From NCBI GenBank assembly GCA_051294905.1, contig CM119371.1, forward strand, positions 22,508,001 to 22,572,000: a DNA stretch of 64,000 bases. The letters run 5' to 3'. This DNA is from Botryllus schlosseri. Its lineage: Eukaryota. Below, one piece after another: positions 1 to 64,000 of the stretch (position 1 is its first letter; every line of letters begins with the position of its first letter). Position numbers and translations under genes: made by a program. The notes beneath the pieces were generated by a model. That model did not search any database. It saw only the letters and a program-made list of their open reading frames with translations, and was not told where the DNA came from.

Positions 1-105
1 TCTAGTATTGGTACCACTCGTGAAAATGAAAAATAAAAAATACGCTAAATTTACGAAAATGAGTCTAAATATATTCACACTTTTGAGTGAACATGTCGTT
101 TAACA

Positions 106-670
106 CAGTGGTTCTCAACCTTTTCGTCTTCGCGGACCCCTTTTGGACCATCACGGACCCCCGCGGACCCCCAAAAATATTGTTCAAATTTAGCTCTATT
201 ATCGTGCAAACGTCATCTGTCCTGTGCAAATATCAGCTGTATAGGCTCGTGATAAATATCAACAAAATGACCATTCTTGAAAATAACATCATAGCCTATA
301 AATTGGCAATACTTTTATTATTTCGAAGCGAATTCTGGAGCTAAAATTCTTGGAATACGCATTCGTGTCTTGAGAATACGCGCCGTCTATTCGATACGAA
401 CGAAAGCCGCAAATCCATTTCCAAAAAGATAGGTGGTGGCGAATGTCATTATAACGCGCAACGCTTCCGACGACATATTTGGATCCGATCGCAACATATA
501 TCAAAATTGAGAAACAGATTTTGAGTGAACATATAACGTCCACCATAGTCATTTCTATCTAGCAGCTCATCTTATTGTTATTCTGGAATAGCAGTTATGC
601 ATATCACAGGAGAAGATTGATTTTTGCAGGCACATTTGAACCAAAACTCCCAACTAAACATCTCTGAATG
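106..670 (+). mobile_element. hAT-type MITE, 3'-truncated copy of the family at 36254-37399
   Basis: Starts CAGTGGTTCTCAACC...CGCGGACCCC; body aligns by eye to 36254-37130 (minus the SINE inserted there); no right TIR seen. Confidence 0.7.
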
Positions 671-1189
671 TTGCCCGCCCCTGGCCTACGGCCTAGGCCA
701 TGGTGGGTGTCTGATTTCAAAGACTTATAGGTTACTCCATGTCGGTTCGACGCATTCCTATCTTTTCATTGTATCGCAATTTTGTGGTGTTTTGAAACGA
801 TGAAAATATTAATAAACTGATACTGATACTGATAGCATTCAGCAGATACATCCGAATGCATGCTTCTAGTTTTTGCTTCCTTCCGTGTCAAATACTAACA
901 ATTAATCACAAGGAGCGCTTTGATTGCGATGCGGCGAGTGCTGCGTCTCGAATTGCAACAGTTTATGTGGGTTCGAACAGCCCGCTTGGCCGCATAATGT
1001 CTATAAATACTAATATCGGCACAATGAGGTAATCGCACTGGAGAGCGCTAATTATGCGGTATAACAAAATCAGAAGTATATGCTGTTTGCCCTGATTATT
1101 TTATTGCATGTGGCTAATTTTGGAAGGCTGATTCCGAAAATCTAAATATCTTTCCGCTATCATCGATCATGAACCCCCAATGGTGTCAG

Positions 1190-1772
1190 CATAGTGCCCT
1201 ATATGGTGTCGACACAAGTAAATCTCACGGCTCAGTGAAATTGTATCATGTCACAATTTCCATTTGGCTACAGGCAATTTGACGGTCATTTTTGACCGGC
1301 TAGCCGAGCATTAAATTTGGTAAACGGGTATCAATCGAAAGCTGACTCTGCACTGATTACGAAAATATGAATTTTATTCCGCTCACCGCCCTGGAACCCC
1401 CACAATCAGCCTCGAATTTTTCATTGTTATGGAGATTGGCATTGGGACACAACAATGCTGTCTGGCGAAACGAGAGAGTAGCTCAAGAGAAAAAGAGCTG
1501 ACAGCATTGTTGCGTCCCAATGCCAATCTCCATAACAATGAAAAATTCGAGGCTGATTGTGGGGGTTCCAGGGCCGCGAGCGGAATAAAATTTATATTTT
1601 CGTAATCAGTGCAGAGTCAGCTTTCGATTGATACCCGTTTACCAAATTTAATGCTCGGCTAGCCGGTCAAAAATGACCGTCAAATTGCCAGTAGCCAAAT
1701 GGAAATTGTGACGTGATACAATTTCACTGAGCCGTGAGATTTGCTTGTGTCGATACCATATATGACACTATG
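1190..1772. mobile_element. Palindromic (foldback) MITE with ~273-bp inverted arms
   Basis: 1190-1462 is a near-perfect reverse complement of 1500-1772 with a 37-bp spacer; single-arm fragments also at ~39033-39265 and ~44090-44290. Confidence 0.85.
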
Positions 1773-2599
1773 GTGTCAAACTGGAGATGGCGTTTGGATA
1801 GGGCTGAACTGCGCGACAATATGGATGGCACGAGTCCCTATTTGAATTGTATAACCATTGTTGAGCTGTGGTTTCATGCTTTTTTTATACATAATTAGAA
1901 GGACAGAAGGAAGTCGAAAGCTCAGTTAAGTCTAACATGTTGTAATGTTGTTGCCACCCGTATCATAAAAGTCAAATAGCGGGTTTTACTAATATCGCAA
2001 AAATATACTTGTAATCACTCCGTTCAAGGGTTTAATAGATTAGTAGATGCTATAATAGTATAATTACTTTTTGTTCAATGTAATAACCTGTTAGTCAAAA
2101 ATTGATTTACCATTATTTCGCTAGAAAAGTCTTACTTTCTGGTGAACAATACAAGGATTCCCAAATTCATGCACGTGGATATTTTTGTTAGTAAACACAT
2201 TTTAAATAACATAGTGAAGGAAGGCAAGTAATGGACAATTTATAGACTCCATCATTTATCGGGATGCTTATGGAGTACCAGGAATTGGCTACTGCTTGGA
2301 ATTAAGGCAAATATGTGTTTTTCAGCCACCTAGCAATTTTCAATTGCATCAACTACAGCCAGTAAATTTTAAAAAAGAGTATTTTCCAACCACATTGTGC
2401 GCAAACTATTGAATAAACGATTACTGTACAGTCGTAATCATGTCACAGTTTTGTCACAAAGTGGTCGAGAAATGACCACATTACCTATAGATTATTTTAT
2501 GATTACTTCAAAGTGATTGCTGGAGAATTCGTATTTTTCCCTCCAAGTTTCATCCTGTCTGTAAGTCTTACGGGTATACTTTGGTGGATAATACAAATC

Positions 2600-4302
2600 T
2601 CCGAAAAGCTTATCGATTCCGCTGAAAATTTAAAAATTTTAGATCCAAGTTGTGTGACATTGGAAGCAGACTGTCGGCCAGTTTATGAAACCAACGATGG
2701 AATACCAGTCACGGCAAATGAAAAGCGTCCGACTTTATTTCTGAAACCAGGTATTATTGACATAATGTAGCTGCGTTTTCACCATATTACTTTCCGGTGG
2801 CATGAATGGAAGTCGTTATAGTTGATAAATCCATGGCCACCGGCGTCAGGTACCCCGGTACGAGTCTCGACGGTAACACATTTCAAAGTGTCGTTGTTGT
2901 ATCTGAGCGCCTCCCCCGTGTCGCTATACGGCGTCTTTAAATAAAATGAACAGATAAAGAAAGACCCGGTAAAGGGTGAATACAAGGTAAACAAATTAAT
3001 CCCGGAGAACATATCTCCCCGTCGTCTGATCCAGCTAAGCCGTGCTAAATGTCGACGGAGACGGAATCATAAGAAAGATTATCGACCTATGATGTAAAGG
3101 ACCATAGTAATCGAAAAGCAGCATGGATATCAAAAACAGCAAAAGCAACCATATCTTGATCTTTTCGACATCTTCCTATTTGTTGATTACATAACAATGT
3201 GTCACGTGTATCGCATTGTACTTTGCTGATAATAATGATTTTGAAAAATATATCTCTGGCAGATCGCAGCGTTCGCGAAAAGATCGGAGACTACAGAAAG
3301 AGCATCGCACCAAAAACAGGTTAATACATGAATGATAGACACCAGTGGCCAGTGTCATTCTTTGGCCTTTTCGATTCCGAAGGTATACGCCAGATTTTCA
3401 ATAGGTGATTGAGGGCGCTGGCTATAAATTGAGCGGTAGGGATCGCTGAGAGTAAATGGGTGCTGCGGGGATTTATAAGACAATTGTTGCGTAGTGTTGA
3501 AACGATTGATGAATTAAGAAGCAGAATGTTCAGCAAAAATGCAATATTGATTCAGTCAAGTCACCTTACATACCGTTGAATCAACTTTACCGAAAAAGTC
3601 TATTGTTACTTGTAAATGTTTATCCTACCCATCAATGGACAGATTCATCAGTGAACAGAATAATAAAAAATCATGGTTCATGTGTGCGGTGAGAATTACG
3701 TACGTATTTGAGTACTTGAATGCTAGTTATTGTTTACTGAAGTGCGAGAGCTTGGGAAATTTAACTTTCTGTTTTAGGCAATCGTGCATGTTGACAGTGC
3801 TTCATGTACATTTCAACATTATAGCTCATATTGTGCATAATCATCGTCTGCAACTAACCGATCAAGCCGCGTTGCCCTTGATTGTGATGCGTCTGCAGTG
3901 GAGGGCGACCGATATTGATTTCTGCAGGCCGATACCGATACCGATTATCGACACACTCAAAAGGCCGATAACCGATATCATGGGCCGATATTAAAAAGTT
4001 ATATACATACAGTGTATACAGTAGCGACCACTCCAATCGCAGGATTTGGTTCCTATGATACAATAAACATATCAAATCAAGATGGATCCCGTAGGCTTGC
4101 TAGATCTTTTACAATAGACAACGATGTATTCTTTATATTAATTTGACTGATTGGTTGGAAAAGCATCAATCACAGACTACCTACATGTACCGTGTTTCGC
4201 TCTTGATGTAGTGTAATTGCGGGTCAAGATCACAGCGGAGAGTCACTAAATATTCACAAATGAAATGCAGGACATTTGGAGCAAACTTTTGCAACAAAGC
4301 AA
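2600..4302 (+). CDS. Tentative upstream exons of the Tudor-like gene
   Basis: Phase-compatible AG/GT chain 2954-2986, 3035-3093, 3263-3319, 3778-3805, 4212-4302 gives an open basic peptide (IKKDPVKGEYK-LSRAKCRRRRNHKK...CNCGSRSQRR...); another exon ends at donor 2750|GTATTA. Some donors are weak, the link across 2750-2954 is unresolved and the start codon is not identified. Confidence 0.4.
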
Positions 4303-4545
4303 GTAAAATTTTTGAGATTGGCAAGATGCATACTCGTTTAGTGTTGATTTTTTATGCTGCCAGCTCCATGCATGGAGTGAACTGAAGTTGAAATCAAAGA
4401 ATTTGAACCAAAGATGTTATGATGACGTGAAAAATTGTAATATATTAGACGGTTCACACACAGAACGCGAACGTGTACCTCACCTTCACACCATCCCTAC
4501 CACACAGTTATTCATGTTATTTTATTGTTTCACATTTTTTCATAG

Positions 4546-5948
4546 TTTCCAATCTGGTCAAAAAGCTGGAATCAAAAAATAATGAAGACGTTCGCCACAA
4601 GCGTCGTGTTCAAGAGTTGGAGACCGAGTCGTACCGACACAAGCAAACGCTTCTACCTAGTCGATACAGGACTAGATCTATATCTTCAGACGAAAAGTCG
4701 ACTGCGGTAATCTATTAACAATATAATATATTCTCAACAGCATATTTTAATTTAAGAGGTCCCTGTTCAGTGACGAAGTACTACTAGATTGTGGGCTAGT
4801 GAAATGGTTAAAATTACTTTCGGATTTTATGAAGTAGAAAGTTTTTGGATATGTTTTCATCGGGTTTACGGGTAATTAGCGACATGGTGAAATAGCCCCT
4901 GAGACATTGTTGCTGAATATAGCATCTACAATCGTACTTATTTGTAGTTACGCTAGTCGTGTTCCGTATCAGCTCATGATCAGTACTCTTTAGGATTCTG
5001 GTTTATATCAGCGCGATTGAGTTTAGGTTATTACCCCTGTTTTTTGTTTTTAATTCCACCGCGATGATTTTATTGATTTTTGCGGCTGTTTTATTTTCTG
5101 GAGGGATGCGTGAATGCTGAAAAATCGACCGCGCGGTCGACACAAGAAAAGAAAAATTTCTTTAAAGCCCCGATGCGAGGTAATCACGTGATCAGCCTTC
5201 ATCAGAATTGGGCTTACTTCAAGGCGACTGTGGTTGAATTTCATCCTACTGACCTCGCCTATACTGTGGATTGGGACGATGGAGATACGTCAGAGAGATT
5301 GCAATGCTTTAAAGTAATTCAAGTAACTTGATTTACTCACTCACGATACGTACAGCTATACTTAGGCCGGTCATGGTATATCTTCATGTCAAGGTGATGC
5401 TATTTACTGTATTGCTCGTAGAAGAACAATTGCTCGGGGCAGAAGTGCAGTAATGATAATTCGTTCGACAGTTCTTTGGTATTATGGGTAAGGGGTATAT
5501 CATAATTATATATTATGCTCGTTGTTAAATTGATATACTCTTAATCCCAAAGTTCGTCACGCGCCGACGGTTACGACCCCAGTATGGCAGTGTGGTAGAC
5601 TTTATCTCTGCGCAATGCTAATATTTTCACTTCGATTACAGCATATAATCTTTCATCTGCAGGAAAGAAGCGCATTCAGTAATTGTTGATCCTTGAAATT
5701 GTTTCTTTACTACAGGATGTGGCTATGGACGTAGTCCCGTCCTTGAGCGAGATCGGGGTTGGAACGATCGTTTTGTTTCCTCAAGGTCGTTACGGTGGAG
5801 GACAACGGTATCACCAGGGCAAGATAACAGCTATTCGACAAGAGAGCGACGGTACTGCATCGTGAGTTTTTCAGTTATAGCTTTGGGTACGCAGCGAGTG
5901 CATTGGTTATTGGTTGCATGTATCATCGATTTTCAAAGTCGGTAATAT

Positions 5949-5989
<41 letters not shown>

Positions 5990-5990
5990 T

Positions 5991-6032
<42 letters not shown>

Positions 6033-8571
6033 AGACGGAGAGAGAGAGAGAGGGGGGAGAGACGGAGAGAGAGAGAGAGAAAGTATGAGAAATTGAGAGA
6101 GAGAAGAGGGAGAGAGAGAAAGAGAGAGAGAGGTAGTGAGAGAGAGAGAGAAGATGCATTCAAAGATGTTAGCGTAGGTACTGCGGCAGCAGTAGAAGTA
6201 AATCTGCATATATGTATACTCAATTAAAAGTAGTAATGTTCAAGAACTGTTCAAACTATTTCGAATGGAAGTAGAAAATGAAAGTACTGAAGAGAACTCA
6301 GGTAAACATCCTCTAAAAGTCGATTTGATCGAGGTGTAGTGTAATCTTATCAGATAATCGGAGACTTCCAAGATTATAAGATATATCTTTGCGACACTAT
6401 ACATTAATGCAAGCTTCTAAAATACATGTCGATTTCGTACTAGAATGGGCGGTACTAATGATAATTTCACCCATGAAGTTGAGGAAAACTAAGAAAAATC
6501 AATCATTTGTCTAAATTGTAGCGTAAGGTCAAAAAATGTCAAAATTGTTTACAGAATCAAAAGTTTTTTGCAACCTATATTTAGTTTTATCCTATATTTT
6601 GCCCTGTCGGTGAACTTATCACTTGACATGTTGCCGTTTGTAGCCTGATTTATAGGCCTACCGTTGCAGACGGGCCATAGTCTACTCATTTTGAATTCTC
6701 TACTAGTTGCTGACGATTACCCCTGACGACTGGCAGTCGAAAAAGTTTTGGTTCACTTCAATATGAATATTCTATTCAATGCGAATCATAAAGATTCAAA
6801 TGAAAAAATACTTTGACGTGGTGTTATGCTCAATGTACCGCAACGTCCTAACTGAAGCAAGACTGCGTGGACATTGCATGGTTCTTATATTAAGAAGCGT
6901 CTGATGAAAAATTGTGATGTAGACACCATTATCAGGATGAAGTAACACGATGTGTCACCAGCAGTGTACGCACAACTTCAGTGTTGTCAGTCAACAACTG
7001 TTACTGTTGAACGTTCTTTCTCCATTCTTAGCAAGCTACTTTCTAAAAGACACTTTCTACCAGAGAATGTAAAAAAGTATCTTTCGTTGTATCACAACAA
7101 ATTTTAATTATTTCCACTATAATGCGTGATGTAACTACTGGGATTCTTCATAGGGTCAGATTGCGCTAAAATAAAGTTTTTTTTCATGTAAAGATTTCTC
7201 AGTCTTTGAGTCAAAAAAGTTTTCCCGGGCCAAACTACATCGTAAGGACAGACAACTCCAACCAGACATGAAGATAAGTAGTACAATTCTGTGTGAACAT
7301 CATGTGGGAAAACACGTAATTTGCATACGTTAGGTCAAAATTTGGTCAAAATTAAGTTTTTTTATGGTAATAAAATGTCAAAATCTTCCGTTTTGTAGGT
7401 AAAAAAGAAAAGGAAAGGACGCAGTTTATTTTTGTCCTTGATGTTTTTTCGGCATATACACCGACTCATGATACACATACACACGATATGTGCATATGCA
7501 TACCATGAGCGCATGATGTGCATATGCCGCTGGACAAGGAAGTGCACAAACCAACTTACTACTTTTCGAAATCACAAAACACTTCGTTGCTGACCGCTTC
7601 TGCATGGAAATTATAACTTATTAGTTGGGCAAGTTTTTGCAATTTTTGCAACGTTATTTACAGCTTCCTGCAGCTTCATAAATACTCAGAAGTTACGTAG
7701 TATGGTATTTTAAGCTGTTTGACAGATTCTTATTGCAACTTTTTGCAACTTTCCCATGTTTTTCATTCACTTTTTGTAACTTTTTCGATTTTTCATGAAA
7801 CTTTTTGCAACTGCTTTTGATTTTTCATACAAATCCTTGCAGTCTTTTTTTTTTCGATTTGTCATGCAACTAACTTTTTACTGGAAATCTCTGTCACTAT
7901 ATCTAAATAGATGGCTTGATTATTTCACTCTCGTTTAAATTGGAAAATTATATTTTCGCTCGGTCAATTTTTTTAGGCTATTGATTTTGTTGAAGTCGCC
8001 AACACCGAGTTTTGTTACAGTACCTTGAATACGGATCGATTCGAGTATCTCATACCCTAATAATTTCATGAAACTTTTCCATAAATGCAACTTTTTAGTG
8101 CAACTTTGTGAAAAATAAATGCAACTTTTTGCTGCAACTTTTGTGAAAATAAAAGCTACTTTCCGCGGATTTGACTGGAACAACAACTTGCTCTACTTAA
8201 TAGCAATCCCATGTCCAAGTAGAAATCCAATATAATTAAATCTATTATACTAAAAAGAAAACACGACAAAATATTGTTTTAGTTAGGATCACGTGCTAAT
8301 ACACGCGTCCAATTGCTTGGCGAGAAATGTCTGAATAGGTAATTGGCCGAATTTTGTACTGATCTTGGACAAACCATTGCAACATTCTCACATCTTCGAA
8401 TCTGACAGGTTCGATGGCGTTCACACTAAAAGAAGCGATCATGTAAAATGTATCCCATGGGATGGATACTGTCAGGAATTTACCGGAATGAAACTAGAAG
8501 ACTTGCGTATCGCTCCGAACGCCATGGACGCGCTATTGGCGTGTAAACAAGCCTTCAATTTAGACTTCTAG
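4546..8571 (+). CDS. Spliced gene, C-terminal exons encoding a tandem Tudor/SH3-barrel-like domain protein
   Basis: Exons 4546-4706, 5104-5313, 5716-5861, 8409-8571 have GT-AG boundaries with matching phases (1/0/0/2). Peptide GNHVISLHQNWAYFKATVVEFHPTDLAYTVDWDDGD...IGVGTIVLFPQGRYGGGQRYHQGKITAI resembles Tudor repeats. AATAAA at 8784-8789. Confidence 0.75.
5949..6152. repeat. (GA)n microsatellite, intronic
   Basis: Direct reading. Confidence 0.97.
6445..7420 (+). mobile_element. Degenerate non-autonomous hAT element (family of 47852-48700)
   Basis: GTCAAAA subterminal repeats at both ends; remnant QLQCCQSTTVTVERSFSILSKLL (hAT C-terminal dimerisation-like); aligns to 47852-48700; interrupted at ~6690-6790 by a Penelope-tail motif. 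Confidence 0.7.
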
Positions 8572-9999
8572 TCTTGTACCAAATGGATGAATCGACTGCT
8601 AGTATATATATTGGGCGATAAAGTTAAAGATTAGCTATAAATCAAGATTTAGCATTGATGTAAGAGTTCTGCTCTAGTGTAAGTAAAACTACATTTTCAA
8701 ATCTTTAAGTACCTTATAACGCTCGTACCTTTTTTGATTTCATGTGATGTTCTTGTATCCCCTGTAAATGGCCGTCGAAGTTCAATAAAAGTGTATTACC
8801 AGGAATTAATCTCAATGCATGCTTAGTGATTGCATGCAATACAATCAGTCGGGATGACTCGAGTTATGACTTGACTCTATAGTCACGTTTTTAAAATGAC
8901 TTGATCTGACTCAGACTTGACGTATGAGATGGATGACCCGATTTCGGTGTCTGATTTTACAGTCAATTTTTAAGTTGTTTGCAATGCATTATGAACAGTC
9001 ATAATGAAAAGGGATCATGTCATCGAAACCATACATTTATTTACTTGATTCAGCTACGAGTTACGTTTTCGATGTGGCTATAATTTCATCAGTAGCGTAA
9101 TTGTAGATAACAACAATTCCGGTATTCCCACGTAAATTGATCAATATAAGTATCGTTAGGGCGAAATCACTTACCAGAACCAGTTATATACTAATACATT
9201 CGAGCGTGTATATTGCAAATATATTTATAAATGGCTGGTTCGTGGTACAGAACTTGAATATAGCTTTCAATACAACATCCATTGTAAAATAATATTTATT
9301 GAACTCGAAGACTTTTCGGGTGCCTCTTTTCAAGAGTTAACGGCACACTAAAGGGATTTAAACAGTTTTAAAAGATAAACCAAAAAGACAAAGTATGACG
9401 CAGCAATCAAAATCACAGACCATGAAATTCGCATTGTACCAATGGCAACAATAACAAACTATGAAGTATACGGACGGTTGCCAGTAAACTCGCCCCAAAG
9501 TAAATTCGGCCCAGGCAAATTCGGCTATTACATTAGTAAATTCGGCCCACCGAGAATATTGTATTAAAATGTATTACCAACCGTTAACATGAATTAATTA
9601 CATAATTATACTAATATTAAGTGATTTGGGTGTCAGGGTATGCGTAGATCGCGTAATCACGGGAGATAGCGCGGATATTCACGGGGACCGAATTTACCGA
9701 CGGCCGAATTCACCGGTCAATTCGCTGGTTACTCGGTCAATTCTGCCCTCGGAGAATTTTTTATAAAAATGTATTACCAACTATTAATGTGAATTAATTT
9801 CATAATTATATTATTATCAAGTGATTTGGAGAACAGGGTATGGGTATAAATATGTATATGTATATATATATGCCGATGTTTACGGGGCCGAATTTACCGA
9901 CAGCCGAATTCAATCGGTATATTCGGCCCTCGGAGAACATTGTGTGAAATTGTATTACGAACTAACAATGTGTATTATATTACATAATTATAATATTAT

Positions 10000-10497
10000 C
10001 TAACCTGAACACTAATCCTAACCCAAATTCTAACCTAACCCTAACCCTAATCCTAACCTAACCCTAATCCTAACCTAACCCTTATTCTAACCTAACCCTA
10101 ATCCTAACCTAACCCTAATCCTAACCTAACCCTAATCCTAACCTAACCCTAATCCTAACCTAACCCTAATCCTAACCCTAATCCTAACCTAACCCTAATC
10201 CTAACCTAACCTAACCCTAATCCTAACCCTAACCTAATCCTAACCCTAACGCTAATCCTAACCCTAAACCTACTAATAACTAATAACTAATACCTAATAA
10301 TGTGTATTATATTACATAATTATAATATTATCAAGTGATTTGGAGGTTAGGGGTTAGGTTTAGGGTTAGGATTAGCGTTAGGGTTAGGATTAGGGTTAGG
10401 ATTAGGGTTAGGATTAGGGTTAGGTTAGGATTAGGGTTAGGATTAGCGTTAGGGTTAGGATTAGGGTTAGGATTATGGTTAGGATTAGGGTTAGGGT
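10000..10497. repeat. Degenerate telomere-like arrays: (CCCTAA/TCCTAA)n ~10000-10270 and (TTAGGG/TTAGGA)n ~10345-10497
   Basis: Direct reading; both arrays lie within element 9476-12647. Confidence 0.9.
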
Positions 10498-12479
10498 CAG
10501 TGGCGGCTCGTCCTATAGGGCAACTGGGGCATTGCCCCACCTAAAATTCTGTTCAATAACAGTTCTTTACCATTTAGAGACGCACAGCAATCTATATATA
10601 CCGAAATCACAGCGAAAATCGTATTCTTCTTGTCCTTTCGCTTGTGAATGCCCATATATAGCGAAGTCTGCGAAAATCGAATTCTCTTCCGTGTTTTCGC
10701 TTTGCGAATGCCTAGCCGGGGCATGCCCCGGTAGCGCTCATAACAAGCTTTCACTGTCTATTCTCTCAAAGCCGCGCACAATAAAGAAACAGTGATTTAC
10801 TCTCTCTTATTCATAAAATTACCGAGCAACCGGGGCAACATAGCCTAGTCGCCCTTAAGGTGTGATGTAACAATCGTATCTATATCTAAACTCGGTTACC
10901 GTCATATGCGTTTTGTCGACCTTTGCTGGTATAGGTCGATTTTGATGGTGTTTCACACCATGATAATTCTTGAAACTTGGTATGTCATGTCGTGATGGTA
11001 GTATTTAACACTGTCCCAAGTTACAGGGTTTCTACTTAAAGTTTAGGGTAGTAATTCCGTTTCCGAAGTTGAGTGTGTGCTGACCGTCATGTATCGCAAA
11101 CAGATTTTACTCAAAAGCCGGTATTGGTATCTATTGATTTTGACGATGTTCCATACCGAGATCGGTCATGACATTTGGTACCGTAAGTCTTAATGTTAGT
11201 ATCGAACGCTGTACCAAGTTTCAAGTTTGTCACTGGACTGTGTTTGTGGTAATTTCGTTTCCTAAGTCGAGTGAGAGCTGACTCGTCATTTATCGCAAAC
11301 ATATTTTACGGAAAGCCGGTATTGGTCTCCATTGATTTTAACGATGCTCCTTACCTAGATCCGTCATGAGCTTTTGCATGGTATGTCTTGATTTTAGTAT
11401 CGAACGCTGTGCCTAGTCTCAAGGTTGGCACTCAATGATTAGGGCAGCAATTTCGTTATTAAGGTCGAGTATGGTAGAGATGTGCGCTGATCTGACACTT
11501 AGCCCACCTAACGCATTGCGGATTTCACGCAAAAACCGCTGTATCTGTGTTAACGCTAACTGTGTTCCATACTGAGATAGGTGATGAGATGATGATATCA
11601 TGAAACAGTTTACTAACATTCTCGGTTTGCATTCAAATATTTACTTTTATTTTATATTCTCCAATGTCATTTTCACCGTGAAATTGTGGCCTTCAGGCCA
11701 TTTGCTTACAATTACAACCCCTGTCAAGCGCGATAGCTGTTTCGTTTTCGATGGCGGCAAAGAGCTGATCGCTTGATCAGCCTATTCCTCAGTAAATTTT
11801 AGGCAAAATTCGGTGTTGGTCTGTTCGTATTAATTTTGACAGTGTACCATACCGAAAACGGTCATGAGGCTATTTCTCGATGATTTCATGTAACAGTGTA
11901 CCAAGTTTTCGGCTTTCATCCACGTATTTATTCGGTAATATATTTTCCCAAGGCGATTTTGCAGCAGACATATAGACCGTAAGCCGTATGTGTCGTGTGA
12001 CAGTCTCCAGCCTCAAGGCCAAAATCTCCTATGCTGTACCGGGACCGAATTTCCGAGGCCGCTATCCGTAGTTCTTCAGAATTATGTTTTGGATTCAATA
12101 TGACATGTCCAATCTATGAGATAACAATTGCGTATGTGTCCGAACTCGTTGACCTTTCCAGTTAGGCTTACGCAATCTCTCGAGTTATAGTCATTTCCAT
12201 TGCTGCAGATAATTAGTCAGGTATAGTGCGAACATGAACCGTGTCGAATCTTTGTTACGTACGCCGTTTACGCAGTTACCACACTTCAAGTCACAGCTCA
12301 CCGGCAGACCTCTCGCGGCACATACGTTAAAATCACTGTTGTCGGGAAGTTCGTGTTACCGTACGTAGTCCGTACCACCAAGTTACTTGTTTACGTTGGA
12401 AAACGCCATTGTGACGTCATCTTGATAAAAAGTCGCTTGCACTAGCCCCACCACCCGATATTGTCACGAGCCGCCACTG
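10498..12479. mobile_element. hAT-like non-autonomous element inserted in the TTAGGG array
   Basis: 14-bp TIR CAGTGGCGGCTCGT/ACGAGCCGCCACTG; 8-bp TSD GTTAGGGT; internal degenerate ~200-bp tandem units (~10870-11950). Confidence 0.88.
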
Positions 12480-12716
12480 GTTAGGGTTCAGGTTAGATAA
12501 TGGTATTGTAACTGTTGTTGTTACTCTGGCCCTGGCCGAATTTACCGAGGACCGAATTTACAGACGGCCGAATTCACCGACGGCCGAAGTGACCGAGGGC
12601 CGAATTCGACGGGCCGAATTTACTTTGGGGCGAGTTTACTGGCAACCATACGGACACACGGTACTATTAGCAGCGCAATTCATAAATAAACAGTTACACG
12701 CACGAGACAACACGCA

Positions 12717-13030
12717 CTAATGAGAAATTTGTAGGTTATAGAGGAAATCTTTTTGTCTACATAAAATAGGTTTGTTCAACTGAATAATAGTAGACTCCAG
12801 CACTTTTGATGAAACAAGGACCGACCACGCGCAATGACAGTGAACATATTGTCATCATAGTGCTGTGCACAGGCGAGGTTTTCACTCAAATGCTGACCAA
12901 TTGACGAAGCATATGCTTGGTAATCGTCATAGCAGTCTGTTTTGGCAGCCAATTTGCACTGACGTGCAAGCTCTTGTCTTCGTCATCGATGATCATTTTA
13001 CACCATACCGATATACTTATCATTTTGATT
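12717..13030 (-). mobile_element. Penelope-like element 3' remnant (GIY-YIG endonuclease C-terminus)
   Basis: Minus strand SSIGQHLSENLACAQHYDDNMFTVIARGRSLFH..VLESTIIQLNKPILCRQKDFLYNLQISH*, similar to 56202-56374. Its 3' UTR appears to continue at ~9250-9467 beyond the foldback insertion. Confidence 0.7.
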
Positions 13031-14539
13031 CCTGAGATGCCAACTCATAGCACGGCCCACTTTTTGTGAGACCCTGCTTTTGAAGATCGGAGGACGAGTA
13101 TAGGAGCCTACATAAACCCCCAACACCTAGAAAGGCATTCTCGCCATCGAGAAATGAACTCATTTGGAAGTGATGTTCACGTTTACAAATTAGAATTTCC
13201 AACATAGCCATTCATATTGCGATTGTTAGGTAACGTGCTTGCACTGCAGGTAAAATGTTGGCTCAGGATTCAACGTTGTTGTAGGCGACAAATTCGAGAA
13301 TGGAGAGGTAAATTTGATCAAATTTTATCAGTTACAAATTTCCCAGCCGCTGAGGTTTATTATCCCGGTCTGTTGGAACCACAATTGAACTGCGGGTGGG
13401 TGCCAGTAACACTATAGGTATACTATCCTCACAGGTGCTATTACACGATCTGCGTGGAAATGCGTTTGGCATCCATGTATAATACACCTCTATACGCCTC
13501 TGTATTTGTTAGCGGCGATCGTGATTGGACTCTTCGATGCGACGGTTAATTACATCGACAATGCGGTAGTGGGCAGGCTTTAGATATCTGATGTAGGCTA
13601 CATATAGTAGTGCAGGGGTCACCAACGCTGTGCCCGCGGGCATCAGGTAGCCGGCGACGACCAGATGAGTAGCCCGCGACCCTTTTCTAAAAATAGATCA
13701 AATAGCAGCATTTACCAATATTCGTCAGATTATTAGCAGTGAGCTTTTGAATATATAGATTGATTGATTTAACTATTCTTGTTTAAATCACGCTAACATG
13801 TAACTTACAAATGACGATAGATATGTATAAACAACTTAAAATGATGATATCAAATATCCTCAATGACAATTAGTATAATATACCAACATGTAATAGAATC
13901 ACAAGATATCGAAGACGTAGGACACGGGGGTGCCTTTATTTTGTACATGCAAGCTAATGAAAAGCTAATGCAGCTAATTAAGCTAATGAAAAGCTAACGA
14001 AAAGCTAATTAAGCTAATGAAAAGCTAATGAAAAGCTAATCAAGCTAATGAAAAGCTAATTAGGCTAATGAAAAAGTAAGCTAATGAAAAGTAAGCTAAT
14101 GAAAAGCTAAGTAAGCTAATGAAAAGCTAAGTGAGCTAATGAAAGCTAATTAAGCTAATGAAATAGTCAGCTAATGAAAATTAAGCTAATGAAAAGCTTA
14201 TTAAGCTAATGAAAAGCTAATGAAGCTAATGAAAAGCTAATGAAACCAGCTAATGTAAAAATGAAACAAGGAAGAAAGTCCAGATTAGTAGTTTCCTCAT
14301 GTGATTCTGGATGTATCAAATCCAAATTTTGAAATCCACTTTTAGAATTTTTATCAAATTTAGATTTATAAGATGTTTTTTTTTCATTCAGATTTTAATC
14401 ATCTGGGTATTCGATTGTCAATAGTGCCAATTCAGATTCAGACCGACCAGTGGTTGTCAAATTTCTTAACCTCGCGACACCCTCTGTAAATGAAAAATAG
14501 TCCGCGACACCCTTGCACAGTGATTGTTTTGAGGTGTTC

Positions 14540-14798
14540 ATGGCGTGTGTCGACTGATATGGTCATGGTCATTTACACCAGGCAATTTTCTTCATTTCTA
14601 TTCCGTAGCGGCCGACTTGTACAACGGCCTACATTCTTGGCTTTTATAAGACACCGCTTACACGGATGAGATGGGGAGGAGGAGCCTAGATAAACCTCCA
14701 TCACCTAGGTAGGGATTCTGGAGTAGACCTCGGTCGGACTCGAACCCACAACCCATTGGTGTTGCAGCTGTGGATTATACCGCTACGTTATCTCGCCA
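14540..14798 (-). mobile_element. tRNA-derived SINE
   Basis: Head GGCGAGATAACGTAGCGGT...GGTTCGAGTCC (A/B boxes). Near-full copies at 36575-36885 (-) and 54208-54469 (+); partial copies ~15400-15520, 23170-23300, 30900-31025, 33420-33570. Confidence 0.8.
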
Positions 14799-15824
14799 CT
14801 ACATACAGCCGTGACGAAGTTTTCCTGCTTATTCGGTGCTAAAGTGCCAGCACGCCTAACAAGAGAATGTGACCGGTTATGTTTGCAAATTGAATTTGAT
14901 AGCGTGAACATGAACATCAACGACATTTCAAAGGGAGTTCATTTCTTGGTGGTAATTAGTTAGGAAGGAAGGCAAGGAGGATTTGAAAACACCATTGTCT
15001 CACAAGCGCCAGCATGCCTGCTATCAATCAACGCATCGTACAAAACTGGATTAACCCGTTTCGGCACGAGGAATTCGCGTGGATATTGGTTGCGGGCATC
15101 ACAGTAATTTTGATTTTACAAATAAACTTCCCATCATGATCGACAGATTATAATTTAGATTATTGATCGTTTTCTTTAGAACTGAATCATTCTGCGCATA
15201 ATTTCAAAATTGGGAAGACTTCTTTTTCGTTACCTTTGCGAAACCTAAATGACGTACTAGTGAGACTCGGCACCATTGTCATCCTGATAATGAGCAATTG
15301 GTTGGGAGTTCGATTCAGGCCGAAGTCGGCTCCAGTATTCCTACCCAAGTGTTTCTGGTTTATGTTGGGTGTAGGCTTGTACTGCTCGTACGAACCGCGT
15401 AGACGGTGTCTTGCAAAAGCCCCGACCCATAGTCGGCGGATCAGGAACCGTAATAACGAATACCACCCTGGTGTAAAATGACCATACTGTAGTAGTAGAA
15501 ACACCATTAATACCAACCTACTACGTTAGTGTGACCACTGATAAGTGTGACTAACTGTTTCTAACATTAATTTTGTAATTCACATTTGTACGTGTACTTG
15601 AGGTAGAGTTTCAACGTCACCACAGAGTTAACATGTGTTTATCAAAGAACCTCATTGTGACGTCCCCTCGCTTTAGAAATTGTGGAAAATTTGCAACTTT
15701 CCCCGCGTGGCAGTGCTCGTAGCAATCCAATTGGGGTCATCATTCGAGGTAGCGAAGGACAGTGGAAAGGATAGCAATTCTTATTGTTTTTACCCGCAAC
15801 AACGTTGCGTTTTCGTCTTGGATT

Positions 15825-15985
15825 ATGTCTCATCCTTGTACTGTTTGTGGACTTGATCGTTTAAGTCCGACGAGTTCGTCGAATGCTACGAATGCAACAG
15901 ATACTTCCACTGTTCTTGTGCGAAAATCGGTAGCTTCAATGAGCGGAAAATCCAGATTTTCATATGTCGCTGTTGCATATTCTTC
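15825..15985 (+). pseudogene. Frameshifted PHD finger at the start of the MULE coding region
   Basis: MSHPCTVCGLDRL / DEFVECYECNRYFHCSCAKIG...FICRCC gives C4-H-C3 spacing across one frameshift near 15865. Confidence 0.75.
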
Positions 15986-16677
15986 GAAGGTGGACATTGC
16001 GACATATTAGAGCAAATCCGGAACATTGTACAGCTATAAAACGGATACTTCGTTTGTATAAAGTACTCGATCCTGATCGGAGCATGCCAAATGAGGCAGC
16101 AGTAGTGGATGAGGTTTTACTTATGATTTTGAAGCAGTTTCATTATATCATCACCACGGATCACACGGCCTTGCGAGTTGATGGCGATGGGAATTGTTTT
16201 TACCGCGCAATGTCACTTGCCTTATACGGCACTGCGAAACACCACTTGCGCTTGAGGCTTCTGACCGCGCTCGAAATTATTGAGTATCCGAAATATTATG
16301 ACGAAGACGCAGAGGGATTTGTTGACCTTATAGCTGACATTCGAATTGTGTCATCGCCTTATGCCCGTCTGGTACAAAAAGCAAGTATTCCGGGGCATTG
16401 GTCCGAGATGATGCATATTTACGCATTGAGTGCCGCCCTTGGCTCCGCGATTCGCTCATATTATCCGTCAACATTGGCAAATGAATACCTGACAGAACCG
16501 TTCACGCGCAAATGTTGCGGCCGGGGTGTGTCGAAATTTGCCATACCAGTTGCGACTCTGATGTGGACACAAACTACCGTGCCCACGACAAGCAATCCAT
16601 TTCGACCGAATCACTTCGTGACAATCATCAAAATCACCGATCTAATTTCAAGTTATCCAGATAGTTTATGCGAATGA
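15964..16677 (+). CDS. OTU-like (Vertnin-like) cysteine protease domain carried by the MULE
   Basis: VDGDGNCFYRAMSLALYG catalytic Cys motif, W..MMHIYALS..L, terminal PNHFV His motif. Confidence 0.8.
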   Translation: MSLLHILRRWTLRHIRANPEHCTAIKRILRLYKVLDPDRSMPNEAAVVDEVLLMILKQFHYIITTDHTALRVDGDGNCFYRAMSLALYGTAKHHLRLRLLTALEIIEYPKYYDEDAEGFVDLIADIRIVSSPYARLVQKASIPGHWSEMMHIYALSAALGSAIRSYYPSTLANEYLTEPFTRKCCGRGVSKFAIPVATLMWTQTTVPTTSNPFRPNHFVTIIKITDLISSYPDSLCE

Positions 16678-16917
16678 AAACTGAAATTGGAGGATCAGAA
16701 AAGCGACATTGATAAGCTGGATATACGCGAAAAAGACGACATTGCGACAAGCCGAACATACGCGAACAAGACGACTTCAAAACGTTTCATAGGAGCGAAC
16801 TTGGCGATGTGAATGCTAATAAACAACATCATTCGCTCCTAGAAAGCAGTATCCCAAGTGAAGATTCGCCAATTGACCAAATGAATTCGGAACAGATGAA
16901 TTCTGTAATGGGAGAAG

Positions 16918-17784
16918 TTGCTGACGGAGACAAAACCAAATCCGATTTTCATCGGCCCCGTATATCTCCACCATAGGTCAGATAGAGGGATATTTAACGA
17001 CTTCTTCAGTCATCTTAGCTCCGTTATAGGAGGTACTTTCGATCACCTTATCGTGGGGACAGACGACGAGATTGCACTACACTCAGCAATAGAAAATTCG
17101 TTCAAAAACTGCAAGCACGTTCTCTGTGTCAATAATTTAAAGACAAATTTGGTCGACAAACTTCAGGACGGCATCGGTGCAAGCAAGCATTTGAGAAAAA
17201 GTCTGGTAAATCAAGTCTTCCATCTGTTGGATAGCAAGGACGAAATTGAATTTAATCGAAGAGAAGAAGACCTACTCACTAGGTGTCACAGCATATGCCC
17301 ATTGCTGGTCACATACTTACAAAATAGATTGCTACCGTTGTTGCGAAAAAAGGTCTGGCAAATGCGTAGCTTTATCGGCGCCGAGCACAAATGGTTCACC
17401 AATAACATCTGCGAGAGCATGAACTATGTTCTCAAGCGATTGACAGATTGGAAAAAGAAAAAGTTACCAGATCTAATTAATCTACTCAAATCAGCGATCA
17501 CTTCACAATACTTGGATGTACGAAAGAGTATCACAGGCCGTGGTACATTTACCCTCGCTGAGAATTGTAAAAAGTATTTGGTATCTCCTTGGGATTGGGA
17601 CGACATGCCAAAAGACGAGCAAGACCGTTCATTTCAGCAGTTAATGAATTTTCCTGCCCCGGCAGCCTATAAGCTGCCTATATCATTATCACTCTCCACT
17701 GATGTCCAATTGATGGCACATAATCCTTCGAAGCGAAGTGGCAGCAAGTCAGGAGAAACTAAATGTAAAAGAAAAGTTCGTTGA
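16918..17784 (+). CDS. MULE transposase, N-terminally truncated (defective)
   Basis: VGTDDEIAL (second D), HVLCVNNLK (CxxH motif with His lost), FTNNICESMNYVLK (E); first D region absent. Confidence 0.8.
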   Translation: MLTETKPNPIFIGPVYLHHRSDRGIFNDFFSHLSSVIGGTFDHLIVGTDDEIALHSAIENSFKNCKHVLCVNNLKTNLVDKLQDGIGASKHLRKSLVNQVFHLLDSKDEIEFNRREEDLLTRCHSICPLLVTYLQNRLLPLLRKKVWQMRSFIGAEHKWFTNNICESMNYVLKRLTDWKKKKLPDLINLLKSAITSQYLDVRKSITGRGTFTLAENCKKYLVSPWDWDDMPKDEQDRSFQQLMNFPAPAAYKLPISLSLSTDVQLMAHNPSKRSGSKSGETKCKRKVR

Positions 17785-18801
17785 GCTGTAACTAACGAAA
17801 ATCAAGTTCATAAATGCACGGTACATTTGCAGCAATTGTGCCTATACTGCCAGCATGAGCATGTACAACATGTACAAAGCGATACTTTGAACTCCTCTGC
17901 AAGTTTCGATTTTTATTGTATGATATTTACGCGTGGTGGAAATCTTCTCTGATTTCGATTTTCTGTCTGCGAGTACTGAAATCCCTGGCCATATTGGCGT
18001 ATTTCCTTTCGTTGTCGTAATTTTCTGCAAGTGACTGCTCAGTTTCGTTTTATATGATGCTATATTTTTCAATACAGTGTTACGCTTGCTCGTGTTACAA
18101 AACTGAAAATTACCACCCAATGGAATGAACATGAAAGATGAGATAGCGTATTTCGGTTTCTCCCGAATGTGGGGTTGCCTCAACGAACCGGTGATCCGCT
18201 AAAGGAGTTGACAGATTTTTTCACGACGGATTCGTTTTCTGTCGTTATCGTACCTTTTTACCCAGACTGGATATCGGCACTGGTGTTACGCGCCTGCGGC
18301 TATGGGATGTCGGGACAGCTATCATTTAGTAGAGTAGAGGTTTAACCAGAGCAAACAGTTCTATAACTGGTTTAGTTAAGCAATGTAGGGTCAATATAAT
18401 TTGTAAAGAGAAAGCTGCGTTTTCATTGACACAATGTTCAACCAAAAAGCGGCGATGTGTATGGTAGTTTCAAATATATTAATTTATCATAGTCATTGGG
18501 AACGATAAAGTAGCAACATTTTCATAGTCGTAAATGAGTATATCACGAGTATTTTCAATAATATTGCGAGATAGTACTCGAAGCATAGTTTATCCATAAA
18601 TGAGGCTGGCATTGATGTCGGTTATTAATTATTATTTCAAAGATACCAATTCAGCGTCAATCAACAAACGCACACATTTCGCAATTGCAATCAGCCAAGT
18701 TTTTCGATGTGTGATGTTCAATTAGCTTCCTTGTTACATTAGCTTCATTGGTTTTTCATTGGCTTGTTTCATTAGCTTTTCATTAGCTTCATTAGCTTAA
18801 T

Positions 18802-20896
18802 GGGGCTGTTCCACTTCATTTTGAACACGCGGTGGCGACAAAGGTAACTCGACCCAAATCTGTTTTGTTGCTATATGCTTTACTATGGGAATGGACTAAA
18901 CATGGGCCGAATTTCGTCTCTTGGCGTACAACGAGGATGGTGAAAGTATCCATATCAATATAAATCATCCATATGGATATCAAATAACTGTTAGCCGACG
19001 AAAATGAATCTATTTCTTGGCGTCTTGTCCTCGTGCTGGACATTTGCACCTGGCAGGTTGCAGCTTACCGATACATTGCTATAAATTTTCCGAGAGTCGT
19101 TGATATGGCAAGTGTTATATGCCTCATTGTGTAAGGATGACGGTCATTTGATCGCAGAAGATGCATCAATTAGAAACAAAAAGTTATAAGGAGGATGGGT
19201 TCCGTTTACGAAGAAGAGGTATGGATGCCTGGTCCTCTCCTGGAAAAGTAGTCTGCAGAATATCATTTCACCAGCATGATTTATCCTGCTTCCGCTGCAG
19301 TAAATCAGTACCCCCATGAGTGTTGTGTGTTGTGGAAAATTATGCTATGTACATTGTACATTTGCTGCTGTGAGGTCCTACAACATATAAAAATCATGCT
19401 TTTGAATTACAATGAAGCTGATGAAACTTCAGTCAAGACAGCCTCATCTATTCTGTTTTCAATAAAAGAGGTTGCAGAGGAGACGTCAGTGTCAAAAGCT
19501 GTTGCAAAAGAATAGACCGTACAAGTCATCAGTCACGGCATCTTGTTCTGACAATTCAACAATTCGGAAAAGGGGATAGCTGAATCTACGGAGATTCACC
19601 CGTTATTGAAAGAAGCATACTCTATAGTTGATAGTGTAAAGCAACCATCATTCCAATTATAAATCCTGAACACTCAGCACTGTCGGATATTGAAAGCATG
19701 GCGTCATTTGTGTACTTCCAACTGAAAGACTTGGCAATCAGGCTTAGTTGTAAGACAACTATCTCATATTACCGGTACTTCAACAAAACAGGACTATTGT
19801 CGGTTGCTCACTACATGGACTCTTATTATACGTATCTGATTATCTGATACCTATTATGTTGGTAGCACAACGAACTTTGCTACAACCTTCAAGATTTTCA
19901 AGTACAAACTCGATGATCAAAAATGACCAAGGCTCACAAGCTCATATTTGTGTTTTATAATTCTTGGATATGGTAATGCTATTTGTAACAATTTGGTTTA
20001 CACCATAGTATTTTGCTTTTTGTCCCAGTCCCATACATGGGTTTCTCAAATAGCAGGTTGACATTCCTTCTTCCTAAGAATTATGTTAATGTGTAATAAT
20101 GAGCATGCATAAATCCGTTGCTTAGAATGTTATAATCCAATGTTTATGTGCTTACCATACTATTTATTTTCGGGTCGGGCAAAAAAATATTCGAGAACCT
20201 TTGCTTTATAGACTATATACGCTTTGCTACTTCAGTTTATAACTGTTCCATTTTATTCAACAAAATAACGGTAACAATACAACTGGTACATCCTTTAATT
20301 GTCAATGATCAGAGAGGATGAGATCTATCGTTGGTATTATTAGTATTATAACTGCTACAATACTACTGGTACACTGTTTAATTGTCAATCATGAGAAAGG
20401 ATGAGATCTAGTTGGTATTATTAGTATTTTATCAGTTAAAAAACCAACAGATAGTGATGAGATTGAAGAATAGGAAGGTATTGGAAGGACATTAAGTCTT
20501 TCAACCAGACAGCTATTTGGTTAAGGTAATAATATATCTAGAAAGGGTTTGTGTTGAACCCAGTCCAACCTGGTGTAGTATTGGGCGCTAAATGGCGAAA
20601 ATGATAATGATAGAACCATTGCAGTTGGTGATAAGGATAGAATCATAATTTCAGCACTTCCATCACGAGGACAAGACGCCAAGAAATAGCATCATTTCGT
20701 CATCTAACAGCGATTTGATATGCATATGGATGATTTAAGTTGATATGGATACTTTCACCATCCTCGTTGTACGTCAAGAGACGAAATTAGGTCGATGTTT
20801 AGTCCAGTCCCATAGTAAAGTATGTAGCAACAAAACAGATTTGGGTCGAGTTACCTTTGTCGCCACCGCGTGTTCAAAATGAAGTGGAACAGCCCC
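18802..20896 (+). mobile_element. ISL2EU (PIF/Harbinger-related) degenerate element nested in the MULE right TIR array
   Basis: ~240-bp TIRs beginning GGGGCTGTTCCACTTC; 2-bp AT duplication splitting a host GCTTAATTAGC unit; decayed THAP-like motifs (KCYMPHC...W...VVCR..HF) at ~19105-19270. Confidence 0.7.
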
Positions 20897-21754
20897 ATTA
20901 GCTTTCCAACAGCTTCATTAGCTTTTCATTAGCTTACTTTCCATTAGCTTACTTTTTCATTAGCTTAATTAGCTTTTCATTAGCTTAATTAGCTTTTCAT
21001 TAGCTTAATTAGCTGCATTAGCTTTTCATTAGGTTGCATGTACAAAGTAAAGGCACCCGGACACGGCGCACTGCCTATACAGGCGACATGACGGAATCCC
21101 ATCCACGGTCTTCTTGAAATGGCCGGGGGTTCCGTTATGGTAGCTCGACGTCCAGGACAATGCCAAAGTAGTAAACAACGTACTATTCGGTAGCAGATAG
21201 CCGTGAAGTACTAGCGGATTTTCAATATCTGTATGCCCATTACGTATTGCATATTTTGACACAGCTTGTTTCTCTTACACTACTCAACGCAGTGTAGTAT
21301 CATGTTTCTAACTTACTGTAATCGTTGCTGCTGTCAGGTATAAGGGAATTTGTCACATCTGGATGCTGAGCAGTTGAAACTGAAATTGTATCACTGCAAA
21401 ATGACCTCCACCTCAAAGCCCATCAGGCTGCAGCAAACTTTTGTGCCTTGTTGACATGGAAAAGTACAGTGGTGTATGCGTAAGGGCCGCAGCTATGAAG
21501 ATTGCAAGCGTGTTTGGTTCAACTTATCGTTGTGAATCAGCCTTTTCGGACATGATATTCATCAAAAACTAACACAGAACACGCCGCACGAATGCACATC
21601 TGGAACATTCACTCAGAGTTGCAGTGTCAAGTTACATACCAGAGTACAGTGCTGCACTAGTTGATTGCACGCAATGCCAGGCTGCCCACTAGGGTTGTCC
21701 ATAATTTGGAAAATCTTTAAAATGCTCCGTTTTAATGTCTTATTCTAAAGATTA

Positions 21755-21960
21755 CACTGGTCAACACATATTTTTAGGCGGACAAAGTATAAGTGGTTTT
21801 GTGGGTTCTGAAGGGCACTGATTCCGAATATGACCTTAGTTTTTTCAAATTGGATCTTGTTGTGGAGATAACCCATTGGGCTATTTTCACCAAAATCCCT
21901 CATTTTCGCGGTAATGACTAGATATAAAATGGGGGGTGGTGTAAGTTTAGAAGGCGAATG
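21755..21960. mobile_element. Chapaev3-type terminal fragment
   Basis: TTA|CACTGGTCAACACATATTTTTAGG is the reverse complement of the end at 41282, which adjoins a Chapaev3 transposase remnant. Confidence 0.6.
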
Positions 21961-22697
21961 CTGCGTGGTTTTGAAATGATTGACGAATAAAGCAGCTAAA
22001 TAATGAGTAAAATTGCAAAATCCATTTCCATCATGGCAACTTAGGGTCGTCGGTCTATTTAATTAGCTGTACCGGAAAATTATATTGTTGATCCTGCACA
22101 GCAATGGACTAATCTAGCAGTCGGCAGAATCCCTAGAAAGCGTGGTTCATTGTGTGCTGTCAGAACTACGAAGGATCTGAGCGATTATTGCTCACTGCCA
22201 GATGTGATGGCTTTTTGAGAAAAACTGTATTGCGTGACTTTATTCTCCGCTTCAAACGATCATGGATTATCCACAATGCTGGGACCGATGCCTTCGACCC
22301 GACGTTCTGGTTACGAGAAACAATGTCCCTTCTAGGTCTACTTGACGGGCATACTCTCCAAAGTTTAGGAGTAGCCTACATATTTTCCTTCTTAGTATTA
22401 ATGAAACCTAATAAAGATGAAAGCGGCACTGCTCGGATTCATTTATAAGCTCGCGTTATTTCACGGAAACTTTGCGAGACTGCTCCAATTTTCATGCTTG
22501 GACGAGCTACCGGTCCAGCTCGAATACTCGATTTTGACGAATAAGAAGCATGAATTATTCGTAGTAAAAAACTGCACAAGGATATTGTGATTTGATTCCG
22601 GGATATATTCCCATTGGAATTTCCTTTCCCGATTATCGATCCATTCTCTTAAGTTTCCGAGCATTAAATGATGAGCCGATTACATTATAGTGTAGGA

Positions 22698-23543
22698 CAG
22701 GGGCGGGCAACTTCTCTAGTCGGCGGGCCGGATATAGGAAAATTAAGTACTTGGCGGGCCGGATTGCTGAATCGATATATTATTCGCCCATTTATCCACG
22801 TATACAAGGAGGAACGAATCGTATTTAATGAATGTATTTTAACGACAGCAATGTCGCTTAAAAGCCATTTCTCGCCGATAATGGCGAAGAAAATGTGAAT
22901 TTGAGAATAACATTGTTATACAGGCGCCGCCATCTTTGCTTCTCTCTGATCAACCAACACACGGTGCAATCCCTAATTAAGATTTCAAGACGTTCAATAA
23001 GCCCGGTAACCCTAATTTACCAAGATATCAATCCATAAGGGTTGATTAGGTGACAAGATAGCGTCGTTGTTCAACTGTGTGGCCTAATTATTCTCGATAT
23101 TGAATTCATGCGGCCCGCATCCTCTACGAAATTTGAAAAGTGGCCTACGACCCGCTTTGAGTCGGAGACCACTGGCATAAGCGGTGCCTTACAAAAGCCT
23201 AGAAGTGTGCCATGCTCCAAGTCGGTGGTTGGAATCCAAAATAAGAAATATCAGCCTGGTGTAAATGACCATTGTAGTCGACAAAAATCATGATTACCAC
23301 AGACGACATTAGGGTTGAGTGCATCGTAAATGCCGATAATGCAAGTCTTCTCGCTTCGACGAACTTATGCGTAAGCTCTACTCTCGCAACGCTGCGCAAT
23401 GTGCATACACGTATATAATAACATACAGTCACTAAAATTTGACGTAGTAAGCAAGTAGTGGGGAATCTCATCAGACTGGGCCGCGGGTCACATTATCATG
23501 TAAGACGGAAAACTGTCCGCGGGCCGTATGTTGCCCGCCCCTG
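22698..23543. mobile_element. hAT MITE (family also at 38801-39546 and 55535-56201)
   Basis: TIR CAGGGGCGGGCAAC; TSD GTGTAGGA/GTGTAAGA; contains a SINE fragment. Confidence 0.85.
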
Positions 23544-25179
23544 GTGTAAGAAGAACACTTTTGAGCGCAAACTGAAGTTCAGTGTCTCTAATCAATCGTT
23601 CTGGATGCACAATTAAATAAAATAGAAATACTCTCACTGGTGTCGGGTTGACTTTTTTGTCGCTGCCCTTGTCTCCTCATATTTGATATAACGTATTGTC
23701 AGTGCCATAACAAGGTTTCTGACTCAGAGCAGAAACCGATTTGACAGAACGGGACGTGGAGACTGACAGAACGGGACGTGGAGACTGGAGATTTTAGAAT
23801 TAGTTTGTTCTTCCAGAATTAGCTTTAATAAATGCAGAACAACTTTCGTTTGATTTAGGCGAGGTGAGGGAGTTCGAGGGCCACCGGCACTTTATTCGTT
23901 GTTCATGAAAGCGCCAGCTCAAAAAGTTTGGGAAACACTGCTGTAAGTGCACCATCCAATCGCACAGCGACATTCTTAACAGCTTATGATTAAATTTAAT
24001 GTCAGAGCATAACGGGGAAATGGATAACACGAAACGAAACAACATAACAAAGAAATGGAGTAGTTTACCAAAAATCAAACACCAATCAGTTGGATGAGTG
24101 GATTGATTTTGCGAAATTTTGAAATCCTTGCCGGAGATCTTCCACGGTATGAAAGAAACTGGCTTGCTTTTTCTGTCGTCAGATTTGTGCATAACGTGGT
24201 CGGTATTTAGTTTTTATAATACTCGCTGTGGCATCGTTAAGGTCTTGAACATTATTCACGAATTCCCGAGCAATCATTCTCGAGGGGGGTCGAAAATTAT
24301 GTCGTGATTTAACATCATTCACAGAGTATTTTTTGGAAATTCATGCAACTGTTTCGAAATTGTTTTCGCGCCTTCGTGATCGTAACTTCTGAAGGTTGTG
24401 CCGCTTTGATCGGCTGTATCAGGTACCGCATGACAGTAGGCATATATGCCGCATACTATAGCCATCGCAATAAACACCCTTTTTTTATATTCTGCAGAAC
24501 AATTTGAGTGGATTTAATGTATGCGGTCCAACGTCACAGACACTGGATGAATTTTGCATCAATGTAATCGATTGATTGTTACGATCGCCATTATATTGAA
24601 ACGTAATCGCGGTTACTAGTGGCGAATACATCCTAGTCACAGCACGATATTTTGCTATGATGTATTTTTTGTGTACCTGAACGGTACATATATATGGTCT
24701 TCTAACGTATCTTCACAAAAGAAATGTTTCGCATTCGCAATAAAAAGCTATTAAGGTAGCAGTATATATGAGATAGTGCGGGGCTGAATGTTATGATTTC
24801 ATTGGATATACTGTAATATATTCATATTGCGATAAACCGGAATAGTTACGGCTGACACTCGTCAGCGTCAGAGTTAATCGTCAGCAGCTATGGCAGGGAT
24901 TTCAGAATAACTATTTGCTTACAATAACCCCATGGTGACTGGCTAGTCTCGGCTTCATTTCACTGCGAATGTATTGTTCAATTTTATATCGAAGTTGTGC
25001 ATCTCAAAAACTCTCTTCAAATGTTGTGACTCTCATAAGAGCCTCTAATAATCCCTTGGCGATATTCTGGCCATCGATCCAATTGAGTTTCGGTATTTGT
25101 AAATTAAGGTAAAGCCATTGTGTTTATCATCGCGTTTCGTGAGTTTCGATTAAATTACGACAACGCGGTTGGTCTAGCA

Positions 25180-26292
25180 TAGGGTTACCATATTTTTGTG
25201 AAGCAAATTCCGGACACTGTTTAGCGCCCACTAGCGGATTTTAAAATGAGGTGTAGCACATTATCCGTCAATATGATGTCACACTAGCCAAGCATTGCCC
25301 ATCGACTGTATAATACACAAGAATGAAGTGTAACATAGGTCATGAATTGGGCCATCTGTAATGTGATCTCTGGTGATTGCTACTTGCTAGGGTCTACAAT
25401 AGATTTCTTCACGCGCCGGATGAAATCGTCTGGCGGGCTGTGTCTGGCCTGTCGGTATTGTGTTTGACAGCCCTGCAATACTGTTTGGTCGGTGTGGCTA
25501 TATCTGGTTATGTGTTTAATCAGGTCCTAAACAACATTTTTCTGTCCCCTCCGCCCAAAAAAGTACTGATCTAGGGCCCACCATAGGGATGTCGATGTAA
25601 CTTTTTGGGCACTTAGTATATGCATTTGGTTGTTAAATTTTATGTATGAATTCTGTCAATAATATTAATTATTCCATGTATTAGGCCACTATAAAATGCA
25701 CCAGCAGGTTTCGCCGGTGATTTCCAACTATTTATGGTCGCGACCTCATTTCCAACTTGAAAATGTTCCGTGGCAAAGTTCAAAACTTGATAAGCTGATT
25801 ACTAAAAAATATTCAGCTTGCCCAAACGGCCTAGGAAGCTGATTACGTCCAACATCATAGCGATCCCCAGATAAAGGTAAACGAACCCAAGATTTGGAGC
25901 CACTGTCTGTGACTGAAGCATCCAATCGGCCTTAACCAACTCTAGGAATACACCGTTAGCTTATAATTGCAATAACAATCAAACTCATTTCAGTAAATGA
26001 TGGTTATTTATATTTATATTGATAGCATTTTTCGGCGAGGGTGGTGCCTGGTGCCCATACTAATATCATTATACGTTGTATTACCTCACACGCGGTGCGA
26101 AGGAAAATCTTGAATAGCATAAATCTGCTTGAAAATTGTATTGTTCATGTTGATTTATGAAAAACTTTTGAGCCTGCTTCAAGCCTTCAAAATTCCGGAC
26201 ATTTGGGCATATTTTAGAAATTCCTCCCGGACGCAGATTTTTCAGTGAAATTCCGGACATGTCCGGTAAATTCCGGACGTATGGCAACCCTA
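25180..26292. mobile_element. hAT MITE
   Basis: TIR TAGGGTT(A/G)CCATA with TTCCGGAC subterminal repeats; perfect TSD GTCTAGCA. Confidence 0.9.
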
Positions 26293-26499
26293 GTCTAGCA
26301 GCACTTGACGGCAATGCCCGTAACGAAAACTCCTACGAGTTCAATCGATTCGGTGCGAAGGCAGCGTGACATGTTGTTCATCATTTTCGACCAGCTCGTA
26401 CCGATGAATACTAATAAGCATACGTTAATATATTGGAAATAATACTAATACTAATACTAATACTAATAATAAGCGAAGACTACGACCGAACGGCTACAA

Positions 26500-27186
26500 A
26501 TGGCGAGCACGCAGCCTGATGCTGGATCCGGTATAGAGGTGCCGCTTGCAGTAAGAGACGGATGCGGTGGACTTGAAGCAAGACAGTTATTGAAGAGGAA
26601 AGAAGAAGTTGCACTTGCACGGTTTTTTAACAAGTTAGCAAAAGGGATGCTTGGGAAGGAAGCGCGACAAATTGTGAAGTTATTGGACACTCGTGCTGTT
26701 GGGGAAATGGATAACGTGGCCCGTGGTGGCTTGGAAGTGGAACATGTGTCGGTATGCTCGTCTGTTGGAAACTCTGTTGTTGATGTGACCTTGGAAGAGG
26801 AGGATTTTGAAGAACCGCATGTAGAGGAAATCGTTCATGATATGTTGGCATGTGAGAGTAAAATGGATTCGGTTTCTGAAGAGACTATTACTGCGCCGGT
26901 TGTTGAAGATATTGGATCAGGGATGGTAGTCATGGTACCATTGAAGTCGTGTGACAAGATGAATGATGATGTTCGTGGGGAAGAAAGAAGCGTGATGGAT
27001 GACTCTTTGATGGAAGGACATTTGGCTGCGGATTGTGGAGATCATGGTGCTCCGGTGGTTTCATCTATTGAAAACAAGAACTCGCTATGGGACTTGGTTG
27101 GTAGAGAAGTAAATGTATCGGATTGTAGTTGGGTTTTGTATGGAGTTGTTACTGTGTTAAGTCTTGGATTGGATTGGAAGTATTGA
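26500..27186 (+). CDS. Acidic 228-aa ORF of unknown function at the 5' end of the R4/Dong-like element
   Basis: Open ATG-to-stop frame starting 27 bp inside the element; no recognised domain. Confidence 0.45.
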   Translation: MASTQPDAGSGIEVPLAVRDGCGGLEARQLLKRKEEVALARFFNKLAKGMLGKEARQIVKLLDTRAVGEMDNVARGGLEVEHVSVCSSVGNSVVDVTLEEEDFEEPHVEEIVHDMLACESKMDSVSEETITAPVVEDIGSGMVVMVPLKSCDKMNDDVRGEERSVMDDSLMEGHLAADCGDHGAPVVSSIENKNSLWDLVGREVNVSDCSWVLYGVVTVLSLGLDWKY

Positions 27187-27339
27187 TGTGTTTATTGTGC
27201 CTGCCTTCGTTGTAATATATCCGTCGAATCTGCAATGTGTCTCTGGGTCCAGTCGAACCTGAAGTAACTTAGCCGCATTCAGTCACAGTACATCAACAAC
27301 AGCGATAACATTTACTGCAAACTCATTGCACAGGAAGAC

Positions 27340-28287
27340 AAACAGCGCAAAACAAAATCTCTGAGCTATCGTCACGACAAGTACGCCAGAGAAGTCAACT
27401 TGGAAACAGCTAACCTGTACACTGCAGAAAACACTGTTGCTAAACCCACAACAATAGCAAAAGCAGCACGAGTCCGATACAAAAATGCAACGCTGAAAAT
27501 GAGAGAAACGATATGGGAGTCGATGCCTCTTCATGGACAGCACAAGAAGTTAACTTCACAGCCCCATGTAGACGAGCTTTCATGGACCTGGCTATCCAGC
27601 TCTGGCCTGAAACCGGCAAGCGAAGGATTCATTTTCGCAGCACAAGACTAATCGCTTCCTACAAAATACTATCGCAAAAGAATTCTGAAGCAAAACACGG
27701 ACGGCAAATGCAGAATGTGCCACAACCAAAATGAAACTGTAGCACATCTCATGTCCGGCTGTGGTGCACTTGCAGCTACCGAATACACATGGAGACACAA
27801 TAGGATTGGTCACTACATTCATCTTGAATTATGCAAACATTTTAACATCACCACTTCGACAAAAAATTGGTACGATTACAGCCCCGCACCAGTGACAGAA
27901 AACGAACAAGTAAAAATTCTGTGGGATGTACCAGTTATAACTGACCGCGAAATCAGGAGCAACCGCCCGGATATAATCGTCAAACTAAAAAAGAAAAGAG
28001 AATGCTTATTCATTGAACTGGCTGTCCCAGCTGATCACAACCTACTGCAAAAAGAATCAGAAAAATACTCCAAATACGCAGACCTCAAAATGGAATGTGA
28101 GAAAATGTGGCGATGCAAAATAAACATTGTACCGATAGTCATTGGTGCTACAGGGGTCGTGAGCAAAAAACTCATGAGACATATCCAACAAATTCCGGGT
28201 AACGTTCGATTCGACATGATCCAAAAGATCACATTATTGGGCACTGTGCACATTCTTCGGAAGGCCTTGAATGCACCACTGGACTAA
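27340..28287 (+). pseudogene. Zinc knuckle + restriction-like endonuclease of R4/Dong ORF (one nonsense codon)
   Basis: PLHGQH...EGFIFAAQD*SLPTK...CRMCHNQNETVAHLMSGC...RHNRI...NRPDII...IELAVP...EKYSKY...PIVIGATG; stop at 27649-27651. Confidence 0.88.
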
Positions 28288-28838
28288 AATTACGCTTGTG
28301 AATCACAGCATAATTTCTGTAATTTCGATTCTTCATCTTCAATCATCTCTACCTCTGCTCTGTAACCCTTGCCAATTCTTCATCTGCTGCAATTCTGTAA
28401 TCTGACTTCTCCGTGTATTGCATAGGAATAACAATTTGAATGTATTACTGAAATTTTAAAAATTTACTCCAATCTCGCCATTTTCCTTTGGGGGCAGGTT
28501 GCTCCCCGGATTATGTGTGTATCTACCAGTTTTACTGTGAATAAAGAATATAATACTAATACTAATAATAATCTTGAGTAGCCATGACGCTCCGTGCCGC
28601 TGTCTTGAAATCTGACCCCAGACAGCTCGGCGTATACTAGAAGAGATGTAAACCATAATACAGGCTACTCTAACGTGTATGTAACGCTCGGCGAAACTTG
28701 AACCGATACTTACCATTGTGGAACTTTACTCAAGTCGATATTGGAGTTCCTGAATGTTATTGATCGTGTTATCTGGCTGCGTTCAAGTATAATTAATACC
28801 ACTGTCATCCATGTCGATGGGATAACCTACCGCGCTGC

Positions 28839-28910
28839 GCTGTGATCGTATAGTGGTTAGTGCATCGGGTTGTGGCCGTGATAACCCGGGTTTGAACCCT
28901 GGTCATAACA
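28839..28910 (+). tRNA. tRNA-His(GTG)-like gene, probably a pseudogene
   Basis: GCTGTGATCGTATAGTGGTTAGT...GTTGTGGCC...; acceptor-stem mismatch and T-loop TTTGAAC instead of TTCGAA. Confidence 0.75.
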
Positions 28911-29359
28911 CTGTCTTGCGACCTCTACTTGATCCTGACGCCGTGACGATAGCCATTACGGACTAAACAAACAGAGTCTATGATGCGTCATTGATACTTC
29001 ATATCAGTTTTCTCTCATCTATTGTGTGTCTGAGCCGTAGTAAACAGTAATGAAAAGTAATTATGAACGGTGGCGCTCGTTCATTCATCATTGCCCATAA
29101 CAAGGTGCTAATTACATGATTGCTTTGCAGTCAGAAGGGGATATGATTCGTATTTTAAAGAATTTGGAACACGGATCCAGTGGTACCCATGGCGGGTATA
29201 CTACACTAGAGCCACAAGTCTCGTTGAGTGTAGGCCTATATATAAAAAATATGTTGGCTTTGATATTGTGGTATCTGCTTGGCTAATAAATCTAATATGG
29301 GATTAAAGCGTAATTATGACCACTCGCACACGAGTCGATGGCATGTTCCATCGTTTTAC

Positions 29360-30295
29360 GCTGTGATCGTATAGCGCAGGGGTGGCCAACCTGTTTGCTA
29401 TTCGCGGCCGCATTTGGATTACTCATGTAGACTACGGCCGCATTCCAGGGCATATGTAGTCGTAATGAACTAACTGGAGGCCAAATGCATATGTTAAACT
29501 GTCCAGTATCCATGTCCATTTCCATGGGTTTTGGACTGATTTATTTATAGTCAGATCGCCATACAATACGCACCTAAATCGCGAGGGTTGTTATGGATAA
29601 TTGTGGGATACGTTCGGGTCGCGCCAGGCGCGAAACTTTTGCAGAATCATGGATGATTTCGTCATTAGTATTAGCAGTTTTGCATATTCCTGTCCAGCAT
29701 TTCTTTTTTCTCAGATCATGTGATCAGCTCACCGGTAGAGTTGATGGAGGGGGTGTTTTCGAAAATTTGAGGCAAGTTATAATGATGATGGATTTTCGGG
29801 CGGGTTAATTGTTGTTACTCACTTTGTTGCTTGCTGTTGTTTCTTGGCATCCTATCAAGATCGTCAGTATATGGTGGAAAGATATTGAAATCGCCCAAAC
29901 ACCAGAAACAAATTTTTTTCGTGAGTAACACACGATTCAAAGTTGGTATTTCTATATAGGGAGCATCATTTTCCTCTACTATTCACATTTGTACTGGGGG
30001 CTTAGATTGCAACGGGCGCTATACCTACTATATTGAAATCGAAAAATGAAGTCACGTTGAATCGCGTCCATGCAGCACGGAGAAAATTTCAATATCATTA
30101 TAAATCTCTCAAAATTCTGGGATCAATTCGTAAATTCAATTTGTATGTCGACGGCCGCCATCACATACTTATTGAATTACGTGTTCATAGCCACATAAAT
30201 TCCCTTCTACGCCCGCAGGTTGGCCACCCCTGGTATATTGGATAGTACCTCGCGTTGTAGCAGCGGTAACCCAGGTTCGAATCCTGGCCACAGCA
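29360..30295 (+). pseudogene. tRNA-His gene split by a hAT MITE
   Basis: GCTGTGATCGTATAGCG (29360-29376) resumes at 30233 GTATATTGGATAGTACCTCGCGTTGTAGCAGCGGTAACCCAGGTTCGAATCCTGGCCACAGCA. Confidence 0.8.
29377..30232. mobile_element. hAT MITE
   Basis: 17-bp TIR CAGGGGTGGCCAACCTG; decayed TSD GTATAGCG/GTATATTG. Confidence 0.85.
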
Positions 30296-30660
30296 TATTT
30301 TAGATTTAGATTATTCGTTAAATTGTGGATCGAGGCTTTGGGTAATCTAACGTATTGATATATTGCAAACATCCTTCAGTCGGACAGAGTATACGCATAA
30401 GTATAATGCATTTTCAATAAATTGAATTTACGGTTCTGCGTATTTTATCCGATGAATATTAATACCATATGTTGCGTGTCAATTGAGAATGAAGGCCCAG
30501 CTTAGCTTATTATGGCACATATAGCAATTGTTCATTGTTATTGTCCTCCTCTCCCCCCCTCCGCGAGAAATCGACGATATTTCTGGAAGAAGCTATATAT
30601 GGTTGTCGGCTATACTGCATTTTACTGACTTATTTTACTGACTTTTTGCGTTCGTATGTT

Positions 30661-30760
30661 CCTTAGGGTCGAATGACCCAAAGCTGCTGTTCACATGGAA
30701 CCGTTCTTCACTTGGACCTTCAAGTATCTTATTTGGATATCTGCTACTGCCACCAAGGGA
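30661..30760 (-). pseudogene. Degenerate 28S rRNA fragment
   Basis: CTTAGGGTCGAATGACCCA..CTGCTGTTCACATGGAACC..CTGCTACTGCCACCAAG matches, from memory, the antisense of a conserved LSU rRNA segment. Confidence 0.75.
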
Positions 30761-31568
30761 CACTTATCTGGCTCTTACGGGCGACCTGGTGTCCGTGGGT
30801 ATCGTGTTGCTGACTTCTGGTCTGAGAGATTCCCCCAACCCATCTTTCTTCTGTTGGTAATTTCATAACTGACCTTTGCACATCGGATACATATTCTGAT
30901 CCGCGCAAGCGGTGTAATAAAAAGCCTAGAAGTGAATCTTGATACAAGCGGCATATCCGGAATTATAACAAAGATTATGGGACTGGTGTAAAATGACCAA
31001 TGTAGTCAAGACGCCACCAATACCAAAAAAATGTCTGATTTAGAAACACATAAACCACTTCCGAAACCAACTATAAGTTCGGTATTACGCTATTTACGAA
31101 CGATCCGAAATAGCTAGCGATTTAAACAAGGCTCAACTATATATTTCTTATTTCATATGTAATATCCGATCGAAGTTGCACAAGTACAGTTTCGAAATTG
31201 CAAAGCATCATTACGACGATCGGACAATAAATCATGCTGCTCTAACTTAATGTAAATTTAGACAATAAATTTGCACTTACCGTTTTCAAGCAGTCGTGAT
31301 GATAAATTTACTCATACACGCGACGAGAACGAATTTCTACATTAAAAAATTCAAAGTATTAAACGTACGTAGGATTGTCTGAAACTGTTACCTAGAAGCG
31401 GAAGTATAAGCAAACAAAATAACAACCCGAGTAAATGGAGGACTTGGCATAACCTACTTGCGTACTCCGGAATAGTAAATGCTCTTCGATACTGGCCACC
31501 TCTATAATATTCAGCGGATCATACGCCTCTGAGGCGGCACAAGACAGTCACTGGCTGTTAAGTACCAT

Positions 31569-31603
31569 CATGGCCTACTAAATACATATATTAGTAGGCC
31601 ATG
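31569..31603. mobile_element. 35-bp P-element-type remnant / excision footprint
   Basis: GTACCAT|CATGGCCTACTAA-ATACATATA-TTAGTAGGCCATG|GTACCAT: 13-bp IR and 7-bp TSD. Confidence 0.7.
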
Positions 31604-31683
31604 GTACCATATATAAATTGTTTCTCGCACAGTCTTCAAACACGTATATCACAGTTACAGAGGAATTTCACGGAACGGAAAGA

Positions 31684-34600
31684 TCAAAATATCAACGGTT
31701 TGCTGAAACCAAATAGCTCGAAATCGAGTCGATAACTTTTGTATATGTTTTCGATGGTTTGATCAGGAACTGAGGCTAAATAGCCGTACAGCTTCTCCTG
31801 GTCCGTTTGATTAGATGGCGCGTAATTAGCAGGAAAGGTAATGTTCTTCATGCCCACAAGCTTCATAAACGCAGCCATGTCCTCGTTGATGGTTTCTACG
31901 TGCGCAATAAAGTCATATCGTATCGTGCACGGTAGACACAGATCATGATATAAATGCCAGTGACGCTCCCCGTACCTATCCAAGGCTGCGAACCTCAGAA
32001 AGTCATCGAATGTCGCTAATTTATTACTCATGCCGTCGGCAGATATATTCTTGTGAATCTTCCGTGAAATACCCGCGAAATATTTGTTCCATTGATCGCC
32101 TTTCTCGAGTTTGTCCCTGTAGGCGGATAAAAGTCTGTAAAGCGGGTCGCGGACGATTATTAATCTTTTGTAAGCTTCCAGTCTTTTAGTGATTTCTGTT
32201 GCGTTCCGCAGCTGCCTCAAATTCAATTTGTCCTTGGTCAATTCGTGAGCGAGTAGTTCTGACTTGATTTCTGTCGCGTTAGTAGTATTTACCAATTTTT
32301 CGACTGTAAGAAGAATTTTCTTCATACTTGAACTGGCGCACTTCGGAATCTCGCAGAGAATGAACTGTACACAGAACGACCCGTTAGTACTCGGCCCGCA
32401 ATAGAGATGCCATATAGGTATTGAGTGAGACAAGAAACATATGAGTCATATATGTTATCACCGATGAGAGTATTGGAACACTATGCTCGATATACGTCCT
32501 TCACTTGCAACAAAACAGTTCATGTGTCGTTGTTACCGTTTACGATACAAAAATACGTTCTTATCAGCTGACTTTCTCACCACGTTCAATAATGGCGTAT
32601 ACACAAAATGACTAAGCTGGAAATGACATGCCAGCACAATGTGTTTATATCTAATCTACAGCAAAATTCCTTTGCTCTTAACCCGGGCTCGTCGAAGCCC
32701 CGTGGTTTGCGGAGTCCATTTCAAGGGTTCGGTGATTGAGCAAATCTAACACTATAGCCTATGTACTTCGCAATCGGTAGCAGCAATAGTCAGATAAACG
32801 GCGTGCTATAAAGAAAAACCCTTCTTCAGGTGTCATTGTCGATCAGTGTAAAATTAAACAACGTGAATTTGAGTACGAAAAAGACAAATTGTTTCCAGCA
32901 TATTTGCCGATCCATAAAAATGAAGTGTTGATATTGATCTGCCAACTCCGTCTACTATCGTGACTGACGACTTAAGATATCAACTCATCTCACATTAGAA
33001 CTCTATGTAAAATTCGTATTGATAGGTTTCCTAATGTAATGTGTCAGTTTTACATAGACCTGGGCAAAGTGCGGCCTGCGAAAGGTCACCTGGAATTCAG
33101 AACATATATACTTTTCAATGTTGAGCCATGGACTATGATGATAGGCTGCTGTGTAAACTGAACTGGACATTCGTTCACCGAAGCCGGTTTGTCTATATGT
33201 TCCCCAAATACGTACCATACGTACGTCATACGAGTAATCCCGATTCAAAATATCTCCAATGTAGCAAAGTGCGCCTGAACAATAAAAGTCACAAAATGTC
33301 ACTGTTTCCATATAGTTTCGTTCAAACTTTCTTTGTTGCCATTGTCACATTTACACACTCCGTGCTTCAACGTTTTACGTTTGTTTGTTTTTGTGGTACT
33401 CATTAAGTGTTTGTTGACAACTGGTCATTTGCACCAGGTCATTTTTATTCCGTAGCTGCCGACTTGTAGCACGGGCCAACTTCTAGGCTTTATAAGACAC
33501 CGCTTGCACATTTCAGATGGCGAGGATATCCTAGATAAACCTCCAACTCTTAGGCAGGAGTTCTGTAGTGATGTTGCAGATTTTGATTATTAAAACAAAT
33601 CAATCAGTGATCGTGACTAAACGATGTACGGGGCACGGATGGGCATGCCAAAAAAAGAAAAGGCGAGGGGCGGCGACCGAGACTCCAAGAATATTCGAAG
33701 CACTAAACAATTGTTTACTAGAGTCAGAGGTCAACTCGTTCTTTTAGTTTGTAACAAGCAGGTCTTCGCGTAGTATAATTTAAGTTGGTATTATGGCAAA
33801 CAACACGAAGACAGACACTTGGCAAATGGAAGGCTAATTTCAGAAGCATTTCTAGTTTCTATCAACATCAAAGCAATTTCACCAAGCTGCACACTGCTTT
33901 AGAAGAAGCGAATAAGACAAGCGAATGCTTGCAGTATCTAATTTACGATTTTATGTCTTAATACAAAAACGCGTCAGTTGGTTAAAAAAAGTTCCCATTG
34001 TTTTCAATTGCACACAATCCAATCAATACGCTGAAGACTTTTGTTGAAATTTTTGACTCGTCCCGTCAACGTATTTTCTGCTTATCATTTGGCCCGCGGG
34101 GAAAAATAATTGCCCACTTCTATAGTCTTACACGCAGCCCTCGAATTTAAGTTTATTTACCTATTCTACTACTTGGGTCGCGAAATATCGGAATATCAAA
34201 TCAAATTTTACCATCCCTATTGGTACTCGCCTTGTGAGTATCCGAGTATAGCAGTGTCACTTCGCGATGCAATCTTGTGACGTTAAAATCATCGCTGATG
34301 TCTCCCAAATCGTGACGCTTGCATTCTTTTCGGAGCAACGACAGCCGCCTGTTTTGCACGTATTCTGAAGTCTGCTGCATCTCTACCTGTTTGGAATGGA
34401 ACATATTTTGGTTCAAACCAGCGAAATCCACACGCCTGGGGTCGGCAGCCATTTTAAACGATAGGATCGTTACCAAGAATTGAATGGTATAGCGTTAGAT
34501 AATGTCGTTGAATTTATAATATCATAAGGACAATATACATAGCCTTGTAGCTGGTATCTATAGTTCTATAGAGTCATACATGTATGCCTGTGTATGTCTA

Positions 34601-37600
34601 TATTTGAACGTTTTCATTGATGAACTTAATGCGTACGTTGAATCCGTAGAATTAATGTAAATGGACAATTGGACATGGGCATCTCCAGGCATAAACCATA
34701 GTTATATGATTCGAATTCCCTGTAGTAACACCTATAAACGCATATACCAAATTATATGATGTTTTCCTGCTATTCACTAGTCTCGTGGCTTATTAATAAT
34801 GCCAATGACTAAAATATACCGCTACAATCAAGTAAAATAAGTCATTCAGGAACTGGGTACAACATCGTGTAGTAAAATCCAATGAGTGGTACGCGAGCGG
34901 GTCAAGTTCAAGAATCACCGCCCGGACAAAATCACACATCAAACCGCAACTTTGGTGTTGTTATTGTGTAGTGTCGCATGCTTATATCTCAACAGGCCAA
35001 GATCTGAAGATCATGCACAAAATTACGCAAAAATTCCAATAACTGAACTGCATTAAGCCATAAACGTGGCAAGGATTGAAATGCCGTATCGAATTATTTT
35101 CAGCAATCGATTGACCTCGCTATGCATGTGAGAATGTGGATTCTGTTCCCCGCGGAAAGTAGCTGATTGAGACATTTGTAAGTATAGAGTCACTGGTGGA
35201 CTGGTGGTAGAGTCACTGTATGACGATATCAAAAATTCGCTATTCGCTTGTAACAGTGGGTAAGCCTTCATTGTTATTTTATTCAGAGTCAAGAATCAAA
35301 CAATCAGAGCACTTATTGACTGTCGAAATTTTTTTGAATCGTGGAAAGTACAGTAAAATCTCGCACTTTGATCTGTGTGCCTTGGAGTCGATCTTTAATA
35401 AAATATTTCAGCCCAAGCTTTGTCAACAAAAGCAGCTCGTGCACCATCTTAAAATAGAACATTGGACGCTCTCTTGTTTGAGATCTCATTGCATGCTGGT
35501 GACATTATATTTCGAGATGCGATTGTTGATATACAATGTTCTTTCCAATTCTCTAATAGTTGCTGACGATTACGCCTGACGAGTGTCAGCCGAAAATATT
35601 CGGTTCATTTCAATATGAATATAACATTCAATTGTATATAAAATTAACATGTTTTGCGAAAAAGCAGTTATAATTTCGCTAAATAGTACGGAATGTATTC
35701 TGTTCGATGGTGATGAGATGAAAACAATCCTAAACCGCAGAACAATACGTGATTTTTATTCGAATCTCTTGAGTTACAAGTAAATGGCGCGATCAGTCCA
35801 TATCGCCGTGTAATATCATCGAAGTACATTGCGATGGAGCAAGGGAGACACACTTCATTGCAATTCTCCATTCTATTGAATGTCGAATCGCAATTAGTTA
35901 CTTACCGACGTATTTTCCATCCATCTGTGATCAAGTTTCTCCGTGTTTTTATTTTTCCGTCTCGTACCATGTTCGATTATCCGCTTCTTCAAATATATCA
36001 TAATTATTGGGTGGCGGTGTAAAGTTAGATCCCGAAGGACCAAAAGAGGTATTTGTTATCATGGATCAGATGATTCCTATATGTCAATATTGTGACATGC
36101 GTTTCGAATACGGAAATTTGACATCTGATATATAAAATTTTCACTGGAACATGAGGGTATGTTGACTTGTGAATGATGAGCGGTACATACTCTGCTTGCT
36201 TCAGAATTCGATACAATCACATACCCTGCCGCCCATTACGTATGGTAATAGGCCAGTGATTCTTGACTTTTTTGTCTTCGCGGACCCATTTTGCACCGTC
36301 ACGGACCCCGCGGACCCCCCGTAGTTTCAGTTCATATTTAGCTCAATTATCGTGCAGTCGTGATCTATCTTGTGCAAATGTTATCTGTAGGCTATAGTGA
36401 TAAACAATAACAAAATACCCTTTCTTGAAAATAACATCATACTAATTATGTAGAGATTTATAATTTCAAAGTGCATTTTCCAACTTCATTTCTTGAAAAA
36501 CGTGGTCGTGTCTTGAATATCCGCGCCTTCGATTTGATAGGAACGAGCGCCGAAATTTCATTTCAACAAATATTGGTTTTCTTGTTTGTCGTATTCATGG
36601 TGATGGTCGACTACTATGGTCATTTACACCAGGCCAATTTTCCTTATTCTTATTTCGTGGCTACCGACTTGTAGCACTGCCCACTTCTAGGTCTTTATAA
36701 GACACCGATTACGCGGATATTATAAGACACCGCTTACACGCGGATGATATGGTCAGAGGAGCCAACGCTTACTAACGAATTCTTCCAACACATACTATGG
36801 AATTCAGGAGTCGACCTCGGTCTGATTCGAACCCACCAACCATTGGTGTTGCAGCTATTGATTAAACCACTACGCTATCTCGCCACCAAATGCAGGTCTT
36901 GGCCAATGTATTAATAACGCGCAACGCTTCCGAGGACACATTTGGGTATGATTGCAACAAATATGGCACCAAAATGGACAGACAATTTGTAACGAACATG
37001 TATCGTCAAGTTTGGTGATTTCTATCAAGCAGCTCATCTTGAAGTTGTCATGAAAAAGTGGTTGTGTATATCACAGGAGAAAATGGATTTTGATAAACAT
37101 TTCGAAGTCACCGGGATTGACGTTACTCACCCAACAAAATATCTCTAAACAACAAAACATACGTATCATTAGGCTATTGATAATTAAGCAATTAAAATGA
37201 GAGTCTGCACAGTGGGATATTTCATTTCAGACGGCCATTCCGTTAATGCGAGTTCTGGAGTGTTACCAGTAATGAAGCGGAATAGCCTGGCGATTTTTCC
37301 AATTAAAAAATACAAATTAGGTTATCAACTATTTTGTAAGTTTAGAGGCTTCGAGGACCCCCTGAAAATGTTTCGCGGACCCCCGGTTGAGAACCACTGT
37401 CATAGGCTATTTAGTGGACTTCTGTCCAATCTATTGTGCGTAATAGCGGTGGACTCGTGGGTTGGAAATGCACAACCTTATGTGTCTGTTTCCATGAGAA
37501 ATAAGGCCACTATATATTCATTTTAGGTGTTGCCAGTGGTCTCGGAGATTATATGATATCGATGTAAGTGAAAGCTGGTCATTTAACACCCAAGGGGATT

Positions 37601-38313
37601 AGGTCTTGCAGTGTAATACAGCAGTGAATATAAACTAGCTAATTTCGTATAAGCACTATGAGTTGAGTCATGCAGTGGAAAGCGAATGAGAGGCAAACGC
37701 TTTGGGAATCTTTCTCAGTAATTGCTTGACTGTGAGATCCCAGTGTACCTACGACTTTTGCATAATTTGACACTTTATTTCTTATAATATATTTGATAAT
37801 TTTGTTTAGTACTGAGCAGCTGATATACGATATTAAGGTAACTTTCTTTAATATGCGCGCGGGGTCATGCTTCACAAGAGGGTACAGGATCGTTAGTTAT
37901 TAGTACTTACCTATTCTGTGATCCGGTAGGATCTGCATTATATACATCAGAATCACCTAGAGGCAAATTGTGCAAAGCGAAACTGTAGCCTACTACGCGA
38001 TCTTTACAAGCACATCTGTTTAAGTAGGGCGTCATTGTGAAAGACAGTATTGTAAATTACGTTGTATGACGTTAGTCTACTGATAAGTCATATCTCCCTG
38101 ATTAAAGAAATAGCCGGTTAAGGCTTGTAACAATAGCTAGCATATAGAGATCATCCAGCCGTACATATATTATGCAAATAGAGACATACGATAACGATGT
38201 ACCACTTTATGGCTACATATACTTACTGAATATCTGCTGTATATAAGCATTGAAGTTCCACTAAATGCGATTAACAGGAGGAGCGCATGTCTATAACTAG
38301 ACATGTTCCACAT
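31684..38313 (-). CDS. Carbohydrate sulfotransferase (Sulfotransfer_2; CHST8-14-like), paralog A, ~334 aa
   Basis: Exons 38313-38227 (TM anchor; alternative ATGs 38322/38304), 35986-35906, 34386-34231, 32364-31684, all phase 0. Motifs IPKCASSSMKK (5'-PSB), VRDPLYRLLSAYRDK (3'-PB), HW..Y..LCLPC.IRYDFI; same structure as paralog B. Confidence 0.88.
35365..35640 (+). mobile_element. Penelope-like 3' fragment
   Basis: HFDLCALESIFNKIFQPKLCQQKQLVHHLKI plus 3' tail matching 56275-56545. Confidence 0.75.
36254..37399. mobile_element. hAT MITE containing a SINE (36575-36885)
   Basis: TIR CAGTG(A/G)TTCT../GAGAACCACTG; TSD TAATAGGC/TCATAGGC; same family as 106-670. Confidence 0.8.
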
Positions 38314-38800
38314 TGCGCTCATATCGTAAGCATTAAAATCATCAAACTCTTTATAAATCTGCAATACGGACACTCAATTCTTCTTCTGGGTGAATTAACT
38401 AATGGATAACGGTCCCCGGCGAGGAGATACCAATGGTGTAGTAACAAAGAGGTTCGAATTTCCATTGTCCGTGGGCTATTGACAGATGGCGCGAAAAATC
38501 CAACATTTACTCACTGTTATTGTGACTGGGAACGGTCACAGATGACTTGAATTGAGGTATCATCTCGATTCCTTTGATACCCATGCTTTTATCCACCCTG
38601 ATTTGGTATGAAAATCAATGCTTTTATATTGCTTCGTTTCGGATGATACCATAAAGGTTGGCGAAGGGTGATAAAGTAGTGTGGTCTAAGCCCTGACATT
38701 ACTCAGATTTGTTAAGTCATTTTGATTTATGATGAGACCGGAAATTAAGCCTTCCTTACCGTAGCACAAACGGTGACTACGTAATGAAGACGGTATATGG

Positions 38801-39546
38801 CAGGGGTGGGCAAATTCTCCAGTCGGCGGGCCGGATACAGGAAAATTAAGTACATGGCGGGCCGGATTGCTGAATCTATACATTATTCGCCTATTTATAA
38901 ACATATACGCGGAATAAATCGTATTTAATGAATGTATTTTAGCGACAGCAATGTCACTTCAAACTTATTTCTCACCGATAATGACGAATACAATGTGGAT
39001 TTGGGAACAGCATTGTCATACAGGCGCCGCCATTACAATGCAACATTCGAGGCTGATTTCGGGGAGTTCCAGTGCCACGAGCAGAATAAAATTTATATTT
39101 TCGCAATCAGTACCGCGATAGCTTTCGATGGATTCCAGTTTTATCAAATTTAATGCTCGCCAAGCGGGTAAAAAATTACCCGCAAACTGCCTTGAGCCAA
39201 ATGGAAAGTGTGACGTAGACCAATTTCTCTGAGCCGTGAGATTTGCTTGTGTCCAGAACACTATGGTGCAATCGTTGGTTAAGATTTCGAGGCGTGCGAT
39301 GAGCCCGTTACCCCAGATTTACCAATATATCAATTCATTAGGGTTGAGTACATGGTAAATGCCGATAATGCAAGTCTTCTCGCTACGACGAGCTTTCGTG
39401 TAAGCTCTGCACTCGCACGCTGCGCGCACACGTATATAATGACATACAGTCACTAAAATTTGACGCTTAAGAAAGTAGTGGAGAATGTGGCGAGACTGGG
39501 GCCGCGGGCCGGATCCGGCCCGGGGGCCGTATGTTGCCCGCTCCTG
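38801..39546. mobile_element. hAT MITE carrying one arm of the palindromic MITE
   Basis: TIR CAGG(G/A)G(T/C)GGGCAA; perfect TSD GTATATGG. Confidence 0.85.
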
Positions 39547-40299
39547 GTATATGGGTTCATAATTATAGGAAACGCACTATTCGATACGTTACCGATCATA
39601 AGGCGCATATGAATATTTCTACAAGCAACAAAGTGACGACTGAAACCATATGAATTAGGGAAGTGGCGTATCGAAGTTCAATCAGAAAGTTTGCCAAGTA
39701 TAGCAATGCTGATCGTAATAATACTGAGTACTGATTATGTGTTTTGCAGGTTATATCTATTTACTCCTCTCGGATAAAATTGTCTAATTCGTCTGAAATA
39801 GGCAAAGATCACGTCGGGACGCAGAAAATAATAAATCGATTCAGGCAGCAAGTTAGATGGTATGCCATGTTAAAGTTCGCGTTCGAGAATTGTTTTTTCG
39901 GACTCCGCTCGCGTAGGTGAGATGTCCAATGTACCCTCGATCAGTGCTCTGATTGCATAGTCGTAATTATCCCCTGTTGTGACCATGATAAACCTGACTT
40001 GAATCTTGATTCACAGCAGTTTTTGTGACCTTCAAACTTATCCATTTATCGATATAATGAGCCTTACGTAATGATAACGAGTCGCATCTATGAATGATAT
40101 GGATGCTATGCTATGTTACTCGGAAAGTTATCGATTCAAAAATAACGATAAATATAGGATTTTCAAGAATTTCGCATTAGACTCCGGTGATACCCATGAC
40201 GTAGAATATTACGTTGGAAGTTAAGTCTCATTTAGGATACAGAAACGATGTCAGCGTTGATGTCGCAGCATCTTTGCTGGGTCAGTAAGTAAATCAATT

Positions 40300-41282
40300 G
40301 ATCGCTGTTTATGGTTGTATATATTTTTTTGCTATGACCGTTGGTGGAATAGCCCATCGAGTTGCGCTGTGATGGAGCGAAGTACTCCCTTTCAAAAGAG
40401 AAGCTTAAATCTGGTATCTTTGATAGATCTAAGATTCGAATACGGATGAAAGATTCCAATTTCATATTTGGAAGGAGTTCACTTAATGGAATTTATCCTA
40501 AGATGTAGTAAATAAAACGTTTTAGATAGTCCCAAAGCACCCAACTACAAATAGTTGGACCGAAAATTTGTATCTGCATATGGAAAACTCGGAACAAACA
40601 AGAACGTAAAATTTCTCCACCTGTTCAATCATCTTGATATATTTCGTGATGATCTTGTTGATTAGGAAGGGGATAGGTTCCACTAATACATCAAAACAAC
40701 AAAAGAAAGATATTAGGGCAAATGAGATGAACATATTATGGCAAACCATTGCTGGGACCTTTCGAGAACCTACACTAAATTGCTTTCCGGCGAGATTCGT
40801 ACAAAAAACATTGTGCTTTAAAATGAATGAATAATATTATATTCCAACTGATTATATCAAATTTACAATAAGTGGTTGACGTAAAACTGATGGAATTAAT
40901 GCCACGTTATTTTAGTATCTAGGTAAATACTTATATACCTGACTGGAGTTTATTTATGTACATGATATCCATGAAAGTCTATAATTATGATAAATCCAAT
41001 ATTCCCAAATATAGTGCTGTTGCTGTATTTTGATTTAAAAGAGTCTTCCGTGTAGAAAAATAACAAGTAGATTGAGTTTCTAAACTTTATAGTACGACTG
41101 GATTGATTTTCTATCTAGCAATGACAGCGAAAATGGGAGATTTTGGTCACAATAGCCCACGGGTTATCTCAAAATCAAGAGCCAAATTGAAAAAATATTA
41201 AGGTCAAATTCGGAATCAGTGCCCTTCATAACCTTCAAAACCACTCTTACCTTGTCTGCCTAAAAATATGTGTTGACCAGTG
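40300..41282 (+). mobile_element. Chapaev3-like transposase remnant with right terminus
   Basis: KEKLKSGIFDRSKIR..MKD and HLDIFRDDL..EGDRFH..IK..KERY.GK.DEH.MANHCW (cf. GERFHQDI..RYQGRW..MMADYCW); ends GTTGACCAGTG|TTA. Confidence 0.65.
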
Positions 41283-41500
41283 TTATTGACAGTCCTGTCC
41301 TCAAAATGATTCATTATATCTGCTTTGAGGGTACTGTTCCGTGACAGATAAAATCACTATGAGATGTCCACGGCAGACCGAGTTATGTATGCTAACAATT
41401 GATTGACATCCATTATATTCTATAACAGGGCTGCTTTTATTCTGCTGTATTGAACAATTTTTGGCGCTCATCGCGTATTAATGTCATCTATGCCATAAAG

Positions 41501-42661
41501 CAGAGGTCTCAAACACGCGGCCCGCCAGAGCATTTTGTGCGGCCCGCGACGACATTTTAGATTTTTAATAATTTGACAATATATAAGTGTCACATAAATC
41601 TTTTCAGGTTATAAAGTCAAAAATCCCTTTTATATTGCTCCGAAAGCCTGAAACTATTCGTCAAACTTCACTATCACATCCATTGCAAACGCTACCATGC
41701 AGGGAAAGATGCACTATTTCGCCACATTTCCAATTCATGATGACAAAACCTGACCCTTAGACGATTTGTGACTGAAATTTGTGAGTTGGAATTGGACACG
41801 TCCTTTCTTAGAATTACTCAGACTCGGGCTAACTAGATGGCAAAATGAAAATGACTCGAGTTGACTCGGAATGCCGTGAATTTGTTAGAACCATGGACGC
41901 GACAAACTAATCGCGTATCAGGGGAATAGTAATGGATCAGAAGGTCGCAGCTTGGTATTTCGCTAACCAAGCAAGTAGTTATGGCAACCATGAGTAATCT
42001 CGTAGTTACATCTTTGGTCGCTAAACCATGTTATTAGGGCCACTTCAAGGTACCGAGTACCGTAGTGGTACGTAACAACAATGGGCCGTTCGGCGTTCCG
42101 ACATTTCAATCACTAAGACACGTTCATTATTATATTTATATCACATTTTAATTTTTTTCTGCTCCTGTATTTGAAGATATTTGGCAATGAGATTAATAGC
42201 CTACTTATCAGAAGTATACCCGAATCCTGGATTGGAATTACAATGCTCAATGTTTTGATATCAGATCAGTCTCTATTATCAATCTGTTAAATTCAAAATA
42301 TTCATAGTAGCTGCAAAATTATAACCCGATAGCTTTTATGATGGCATCATACATTTGTCCGCCCATATGGTGTCTATATCTTATAATTGATATATATCAA
42401 GTACAACAATTCTATTCAAATAGTTATAAATGTGATGATTCTTTCCGTGCCTGGCCTAAATTGATGCAAGAGCAAATCACATTTTGACGAAGTGTGTTTA
42501 CTGTCAGTCTGCTGGATCGGCTCACTATCAATAGGACAATTCATTCCCGCCAGATAAGGCCTACTTGGAAAGACATAGAATACCCCTATAAGTGCTGCGG
42601 CCCGCGGCGTCGTCAAAACGGGAAAACTGACCCGCGAGCACATTTGAGTTTGAGACCTCTG
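41501..42661. mobile_element. hAT MITE
   Basis: TIR CAGAGGTCTCAAAC; perfect TSD CCATAAAG. Confidence 0.9.
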
Positions 42662-43455
42662 CCATAAAGGATGTTGCAATGTTCATAGGTCTCTTTGCTT
42701 TTCCGTAATTTAAACGGACGATTTTCAGTCCCGCATCTATTCACCACCTTTTTTTCTCACTGCCATGCGTTCCCGTCAATGCCTTTGCTACCGATCTATA
42801 TTTGATCACTCCATTTGATCCACCTGGGCTTTTTGCGCGACTCCGCGAACGCAGTGAGGTCAGCGACGGGACTAACAGGGCTGTATTGGGCCTTGGCAAT
42901 TGCGATTGCTAAAATGTCGTCTGTAATTGCCATACCAATGAGCAACTCATCACGAAACCGGCACTTATCTCAGCGGTATTTTAAATGCGGTATCGAGATT
43001 TTTGTCAAAGCGGCGAAAGGTATTGATTTGATGGAAATAATATAGCAATATGACGTCACAGGTTAGTGATCACGCTCTCGGTCACATTACTATTCTTATT
43101 ACTATTGTCCTCACACAATGACGTTTATCGCCTCTTTCAGGCTACGTGCGTCACAGACACGAATTTTTTGTAGTCCCCATATTATCTTTGACTTTCGTAA
43201 TCTTTTGGAAACGATTTCATTTTTTCCCTCAGTTAATCGTCAGTCTTTCTCGCACCCATGCATACCCATTATGGCCTCTGCTGCCTACTTGTGGCACGGC
43301 TCACTTTCAGTCTTGTAATGAGTTCAGCGATGAGGAACCCAGAGAAACCTTCGGCACGTAGGATATGGTCGGAACCGTTTTTCGCACCTACTTCCATTCG
43401 TGTCGTGAGTATAGTGTTTAACCGACTGTGCGACTGGCTTCGCGTTCACGTAGAG

Positions 43456-43713
43456 CAGTGGTTCCCAACCTTTTTCAACCCATCGCCCCCTTTTCAAGCT
43501 CAACACTGATCATCACCCCCCAAATTTTGTGTACCGTGGGTTTCCGTGGGTTGACTAAAAAAAAGCTCAGCCGTTTTGACGCGTCAGCGCCCCCCTATCG
43601 CCCCTTCGCTATTTTCGCCCCCCGTCGCCCCCTTTGTCCATTTTCGCCCCTATCGCCTCCTTCGTCATTTTCGCCCCCCTAGACCACCAAATCGCCCACG
43701 TTGGGAACCACTG
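43456..43713. mobile_element. Short hAT MITE
   Basis: TIR CAGTGGTTCCCAAC; TCGCCCC repeats; decayed TSD ACGTAGAG/TCATAGAG. Confidence 0.8.
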
Positions 43714-46111
43714 TCATAGAGCACTTCAAAAAGATTCGCGTTCACACGAACCAAAGCATTTAAGGGGTTCGCACGATCACTATAGTGTACATCGTAGCCA
43801 TCGATTGTGCCTAAACTATGTGGGTTCCGTACAAGTTTTAAAAAGAAACATTTTCCCACATTGAAATGGAAATTGGGAAATTGTAAGGTTGCATGAAAAA
43901 CGCAACACACAAGATCTGAGTAAATTCCAACCATAAGAAGCCGAGCTATGACGATTTGACATTTCGATCACTATAGTATACAAACATTTGGAAATTTCGT
44001 CACTTCAAGATGACCAAACATCGTGGTCCAAGCATGCCTGAAGTGGATGCTGACTTTTTTGTTGTGGGGTGGGGGGTGGTGGTGGGGGTTCCAGGACCAC
44101 GAGCAGAATATTTTCGCAATCATTACGGCAAGAGATTTCGATTGATACCAATTTGAGCAATATTCGCGCTCGGCAAGTCCGTCAAAAATTACCGTAAAAT
44201 TGCCGTTGGCCAAACGGAAAGTGTGACGTAGAGCAATCGCAGTGAGCCGTGGGATTTGATTGTGTCCGCACCATATAGGACACGGTGGACAAAGCCATCC
44301 CAAACGCCAAGAGTCAACTAGAGTGGAGCGTTTTTAATCTTTCGTGACACTCTGCTGTGAGCTTAGCCCTAAATCACACATCAAGATCGGAACACACTAA
44401 ATCTTGGTAGACAATGAATTAAGCTTATTCGACCAATCAACTAGAATTGATATAAAAAATACATCGTTGTCTTACGTGAAAATCTAGCAGGCATACGGCA
44501 TCGATCTTCATTTGATATGTCCATGGTATCATAATTACCAAATCCGCCCGATCGGAGTGTTTTGGCTACTGTATAACTTGTTTATGGACTAATATCGGTA
44601 GCAAGCATAGAAATCAGTTTTACACTCTTCTCAGCGCAAATATAAGAATAGTCAGATCACGAATACATTTTCTCGTCTAGCCTTGGCCGTCAAAGCGTAG
44701 GCTTTTATTCCCTTGCAAGTTCTCATCGGAATTGCAGGCAAAGTGATGGAGCAAATTGATTTTTTGTGATATTTATAACATTTGATTGTTCCAGTTGATA
44801 GATTTGGTGATGGTCAAAACGGCAACCCAATGTACTTCAGCATTGCGGCATTTTGTGGACTAAGTCGTCGCTAATAGGCACCGTGTACCTGTACAATCTA
44901 CATTGTATTACTTCTCTGAATTGTAGTGTTGGAATTAGCAATATGACGTCACACGACGTCATAGGTTTGTGTTCACGTTCTCATTCACATAGAAGCTTTC
45001 GAACAGGTTCGCGTACACACGAACATGAAACTTTCAGGGTTGCGCACTATCCATATACCATATAAAAGTGGCCGGGCTTGCGAGCCATACTTGGTTCTTT
45101 TGCTGATAAAATATGGCTCTTGGATAAATTTCAAATTAGTCTCATTACTCCCATTATTTATCGGTATTGCCGCAAGTTTTTGATGAGTTTCATAGTCATT
45201 GGTATCATTTGCTGTGGTAGATGAGACAAGTCTATATGAGGTCGAAACAGTGATGTATCATGGAGAGGACGGGGAGGGGTGGAAGCTCATAAACTAAAGA
45301 TATTGAAATTTATGGCAGATATTGGCTGCTGATAATACTCAATATTATCACGCCAATATAATTGATTTTCCGAGCGAAAATTATTTCGTGAAATACATCA
45401 GACAAATCAAGTCTGTCAGGTTCGATACGAATATGCTACAAAACAAAGCTGTCAATATATTATCCAATATCATAATTCCCTGTACCCACTACTACACACC
45501 TTGCAATCTTGGATTGTACAATGTGTTGATTAATCAGAGAGCACACATGGCGACGCCTATGATTAGCTAAGTTAAATTGTCCGATGCTCTACCACCGCTT
45601 TTGATTATGCTGCGCGGTCAAACGTCGTACAACCGGTTGATTGGTGCGGGCGTTATAACATCACAGCAGTGTATACAACACGGAAATATGGTGCACACGA
45701 CGAATCACATGAACTTAACATCGATTTCGTGACACCTTGACGTCATGGATCTTCAATTGTGACGTAACAGTCAATTAGAATCACTGTATGGCGCTTTCAG
45801 AATTATATTTGAAAATAAAAGGTCATTAAGCCTCTTCTGCCGAAAAAGGTTCCCGACACCTGCTATATATGTTACAGCGCTCTCATAAATTGCTGCATAT
45901 CGGAAGTCACATCTATAGCATTGCTATTAGTATGCCAGTGTGCAATAATGTACATGACACCTCTATTATTTACCAACACCTGAAACACTGAAAATCTTTG
46001 GGCTAATAGTAGTTTGGGCTTTGCATTGCATTACTATCCTGCGCCAGAACCAGGTTTGCATAGCCTATGAAATCTGCTTCAAAAATATATCCAATCACAT
46101 GTTCGAAATAT

Positions 46112-49100
46112 TTATGGTCTGCTGAAGCCAAACATTTCAAAATCGTTCCTGTAACTGTTATATATGTCTTCGATGGTTTCAGCAGGAACTGAAGCCATAT
46201 ATTTTTGTAATTTCTCTTTGTCTGTTTGCTCTGACTCAGCGTAATTGCTTGGAAATAATATGTGCTCCATTCTCATCATCTTCATGAATGCAGTCATGTC
46301 GTTGGTAATAGTTTCGACATGGGCGACGAAGTCGTACCGTATCGTGCACGGCAGACACAAGTCGTAATACAAACTCCAATGTCGATCTCTGTCCCTATCC
46401 ATGGCTGCGTATTTCAGAAACTCAGCGAACGTCGCCAACTTTGAGTTAGGATCATCCGCAGATATATTTGAATGAATCTTTCGTGACATATCCGCGAACT
46501 CTTTACTCCAAGGATACTCTTTTTCGAGTTTATTTCTATACGCCGACAAGAGTCTGTAAACCGGATCGCGTACTATGATCAGTCTCATATAATTTCGTAA
46601 CCGTTCCGCGATTCCTGTCACGTTCCGCAAGTGCCTCAGGTCTAGTTTGGCGTCGGCCAATCGGTGCGCGAGCTCCGACTTGACTTCTCTCGGATTTGTA
46701 GTATTTATCAAATATTCAGTTGTAAGAAGTACTTTCTTCATGCTGGAGCTCGCGCATTTCGGTATCTCGCAGAGAATGAACTGGCAACAAAAATATGCTG
46801 TGTTAAGTTTAGGCCAAAAATATTGTGACTGAGATGTAGCACTATGCAGGCTGGGTGGAATCGCCTCTAATAGTATAAAAAAAGTATGCTCCTTTCTGAC
46901 ACTTTTTTCTGGGCCCTGTACCAAACTCATCGTACGGGAAGGAATAGATGTTGAGAACTATTCTTTATCGGATCTGTCATATATATATATGCAGTGCTCT
47001 ATACAAACCAATAAGGCTTAACAGAGCTTCCACTAAGTATGTATATTCGCAAAATTTGCATTGAGAGTTGCAACGTAATAAACAGCCCATGCAATTAGAG
47101 ATTGGAGAATATGCTATACAATTTTGTTAGACTAACGCAGCGGGGAAATTGGTAAATCGTGTCAACAGCCGTGGCGGTCATCAGCATATCATAATCAGAG
47201 GTGGTCATGGTTGTCTGATATTGTACTCAAGTATAGGGGTTAGTAACAGCATATATTTCTAATCAATTGCAACTAGAAGTAGCGATATAATACAATATGT
47301 TACAAATAATGCAAGTACAAGTAAAAAGTAAGAGGTTGCAAACGTATTGAATAAGTAGTTCATAAAGTAGGTTTGGTCCAAGCATCGCATCCTTTTAGTA
47401 GTGAACCCGTGTTGGCTATTTTAAATTGAAAATTGCATCATCAGGACTGCAGTGTTGGGATCAAGTCACTACCTTCGAGTCAGGAGTCATCTCGAGTCAT
47501 TGCAGATTTTGACTCGAGTCAAGTCAAGTCAATCGATTTTCAAATGTGACTCGAGTCAAGTCAAGTCACTCGTTTTTCAGAGGTGACTCGAGTCAAGTCG
47601 AGTCAAGTCAAGTCACGAGTCAAGTCACAATTCAAGTCAAATAGAATTTTTGAAGTACGAGTGATGATTCAAAGTCATTACATTTTGCTAGCTGTGTGAA
47701 AGACGATTTAATTGGTCATTTATCTTGAATCAAATAACGAATCCAGTTTAATATACATGAAAAAAGACGCTGTATCCCTCACGCACACGTAAAAACGCTA
47801 TTAAAATACGGGGGGACTGTACAGCTACATGACACAGTCAGTTATTATCAGTAGGGCGGTTTTTTTTTGACATGTCAAAATTTGTCAAAATTTTGTCAAA
47901 ATTGTAGCGTTAGGTCAAAATTTGTCAAAATTGTTCATAAAGTCAAAAAAATTTTGACGTCTTTATTTTGTTTGTATCGTAGATTTTGCACTGTCGGTGA
48001 ACGTATCATTTGATATTTTACAGCTTGTGGCCTACTTTATAGGCCTACTGTTGTAAACGGCTAATTGTCTGCTCATACTGAATCATCAACGGTCAAATAA
48101 AACAAATAGGTGGACATGGTATTATGGTCAACGTACCGCAATATCCTAACTGGGGCATCATTCTTATATTGAGAAGCGCATGATGAAAAATTGTAATAGA
48201 CAACATTGTCAGAATGAAGCAACATGGTGTGTCACCAGTAGTGTATGCACAACTTGAGTGTTGTCAACCAACAACTGCTGCTGCTGTTGAACGTCCTTGG
48301 CAAGTAAGGACATGCACTTTTTACCCAAGAATATAGGAAAGTATCTCTCGTTGTACTACAATTTTTTTTAAATTATTTCCACCATAATACGTATTGCAAC
48401 CACTGGAATTCTTCATAGGATCAGATTTCGTTAAAATATTGTTTTTTATATGTACAAAGTTGCCTGTTACTATGCCAAAAACGTTTAGTCAGGCCAAACT
48501 ACTTTGTTGGGACAGCCAGTTACAACCGGAAATGTAGGTAACTGGTACAATTTTGACATTATTTGGGAAAACACCTAATTTGCATACGTTAGATCAAAAT
48601 TTGGTCAAAATTCAAGTTTTTTAGGTCAAAAAAAGTCAAAATATTAATTTTTTAGGTCAAAATTTTCTTTTTTTTAGGTCAAAAAAAAAATAACGCCCTA
48701 ATTATCCGTCAAAATATGGGACCTAATGCGAAGCTTCGATAAGTTCTTTAAAGTATGGGTCACGACCAGAACATGGGTCGACAATGGTATAATTTTGGGT
48801 AGCAATGCCACCAGAGCGATCCTTTATTACAAATGTAGATTTTGTTGAATTTCTTGCAAGAAAAATGTTTCTTCGCGCATCGCGCGATTTCGTGTGGGTA
48901 GTTTGTGCATATCCTGAGTCACTATGTTAGGTACTATAGCCTACAGCCAGGACACGTAGAAAAGTCGTTACTACAATAAGTTCAATATGGCTTGATCATG
49001 GAAATTTGCCAGCCTTTGCATGATCAAATTGGTTTGGATTGATGATTGCCCGACATTACTTCTCTGTAAAACACCGCCGGAGACCGTTGAGATGCTTTAG

Positions 49101-52100
49101 TATGGGGATGCGCAACGTCGGGTGCAGGACTATGAAACACAGATATTCCGAGGCTAACCTCTGCGGCTTCGGGAGTGATGAAGACATGGTGTTTGAGCGT
49201 ACATACGGTTGGACACAGTGTGGTGCTAAAATGATCGCTGGCGATGAAACCTTGGCCAACAATGACCGTCGATCGTTGGCTGGAACATTCGATATTGATG
49301 GGTTCGGTAATCGAAATGATCAGGGAGCCAATAGCCCAGTCCTTGCAGTCTCAGTAAACAGTAGTAGAAAAGAAATACAAATAAGACTCACAAGAGAAAA
49401 TAATGCGTCCTAATTTGAAATAGCGTGCGTCAGATTAGTTTCACAGAGCTGTGTTGCATGCAACTGTTATCTTCGCGTTCTTCAAGCCACGAATGCTTGT
49501 ATAAGTAGCATACTAATATTAAAAAGGCATTCTTCTTGATGTGTGAGGCTGGTGTCGCGACATGCCATTAACACTAAGAATTTGGTCGCGGTCTAAAAAG
49601 ATTTAGAACCACTGTAATAAAGGTAGCATCTCCAATGGGTTACAAAGTAAGAGGTCCTACTTAAGCAACTATTCCTTAAAGGCGGAAGTAGCCAAAAATC
49701 ATCCACGGGTCAGCAGAGGTGGTCAGTAAGAAAGTACTTCTACTTTTCAAACTACTGCAAGTAGACAGACTACGTTCTCAATTAGTTATGATATCAAACT
49801 ATCTCTATTTCTACTTCATATTTCTCGCTTTGTTGGGCAAAACTAGGCTTAGAATACATAGCATCCGAGATCATTAGCTTACCTTCTATTTATAGAAATG
49901 AGTAATTTGGGTAGAATGAGGTGGGCGTTAAAAACTAGTAACGAGCGATTCAAACAGTTTATGTCTCACCCGATGTGTGTCAGAGTACAGCAGTTTGACT
50001 TTCGGCTCTAGTTTCATGACGTCAAAATCGTCGTCGATGTCTCCCAAGTTTTGTCGCTGACATTCTTCATGAAGTAGTGATTGACGCTTTCTTTGTAACT
50101 CCATAAACCCCACTTCATCATGAACTCGGTGGCTCTCGACGTGTTTGGCGCTCCAAACCCTCTGTTATCAATATATTTTGATTCACAAAGTGATACTGTA
50201 GTCCTTTTCCAAATACTTTATGCGATTAAGCGGTGTTGAAACTTCCTAATTCCATCCATCCTAATACGCAAATTGCATATGAAATGCAGGAATGATTCAG
50301 ATGGATCAGCGTGTCTAAAACTGAGTTTGAGCTTCTTTATTGCAAGGTTTAGTTGAACAGCGTCAGCTCAAACGTGGCGTTGACACGGAGAAAAAAAACA
50401 CCACTACTCTATAAGGCTGATTTTAGCTTTTCGTTGATGATTCGAGAATTATCAACGAAAAACTCAAACACCTCCGCTTCTACTAGTTGGAATTTAGTCA
50501 AATTTGTTTTGCATCGTCTTTGAAGACAGCTCAACAATTTCATGGGGTTGACCGAAATATTTGAATTTTTTTTCAATATTCCCTAATAATTTAAAAATCT
50601 AAAATGGATCTGCGGAGTCTTATACTTGTTACAATTAAACCAAATTTGGTGTGCAGTGTTTTTTAGGGTAGCTGGTCAATTTAATCAATGAATGGATGGA
50701 ATCCGGAAAAAAAGCTTACATGATGATTGATATCGTCGCATCATTTGCAGCAATTTGCGACACTTCAGCGCGCGGGGTAACGTTCAGGTTCGGGTTATAT
50801 TTTGAGTAGGGTTTCCTAACCTGTGAGCCATGGCCCTCAGGCGGGCCACGACAAAATATGAATTATTACATCATCTCTAAGTGTACTTCACCATAACAAA
50901 AGAAGTAAATTGAAATTTAAGCTGCAAGAAGAGACGGCAACCCAGCAGGCTATGATTTGATCAACTAATCATGTCTCACATCCCAGACACAGTAAACCAT
51001 TGCTCCTATGAAGCGATAACAACAACCGACAATGCTTTAATTACGCCTGTTTTCTCCGTGTTCAGCGTCCCCGCACCCCTTCAGAACACTCCATTTACTT
51101 CACGCGGATCACTTAATTATTCCTGCGGGTGGCCTGCATAAGAGCACCCTGCTTCATAAAAGTGGCGTACTACAAAAATGTGGCATAACTGTGTGTACCA
51201 GTAGTGGCTATACTCTGACGTTTTAAACCACTTCGATTCAATATTTCTTTCTTAGATTCAAAAGTCACATTACACACACCATATGTTAATATATATGTCA
51301 TGACTAGGGCCATTTAAAGTCATTAAAGTCATATTTTTTTCTATGCATCAGTATGTCGTGAAATCAATTTTAACGCAAAAAACGCATCCCTATGGGGTAT
51401 ATTAAGAAAGTTATAAAGTCATATAAAGTCATATTTTGCTGGTTAGGTCATAAAAAGTTATAAAATCATATTTTTAGTATAGTTTAAATAAAAAGTACTA
51501 ATTTAAGCGGTGAAGCAATCAAGCACTAAGAAACTAAGGCAGTTACTCGTTGGATAGCTGGTCGAATGCTGCTCAATATTATGCCGAGACGTAGGAAGGT
51601 GAAGTTATTGTAAAGAGCATCAAAAATTCAGTCAACGTTGACTATTCAGCCAATTTGCCTCAACTATAACAATATTTCAAACTTAATACTGAAAATGGAA
51701 AATTATATAGCCTACGTACACCGTCAACCTGATGTAATGTTGTAATGGAAAGTTATAGCTTACGTACACGCCCATGCTGATCTAAATGCCCTTGATTTCG
51801 GAAAAGATCCGGACAAAAACGACGTGAAAAAAATTATGGAGCTACAAAGACGAGACATTTCACCGTCGCTTTATGCAAAACTGCAGAAGTGTCAACCCAC
51901 ATCAGCGTAGGTGGAGCGCTCATTTTCTTTATTACTAAAGTCAGTTTACGTCCAAATCGTAACTTCAAAGACTCTAACATCACTACATCAAACTGTACTG
52001 CAACAGTGGCTTCAAATAAAAATGGATGTGTTATGTTGCGTATGTTTTACTCTTTAGTTCCGTGAGTGACGTTGTTCGCATGTAAAAATACACGATTTTC

Positions 52101-53774
52101 ACATAAAGTCATATAAAGTCATATTTTCCGAAAAATAAAGTCATATTATGGATTTTTTAAGGTCATATAAAAATGGCCCTAGTCATGACGCTATAAAGAA
52201 ATGCTTCATTTCTGTCTAACTTCGCGACCAAGAAAGAGCGACAAAAATGACCGCCGAAGAAAGACCAATATCGAAAAGACTGTAACACCGGGAACGATGC
52301 AGTATCATTAGTTTCGGCATCTCCCTCTGCTCATTAAATTGCAGTGTGTCCTGTATAGCGCGTTGTACATTGTGTGTGTCTTTATCGGATAAAAATATAA
52401 TCTGACGGTTATTGATTATTAATATTGATATAGAATACCGGACCGATCAGAAATTGTCACTGACTCAAAAGTATCAAATTACAGCTTCGATATACTATCT
52501 GTTCGATCCGAAGTCAAAATCATGCATCAGTATATGATCTATATAATGGATGGTACGACTCAACGATGACTTTTAAATAAAATATAAAATTACATTAGTT
52601 TTATTGCCGTTGTTGTGGCAGCACAAATTAAGCTTATCCAGAATTGAAGAATGTACCATATATCAATGAGAAGGTCCTGCAGCCCTTGGAGTTTTCATGC
52701 CCCCAGTTTCATATTCACTGCGTTCTATCGTCGCAACAACACAGCGTGTCAGTTCAATATATGCATCATTGACATTGCCCATTTTGAATATGGAATACCA
52801 ATTCATCACGTACCCAATTCCTCGTGACTTCGAGAGCGAATGTTCTCTTGTTGTTATTTTTCATGCTATCGCGTCGATGACCGTGTTCCTCCGTTCGATT
52901 CTTCGATAACAAAAATTATTAGCAAAAGTTGATGTTCACGTAAAGATATTAGGTATAGGCATAAGATAAGATATTTAATTGAATATTTAACGACTACCTC
53001 CGACTTGTGCAAGGTTTGTCGAAGGCATATCACGCACTCGTTTCCTGAGATACCCGGGAAATAAAATTCATGATATTGAGTATGTATTTGAGCAATATTT
53101 TTAAAAACTTTGTTTAGACTCTCGCGGGCCGCACAGAACGGTGTCGCGCGCTGCATACGATCCGCAGGCCGCAGTTTGCCCACCCCTGGGCTAACCCATC
53201 AACATGAAATTATCTCAGCCGCTAGATGTCGCCATGCTGCAAACAAATTATCACGAGTTGTAGTCGTAGCTCACTTTTGATTTGACCAGGGAAACAGTTA
53301 CGACTAAAAATTCGTAAGGAATTTTCGATTTCTTTTGAAGCTATATAATGAAATTTTACGATAGTGCAAACCGATATGGAGCATTTTCGCCGTAAGCGAA
53401 AATACTGACGGTATGCCCAGTAAAATATAAGTTTTGCGATTCTTAGGTATGTTTTGTTGACATAGGCCATGGCATGAAAACAGCCGTACCATGTTAATAT
53501 CGCAAACCAAATAAAAAATAATAATTTTAATACTTTCTCAGGTTTTACAGTCGCTAATCTCCTTAAACAACGAAACTGATAAATGTTCATGTATAAACAT
53601 TTCAGTCGATGGGCGGATATATAGGCAATACTCATTAAGCGTATATACGTAATAAATAGAATAATAATTCTCATGCTGAATTATACTTACCGGTTGTCTG
53701 CATGATATAAATATACAGATTATAATGAACGCACCAATTAGAGAGCGGGTAAGTGTCCTTACAGGCTTACTCAT
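46112..53774 (-). CDS. Carbohydrate sulfotransferase (Sulfotransfer_2; CHST8-14-like), paralog B, ~343 aa
   Basis: Exons 53774-53691 (TM anchor), 52900-52814, 50161-49970, 46780-46112, all phase 0 GT-AG. Motifs IPKCASSSMKK, VRDPVYRLLSAYRNK, HWSLYYDLCLPCTIRYDFV. Confidence 0.88.
47450..47640. mobile_element. MITE end with GAGTCAAGTC repeats
   Basis: CAGTGTTGGG.. followed by tandem TGACTCGAGTCAAGTC; related fragments ~8850-8930, 41810-41870, 58045-58115. Confidence 0.55.
47852..48700 (+). mobile_element. Non-autonomous hAT element
   Basis: TIR TAGGGCG/CGCCCTA, GTCAAAA subterminal repeats, TSD ATTATCAG/ATTATCCG, transposase C-terminal remnant. Confidence 0.8.
51305..52181 (+). mobile_element. 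Non-autonomous hAT element
   Basis: TIR TAGGGCCATTT; AAAGTCATA repeats; perfect TSD GTCATGAC; remnants VTRW.SW.NAAQYYAE and LQKCQPTSA*VERSFS. Confidence 0.88.
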
Positions 53775-54207
53775 TGCTACTATTTGAAAGTATATATTTT
53801 ATCTGTAATATAAAACCGCATGTCATATGTAGCATATGCATTCGGACGACGTGAGCTAGACATAGTCACCGTATACGGTATGAACTTATGGCAACTCTCG
53901 ACATTGTCGTAGCTTCAGCTGTTACGGCACTCATGTGTTATATTGAACCGAATGGACGCCTCGATGATGATGACTGCAGGTAGTGAAAATGTTTCATGCT
54001 GATTTAGTTCTGCATAGAGATATTCTCTTTTCCTCTTAACACAAGGTTCAAGAGCCTTCTTCAGAAGAAGAACCATGTTGGCTGTAGGTTCAATTGTAAT
54101 TCCCAAGATTACGTGTAACAATTTCGATTAACGGTGCCGTCACAATGGAAGATTTCGAACGCCAGGGCGACAAAAATGTTTTGAATAGGGGCCATGTATG
54201 TATCTGA

Positions 54208-54469
54208 TGGCGAGATAGCACAGTGGTGTATAGTCCACAACTGCAACACCAAAAGGCTGCATGTGGAGCCCGACCGAGGTCGACTTCCAAATTCATATAA
54301 TTCAGTGTTGGAGGACTATCTAGCCTCATCCTCGCCATATAATTAAAATGCCTAGAAGTTGGCCGTGTAGCATGTCGGCAGCTACTGAATCATAAATAAG
54401 GGTTATCGGCCTGGTGTAAATGACCATTGTAGTCGAAAACACCATGTATACCACAAACAACAACAACAA
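54208..54469 (+). mobile_element. tRNA-derived SINE with (CAA)n tail
   Basis: Same family as 14540-14798. Confidence 0.75.
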
Positions 54470-54609
54470 GGTCCATGTTTCAAGTATGATTGTTGTAAAT
54501 TGATATTTTTTTCCATTTCAACCATATGTCCATTACACAGTATTGCCGCTTCTGACATGGTTTCCGGAAACGCACAGAATCCAAGGAAACGGAGTCGTTG
54601 AAGCAGAAA

Positions 54610-56545
54610 GATGAGCGTTCCTCGGAACTTTTACAAGCGGCAACCTGTTCTGTGGAGTTTAGCTTTCACGAGGTCATGTTTAGCCAAATAGACGGCGTGG
54701 CAATTGGTAGTCCCCTGGGACCTATTTTGGCCAACATTTTCGTAGGATATTGTGAGGGCGAGCTTCTCTCCCAGCGGGAGTCCGTCAAACCACTATTGCA
54801 CCGCCGATATGTAGATGATACTTTCAGGAATGAGTCGGAGTGTGATCAATTTCTCATTCGCTTAAACTCGCTTCACCCGGCCTTGTAATTCACAATTGAA
54901 AAAGAACGCAATAACTCATTATCATTTCTGGACATTTTAGTCGAAAAGCGCAACACCAACAAATTTGAAACGTCTGTCTCCAGGAAACCGACATTCGCAG
55001 GCCAATACCTTCGCTGGAATTCAGTCAGTCCTCGACGCAGAAAAATTAACCTCATAGGCACCCTCGTCCCTCGAGCGTTCGGGTAACAAACTGAGTTTAG
55101 AACTTGAGACATAGAGAGGAAATTAACGCAATTCAACGCAGAAAATCCAACAGAGCCCACCGAACGAACAGTAAAATATGTTTATATCCTTCTACCTTGG
55201 ATTGGCCCCATTTCCACCCGCTTTGAAAAACAATTGATTTCTGCGGTCAGTAAGTGTTACGACACAGTCACAACTGCTCCCTTCAGCACGAAAAGACGTT
55301 CTCCCTGCACTCCTACAAAGTAATGTGGTGTACGAATATAAGTGCCACTGTGATTGTGGCTACGTGGGAAGAACGTCAAAACGTCTGCGGAAACGCAAAA
55401 ACCAACATGTCCCCAGATTCATCAGAACACGTGCATCACGCTCAGTGAAAAGCTCACCCTTAACTCATCCGCTTAAGATTGATGCTGATCGATCAAAGGC
55501 CATTAATTCTGCCTTCGGCAAACATCTATTAGATCAGGGGCGGGCAACTTCTCCAGTATGCGGGCCGGATTGCTGAATCGATACATTATTCGCCCATATA
55601 TATACATATGCAAGGAATAAATCGTATTTAATGAATGCATTTTAACGACAGCAATGTCACTTCAAAGCCATTTCTCGCCGATAATGACGAAGACAATGTG
55701 GATTTGAGAACAGCACAGGCGCCGCCATGTACGTTTCTCTCTGATCAATTAACACGCGGTACAATCCTTAATTGAGATTTCAAGGCGTTCGATAAGCCCG
55801 GTACCCAAAATGTGCCAAGATATCAATTCATTAGGGTTAAATACATCGTGAATGCCGATAATGCAAGTTTTGACGCTTCGACGAACTTACGCGTAAGCCC
55901 AATGGTAGCCCTACGACGAGACTTCCCGGGGGCCCCCTATGAGTATTTAATCGAAACTTTTGGTGGCTACGCCCCATACCCCCCTTTAGGCTTTGACGCC
56001 CATCACTATTGCACGCTGTGCATATACGTATGTAATAACATACAGTCACTAAAATTTGACGAAGTAAGCAAGCAGTGGGGAATCTCGGCAGATTAGGGCC
56101 GCGAGCCACATTATCATGTAGGACGGGAAATTGTCCGCGGGCAGGACAAAATCCCGTCGCGGGCCGGATCCGGCCCGCGGGCCGTATGTTGCCCGCACCT
56201 GTGTTAGATAGTCCGATTTGTGCGAATAGTTATCGAGACGACCGACTTCGAATCGTTGGGCGAGGCCGTTCACAATTCCATTTGTGTGCCTTGGAGTCGA
56301 CTTTTATCAAAATACACCAACCAAAACTATGTCAACAAAAGGAGTTCTTGTACCACCTAAAAATAGTGCATTGAACACTCTCTCATTCACGAAATTTCAT
56401 GCTGGTGACGTCATATTTTGTGATCCGATTGTTGATATACAATATTCTTTCTAATTCTCTACTAGTTGCTGACGATTACCCCTGACGAGTGTCAGCTGAA
56501 AATATTTGGGTTCATTTCAATATGAATATACTATTCGATTGTATA
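54610..56545 (+). mobile_element. Penelope-like element (RT + GIY-YIG), decayed, split by a MITE
   Basis: QIDGVAIGSPLGPILANIFV, RYVDDTF, LSFLDILV, VYEYKCHCDCGYVGRTS, HLLD|MITE|SPICANSY...LESTFIKIHQPKLCQQ; stops and frameshifts. Confidence 0.9.
55535..56201. mobile_element. hAT MITE inside the Penelope endonuclease
   Basis: TIR CAGG(G/T)GCGGGCAAC; TSD TATTAGAT/TGTTAGAT. Confidence 0.85.
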
Positions 56546-58324
56546 TTAAAAGCAATTGTATATTGAAGTTCTGTACCTCCAAGAAGCTCTTCGGATAAAA
56601 TGACGAAAACGATACAGCATTCCTCACGAGACAGCAGTTAACGTCATAATCTCATTACGATAGGGCAAATAACACGGTTTATTTGATTGGCTGCATTACC
56701 AACCTGACGCAATCTACAGTTACTAAGCTACAGTGACATCACCGATCATGCGAGTCCGTACATAGAAGACATCTCTACCGGTGACAAATGCTATTGCCAA
56801 AGCATCGTATAAAGATAAACACACGCTAAACGGAAAATGCAGCATCGATTCGAAATAACTCTTCGGTCGCCTTTAGACACTACGGATGTTATTTTTTAGC
56901 GGATTACACCCTTCGACTACACAGAAAACGTCTTTTCAGATTATGATGCACATTATGTGACAAGGTATCATTGCGATTTAACTACTCCAGTGAAGCTATG
57001 TTGCAAATTACGATCGTGCACACCATAATGGGTCCTTATTTTCCTAAATCCGATTGCCCTCTCTGAAGCAAGTTCGAGCTACAAGACAATTCTGCCGCAA
57101 AGTCATTGTGGTATATTTGTCGTTGAGAAATCGGTTAGGGTTTTTACAATATGAAGGAAATTTACGAGCATTAAAAAGTTGTAAAATGTATTGTCATGGC
57201 CCAAACGTTGAAATAGACTTTGACATTGTTAGGCCCGCGGGCCGAATGCCACCCACAATGCGATTCTGACCGGTCCGCATGAACTTATTACAAATGTATG
57301 TTATAAAGTCCACTCCATGCGTGGTCCAAAACCATAGTCTGCAGAAACTGAACTGGACATGCGTATATTTTGAAGTCTGTGTTCCGCGGTTGCGCAGTCT
57401 ACGTGCGCCCTATGAGCAATCCAGATTCGAAATAACGCCAACGTGAAGAAGTATGCCATAACAATTGAAGGTGCAAATGACTGTTTCCATATAGTTTAAG
57501 CAATGTTGTAAGAAGTTAATCAGTGCACGTGAGTCACCGTCACCCATAATCAATGGAGGGTGTGCAGGCCGCCGGGCTCAGAGAATATAATTTGAGCCAG
57601 CAATATGAGGAAAAGCACCAGGTTGAATGTTCAGACACTCGACTGAGGTTAGGTGACCAAAACTAGCGTTGTAATATTACAAATACATTGTAGTGTCTTT
57701 ATGGGGGAAAGTGTCTGAGAGTGAAATTGATTAAAAAAGAGCTCATATTTTTTTGTTGACCAATGCTTTAAATCAGGGGTTGGCAAATTTCGGCCCGGAA
57801 CACTGTTTTGTGCGGCCCACAAAAGCCTCAAAAATGTAATGCGTACTAAAATGTAATTTTTGCAATACTTTTTCTCAATATATTTCCCCATGACAATGAT
57901 ATTTATTTTATTGCTGACGTAGTAGCCTGATCTCAAGGTCAACGCATTCTTAAAGTATTCATTTGGTAAACAACACATAAATTCAAAACGGAAACAACAT
58001 ATTAGATATATATTATAACTATTTAAACTTGCGTCGCGATTTTCTGGTGACTCGACTTGACTCGAGTCATTTTGTCAAATGCGTAATATGACTTGAATCG
58101 ACTCGAGTCAACAACAATCAACATATATTAAATTAGCGTGTGTTGACGGCCGTCAATATGCAATTTGAAGTAATGAATTGGTTCCTAAATCTTTGAGAAA
58201 TTTTAATTAAACTTGTAAGTCTTATTCACGCCTGGTGCGATTCAGAGTGATTTTTCGTTTTTAATATAATAGTGTAATCTGCGCCACATCATTATAAGGG
58301 AACCGCAGAGGAAAATGATGCACC

Positions 58325-59889
58325 CGGGGCCTACGATAACTTACGGCCTTATATTGCGCATTCCATTCCACTTCCAACATCGGGGAGGCCGACGTTCGCA
58401 AAACAGACATCATCGGCGATTGCTTACGATGACTCCCATTTTCAAGCCATCACATTCATTACTCAACTATCTGGTTGTGTATTTGCGATAGCGCTTCTCT
58501 GTATAGCAGACGTCTTAAATTTTGAGGCAAAGATTTTGAGCTAGTAGCTGCGTTTGAGTTATTATGGATTATGGAATCATGCCGGGATTAGCTAATACTA
58601 CAGTCACGACTGTGTGGTGACTGAATTATGTTTAGCTTCCGTTTAGACCAGCTTATAAGTATGAGGTAGGCTAACTTATTCAGTTGGTAAATAACTCAGT
58701 ATATTGCTGTATGATTCTCGCCGATCATTAGCAGCTAATAATTCATGGTGACATTTTAATTTCATGCGGCCTTCCTGACAGCGAATTTCGACTGTCTGTA
58801 TACTTGGAATGCAGGATTAACTTTAGGCATAATAATGGTAAACAAATGCTGTGTTTATGGCTGTAAGTCTGGATATTTGACAACTGGGAAAAAGGTTTCG
58901 TCATTTCGCTTTCCATTTCATGATTTGGAGTTACGAAAAAAGGGAAGATATGGCTTCATTCTTGAGCCTAATTAATGCTTGGTGGACAATTGTCAATAGC
59001 TGTCACAGATATTCACCCAATCCATTGTCTGATGCAGTAGTTTCACATGATGGTAAAATCAATTTCCTACAAGATTTCGCTAATTGGCTGATCAAATGGA
59101 ACGGATACAACCCTCAAAATTATTGCCTATCCAAGCAAACATTCAAAGCTCTGATCCGAACCATGCAGTCGCAATCGCTCCTTATGGCAGATTTGTTAGC
59201 AGAGGGGTGTGAATATGTGATTCCAAGAAAATTCCAAAGTGACTCCATTGAAAGAAGGTTCTCGCAGTACAGGCAAATGAGTGGGGGGGGGGTTTCTGGT
59301 CGGTTTAGCAGAAGTTACCAACTCTGAAAAGATAATACTGCTCCGTTCTATGTTGAAAATTGACATTAATTTCTGGGAGCATGATGATGGTGTTCAAAGC
59401 TCAGTTCATTTGGATCATTTCAAACAAACAATTGAAGATGTGGCAATTGAAATTACTGGATCATTTTTATCTCCTGACAGTGAGGAGGTGTGCTATTATG
59501 TTGCTGGGTACGTTGGCGAAAAGGTCCTCAAGAAACTGAATTGCAGGGAATATTCTAAGTTAATTGTTGAAGAATCCGGTGACACTAATTCATTATATTT
59601 CGACCTACTCTCTCGTGGGGGATTGCTTGCCCCTTCAGAACCACTCGCTAAGTTTGTTGCATCCAGTTTTTCAATCCTGGATGGTTCTGATACAATCACC
59701 TGCTCTCATCCTTGTAATTGTAACTTTGGGAAAATACTAATTTCGTCTGTTATACGGCTTTGCTAGACTTATCCTAAGGGAGGGATCTGGTTGCGTAAGC
59801 AATCGCTGATGTCTGTTTTGCGAACGTTGGCATCCCCGATGTTGCAAGTGGAATGCGCCATAAAAGGCCGTAAGTTATCGTAGGCCCCG
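58325..59889 (+). mobile_element. P-element superfamily (THAP9-like) internal-deletion derivative
   Basis: TIR CGGGGCCTACGATAACTTACGGCCTT; 8-bp TSD GATGCACC; THAP start MVNKCCVYGCKSGY..SFRFP at 58835 joined to C-terminal KFQSDSIERRFSQYRQMSGG (58920-59766, frameshifted). Confidence 0.9.
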
Positions 59890-60528
59890 GATGCACCCCA
59901 TAATAAAGAAACACAAAGTCAGAATCGTCTGCGTGTCACGACGGAAGGTTTTTCTGCTACGTTTGGGCGATTCAATATATATTTTGACGATGCCTACAAT
60001 CCTGATAGGACGTTAAAAATAATAACATGCAATAAACTGATTAATACAAATCGGAAAATGCATCGTCATTAATTCTTTGCCCAAAATTTCGAAGACATCC
60101 CCTACATCCGCTCTATTTGTTAATACGATCACGTGAGAAAAGAATGGATAAATATTCGACAGTATCATATGAAATAATCAATAGTATCGATGAAATTATT
60201 TTTCCAGCAGAAAATAAATACAGACAGCATTCCCTAGCATTCAAACTCCCGATTTTGGTGCATAGATATAGTTAGCCTCCGGCATATCTAAAACTTCTAT
60301 ACGCAAGGGCTATTCGCGGTGCCAAGTCTCCAGTCGCTAATTTATCGTGAGTATATGACATCGAGATGCCATGGCGGTTGTATTCTAGATATATAATCGT
60401 AAAAAGCCGCGGATAGAAAAAAAGGTTGAACACCCCTGGATTAAACTTACTACGAAATCAGCGTGTTATGTGGTCAGGGGTGTATACAAATTAAATGGTA
60501 CAATTTGGTTGGCATTATTGCTCTAACG

Positions 60529-63500
60529 CAGTGGTTCCCAACCTTTTTATCCTAATTCCCCACATCCGATTTATTCCGAGCCTTCATTCCCCACCTAAAA
60601 TCTCTATATCCATAGCTACCCTTTAAAGTGCTACCTCCAATAAAAATTTGCAAGACTTTGCTTAGTAAATAGTACGTTCTATTGGTGATTGTTAAGTTCC
60701 CCGGAATTGATCAGCACACAATAAAATTAACGCAGCAGTGAACTGTTGACCGTAAACGCACCTCCGTAGCCTAAACATATGTATCTACCCCGGCGCGCAG
60801 GCAACAGAAAAATAGAAGGGGTGTTCGCGCTTGCGCATTTCATTTGTTAATCCTGATTTTAGTAATCATTTGTAATCAAGCCTTTTCAGATAGGCTGTTC
60901 TTACCGCTATATAAAGCGTCTGCGAACCACTATTTGTTGGTTATTTACGTTGACGCAAAATTGATTGTAAATCTTACTTAACTTACTTCGGTTCCTTGCT
61001 TTCGTTAATCTCAATTCTGTTACGTTCGTCGGCCGTATGTTGCTGTTGCTGTGCTAAGTGTCAGCTATCTTCATCAAGTTGTATGTTGCTGTTGCTGCAC
61101 TACGTGTCTGCTATCTTCATCAATTGGATGTTGCTGTTGCTACACTATTCGTCAGCTATCTTCATTCGGCTTCGACTGGAGCGTGCTATTATGTTATTAA
61201 AGTTATGGAACACGCGTATGAATTACAACGATTAGCATCCGTAGATAACCCCATAGACAGGCTTCTGCGCCTATAATCGGCAGCGCAGGATTCGGACTGC
61301 CGCGCAGAAACAATTTACAATTAATTTGCAATCTACAATCAATTCGCCGGTGGAAGATTTCCTTTCGAATGCTCTCTACATTGAAGAGGGCGTTTTCTCT
61401 TGGACGGAGCGGACGATTGCGATGTTTCCACAGTGTATGTTCACCGTCTCGCCAATCGAGAGCTCGGTTTCATTCCGTCAGTTCAGTCCGTCCAACAACG
61501 CGTTGATCTTGTCTACAGCATTCTCCGTTTGTCTGAAAATCACATAGATTGCATGGCTGGCACATTCAGGATCATTGCAAAGATGGCGGCGCAACTGCAT
61601 GGAGAGTATATTCTTCTCTCTCCAGATGATATCACCAGGGACCATATTCACTCGGGTGCTTGAGTCACAGTTGCCGACAGAAATGCACAAACGTGGGATG
61701 CGGAAGATTGAAACAACCTCTTCGAGCGGATTGTCATTCAAGGCAGCAGAGGGTCAAGACGGAACAATTTATCTGCACAGACATTCATTCCTCTGCGCAG
61801 TCCTTTCAGTTTCGCCCTCGCTACCGTTCCCTTATGGTATTGACGCACATCATCTGTTAGATTTGTGTCAGGCACCTCGCATCGAAAGGAGAATTCGGCA
61901 ATTTGAAGAACTTCTACCGAGCAATGCCGGAAATATTGTTATGATTCCGGAATATTCATTTCCAGCTATTGCACGTTGCGGGGACGCCTCTAAGATTATT
62001 TCGACTTTTCCGAAGGTGACGAATTTTCCAGAGTGTGATACGATTCATCCGACATCGAGAGTCATCATCACGCGCCTAAGTGAAACTGTCCAAGTTGAGT
62101 CGCGTTCGATTGTCTGCGTTCAGCCATTGTGATTTATTCTCGTCGCTTGTAGACATGCTGAACGCCTCGTTACCAATTCAAAGTGATCTATTATCATCGC
62201 TTGTGTAGAGTTGCTGACTACTTCCATATTTATTCCAAATAATTTATTCTTCTCGCCTGTATAGAGATGTCGAACGCCACCCTGCCATTTAAAAAGTGAT
62301 TCATTCTCATCGCTTGTAGAGCTGGTGAACGCCTTTCTACTATTTAAGGTGATATATATAGAATGTATTTTGGATCGGAGGTTCAGCAGCTCTTTGTATG
62401 TTGGTCATTGTACAATCTGACTTTGCCTTGTACAATCTCACTTTGCCTATGTGGATGATGATTCGGAACTTGTATTACATTGACAATTCTGTTGACTGGG
62501 ATCAGTCAAATGGGGGAGTGTTCGCGCTTGCGCATTTCATTTGTTAATCCTGATTTTAGTAATCATTTGTAATCAAGCCTTTTCAGATAGGCTGTTCTTA
62601 CCGCTATATAAAGCGTCTGCGAACCACTATTTGTTGGTTATTTACGTTGACGCAAAATTGATTGTAAATCTTACTTAACTTACTTCGGTTCCTTGCTTTC
62701 GTTAATCTCAATTCTGTTACGTTCGTCGGCCGTATGTTGCTGTTGCTGTGCTAAGTGTCAGCTATCTTCATCAAGTTGTATGTTGCTGTTGCTGCACTAC
62801 GTGTCTGCTATCTTCATCAATTGGATGTTGCTGTTGCTACACTATTCGTCAGCTATCTTCATTCGGCTTCGACTGGAGCGTGCTATTATGTTATTAAAGT
62901 TATGGAACACGCGTATGAATTACAACGATTAGCATCCGTAGATAACCCCATAGACAGGCTTCTGCGCCTATAATCGGCAGCGCAGGATTCGGACTGCCGC
63001 GCAGAAACAAGGGGTTTGAAAATTTTTCAAATGTTTCGGGGTAACATCAATTTACATACGTAAATTAGATAAACCTCCTGATGTTGACGAGCTTATGCGT
63101 GCGATATATATATAGGCCGCCGTAAAATACACTTTCGCACAATGCTAAAATAACTTGAAATAACATAAATATATAATTTCATTTGTAACGAGTCCGGATG
63201 TGCTATCAATTAGCGAGTCCACGATCTCCCTTGAATGCATGTTCATTGTTCAGCAATATGAGCTCTTATTACAACGAATCAGAATTTTTCTATCACTACG
63301 TTTCGTGACCGATGATGGTGTACAAATGAATGAAAAATTTCTGGAGATAGCGTGTTGATATCCATATAGGCGATTCTCCCTAATTGGAGGCATTGATAAT
63401 ATGAATCACTGAATTGCAAATCAGCTATGAAATATTCCGTCGGCATTTCAAAGCGACATTTAATAAAGGAGAATATTACTTGAAAGATTTTTTCAAAAGT

Positions 63501-63571
63501 GAGTCTATTCCCCACCAGACATCCCGAAATTCCCCACCAGTGGGGAATTCCCCACCGTTTGGGAACCACTG
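60529..63571. mobile_element. hAT MITE hosting the LTR element
   Basis: TIR CAGTGGTTCCCAA; perfect TSD CTCTAACG; TTCCCCAC subterminal repeats. Confidence 0.88.
60822..63009 (+). mobile_element. Non-autonomous LTR retrotransposon, BEL/Pao-like
   Basis: Two 491-bp LTRs (60822-61312, 62519-63009), TGTT...AACA, identical by eye; 5-bp TSD AGGGG; PPT AAATGGGGGAG; TATATAAA at 60908 and ATTAAA at 61196; 1.2-kb interior with weak integrase/DUF5641-like traces (KRG..KI.T.SG..F.AA; GNIVMIPE..KIISTFP). The LTR structure is secure, the BEL assignment less so. Confidence 0.9.
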
Positions 63572-64000
63572 CTCTAACGGCTTCACGTGCCGAAAATGAA
63601 ATTGCGACGGCCAACATGTATAGATCGAAGAAAATACGTTCATTTATTGAAGTAGCTGGTATCTATTTTCCGTCGATACCTACATCCAATTTAAGATATG
63701 CAGTAGCTGAACTGAAGAGTGCCAATGTGGTAAAGAACAAGTTACAAACTGAATCAGCTATAACCTTTTATATTTAGATAGTAGTAAATCAGACCCCAAA
63801 GGGGTCGGCGCGGCACAACACACTAACTTTACCACACGTCAACGTATCATAGATGCGGTTCGCAGGAGGATGTGTGAGACTGTGAGGTGGGGAGGGGAAT
63901 TGAACAGTAGCAGATATCAATAACGGAAAATATACCACAGCCACGTGTCTGCCACATTGCAAATCAAGCTTAACCTATCGTAAATGTAAGTTCTGTTACC

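Follow-up and report, generated by a model that had tools for sequence, protein, structure and literature searches.

Putative self-priming of minus-strand synthesis in a BEL/Pao retrotransposon clade of Botryllus schlosseri

Among the few replication steps for which LTR retroelements rely on a particular host RNA is the priming of the minus strand. The window, a stretch of 64,000 nucleotides from contig CM119371.1 of Botryllus schlosseri, contains an LTR element whose leader is complementary to a tract within its own LTR, and this raises the question of which RNA primes its reverse transcription, and to which LTR superfamily it belongs. The element (60822–63009; this and all features below on the forward strand) is 2,188 bp long and non-coding. 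Its 5' LTR (60822–61312; TGTT...AACA, ending ..GCAGAAACA) and 3' LTR (62519–63009) are each 491 bp in length and 100 % identical. They are flanked by the target-site duplication AGGGG (60817–60821 and 63010–63014), and a polypurine tract, AAATGGGGGAG (62508–62518), lies directly 5' of the 3' LTR. The longest stop-free frame of the internal region comprises 194 aa, and the only match to the proteins of the autonomous partner described below is a 40 aa BEL/Pao gag remnant (61590–61709; 47.5 % identical to residues 385–424 of the partner gag; tblastn E-value 2e-5). The element combines two LTRs, a primer-binding position and a polypurine tract with the absence of gag-pol, and has cis sequences in common with an autonomous family; it is probably a young and non-autonomous offshoot of an LTR retrotransposon of the BEL/Pao group, for the copying of which the partner supplies the proteins. 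Non-autonomous LTR elements of Culex (PMC3286476) are comparable in that they have LTRs, encode no proteins and contain tandem repeats, either between the LTRs or within them. Those elements are reported there without a recognisable master, while in the present case a partner could be found through two shared patches of sequence.

The autonomous partner (family A; the non-autonomous family of the window is termed A') is located elsewhere in the same genome. It encodes, in the order typical of BEL/Pao elements, a DUF1759 gag, a DUF1758 protease, a reverse transcriptase with the motif YVDD, Peptidase_A17, an integrase and DUF5641. Profile matches ranged in E-value from 1e-47 to 8e-6; the Pfam RVT_1 profile gave no match in the partner, and the YVDD motif is situated between the protease and Peptidase_A17. 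This domain set is that of BEL/Pao, with no chromodomain integrase, and not that of the Ty3/gypsy chromovirus pol which characterises the Tf1/sushi group. The BEL-like identity suspected in the preliminary description is thus borne out, and the family is BEL/Pao rather than Tf1/sushi. Four related autonomous families (A to D) could be distinguished, with pol identities of 100, 70, 65 and 47 %, and GGGGAGG-type polypurine tracts also occur in the partner families. The LTRs end in TGT..ACA, with the exception of family C, which starts with TATT, and are flanked by short target duplications (GCTGA and ACATT in partner copies, GAACC in C and CACCT in D). Domain order, TGT..ACA LTRs of 0.3–0.5 kb and 5-bp target duplications are shared with canonical BEL/Pao elements (Belpaoviridae, Semotivirus). 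In one copy of a distant BEL outgroup (34 % pol identity), which is interrupted by other repeats, no LTR or primer-binding site (PBS) was found. The LTRs of A' and the autonomous family can still be aligned in two patches only, one from the TATA box to the pairing site termed S below (query 87–152) and one covering the U5 stem and the PBS. LTR pairs that are 100 % identical and associated with 5-bp target duplications occur in the window copy, two A copies and one B copy, and elements of this arrangement have thus transposed recently.

As the preliminary description stated, the end of the 5' LTR at 61312 is not followed by a TGG-type PBS; the leader instead begins with ATTTACAATTAATTTGC (61313–61329). 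Its first fifteen nucleotides, ATTTACAATTAATTT (61313–61327), are complementary to the LTR site S, AAATTGATTGTAAAT (60958–60972), within the wider tract GCAAAATTGATTGTAAAT (60955–60972), rather than to the 3' end of any tRNA. The helix consists of fifteen contiguous pairs, of which fourteen are Watson-Crick and one, at PBS position 10, is G:U, and is extended by GC:GC pairing beyond a bulged A. It ends exactly at the LTR boundary, the 3' end of S pairing with the first post-LTR base. Most sister copies carry an A at 60963, which gives fifteen Watson-Crick pairs. The PBS recurs in tandem as an imperfect second copy, AATCTACAATCAATT (61330–61344), which is restricted to the non-autonomous family and can form eleven contiguous Watson-Crick pairs with S and two more past a mismatch. 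The possibility that this second copy derives from the part of R upstream of S was ruled out by eye, with only TGC common to both. The earlier reading of these pairings, including the exact helix end and the use of one site by both leader copies, agrees with the sequence in each respect.

Several observations bear on whether a tRNA could occupy this position. At least 29 LTR-leader junctions of the non-autonomous family occur in the genome and 0/29 start with TGG, all beginning with ATTTACAA or a near variant, one of them with TTATACAA; the sister copies therefore show no tRNA PBS that was deleted in the window copy. TGG-type sites are also absent from all four autonomous families, and within 30 nt of the start of the leader no separate tRNA-type PBS was found in any family. 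The best match anchored at the PBS amounted to five Watson-Crick pairs among 21 distinct tRNA-like sequences of six anticodon types, a very incomplete sample (63 of ~36,000 candidates of an RF00005 search scored; 20 stretches, mostly Lys- and Ala-like, plus the His tRNA of the window and one Val). A metagenome scan with a 19-mer spanning the U5 end and PBS returned five matches, all in unrelated sequence without LTR context. A tRNA, a tRNA half or a mitochondrial tRNA could prime at 61313 through an internal AT-rich stretch, as for copia, in keeping with the internal tRNA priming that PMC3592414 and PMC6317226 describe. Given that the families share only seven of the first eight PBS bases, and that an LTR-internal site covarying with the PBS would be unexpected for a tRNA primer, this explanation is nevertheless very improbable.

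The helix is retained at 10–15 bp in all four autonomous families. In A', A, B and C its terminal pair involves the base directly following the LTR, and in D the end lies 2 nt further on. Among the seventeen A' copies it comprises 15 bp in eleven and 14 bp in two, with 10, 9, 8 and 5 bp remaining in four decayed copies. Five of the six A copies have 15 bp, the sixth being decayed (LTR identity 93.6 %), and 9–11 bp occur at 7/7 5' junctions of B and 10 bp in 3/3 copies of C. S is kept in 7/7 D copies, with perfect pairing in five, one G:U and one mismatch, while three copies of a D-like subfamily retain the LTR motif next to a leader that is unrelated within the 150 nt compared. Complementarity of the post-LTR sequence to the element's own upstream RNA, by which Tf1/sushi elements are recognised, thus occurs in A', A, B, C and D.

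Coincidental pairing between two AT-rich tracts was evaluated with the helix anchored at leader positions 1–3 and with 5000 dinucleotide-preserving shuffles per LTR. When only Watson-Crick pairs are counted, the window copy has nine uninterrupted pairs, a value reached in 75/5000 shuffles, and the window copy alone is therefore only moderately unusual. In the sister copies the core AATTAATT is palindromic, the S of the window copy itself reading AATTGATT, and the primer-like 12-mer TTAATTGTAAAT, with 392 occurrences in the genome against 240 for its reversed control, is too common to be of use; both are also compatible with coincidence. Against this, the 15 bp of the autonomous partner were reached in 0/5000 shuffles and the 10, 10 and 11 bp of B, C and D in 7–9/5000 each. 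Fourteen LTRs of the same families that are followed by host DNA gave 4–6 bp, with 8 bp in one, compared to the 10–15 bp observed, and sliding the register by 1–3 nt left 2–4/10 pairs. Considering also the exact register in four families and the compensatory changes at five positions outlined below, chance is contradicted and can be regarded as the least credible explanation.

Compensatory double changes were observed at PBS positions 4, 9, 10, 13 and 15. At position 4, families A and B have T:A and family C has C:G; T:A, C:G and G:C all occur at position 9, and T:A, G:C and A:T at position 10; position 15 has A:T in A and T:A in A'. At position 13, T:A has been replaced by G:C in one A copy with 100 % identical LTRs, the change being present in both LTRs and the PBS. 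In the alignments, complementarity is thus conserved and covarying across four to five families, as well as within one family, although all families derive from one genome and the covariation rests on approximately five lineages. The retention of pairing with different letters in related families suggests that this group probably initiates DNA copying with its own RNA. Covariation proves pairing and not priming, however, and the helix could be a structural long-range interaction of the initiation complex or of packaging, resembling Ty1 CYC5/CYC3 or retroviral U5-leader stems, with some host RNA serving as primer. Interactions adjoining the PBS are known and, in Ty1, required: PMC3592414 describes a leader sequence near the PBS that complements sequence also near the RNA 3' end and is needed for reverse transcription. 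In Ty1 this CYC helix lies beside a normal tRNA-iMet PBS, while in the present families the complementary tract is itself at the PBS position, no separate tRNA PBS accompanies it in the first 30 nt of each leader, and nothing else occupies the only primer position that would define the LTR end. In four families, furthermore, the LTR boundary is precisely where the helix terminates, and a fixed host primer cannot fit the PBS variants at positions 4, 9, 10, 13 and 15. A purely structural role is accordingly considered unlikely, if the strongest of the alternatives to self-priming by a fold-back of the RNA 5' region.

Folding of the 5' region, proposed earlier as a check, gave divided results. 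The helix is present in the predicted minimum-energy fold of A (15/15 pairs, mean probability 0.33) and of C (10/10 pairs, probability 0.92), while it is absent from those of the window copy (0/15 pairs) and B (0/10 pairs), and the thermodynamic predictions are not decisive. The GC-rich stem noted previously at the end of U5 was located through inverted repeats and folding at 61263–61309, adjoining the PBS. Its outer arms are TTCTGCGC (61263–61270) and GCGCAGAA (61302–61309), and the inner ones CGGCAG (61278–61283) and CTGCCG (61297–61302). This stem occurs in the minimum-energy folds of A' and B, its outer part is common to A, A' and B, and family C has, as read by eye, a compensated stem TCC(C)GAC/GTCGGA. 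The U5 of Tf1 likewise carries an inverted-repeat stem adjoining the PBS.

A further consideration is the position of S in the transcript. The predicted TATA box, TATATAAA (60908–60915), of which TATATAAAGCGTCTG is identical in the autonomous partner, lies upstream of the pairing site as had been noted. It is followed after 28–30 nt by a conserved block, GTTGGTTATTTA (60936–60947), which may represent the start region and at the position of which family A has TCAGTT. S begins 50 nt (window), 51 nt (A) and ~77 nt (B) past the first T of the TATA box. With a canonical TATA box 50 nt upstream, S of the window element is predicted to begin ~20–35 nt within the RNA, unlike the primer of Tf1, which begins with the first base. 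Judged by TATA position, S would start at ~+20 in the window element and A, at up to ~+48 in B, and near the start in C. The sole TATA-like motif of family C is 20 nt upstream of S, which may thus be situated at or even before the start, and in D, S overlaps TATTTAAA, which resembles the TATA box of the other families. Four raw RNA-seq runs with the same species label yielded 19–104 reads per run against window positions 60600–63200, mostly partial and with 90–95 % identity, and no pile-up of starts or ends was evident among these sparse reads. Further downstream, a 46-bp tandem repeat of 2.9 copies (61035–61165), the copy number of which varies among sister copies, separates S from ATTAAA (61196–61201), a candidate polyadenylation signal that would place the R/U5 border near 61215–61225.

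Since S is predicted inside the RNA, the primer would carry a 5' flap of ~20–45 nt, and plus-strand transfer past such a flap is left unexplained by the proposal. Alternatively, the primer could be S from the 3' LTR copy (62655–62669 in the window), either of the same or of a co-packaged RNA, or S at the end of a short transcript derived from the LTR, for instance a promoter-proximal one; this would also constitute self-priming, with a geometry unlike that of Tf1. Irrespective of the start position, S is always contained in the part of the RNA that the 3' LTR contributes, so that such a source also fits C and D, where S is at or before the predicted start. In A', A and B the 3' ends of S are ~35–60 nt from the predicted starts, and an RNA ending there would need no flap removal. 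The polyadenylation signals are not placed as this requires, however: A', A, C and D have no hexamer 10–30 nt upstream of S, B has only a weak GATAAA there, and ATTAAA or AATAAA occurs 90–225 nt downstream of S. Cutting the 3' copy would, moreover, leave the template without R and poly(A) tail. This variant therefore appears unlikely, slightly more so than a structural role.

The most plausible explanation, to which we give better than even weight, is Tf1-like self-priming in BEL/Pao, in which RNA of the element itself, rather than a tRNA, most likely primes minus-strand synthesis. S (10–15 nt), near the transcript 5' end and past the TATA box, would fold back over R-U5, aided by the conserved U5 stem, and anneal to the sequence directly after the LTR. 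Cleavage directly 3' of S, for which the element's RNase H is presumably responsible as it is in Tf1, would leave a 3' OH paired with the first post-U5 base. Its extension would generate the strong-stop DNA, the 5' end of which would set the ..ACA end of the LTR. Plus-strand synthesis would copy the primer back into the PBS, which would explain the joint change of S and PBS. As a broader and distinctly more tentative proposal, this BEL/Pao clade may have exchanged tRNA for an internal segment of its own R (~+20 to +57), freed by cuts on both sides or supplied as a short promoter-proximal or 3'-LTR-derived RNA. The PBS would then be re-templated in each cycle, driving concerted change of both tracts, and self-priming would have originated in LTR elements for a third time, by a distinct mechanism.

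To our knowledge, self-priming has been demonstrated only for Tf1, and predicted in some gypsy and copia lineages. Tf1 and Tf2 of Schizosaccharomyces pombe and the Tf1/sushi group similarly have no tRNA PBS and a post-LTR sequence complementary to their own upstream RNA, with a Tf1 helix of 11 bp compared to ~10–15 bp here (PMC7175516 and PMC4600332). According to PMC7175516, their primer is made by cleavage at the RNA duplex end, for which RNase H is required. They differ in belonging to the Ty3/gypsy chromoviruses, while in three of the present families, known from their sequences, S is predicted to start ~20–50 nt inside the RNA. The Ty1/copia TAR lineage (Houba, Osr-1) and the Tcn1 clade are given as predicted plant self-primers in PMC6317226, likewise on the basis of sequence and outside the original Tf1 group, but belong to other superfamilies and kingdoms, unrelated to BEL/Pao. 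The earlier proposal of self-priming outside Tf1/sushi is thus supported for BEL/Pao by the pairing data, but is not the first of its kind, and the new point is its occurrence in BEL/Pao. The Belpaoviridae are described as tRNA-primed, and Achilles (BEL/Pao) primes with the 3' terminus of tRNA-Tyr, as stated in PMC4580426; the present clade differs from such canonical elements in having no TGG-type site at any of the 29 junctions. No description of BEL/Pao self-priming was found in the portions of the literature covered by our search, which lay outside subscription journals. If the proposal is correct, self-priming would have arisen independently in all three LTR superfamilies, and PBS-based annotation tools, which now report 'no PBS' for such elements, would classify them differently. 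The window element and its partner would, furthermore, constitute a natural non-autonomous/autonomous pair that shares only the promoter/primer and U5/PBS patches, and these would mark the minimal cis-requirements.

The element in the window is bounded by two LTRs of 491 bp in direct repeat (5' LTR, 60822-61312, starting with TGTT and ending with AACA; 3' LTR, 62519-63009), which are 100 % identical and flanked by a 5-bp target-site duplication, AGGGG (60817-60821 and 63010-63014), with a polypurine tract, AAATGGGGGAG, ending at 62518. No long reading frame is present in the 1.2-kb interior (longest stop-free stretch, 194 aa), where the sole gag trace is a 40-aa BEL/Pao remnant (61590-61709; 47.5 % identity). 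Given the identical LTRs, the target duplication, the interior without a long frame and the gag remnant only, this is a non-autonomous LTR element of recent insertion. A 46-bp tandem repeat within the LTR (61035-61165 and 62732-62862) ranges from one to four copies among sister elements and is located in predicted R, where its copy number could grow or shrink by strand transfer. Approximately four degenerate repeats of ~60 bp (..TTATTCTCGTCGCTTGTAGA..GAACGCC..) were discerned by eye in the interior at 62110-62350, and were not reported by Tandem Repeats Finder at score 40. The LTR element is nested in another repeat (60524-60551/63555-63581) with inverted, GCAGTGGTTCCCAA-type ends ~850 bp apart after removal of the insertion, an arrangement suggesting that the insertion struck a MITE or small DNA transposon. 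Tandem arrays of 17-bp and roughly 198-200-bp repeats occur elsewhere in the window (9536-11432).

The preliminary description held that the element lacks a TGG-type primer-binding site and that its leader is complementary to its own LTR, and both claims were borne out. The bases following the 5' LTR are ATTTACAATTAATTTGC, without TGG, and the primer-binding position (PBS; 61313-61327) forms 15 uninterrupted pairs, including one G:U, with an LTR site, S (60958-60972). Beyond a bulged A, two more G-C pairs extend this helix to 60955, while its other end coincides with the first base after the LTR. Likewise correct in that description are the positions of the TATA box, of an additional PBS-like copy (61330-61344) and of two nested inverted repeats in U5. 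Searching the genome (495.5 Mb, 219 contigs) identified many copies of this non-autonomous family, A', with at least 40 matches scored among 241 candidates. Twenty-nine LTR-leader junctions occurred within three mismatches of a 28-mer, seventeen of them exact, and the reversed 28-mer gave none. A tRNA-type site is found in 0/29 junctions, the sister copies sharing the condition described for the window element. As the LTR site has A in place of the window's G in 16/17 aligned A' copies, 15 Watson-Crick pairs are typical of the family; the helix measures 15 bp in eleven of these copies and 14 bp in two, with 10, 9, 8 and 5 bp in the remaining four, which are visibly decayed.

The autonomous partner, family A, was reached via junction variants diverging after 14 bases, and comprises six elements of ~6.6 kb (one of 8.4 kb) with LTRs of ~320-360 bp that are 93.6-100 % identical; target duplications (GCTGA and ACATT) were read in two copies. 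One copy encodes a single 1,924-aa frame incorporating, in order, SAP, DUF1759 (gag), DUF1758 (protease), a YVDD motif, Peptidase_A17 (E 1.5e-47), integrase zinc and core domains and DUF5641, with no match to the Pfam RVT_1 model. This domain set is BEL/Pao, in agreement with the claim of a family outside the Tf1/sushi group. Only two patches remain alignable between the family A and window LTRs, one spanning the TATA box through the last base of S (window-LTR query 87-152) and one covering the U5 stem and PBS (query 422-505). In family A, S (TAATTAATTGTAAAT) and PBS (ATTTACAATTAATTA) form 15 Watson-Crick pairs, the outermost being A:T rather than the T:A of the window family. One autonomous copy lies in a long satellite array of ~61-bp units (stretch L032, 1-315 and 6900-10000; G000 C6:14656900-14666899).

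A search with the family A pol identified four further BEL/Pao families in this genome (pol identity to A: B, 70-71 %; C, 64-65 %; D, 47 %; E, 34 %); one genome supplies all of the pairing evidence. Family B has ATTTACAACG(T/A) at 7/7 5' junctions against (T)CGTTGTAAAT in the LTR (helix of 9-11 bp), and family C has ATTCACAAGA at 3/3 junctions against TCTTGTGAAT (10 bp). The family D LTR motif, TCGTATTTAAA, is kept in 7/7 copies, and its leader, TTTAAATACGA, located 2 nt past the LTR end, pairs perfectly in five, with one G:U in another and one mismatch in the last. In register, the families show T:A or C:G at PBS position 4, T:A, C:G or G:C at position 9, T:A, G:C or A:T at position 10, and A:T or T:A at position 15. 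By eye, B and D share the outer edges (GCATCGT at S, ACGA at PBS), while their inner seven helix positions differ and are compensated. The outer helix end adjoins GC(A/T) in every family (GCA in A', B, C and D; GCT or TCT in A), possibly the mark of either a start or a second cut. A 45-bp U5 segment in the 5' LTR of one family C element is absent from its 3' LTR (L042 1336-1380 vs L043; G000 C6), and also occurs in the 5' LTR of two other C copies. A very abundant ~220-bp foldback or MITE-like repeat (L046 1105-1326; G000 C1:2591690-2591911), found as inverted pairs ~280 bp apart, interrupts a distant BEL/Pao copy.

Chance pairing of PBS with S was ruled out on three grounds. Among 5000 dinucleotide-preserving shuffles per LTR, the observed anchored Watson-Crick length was reached by 0 for A, 9 for B, 7-9 for C and 7 for D, and by 75 for the window copy (9 bp without the G:U). 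The same LTRs joined to host DNA (3' or solo LTRs, n=14) gave helices of 4-6 bp apart from a single 8-bp case, and sliding the register by 1-3 nt left 2-4/10 pairs. The pairing is therefore under selection or regenerated each cycle.

Since the U5 end of the LTR is set by the 5' end of minus-strand DNA, any primer has to finish base-paired with the first 1-2 bases after ..ACA. S is the sole conserved partner of the first base(s) after the LTR and would be a candidate primer at the PBS, following the Tf1 design. In retroviruses, plus-strand synthesis copies the tRNA primer back into the PBS; if this applied here, S and PBS would change together. Judged by its sequence, one family A copy with 100 % identical LTRs, where S carries A->C in both LTRs and PBS position 13 the matching T->G, looks exactly like such copy-back. 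The U5 stem adjoining the PBS (TTCTGCGC/GCGCAGAA) is common to A', A and B and has a compensated counterpart in C (TCC(C)GAC/GTCGGA, by eye), and the minimum-energy folds of both A' and B contain it; the best fold includes the S-PBS helix in A and C, and not in the window copy or B. Families A and A' carry an identical TATA motif, TATATAAAGCGTCTG; a conserved GTTGG block lies 28-30 nt downstream of it, and family A has a TCAGTT initiator. These motifs would place S ~20-35 nt into the RNA in the window element and A, and 48-57 nt in B, not at the first base. Families C and D fit less readily: the sole TATA-like motif of family C lies 20 nt upstream of S, and S of family D overlaps TATTTAAA, which resembles the TATA of other families. 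This last LTR motif persists in a D-like subfamily (three copies, compared over 150 nt of LTR), whose leader is unrelated. The self-priming interpretation of the preliminary description is supported on every testable point, with S as candidate self-primer and the tRNA comparison being partial. It is likely that the element is primed in some form by its own S, and self-priming from the 5' copy of S is more likely than not.

The only ARAGORN match in the window is a tRNA-His(GTG)-like gene (28839-28911) with a degenerate-looking acceptor end. The best tRNA matches of the genome are mostly Lys- and Ala-like copies, which may be tRNA-derived repeats, and over 20 almost identical tRNA-Lys(TTT)-like genes are clustered within 20 kb (G000 C3:34488226-34508096).

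The ICTV profile describes Belpaoviridae as host tRNA primed, with an 18-nt PBS for tRNA-Arg or tRNA-Gly (PMC8742986), and the BEL/Pao element Achilles is primed by tRNA-Tyr (PMC4580426); no self-priming BEL/Pao case was found in open-access sources. The element probably works like a self-primer, yet does not belong to the Tf1/sushi group. It resembles Tf1 in having its own upstream sequence, S, as partner of the position after the LTR, and differs in that S is predicted to be internal to the RNA, an offset that would give a primer with a 5' flap. What is new is the probable self-priming in the third LTR superfamily, with a primer segment that is probably internal rather than terminal.
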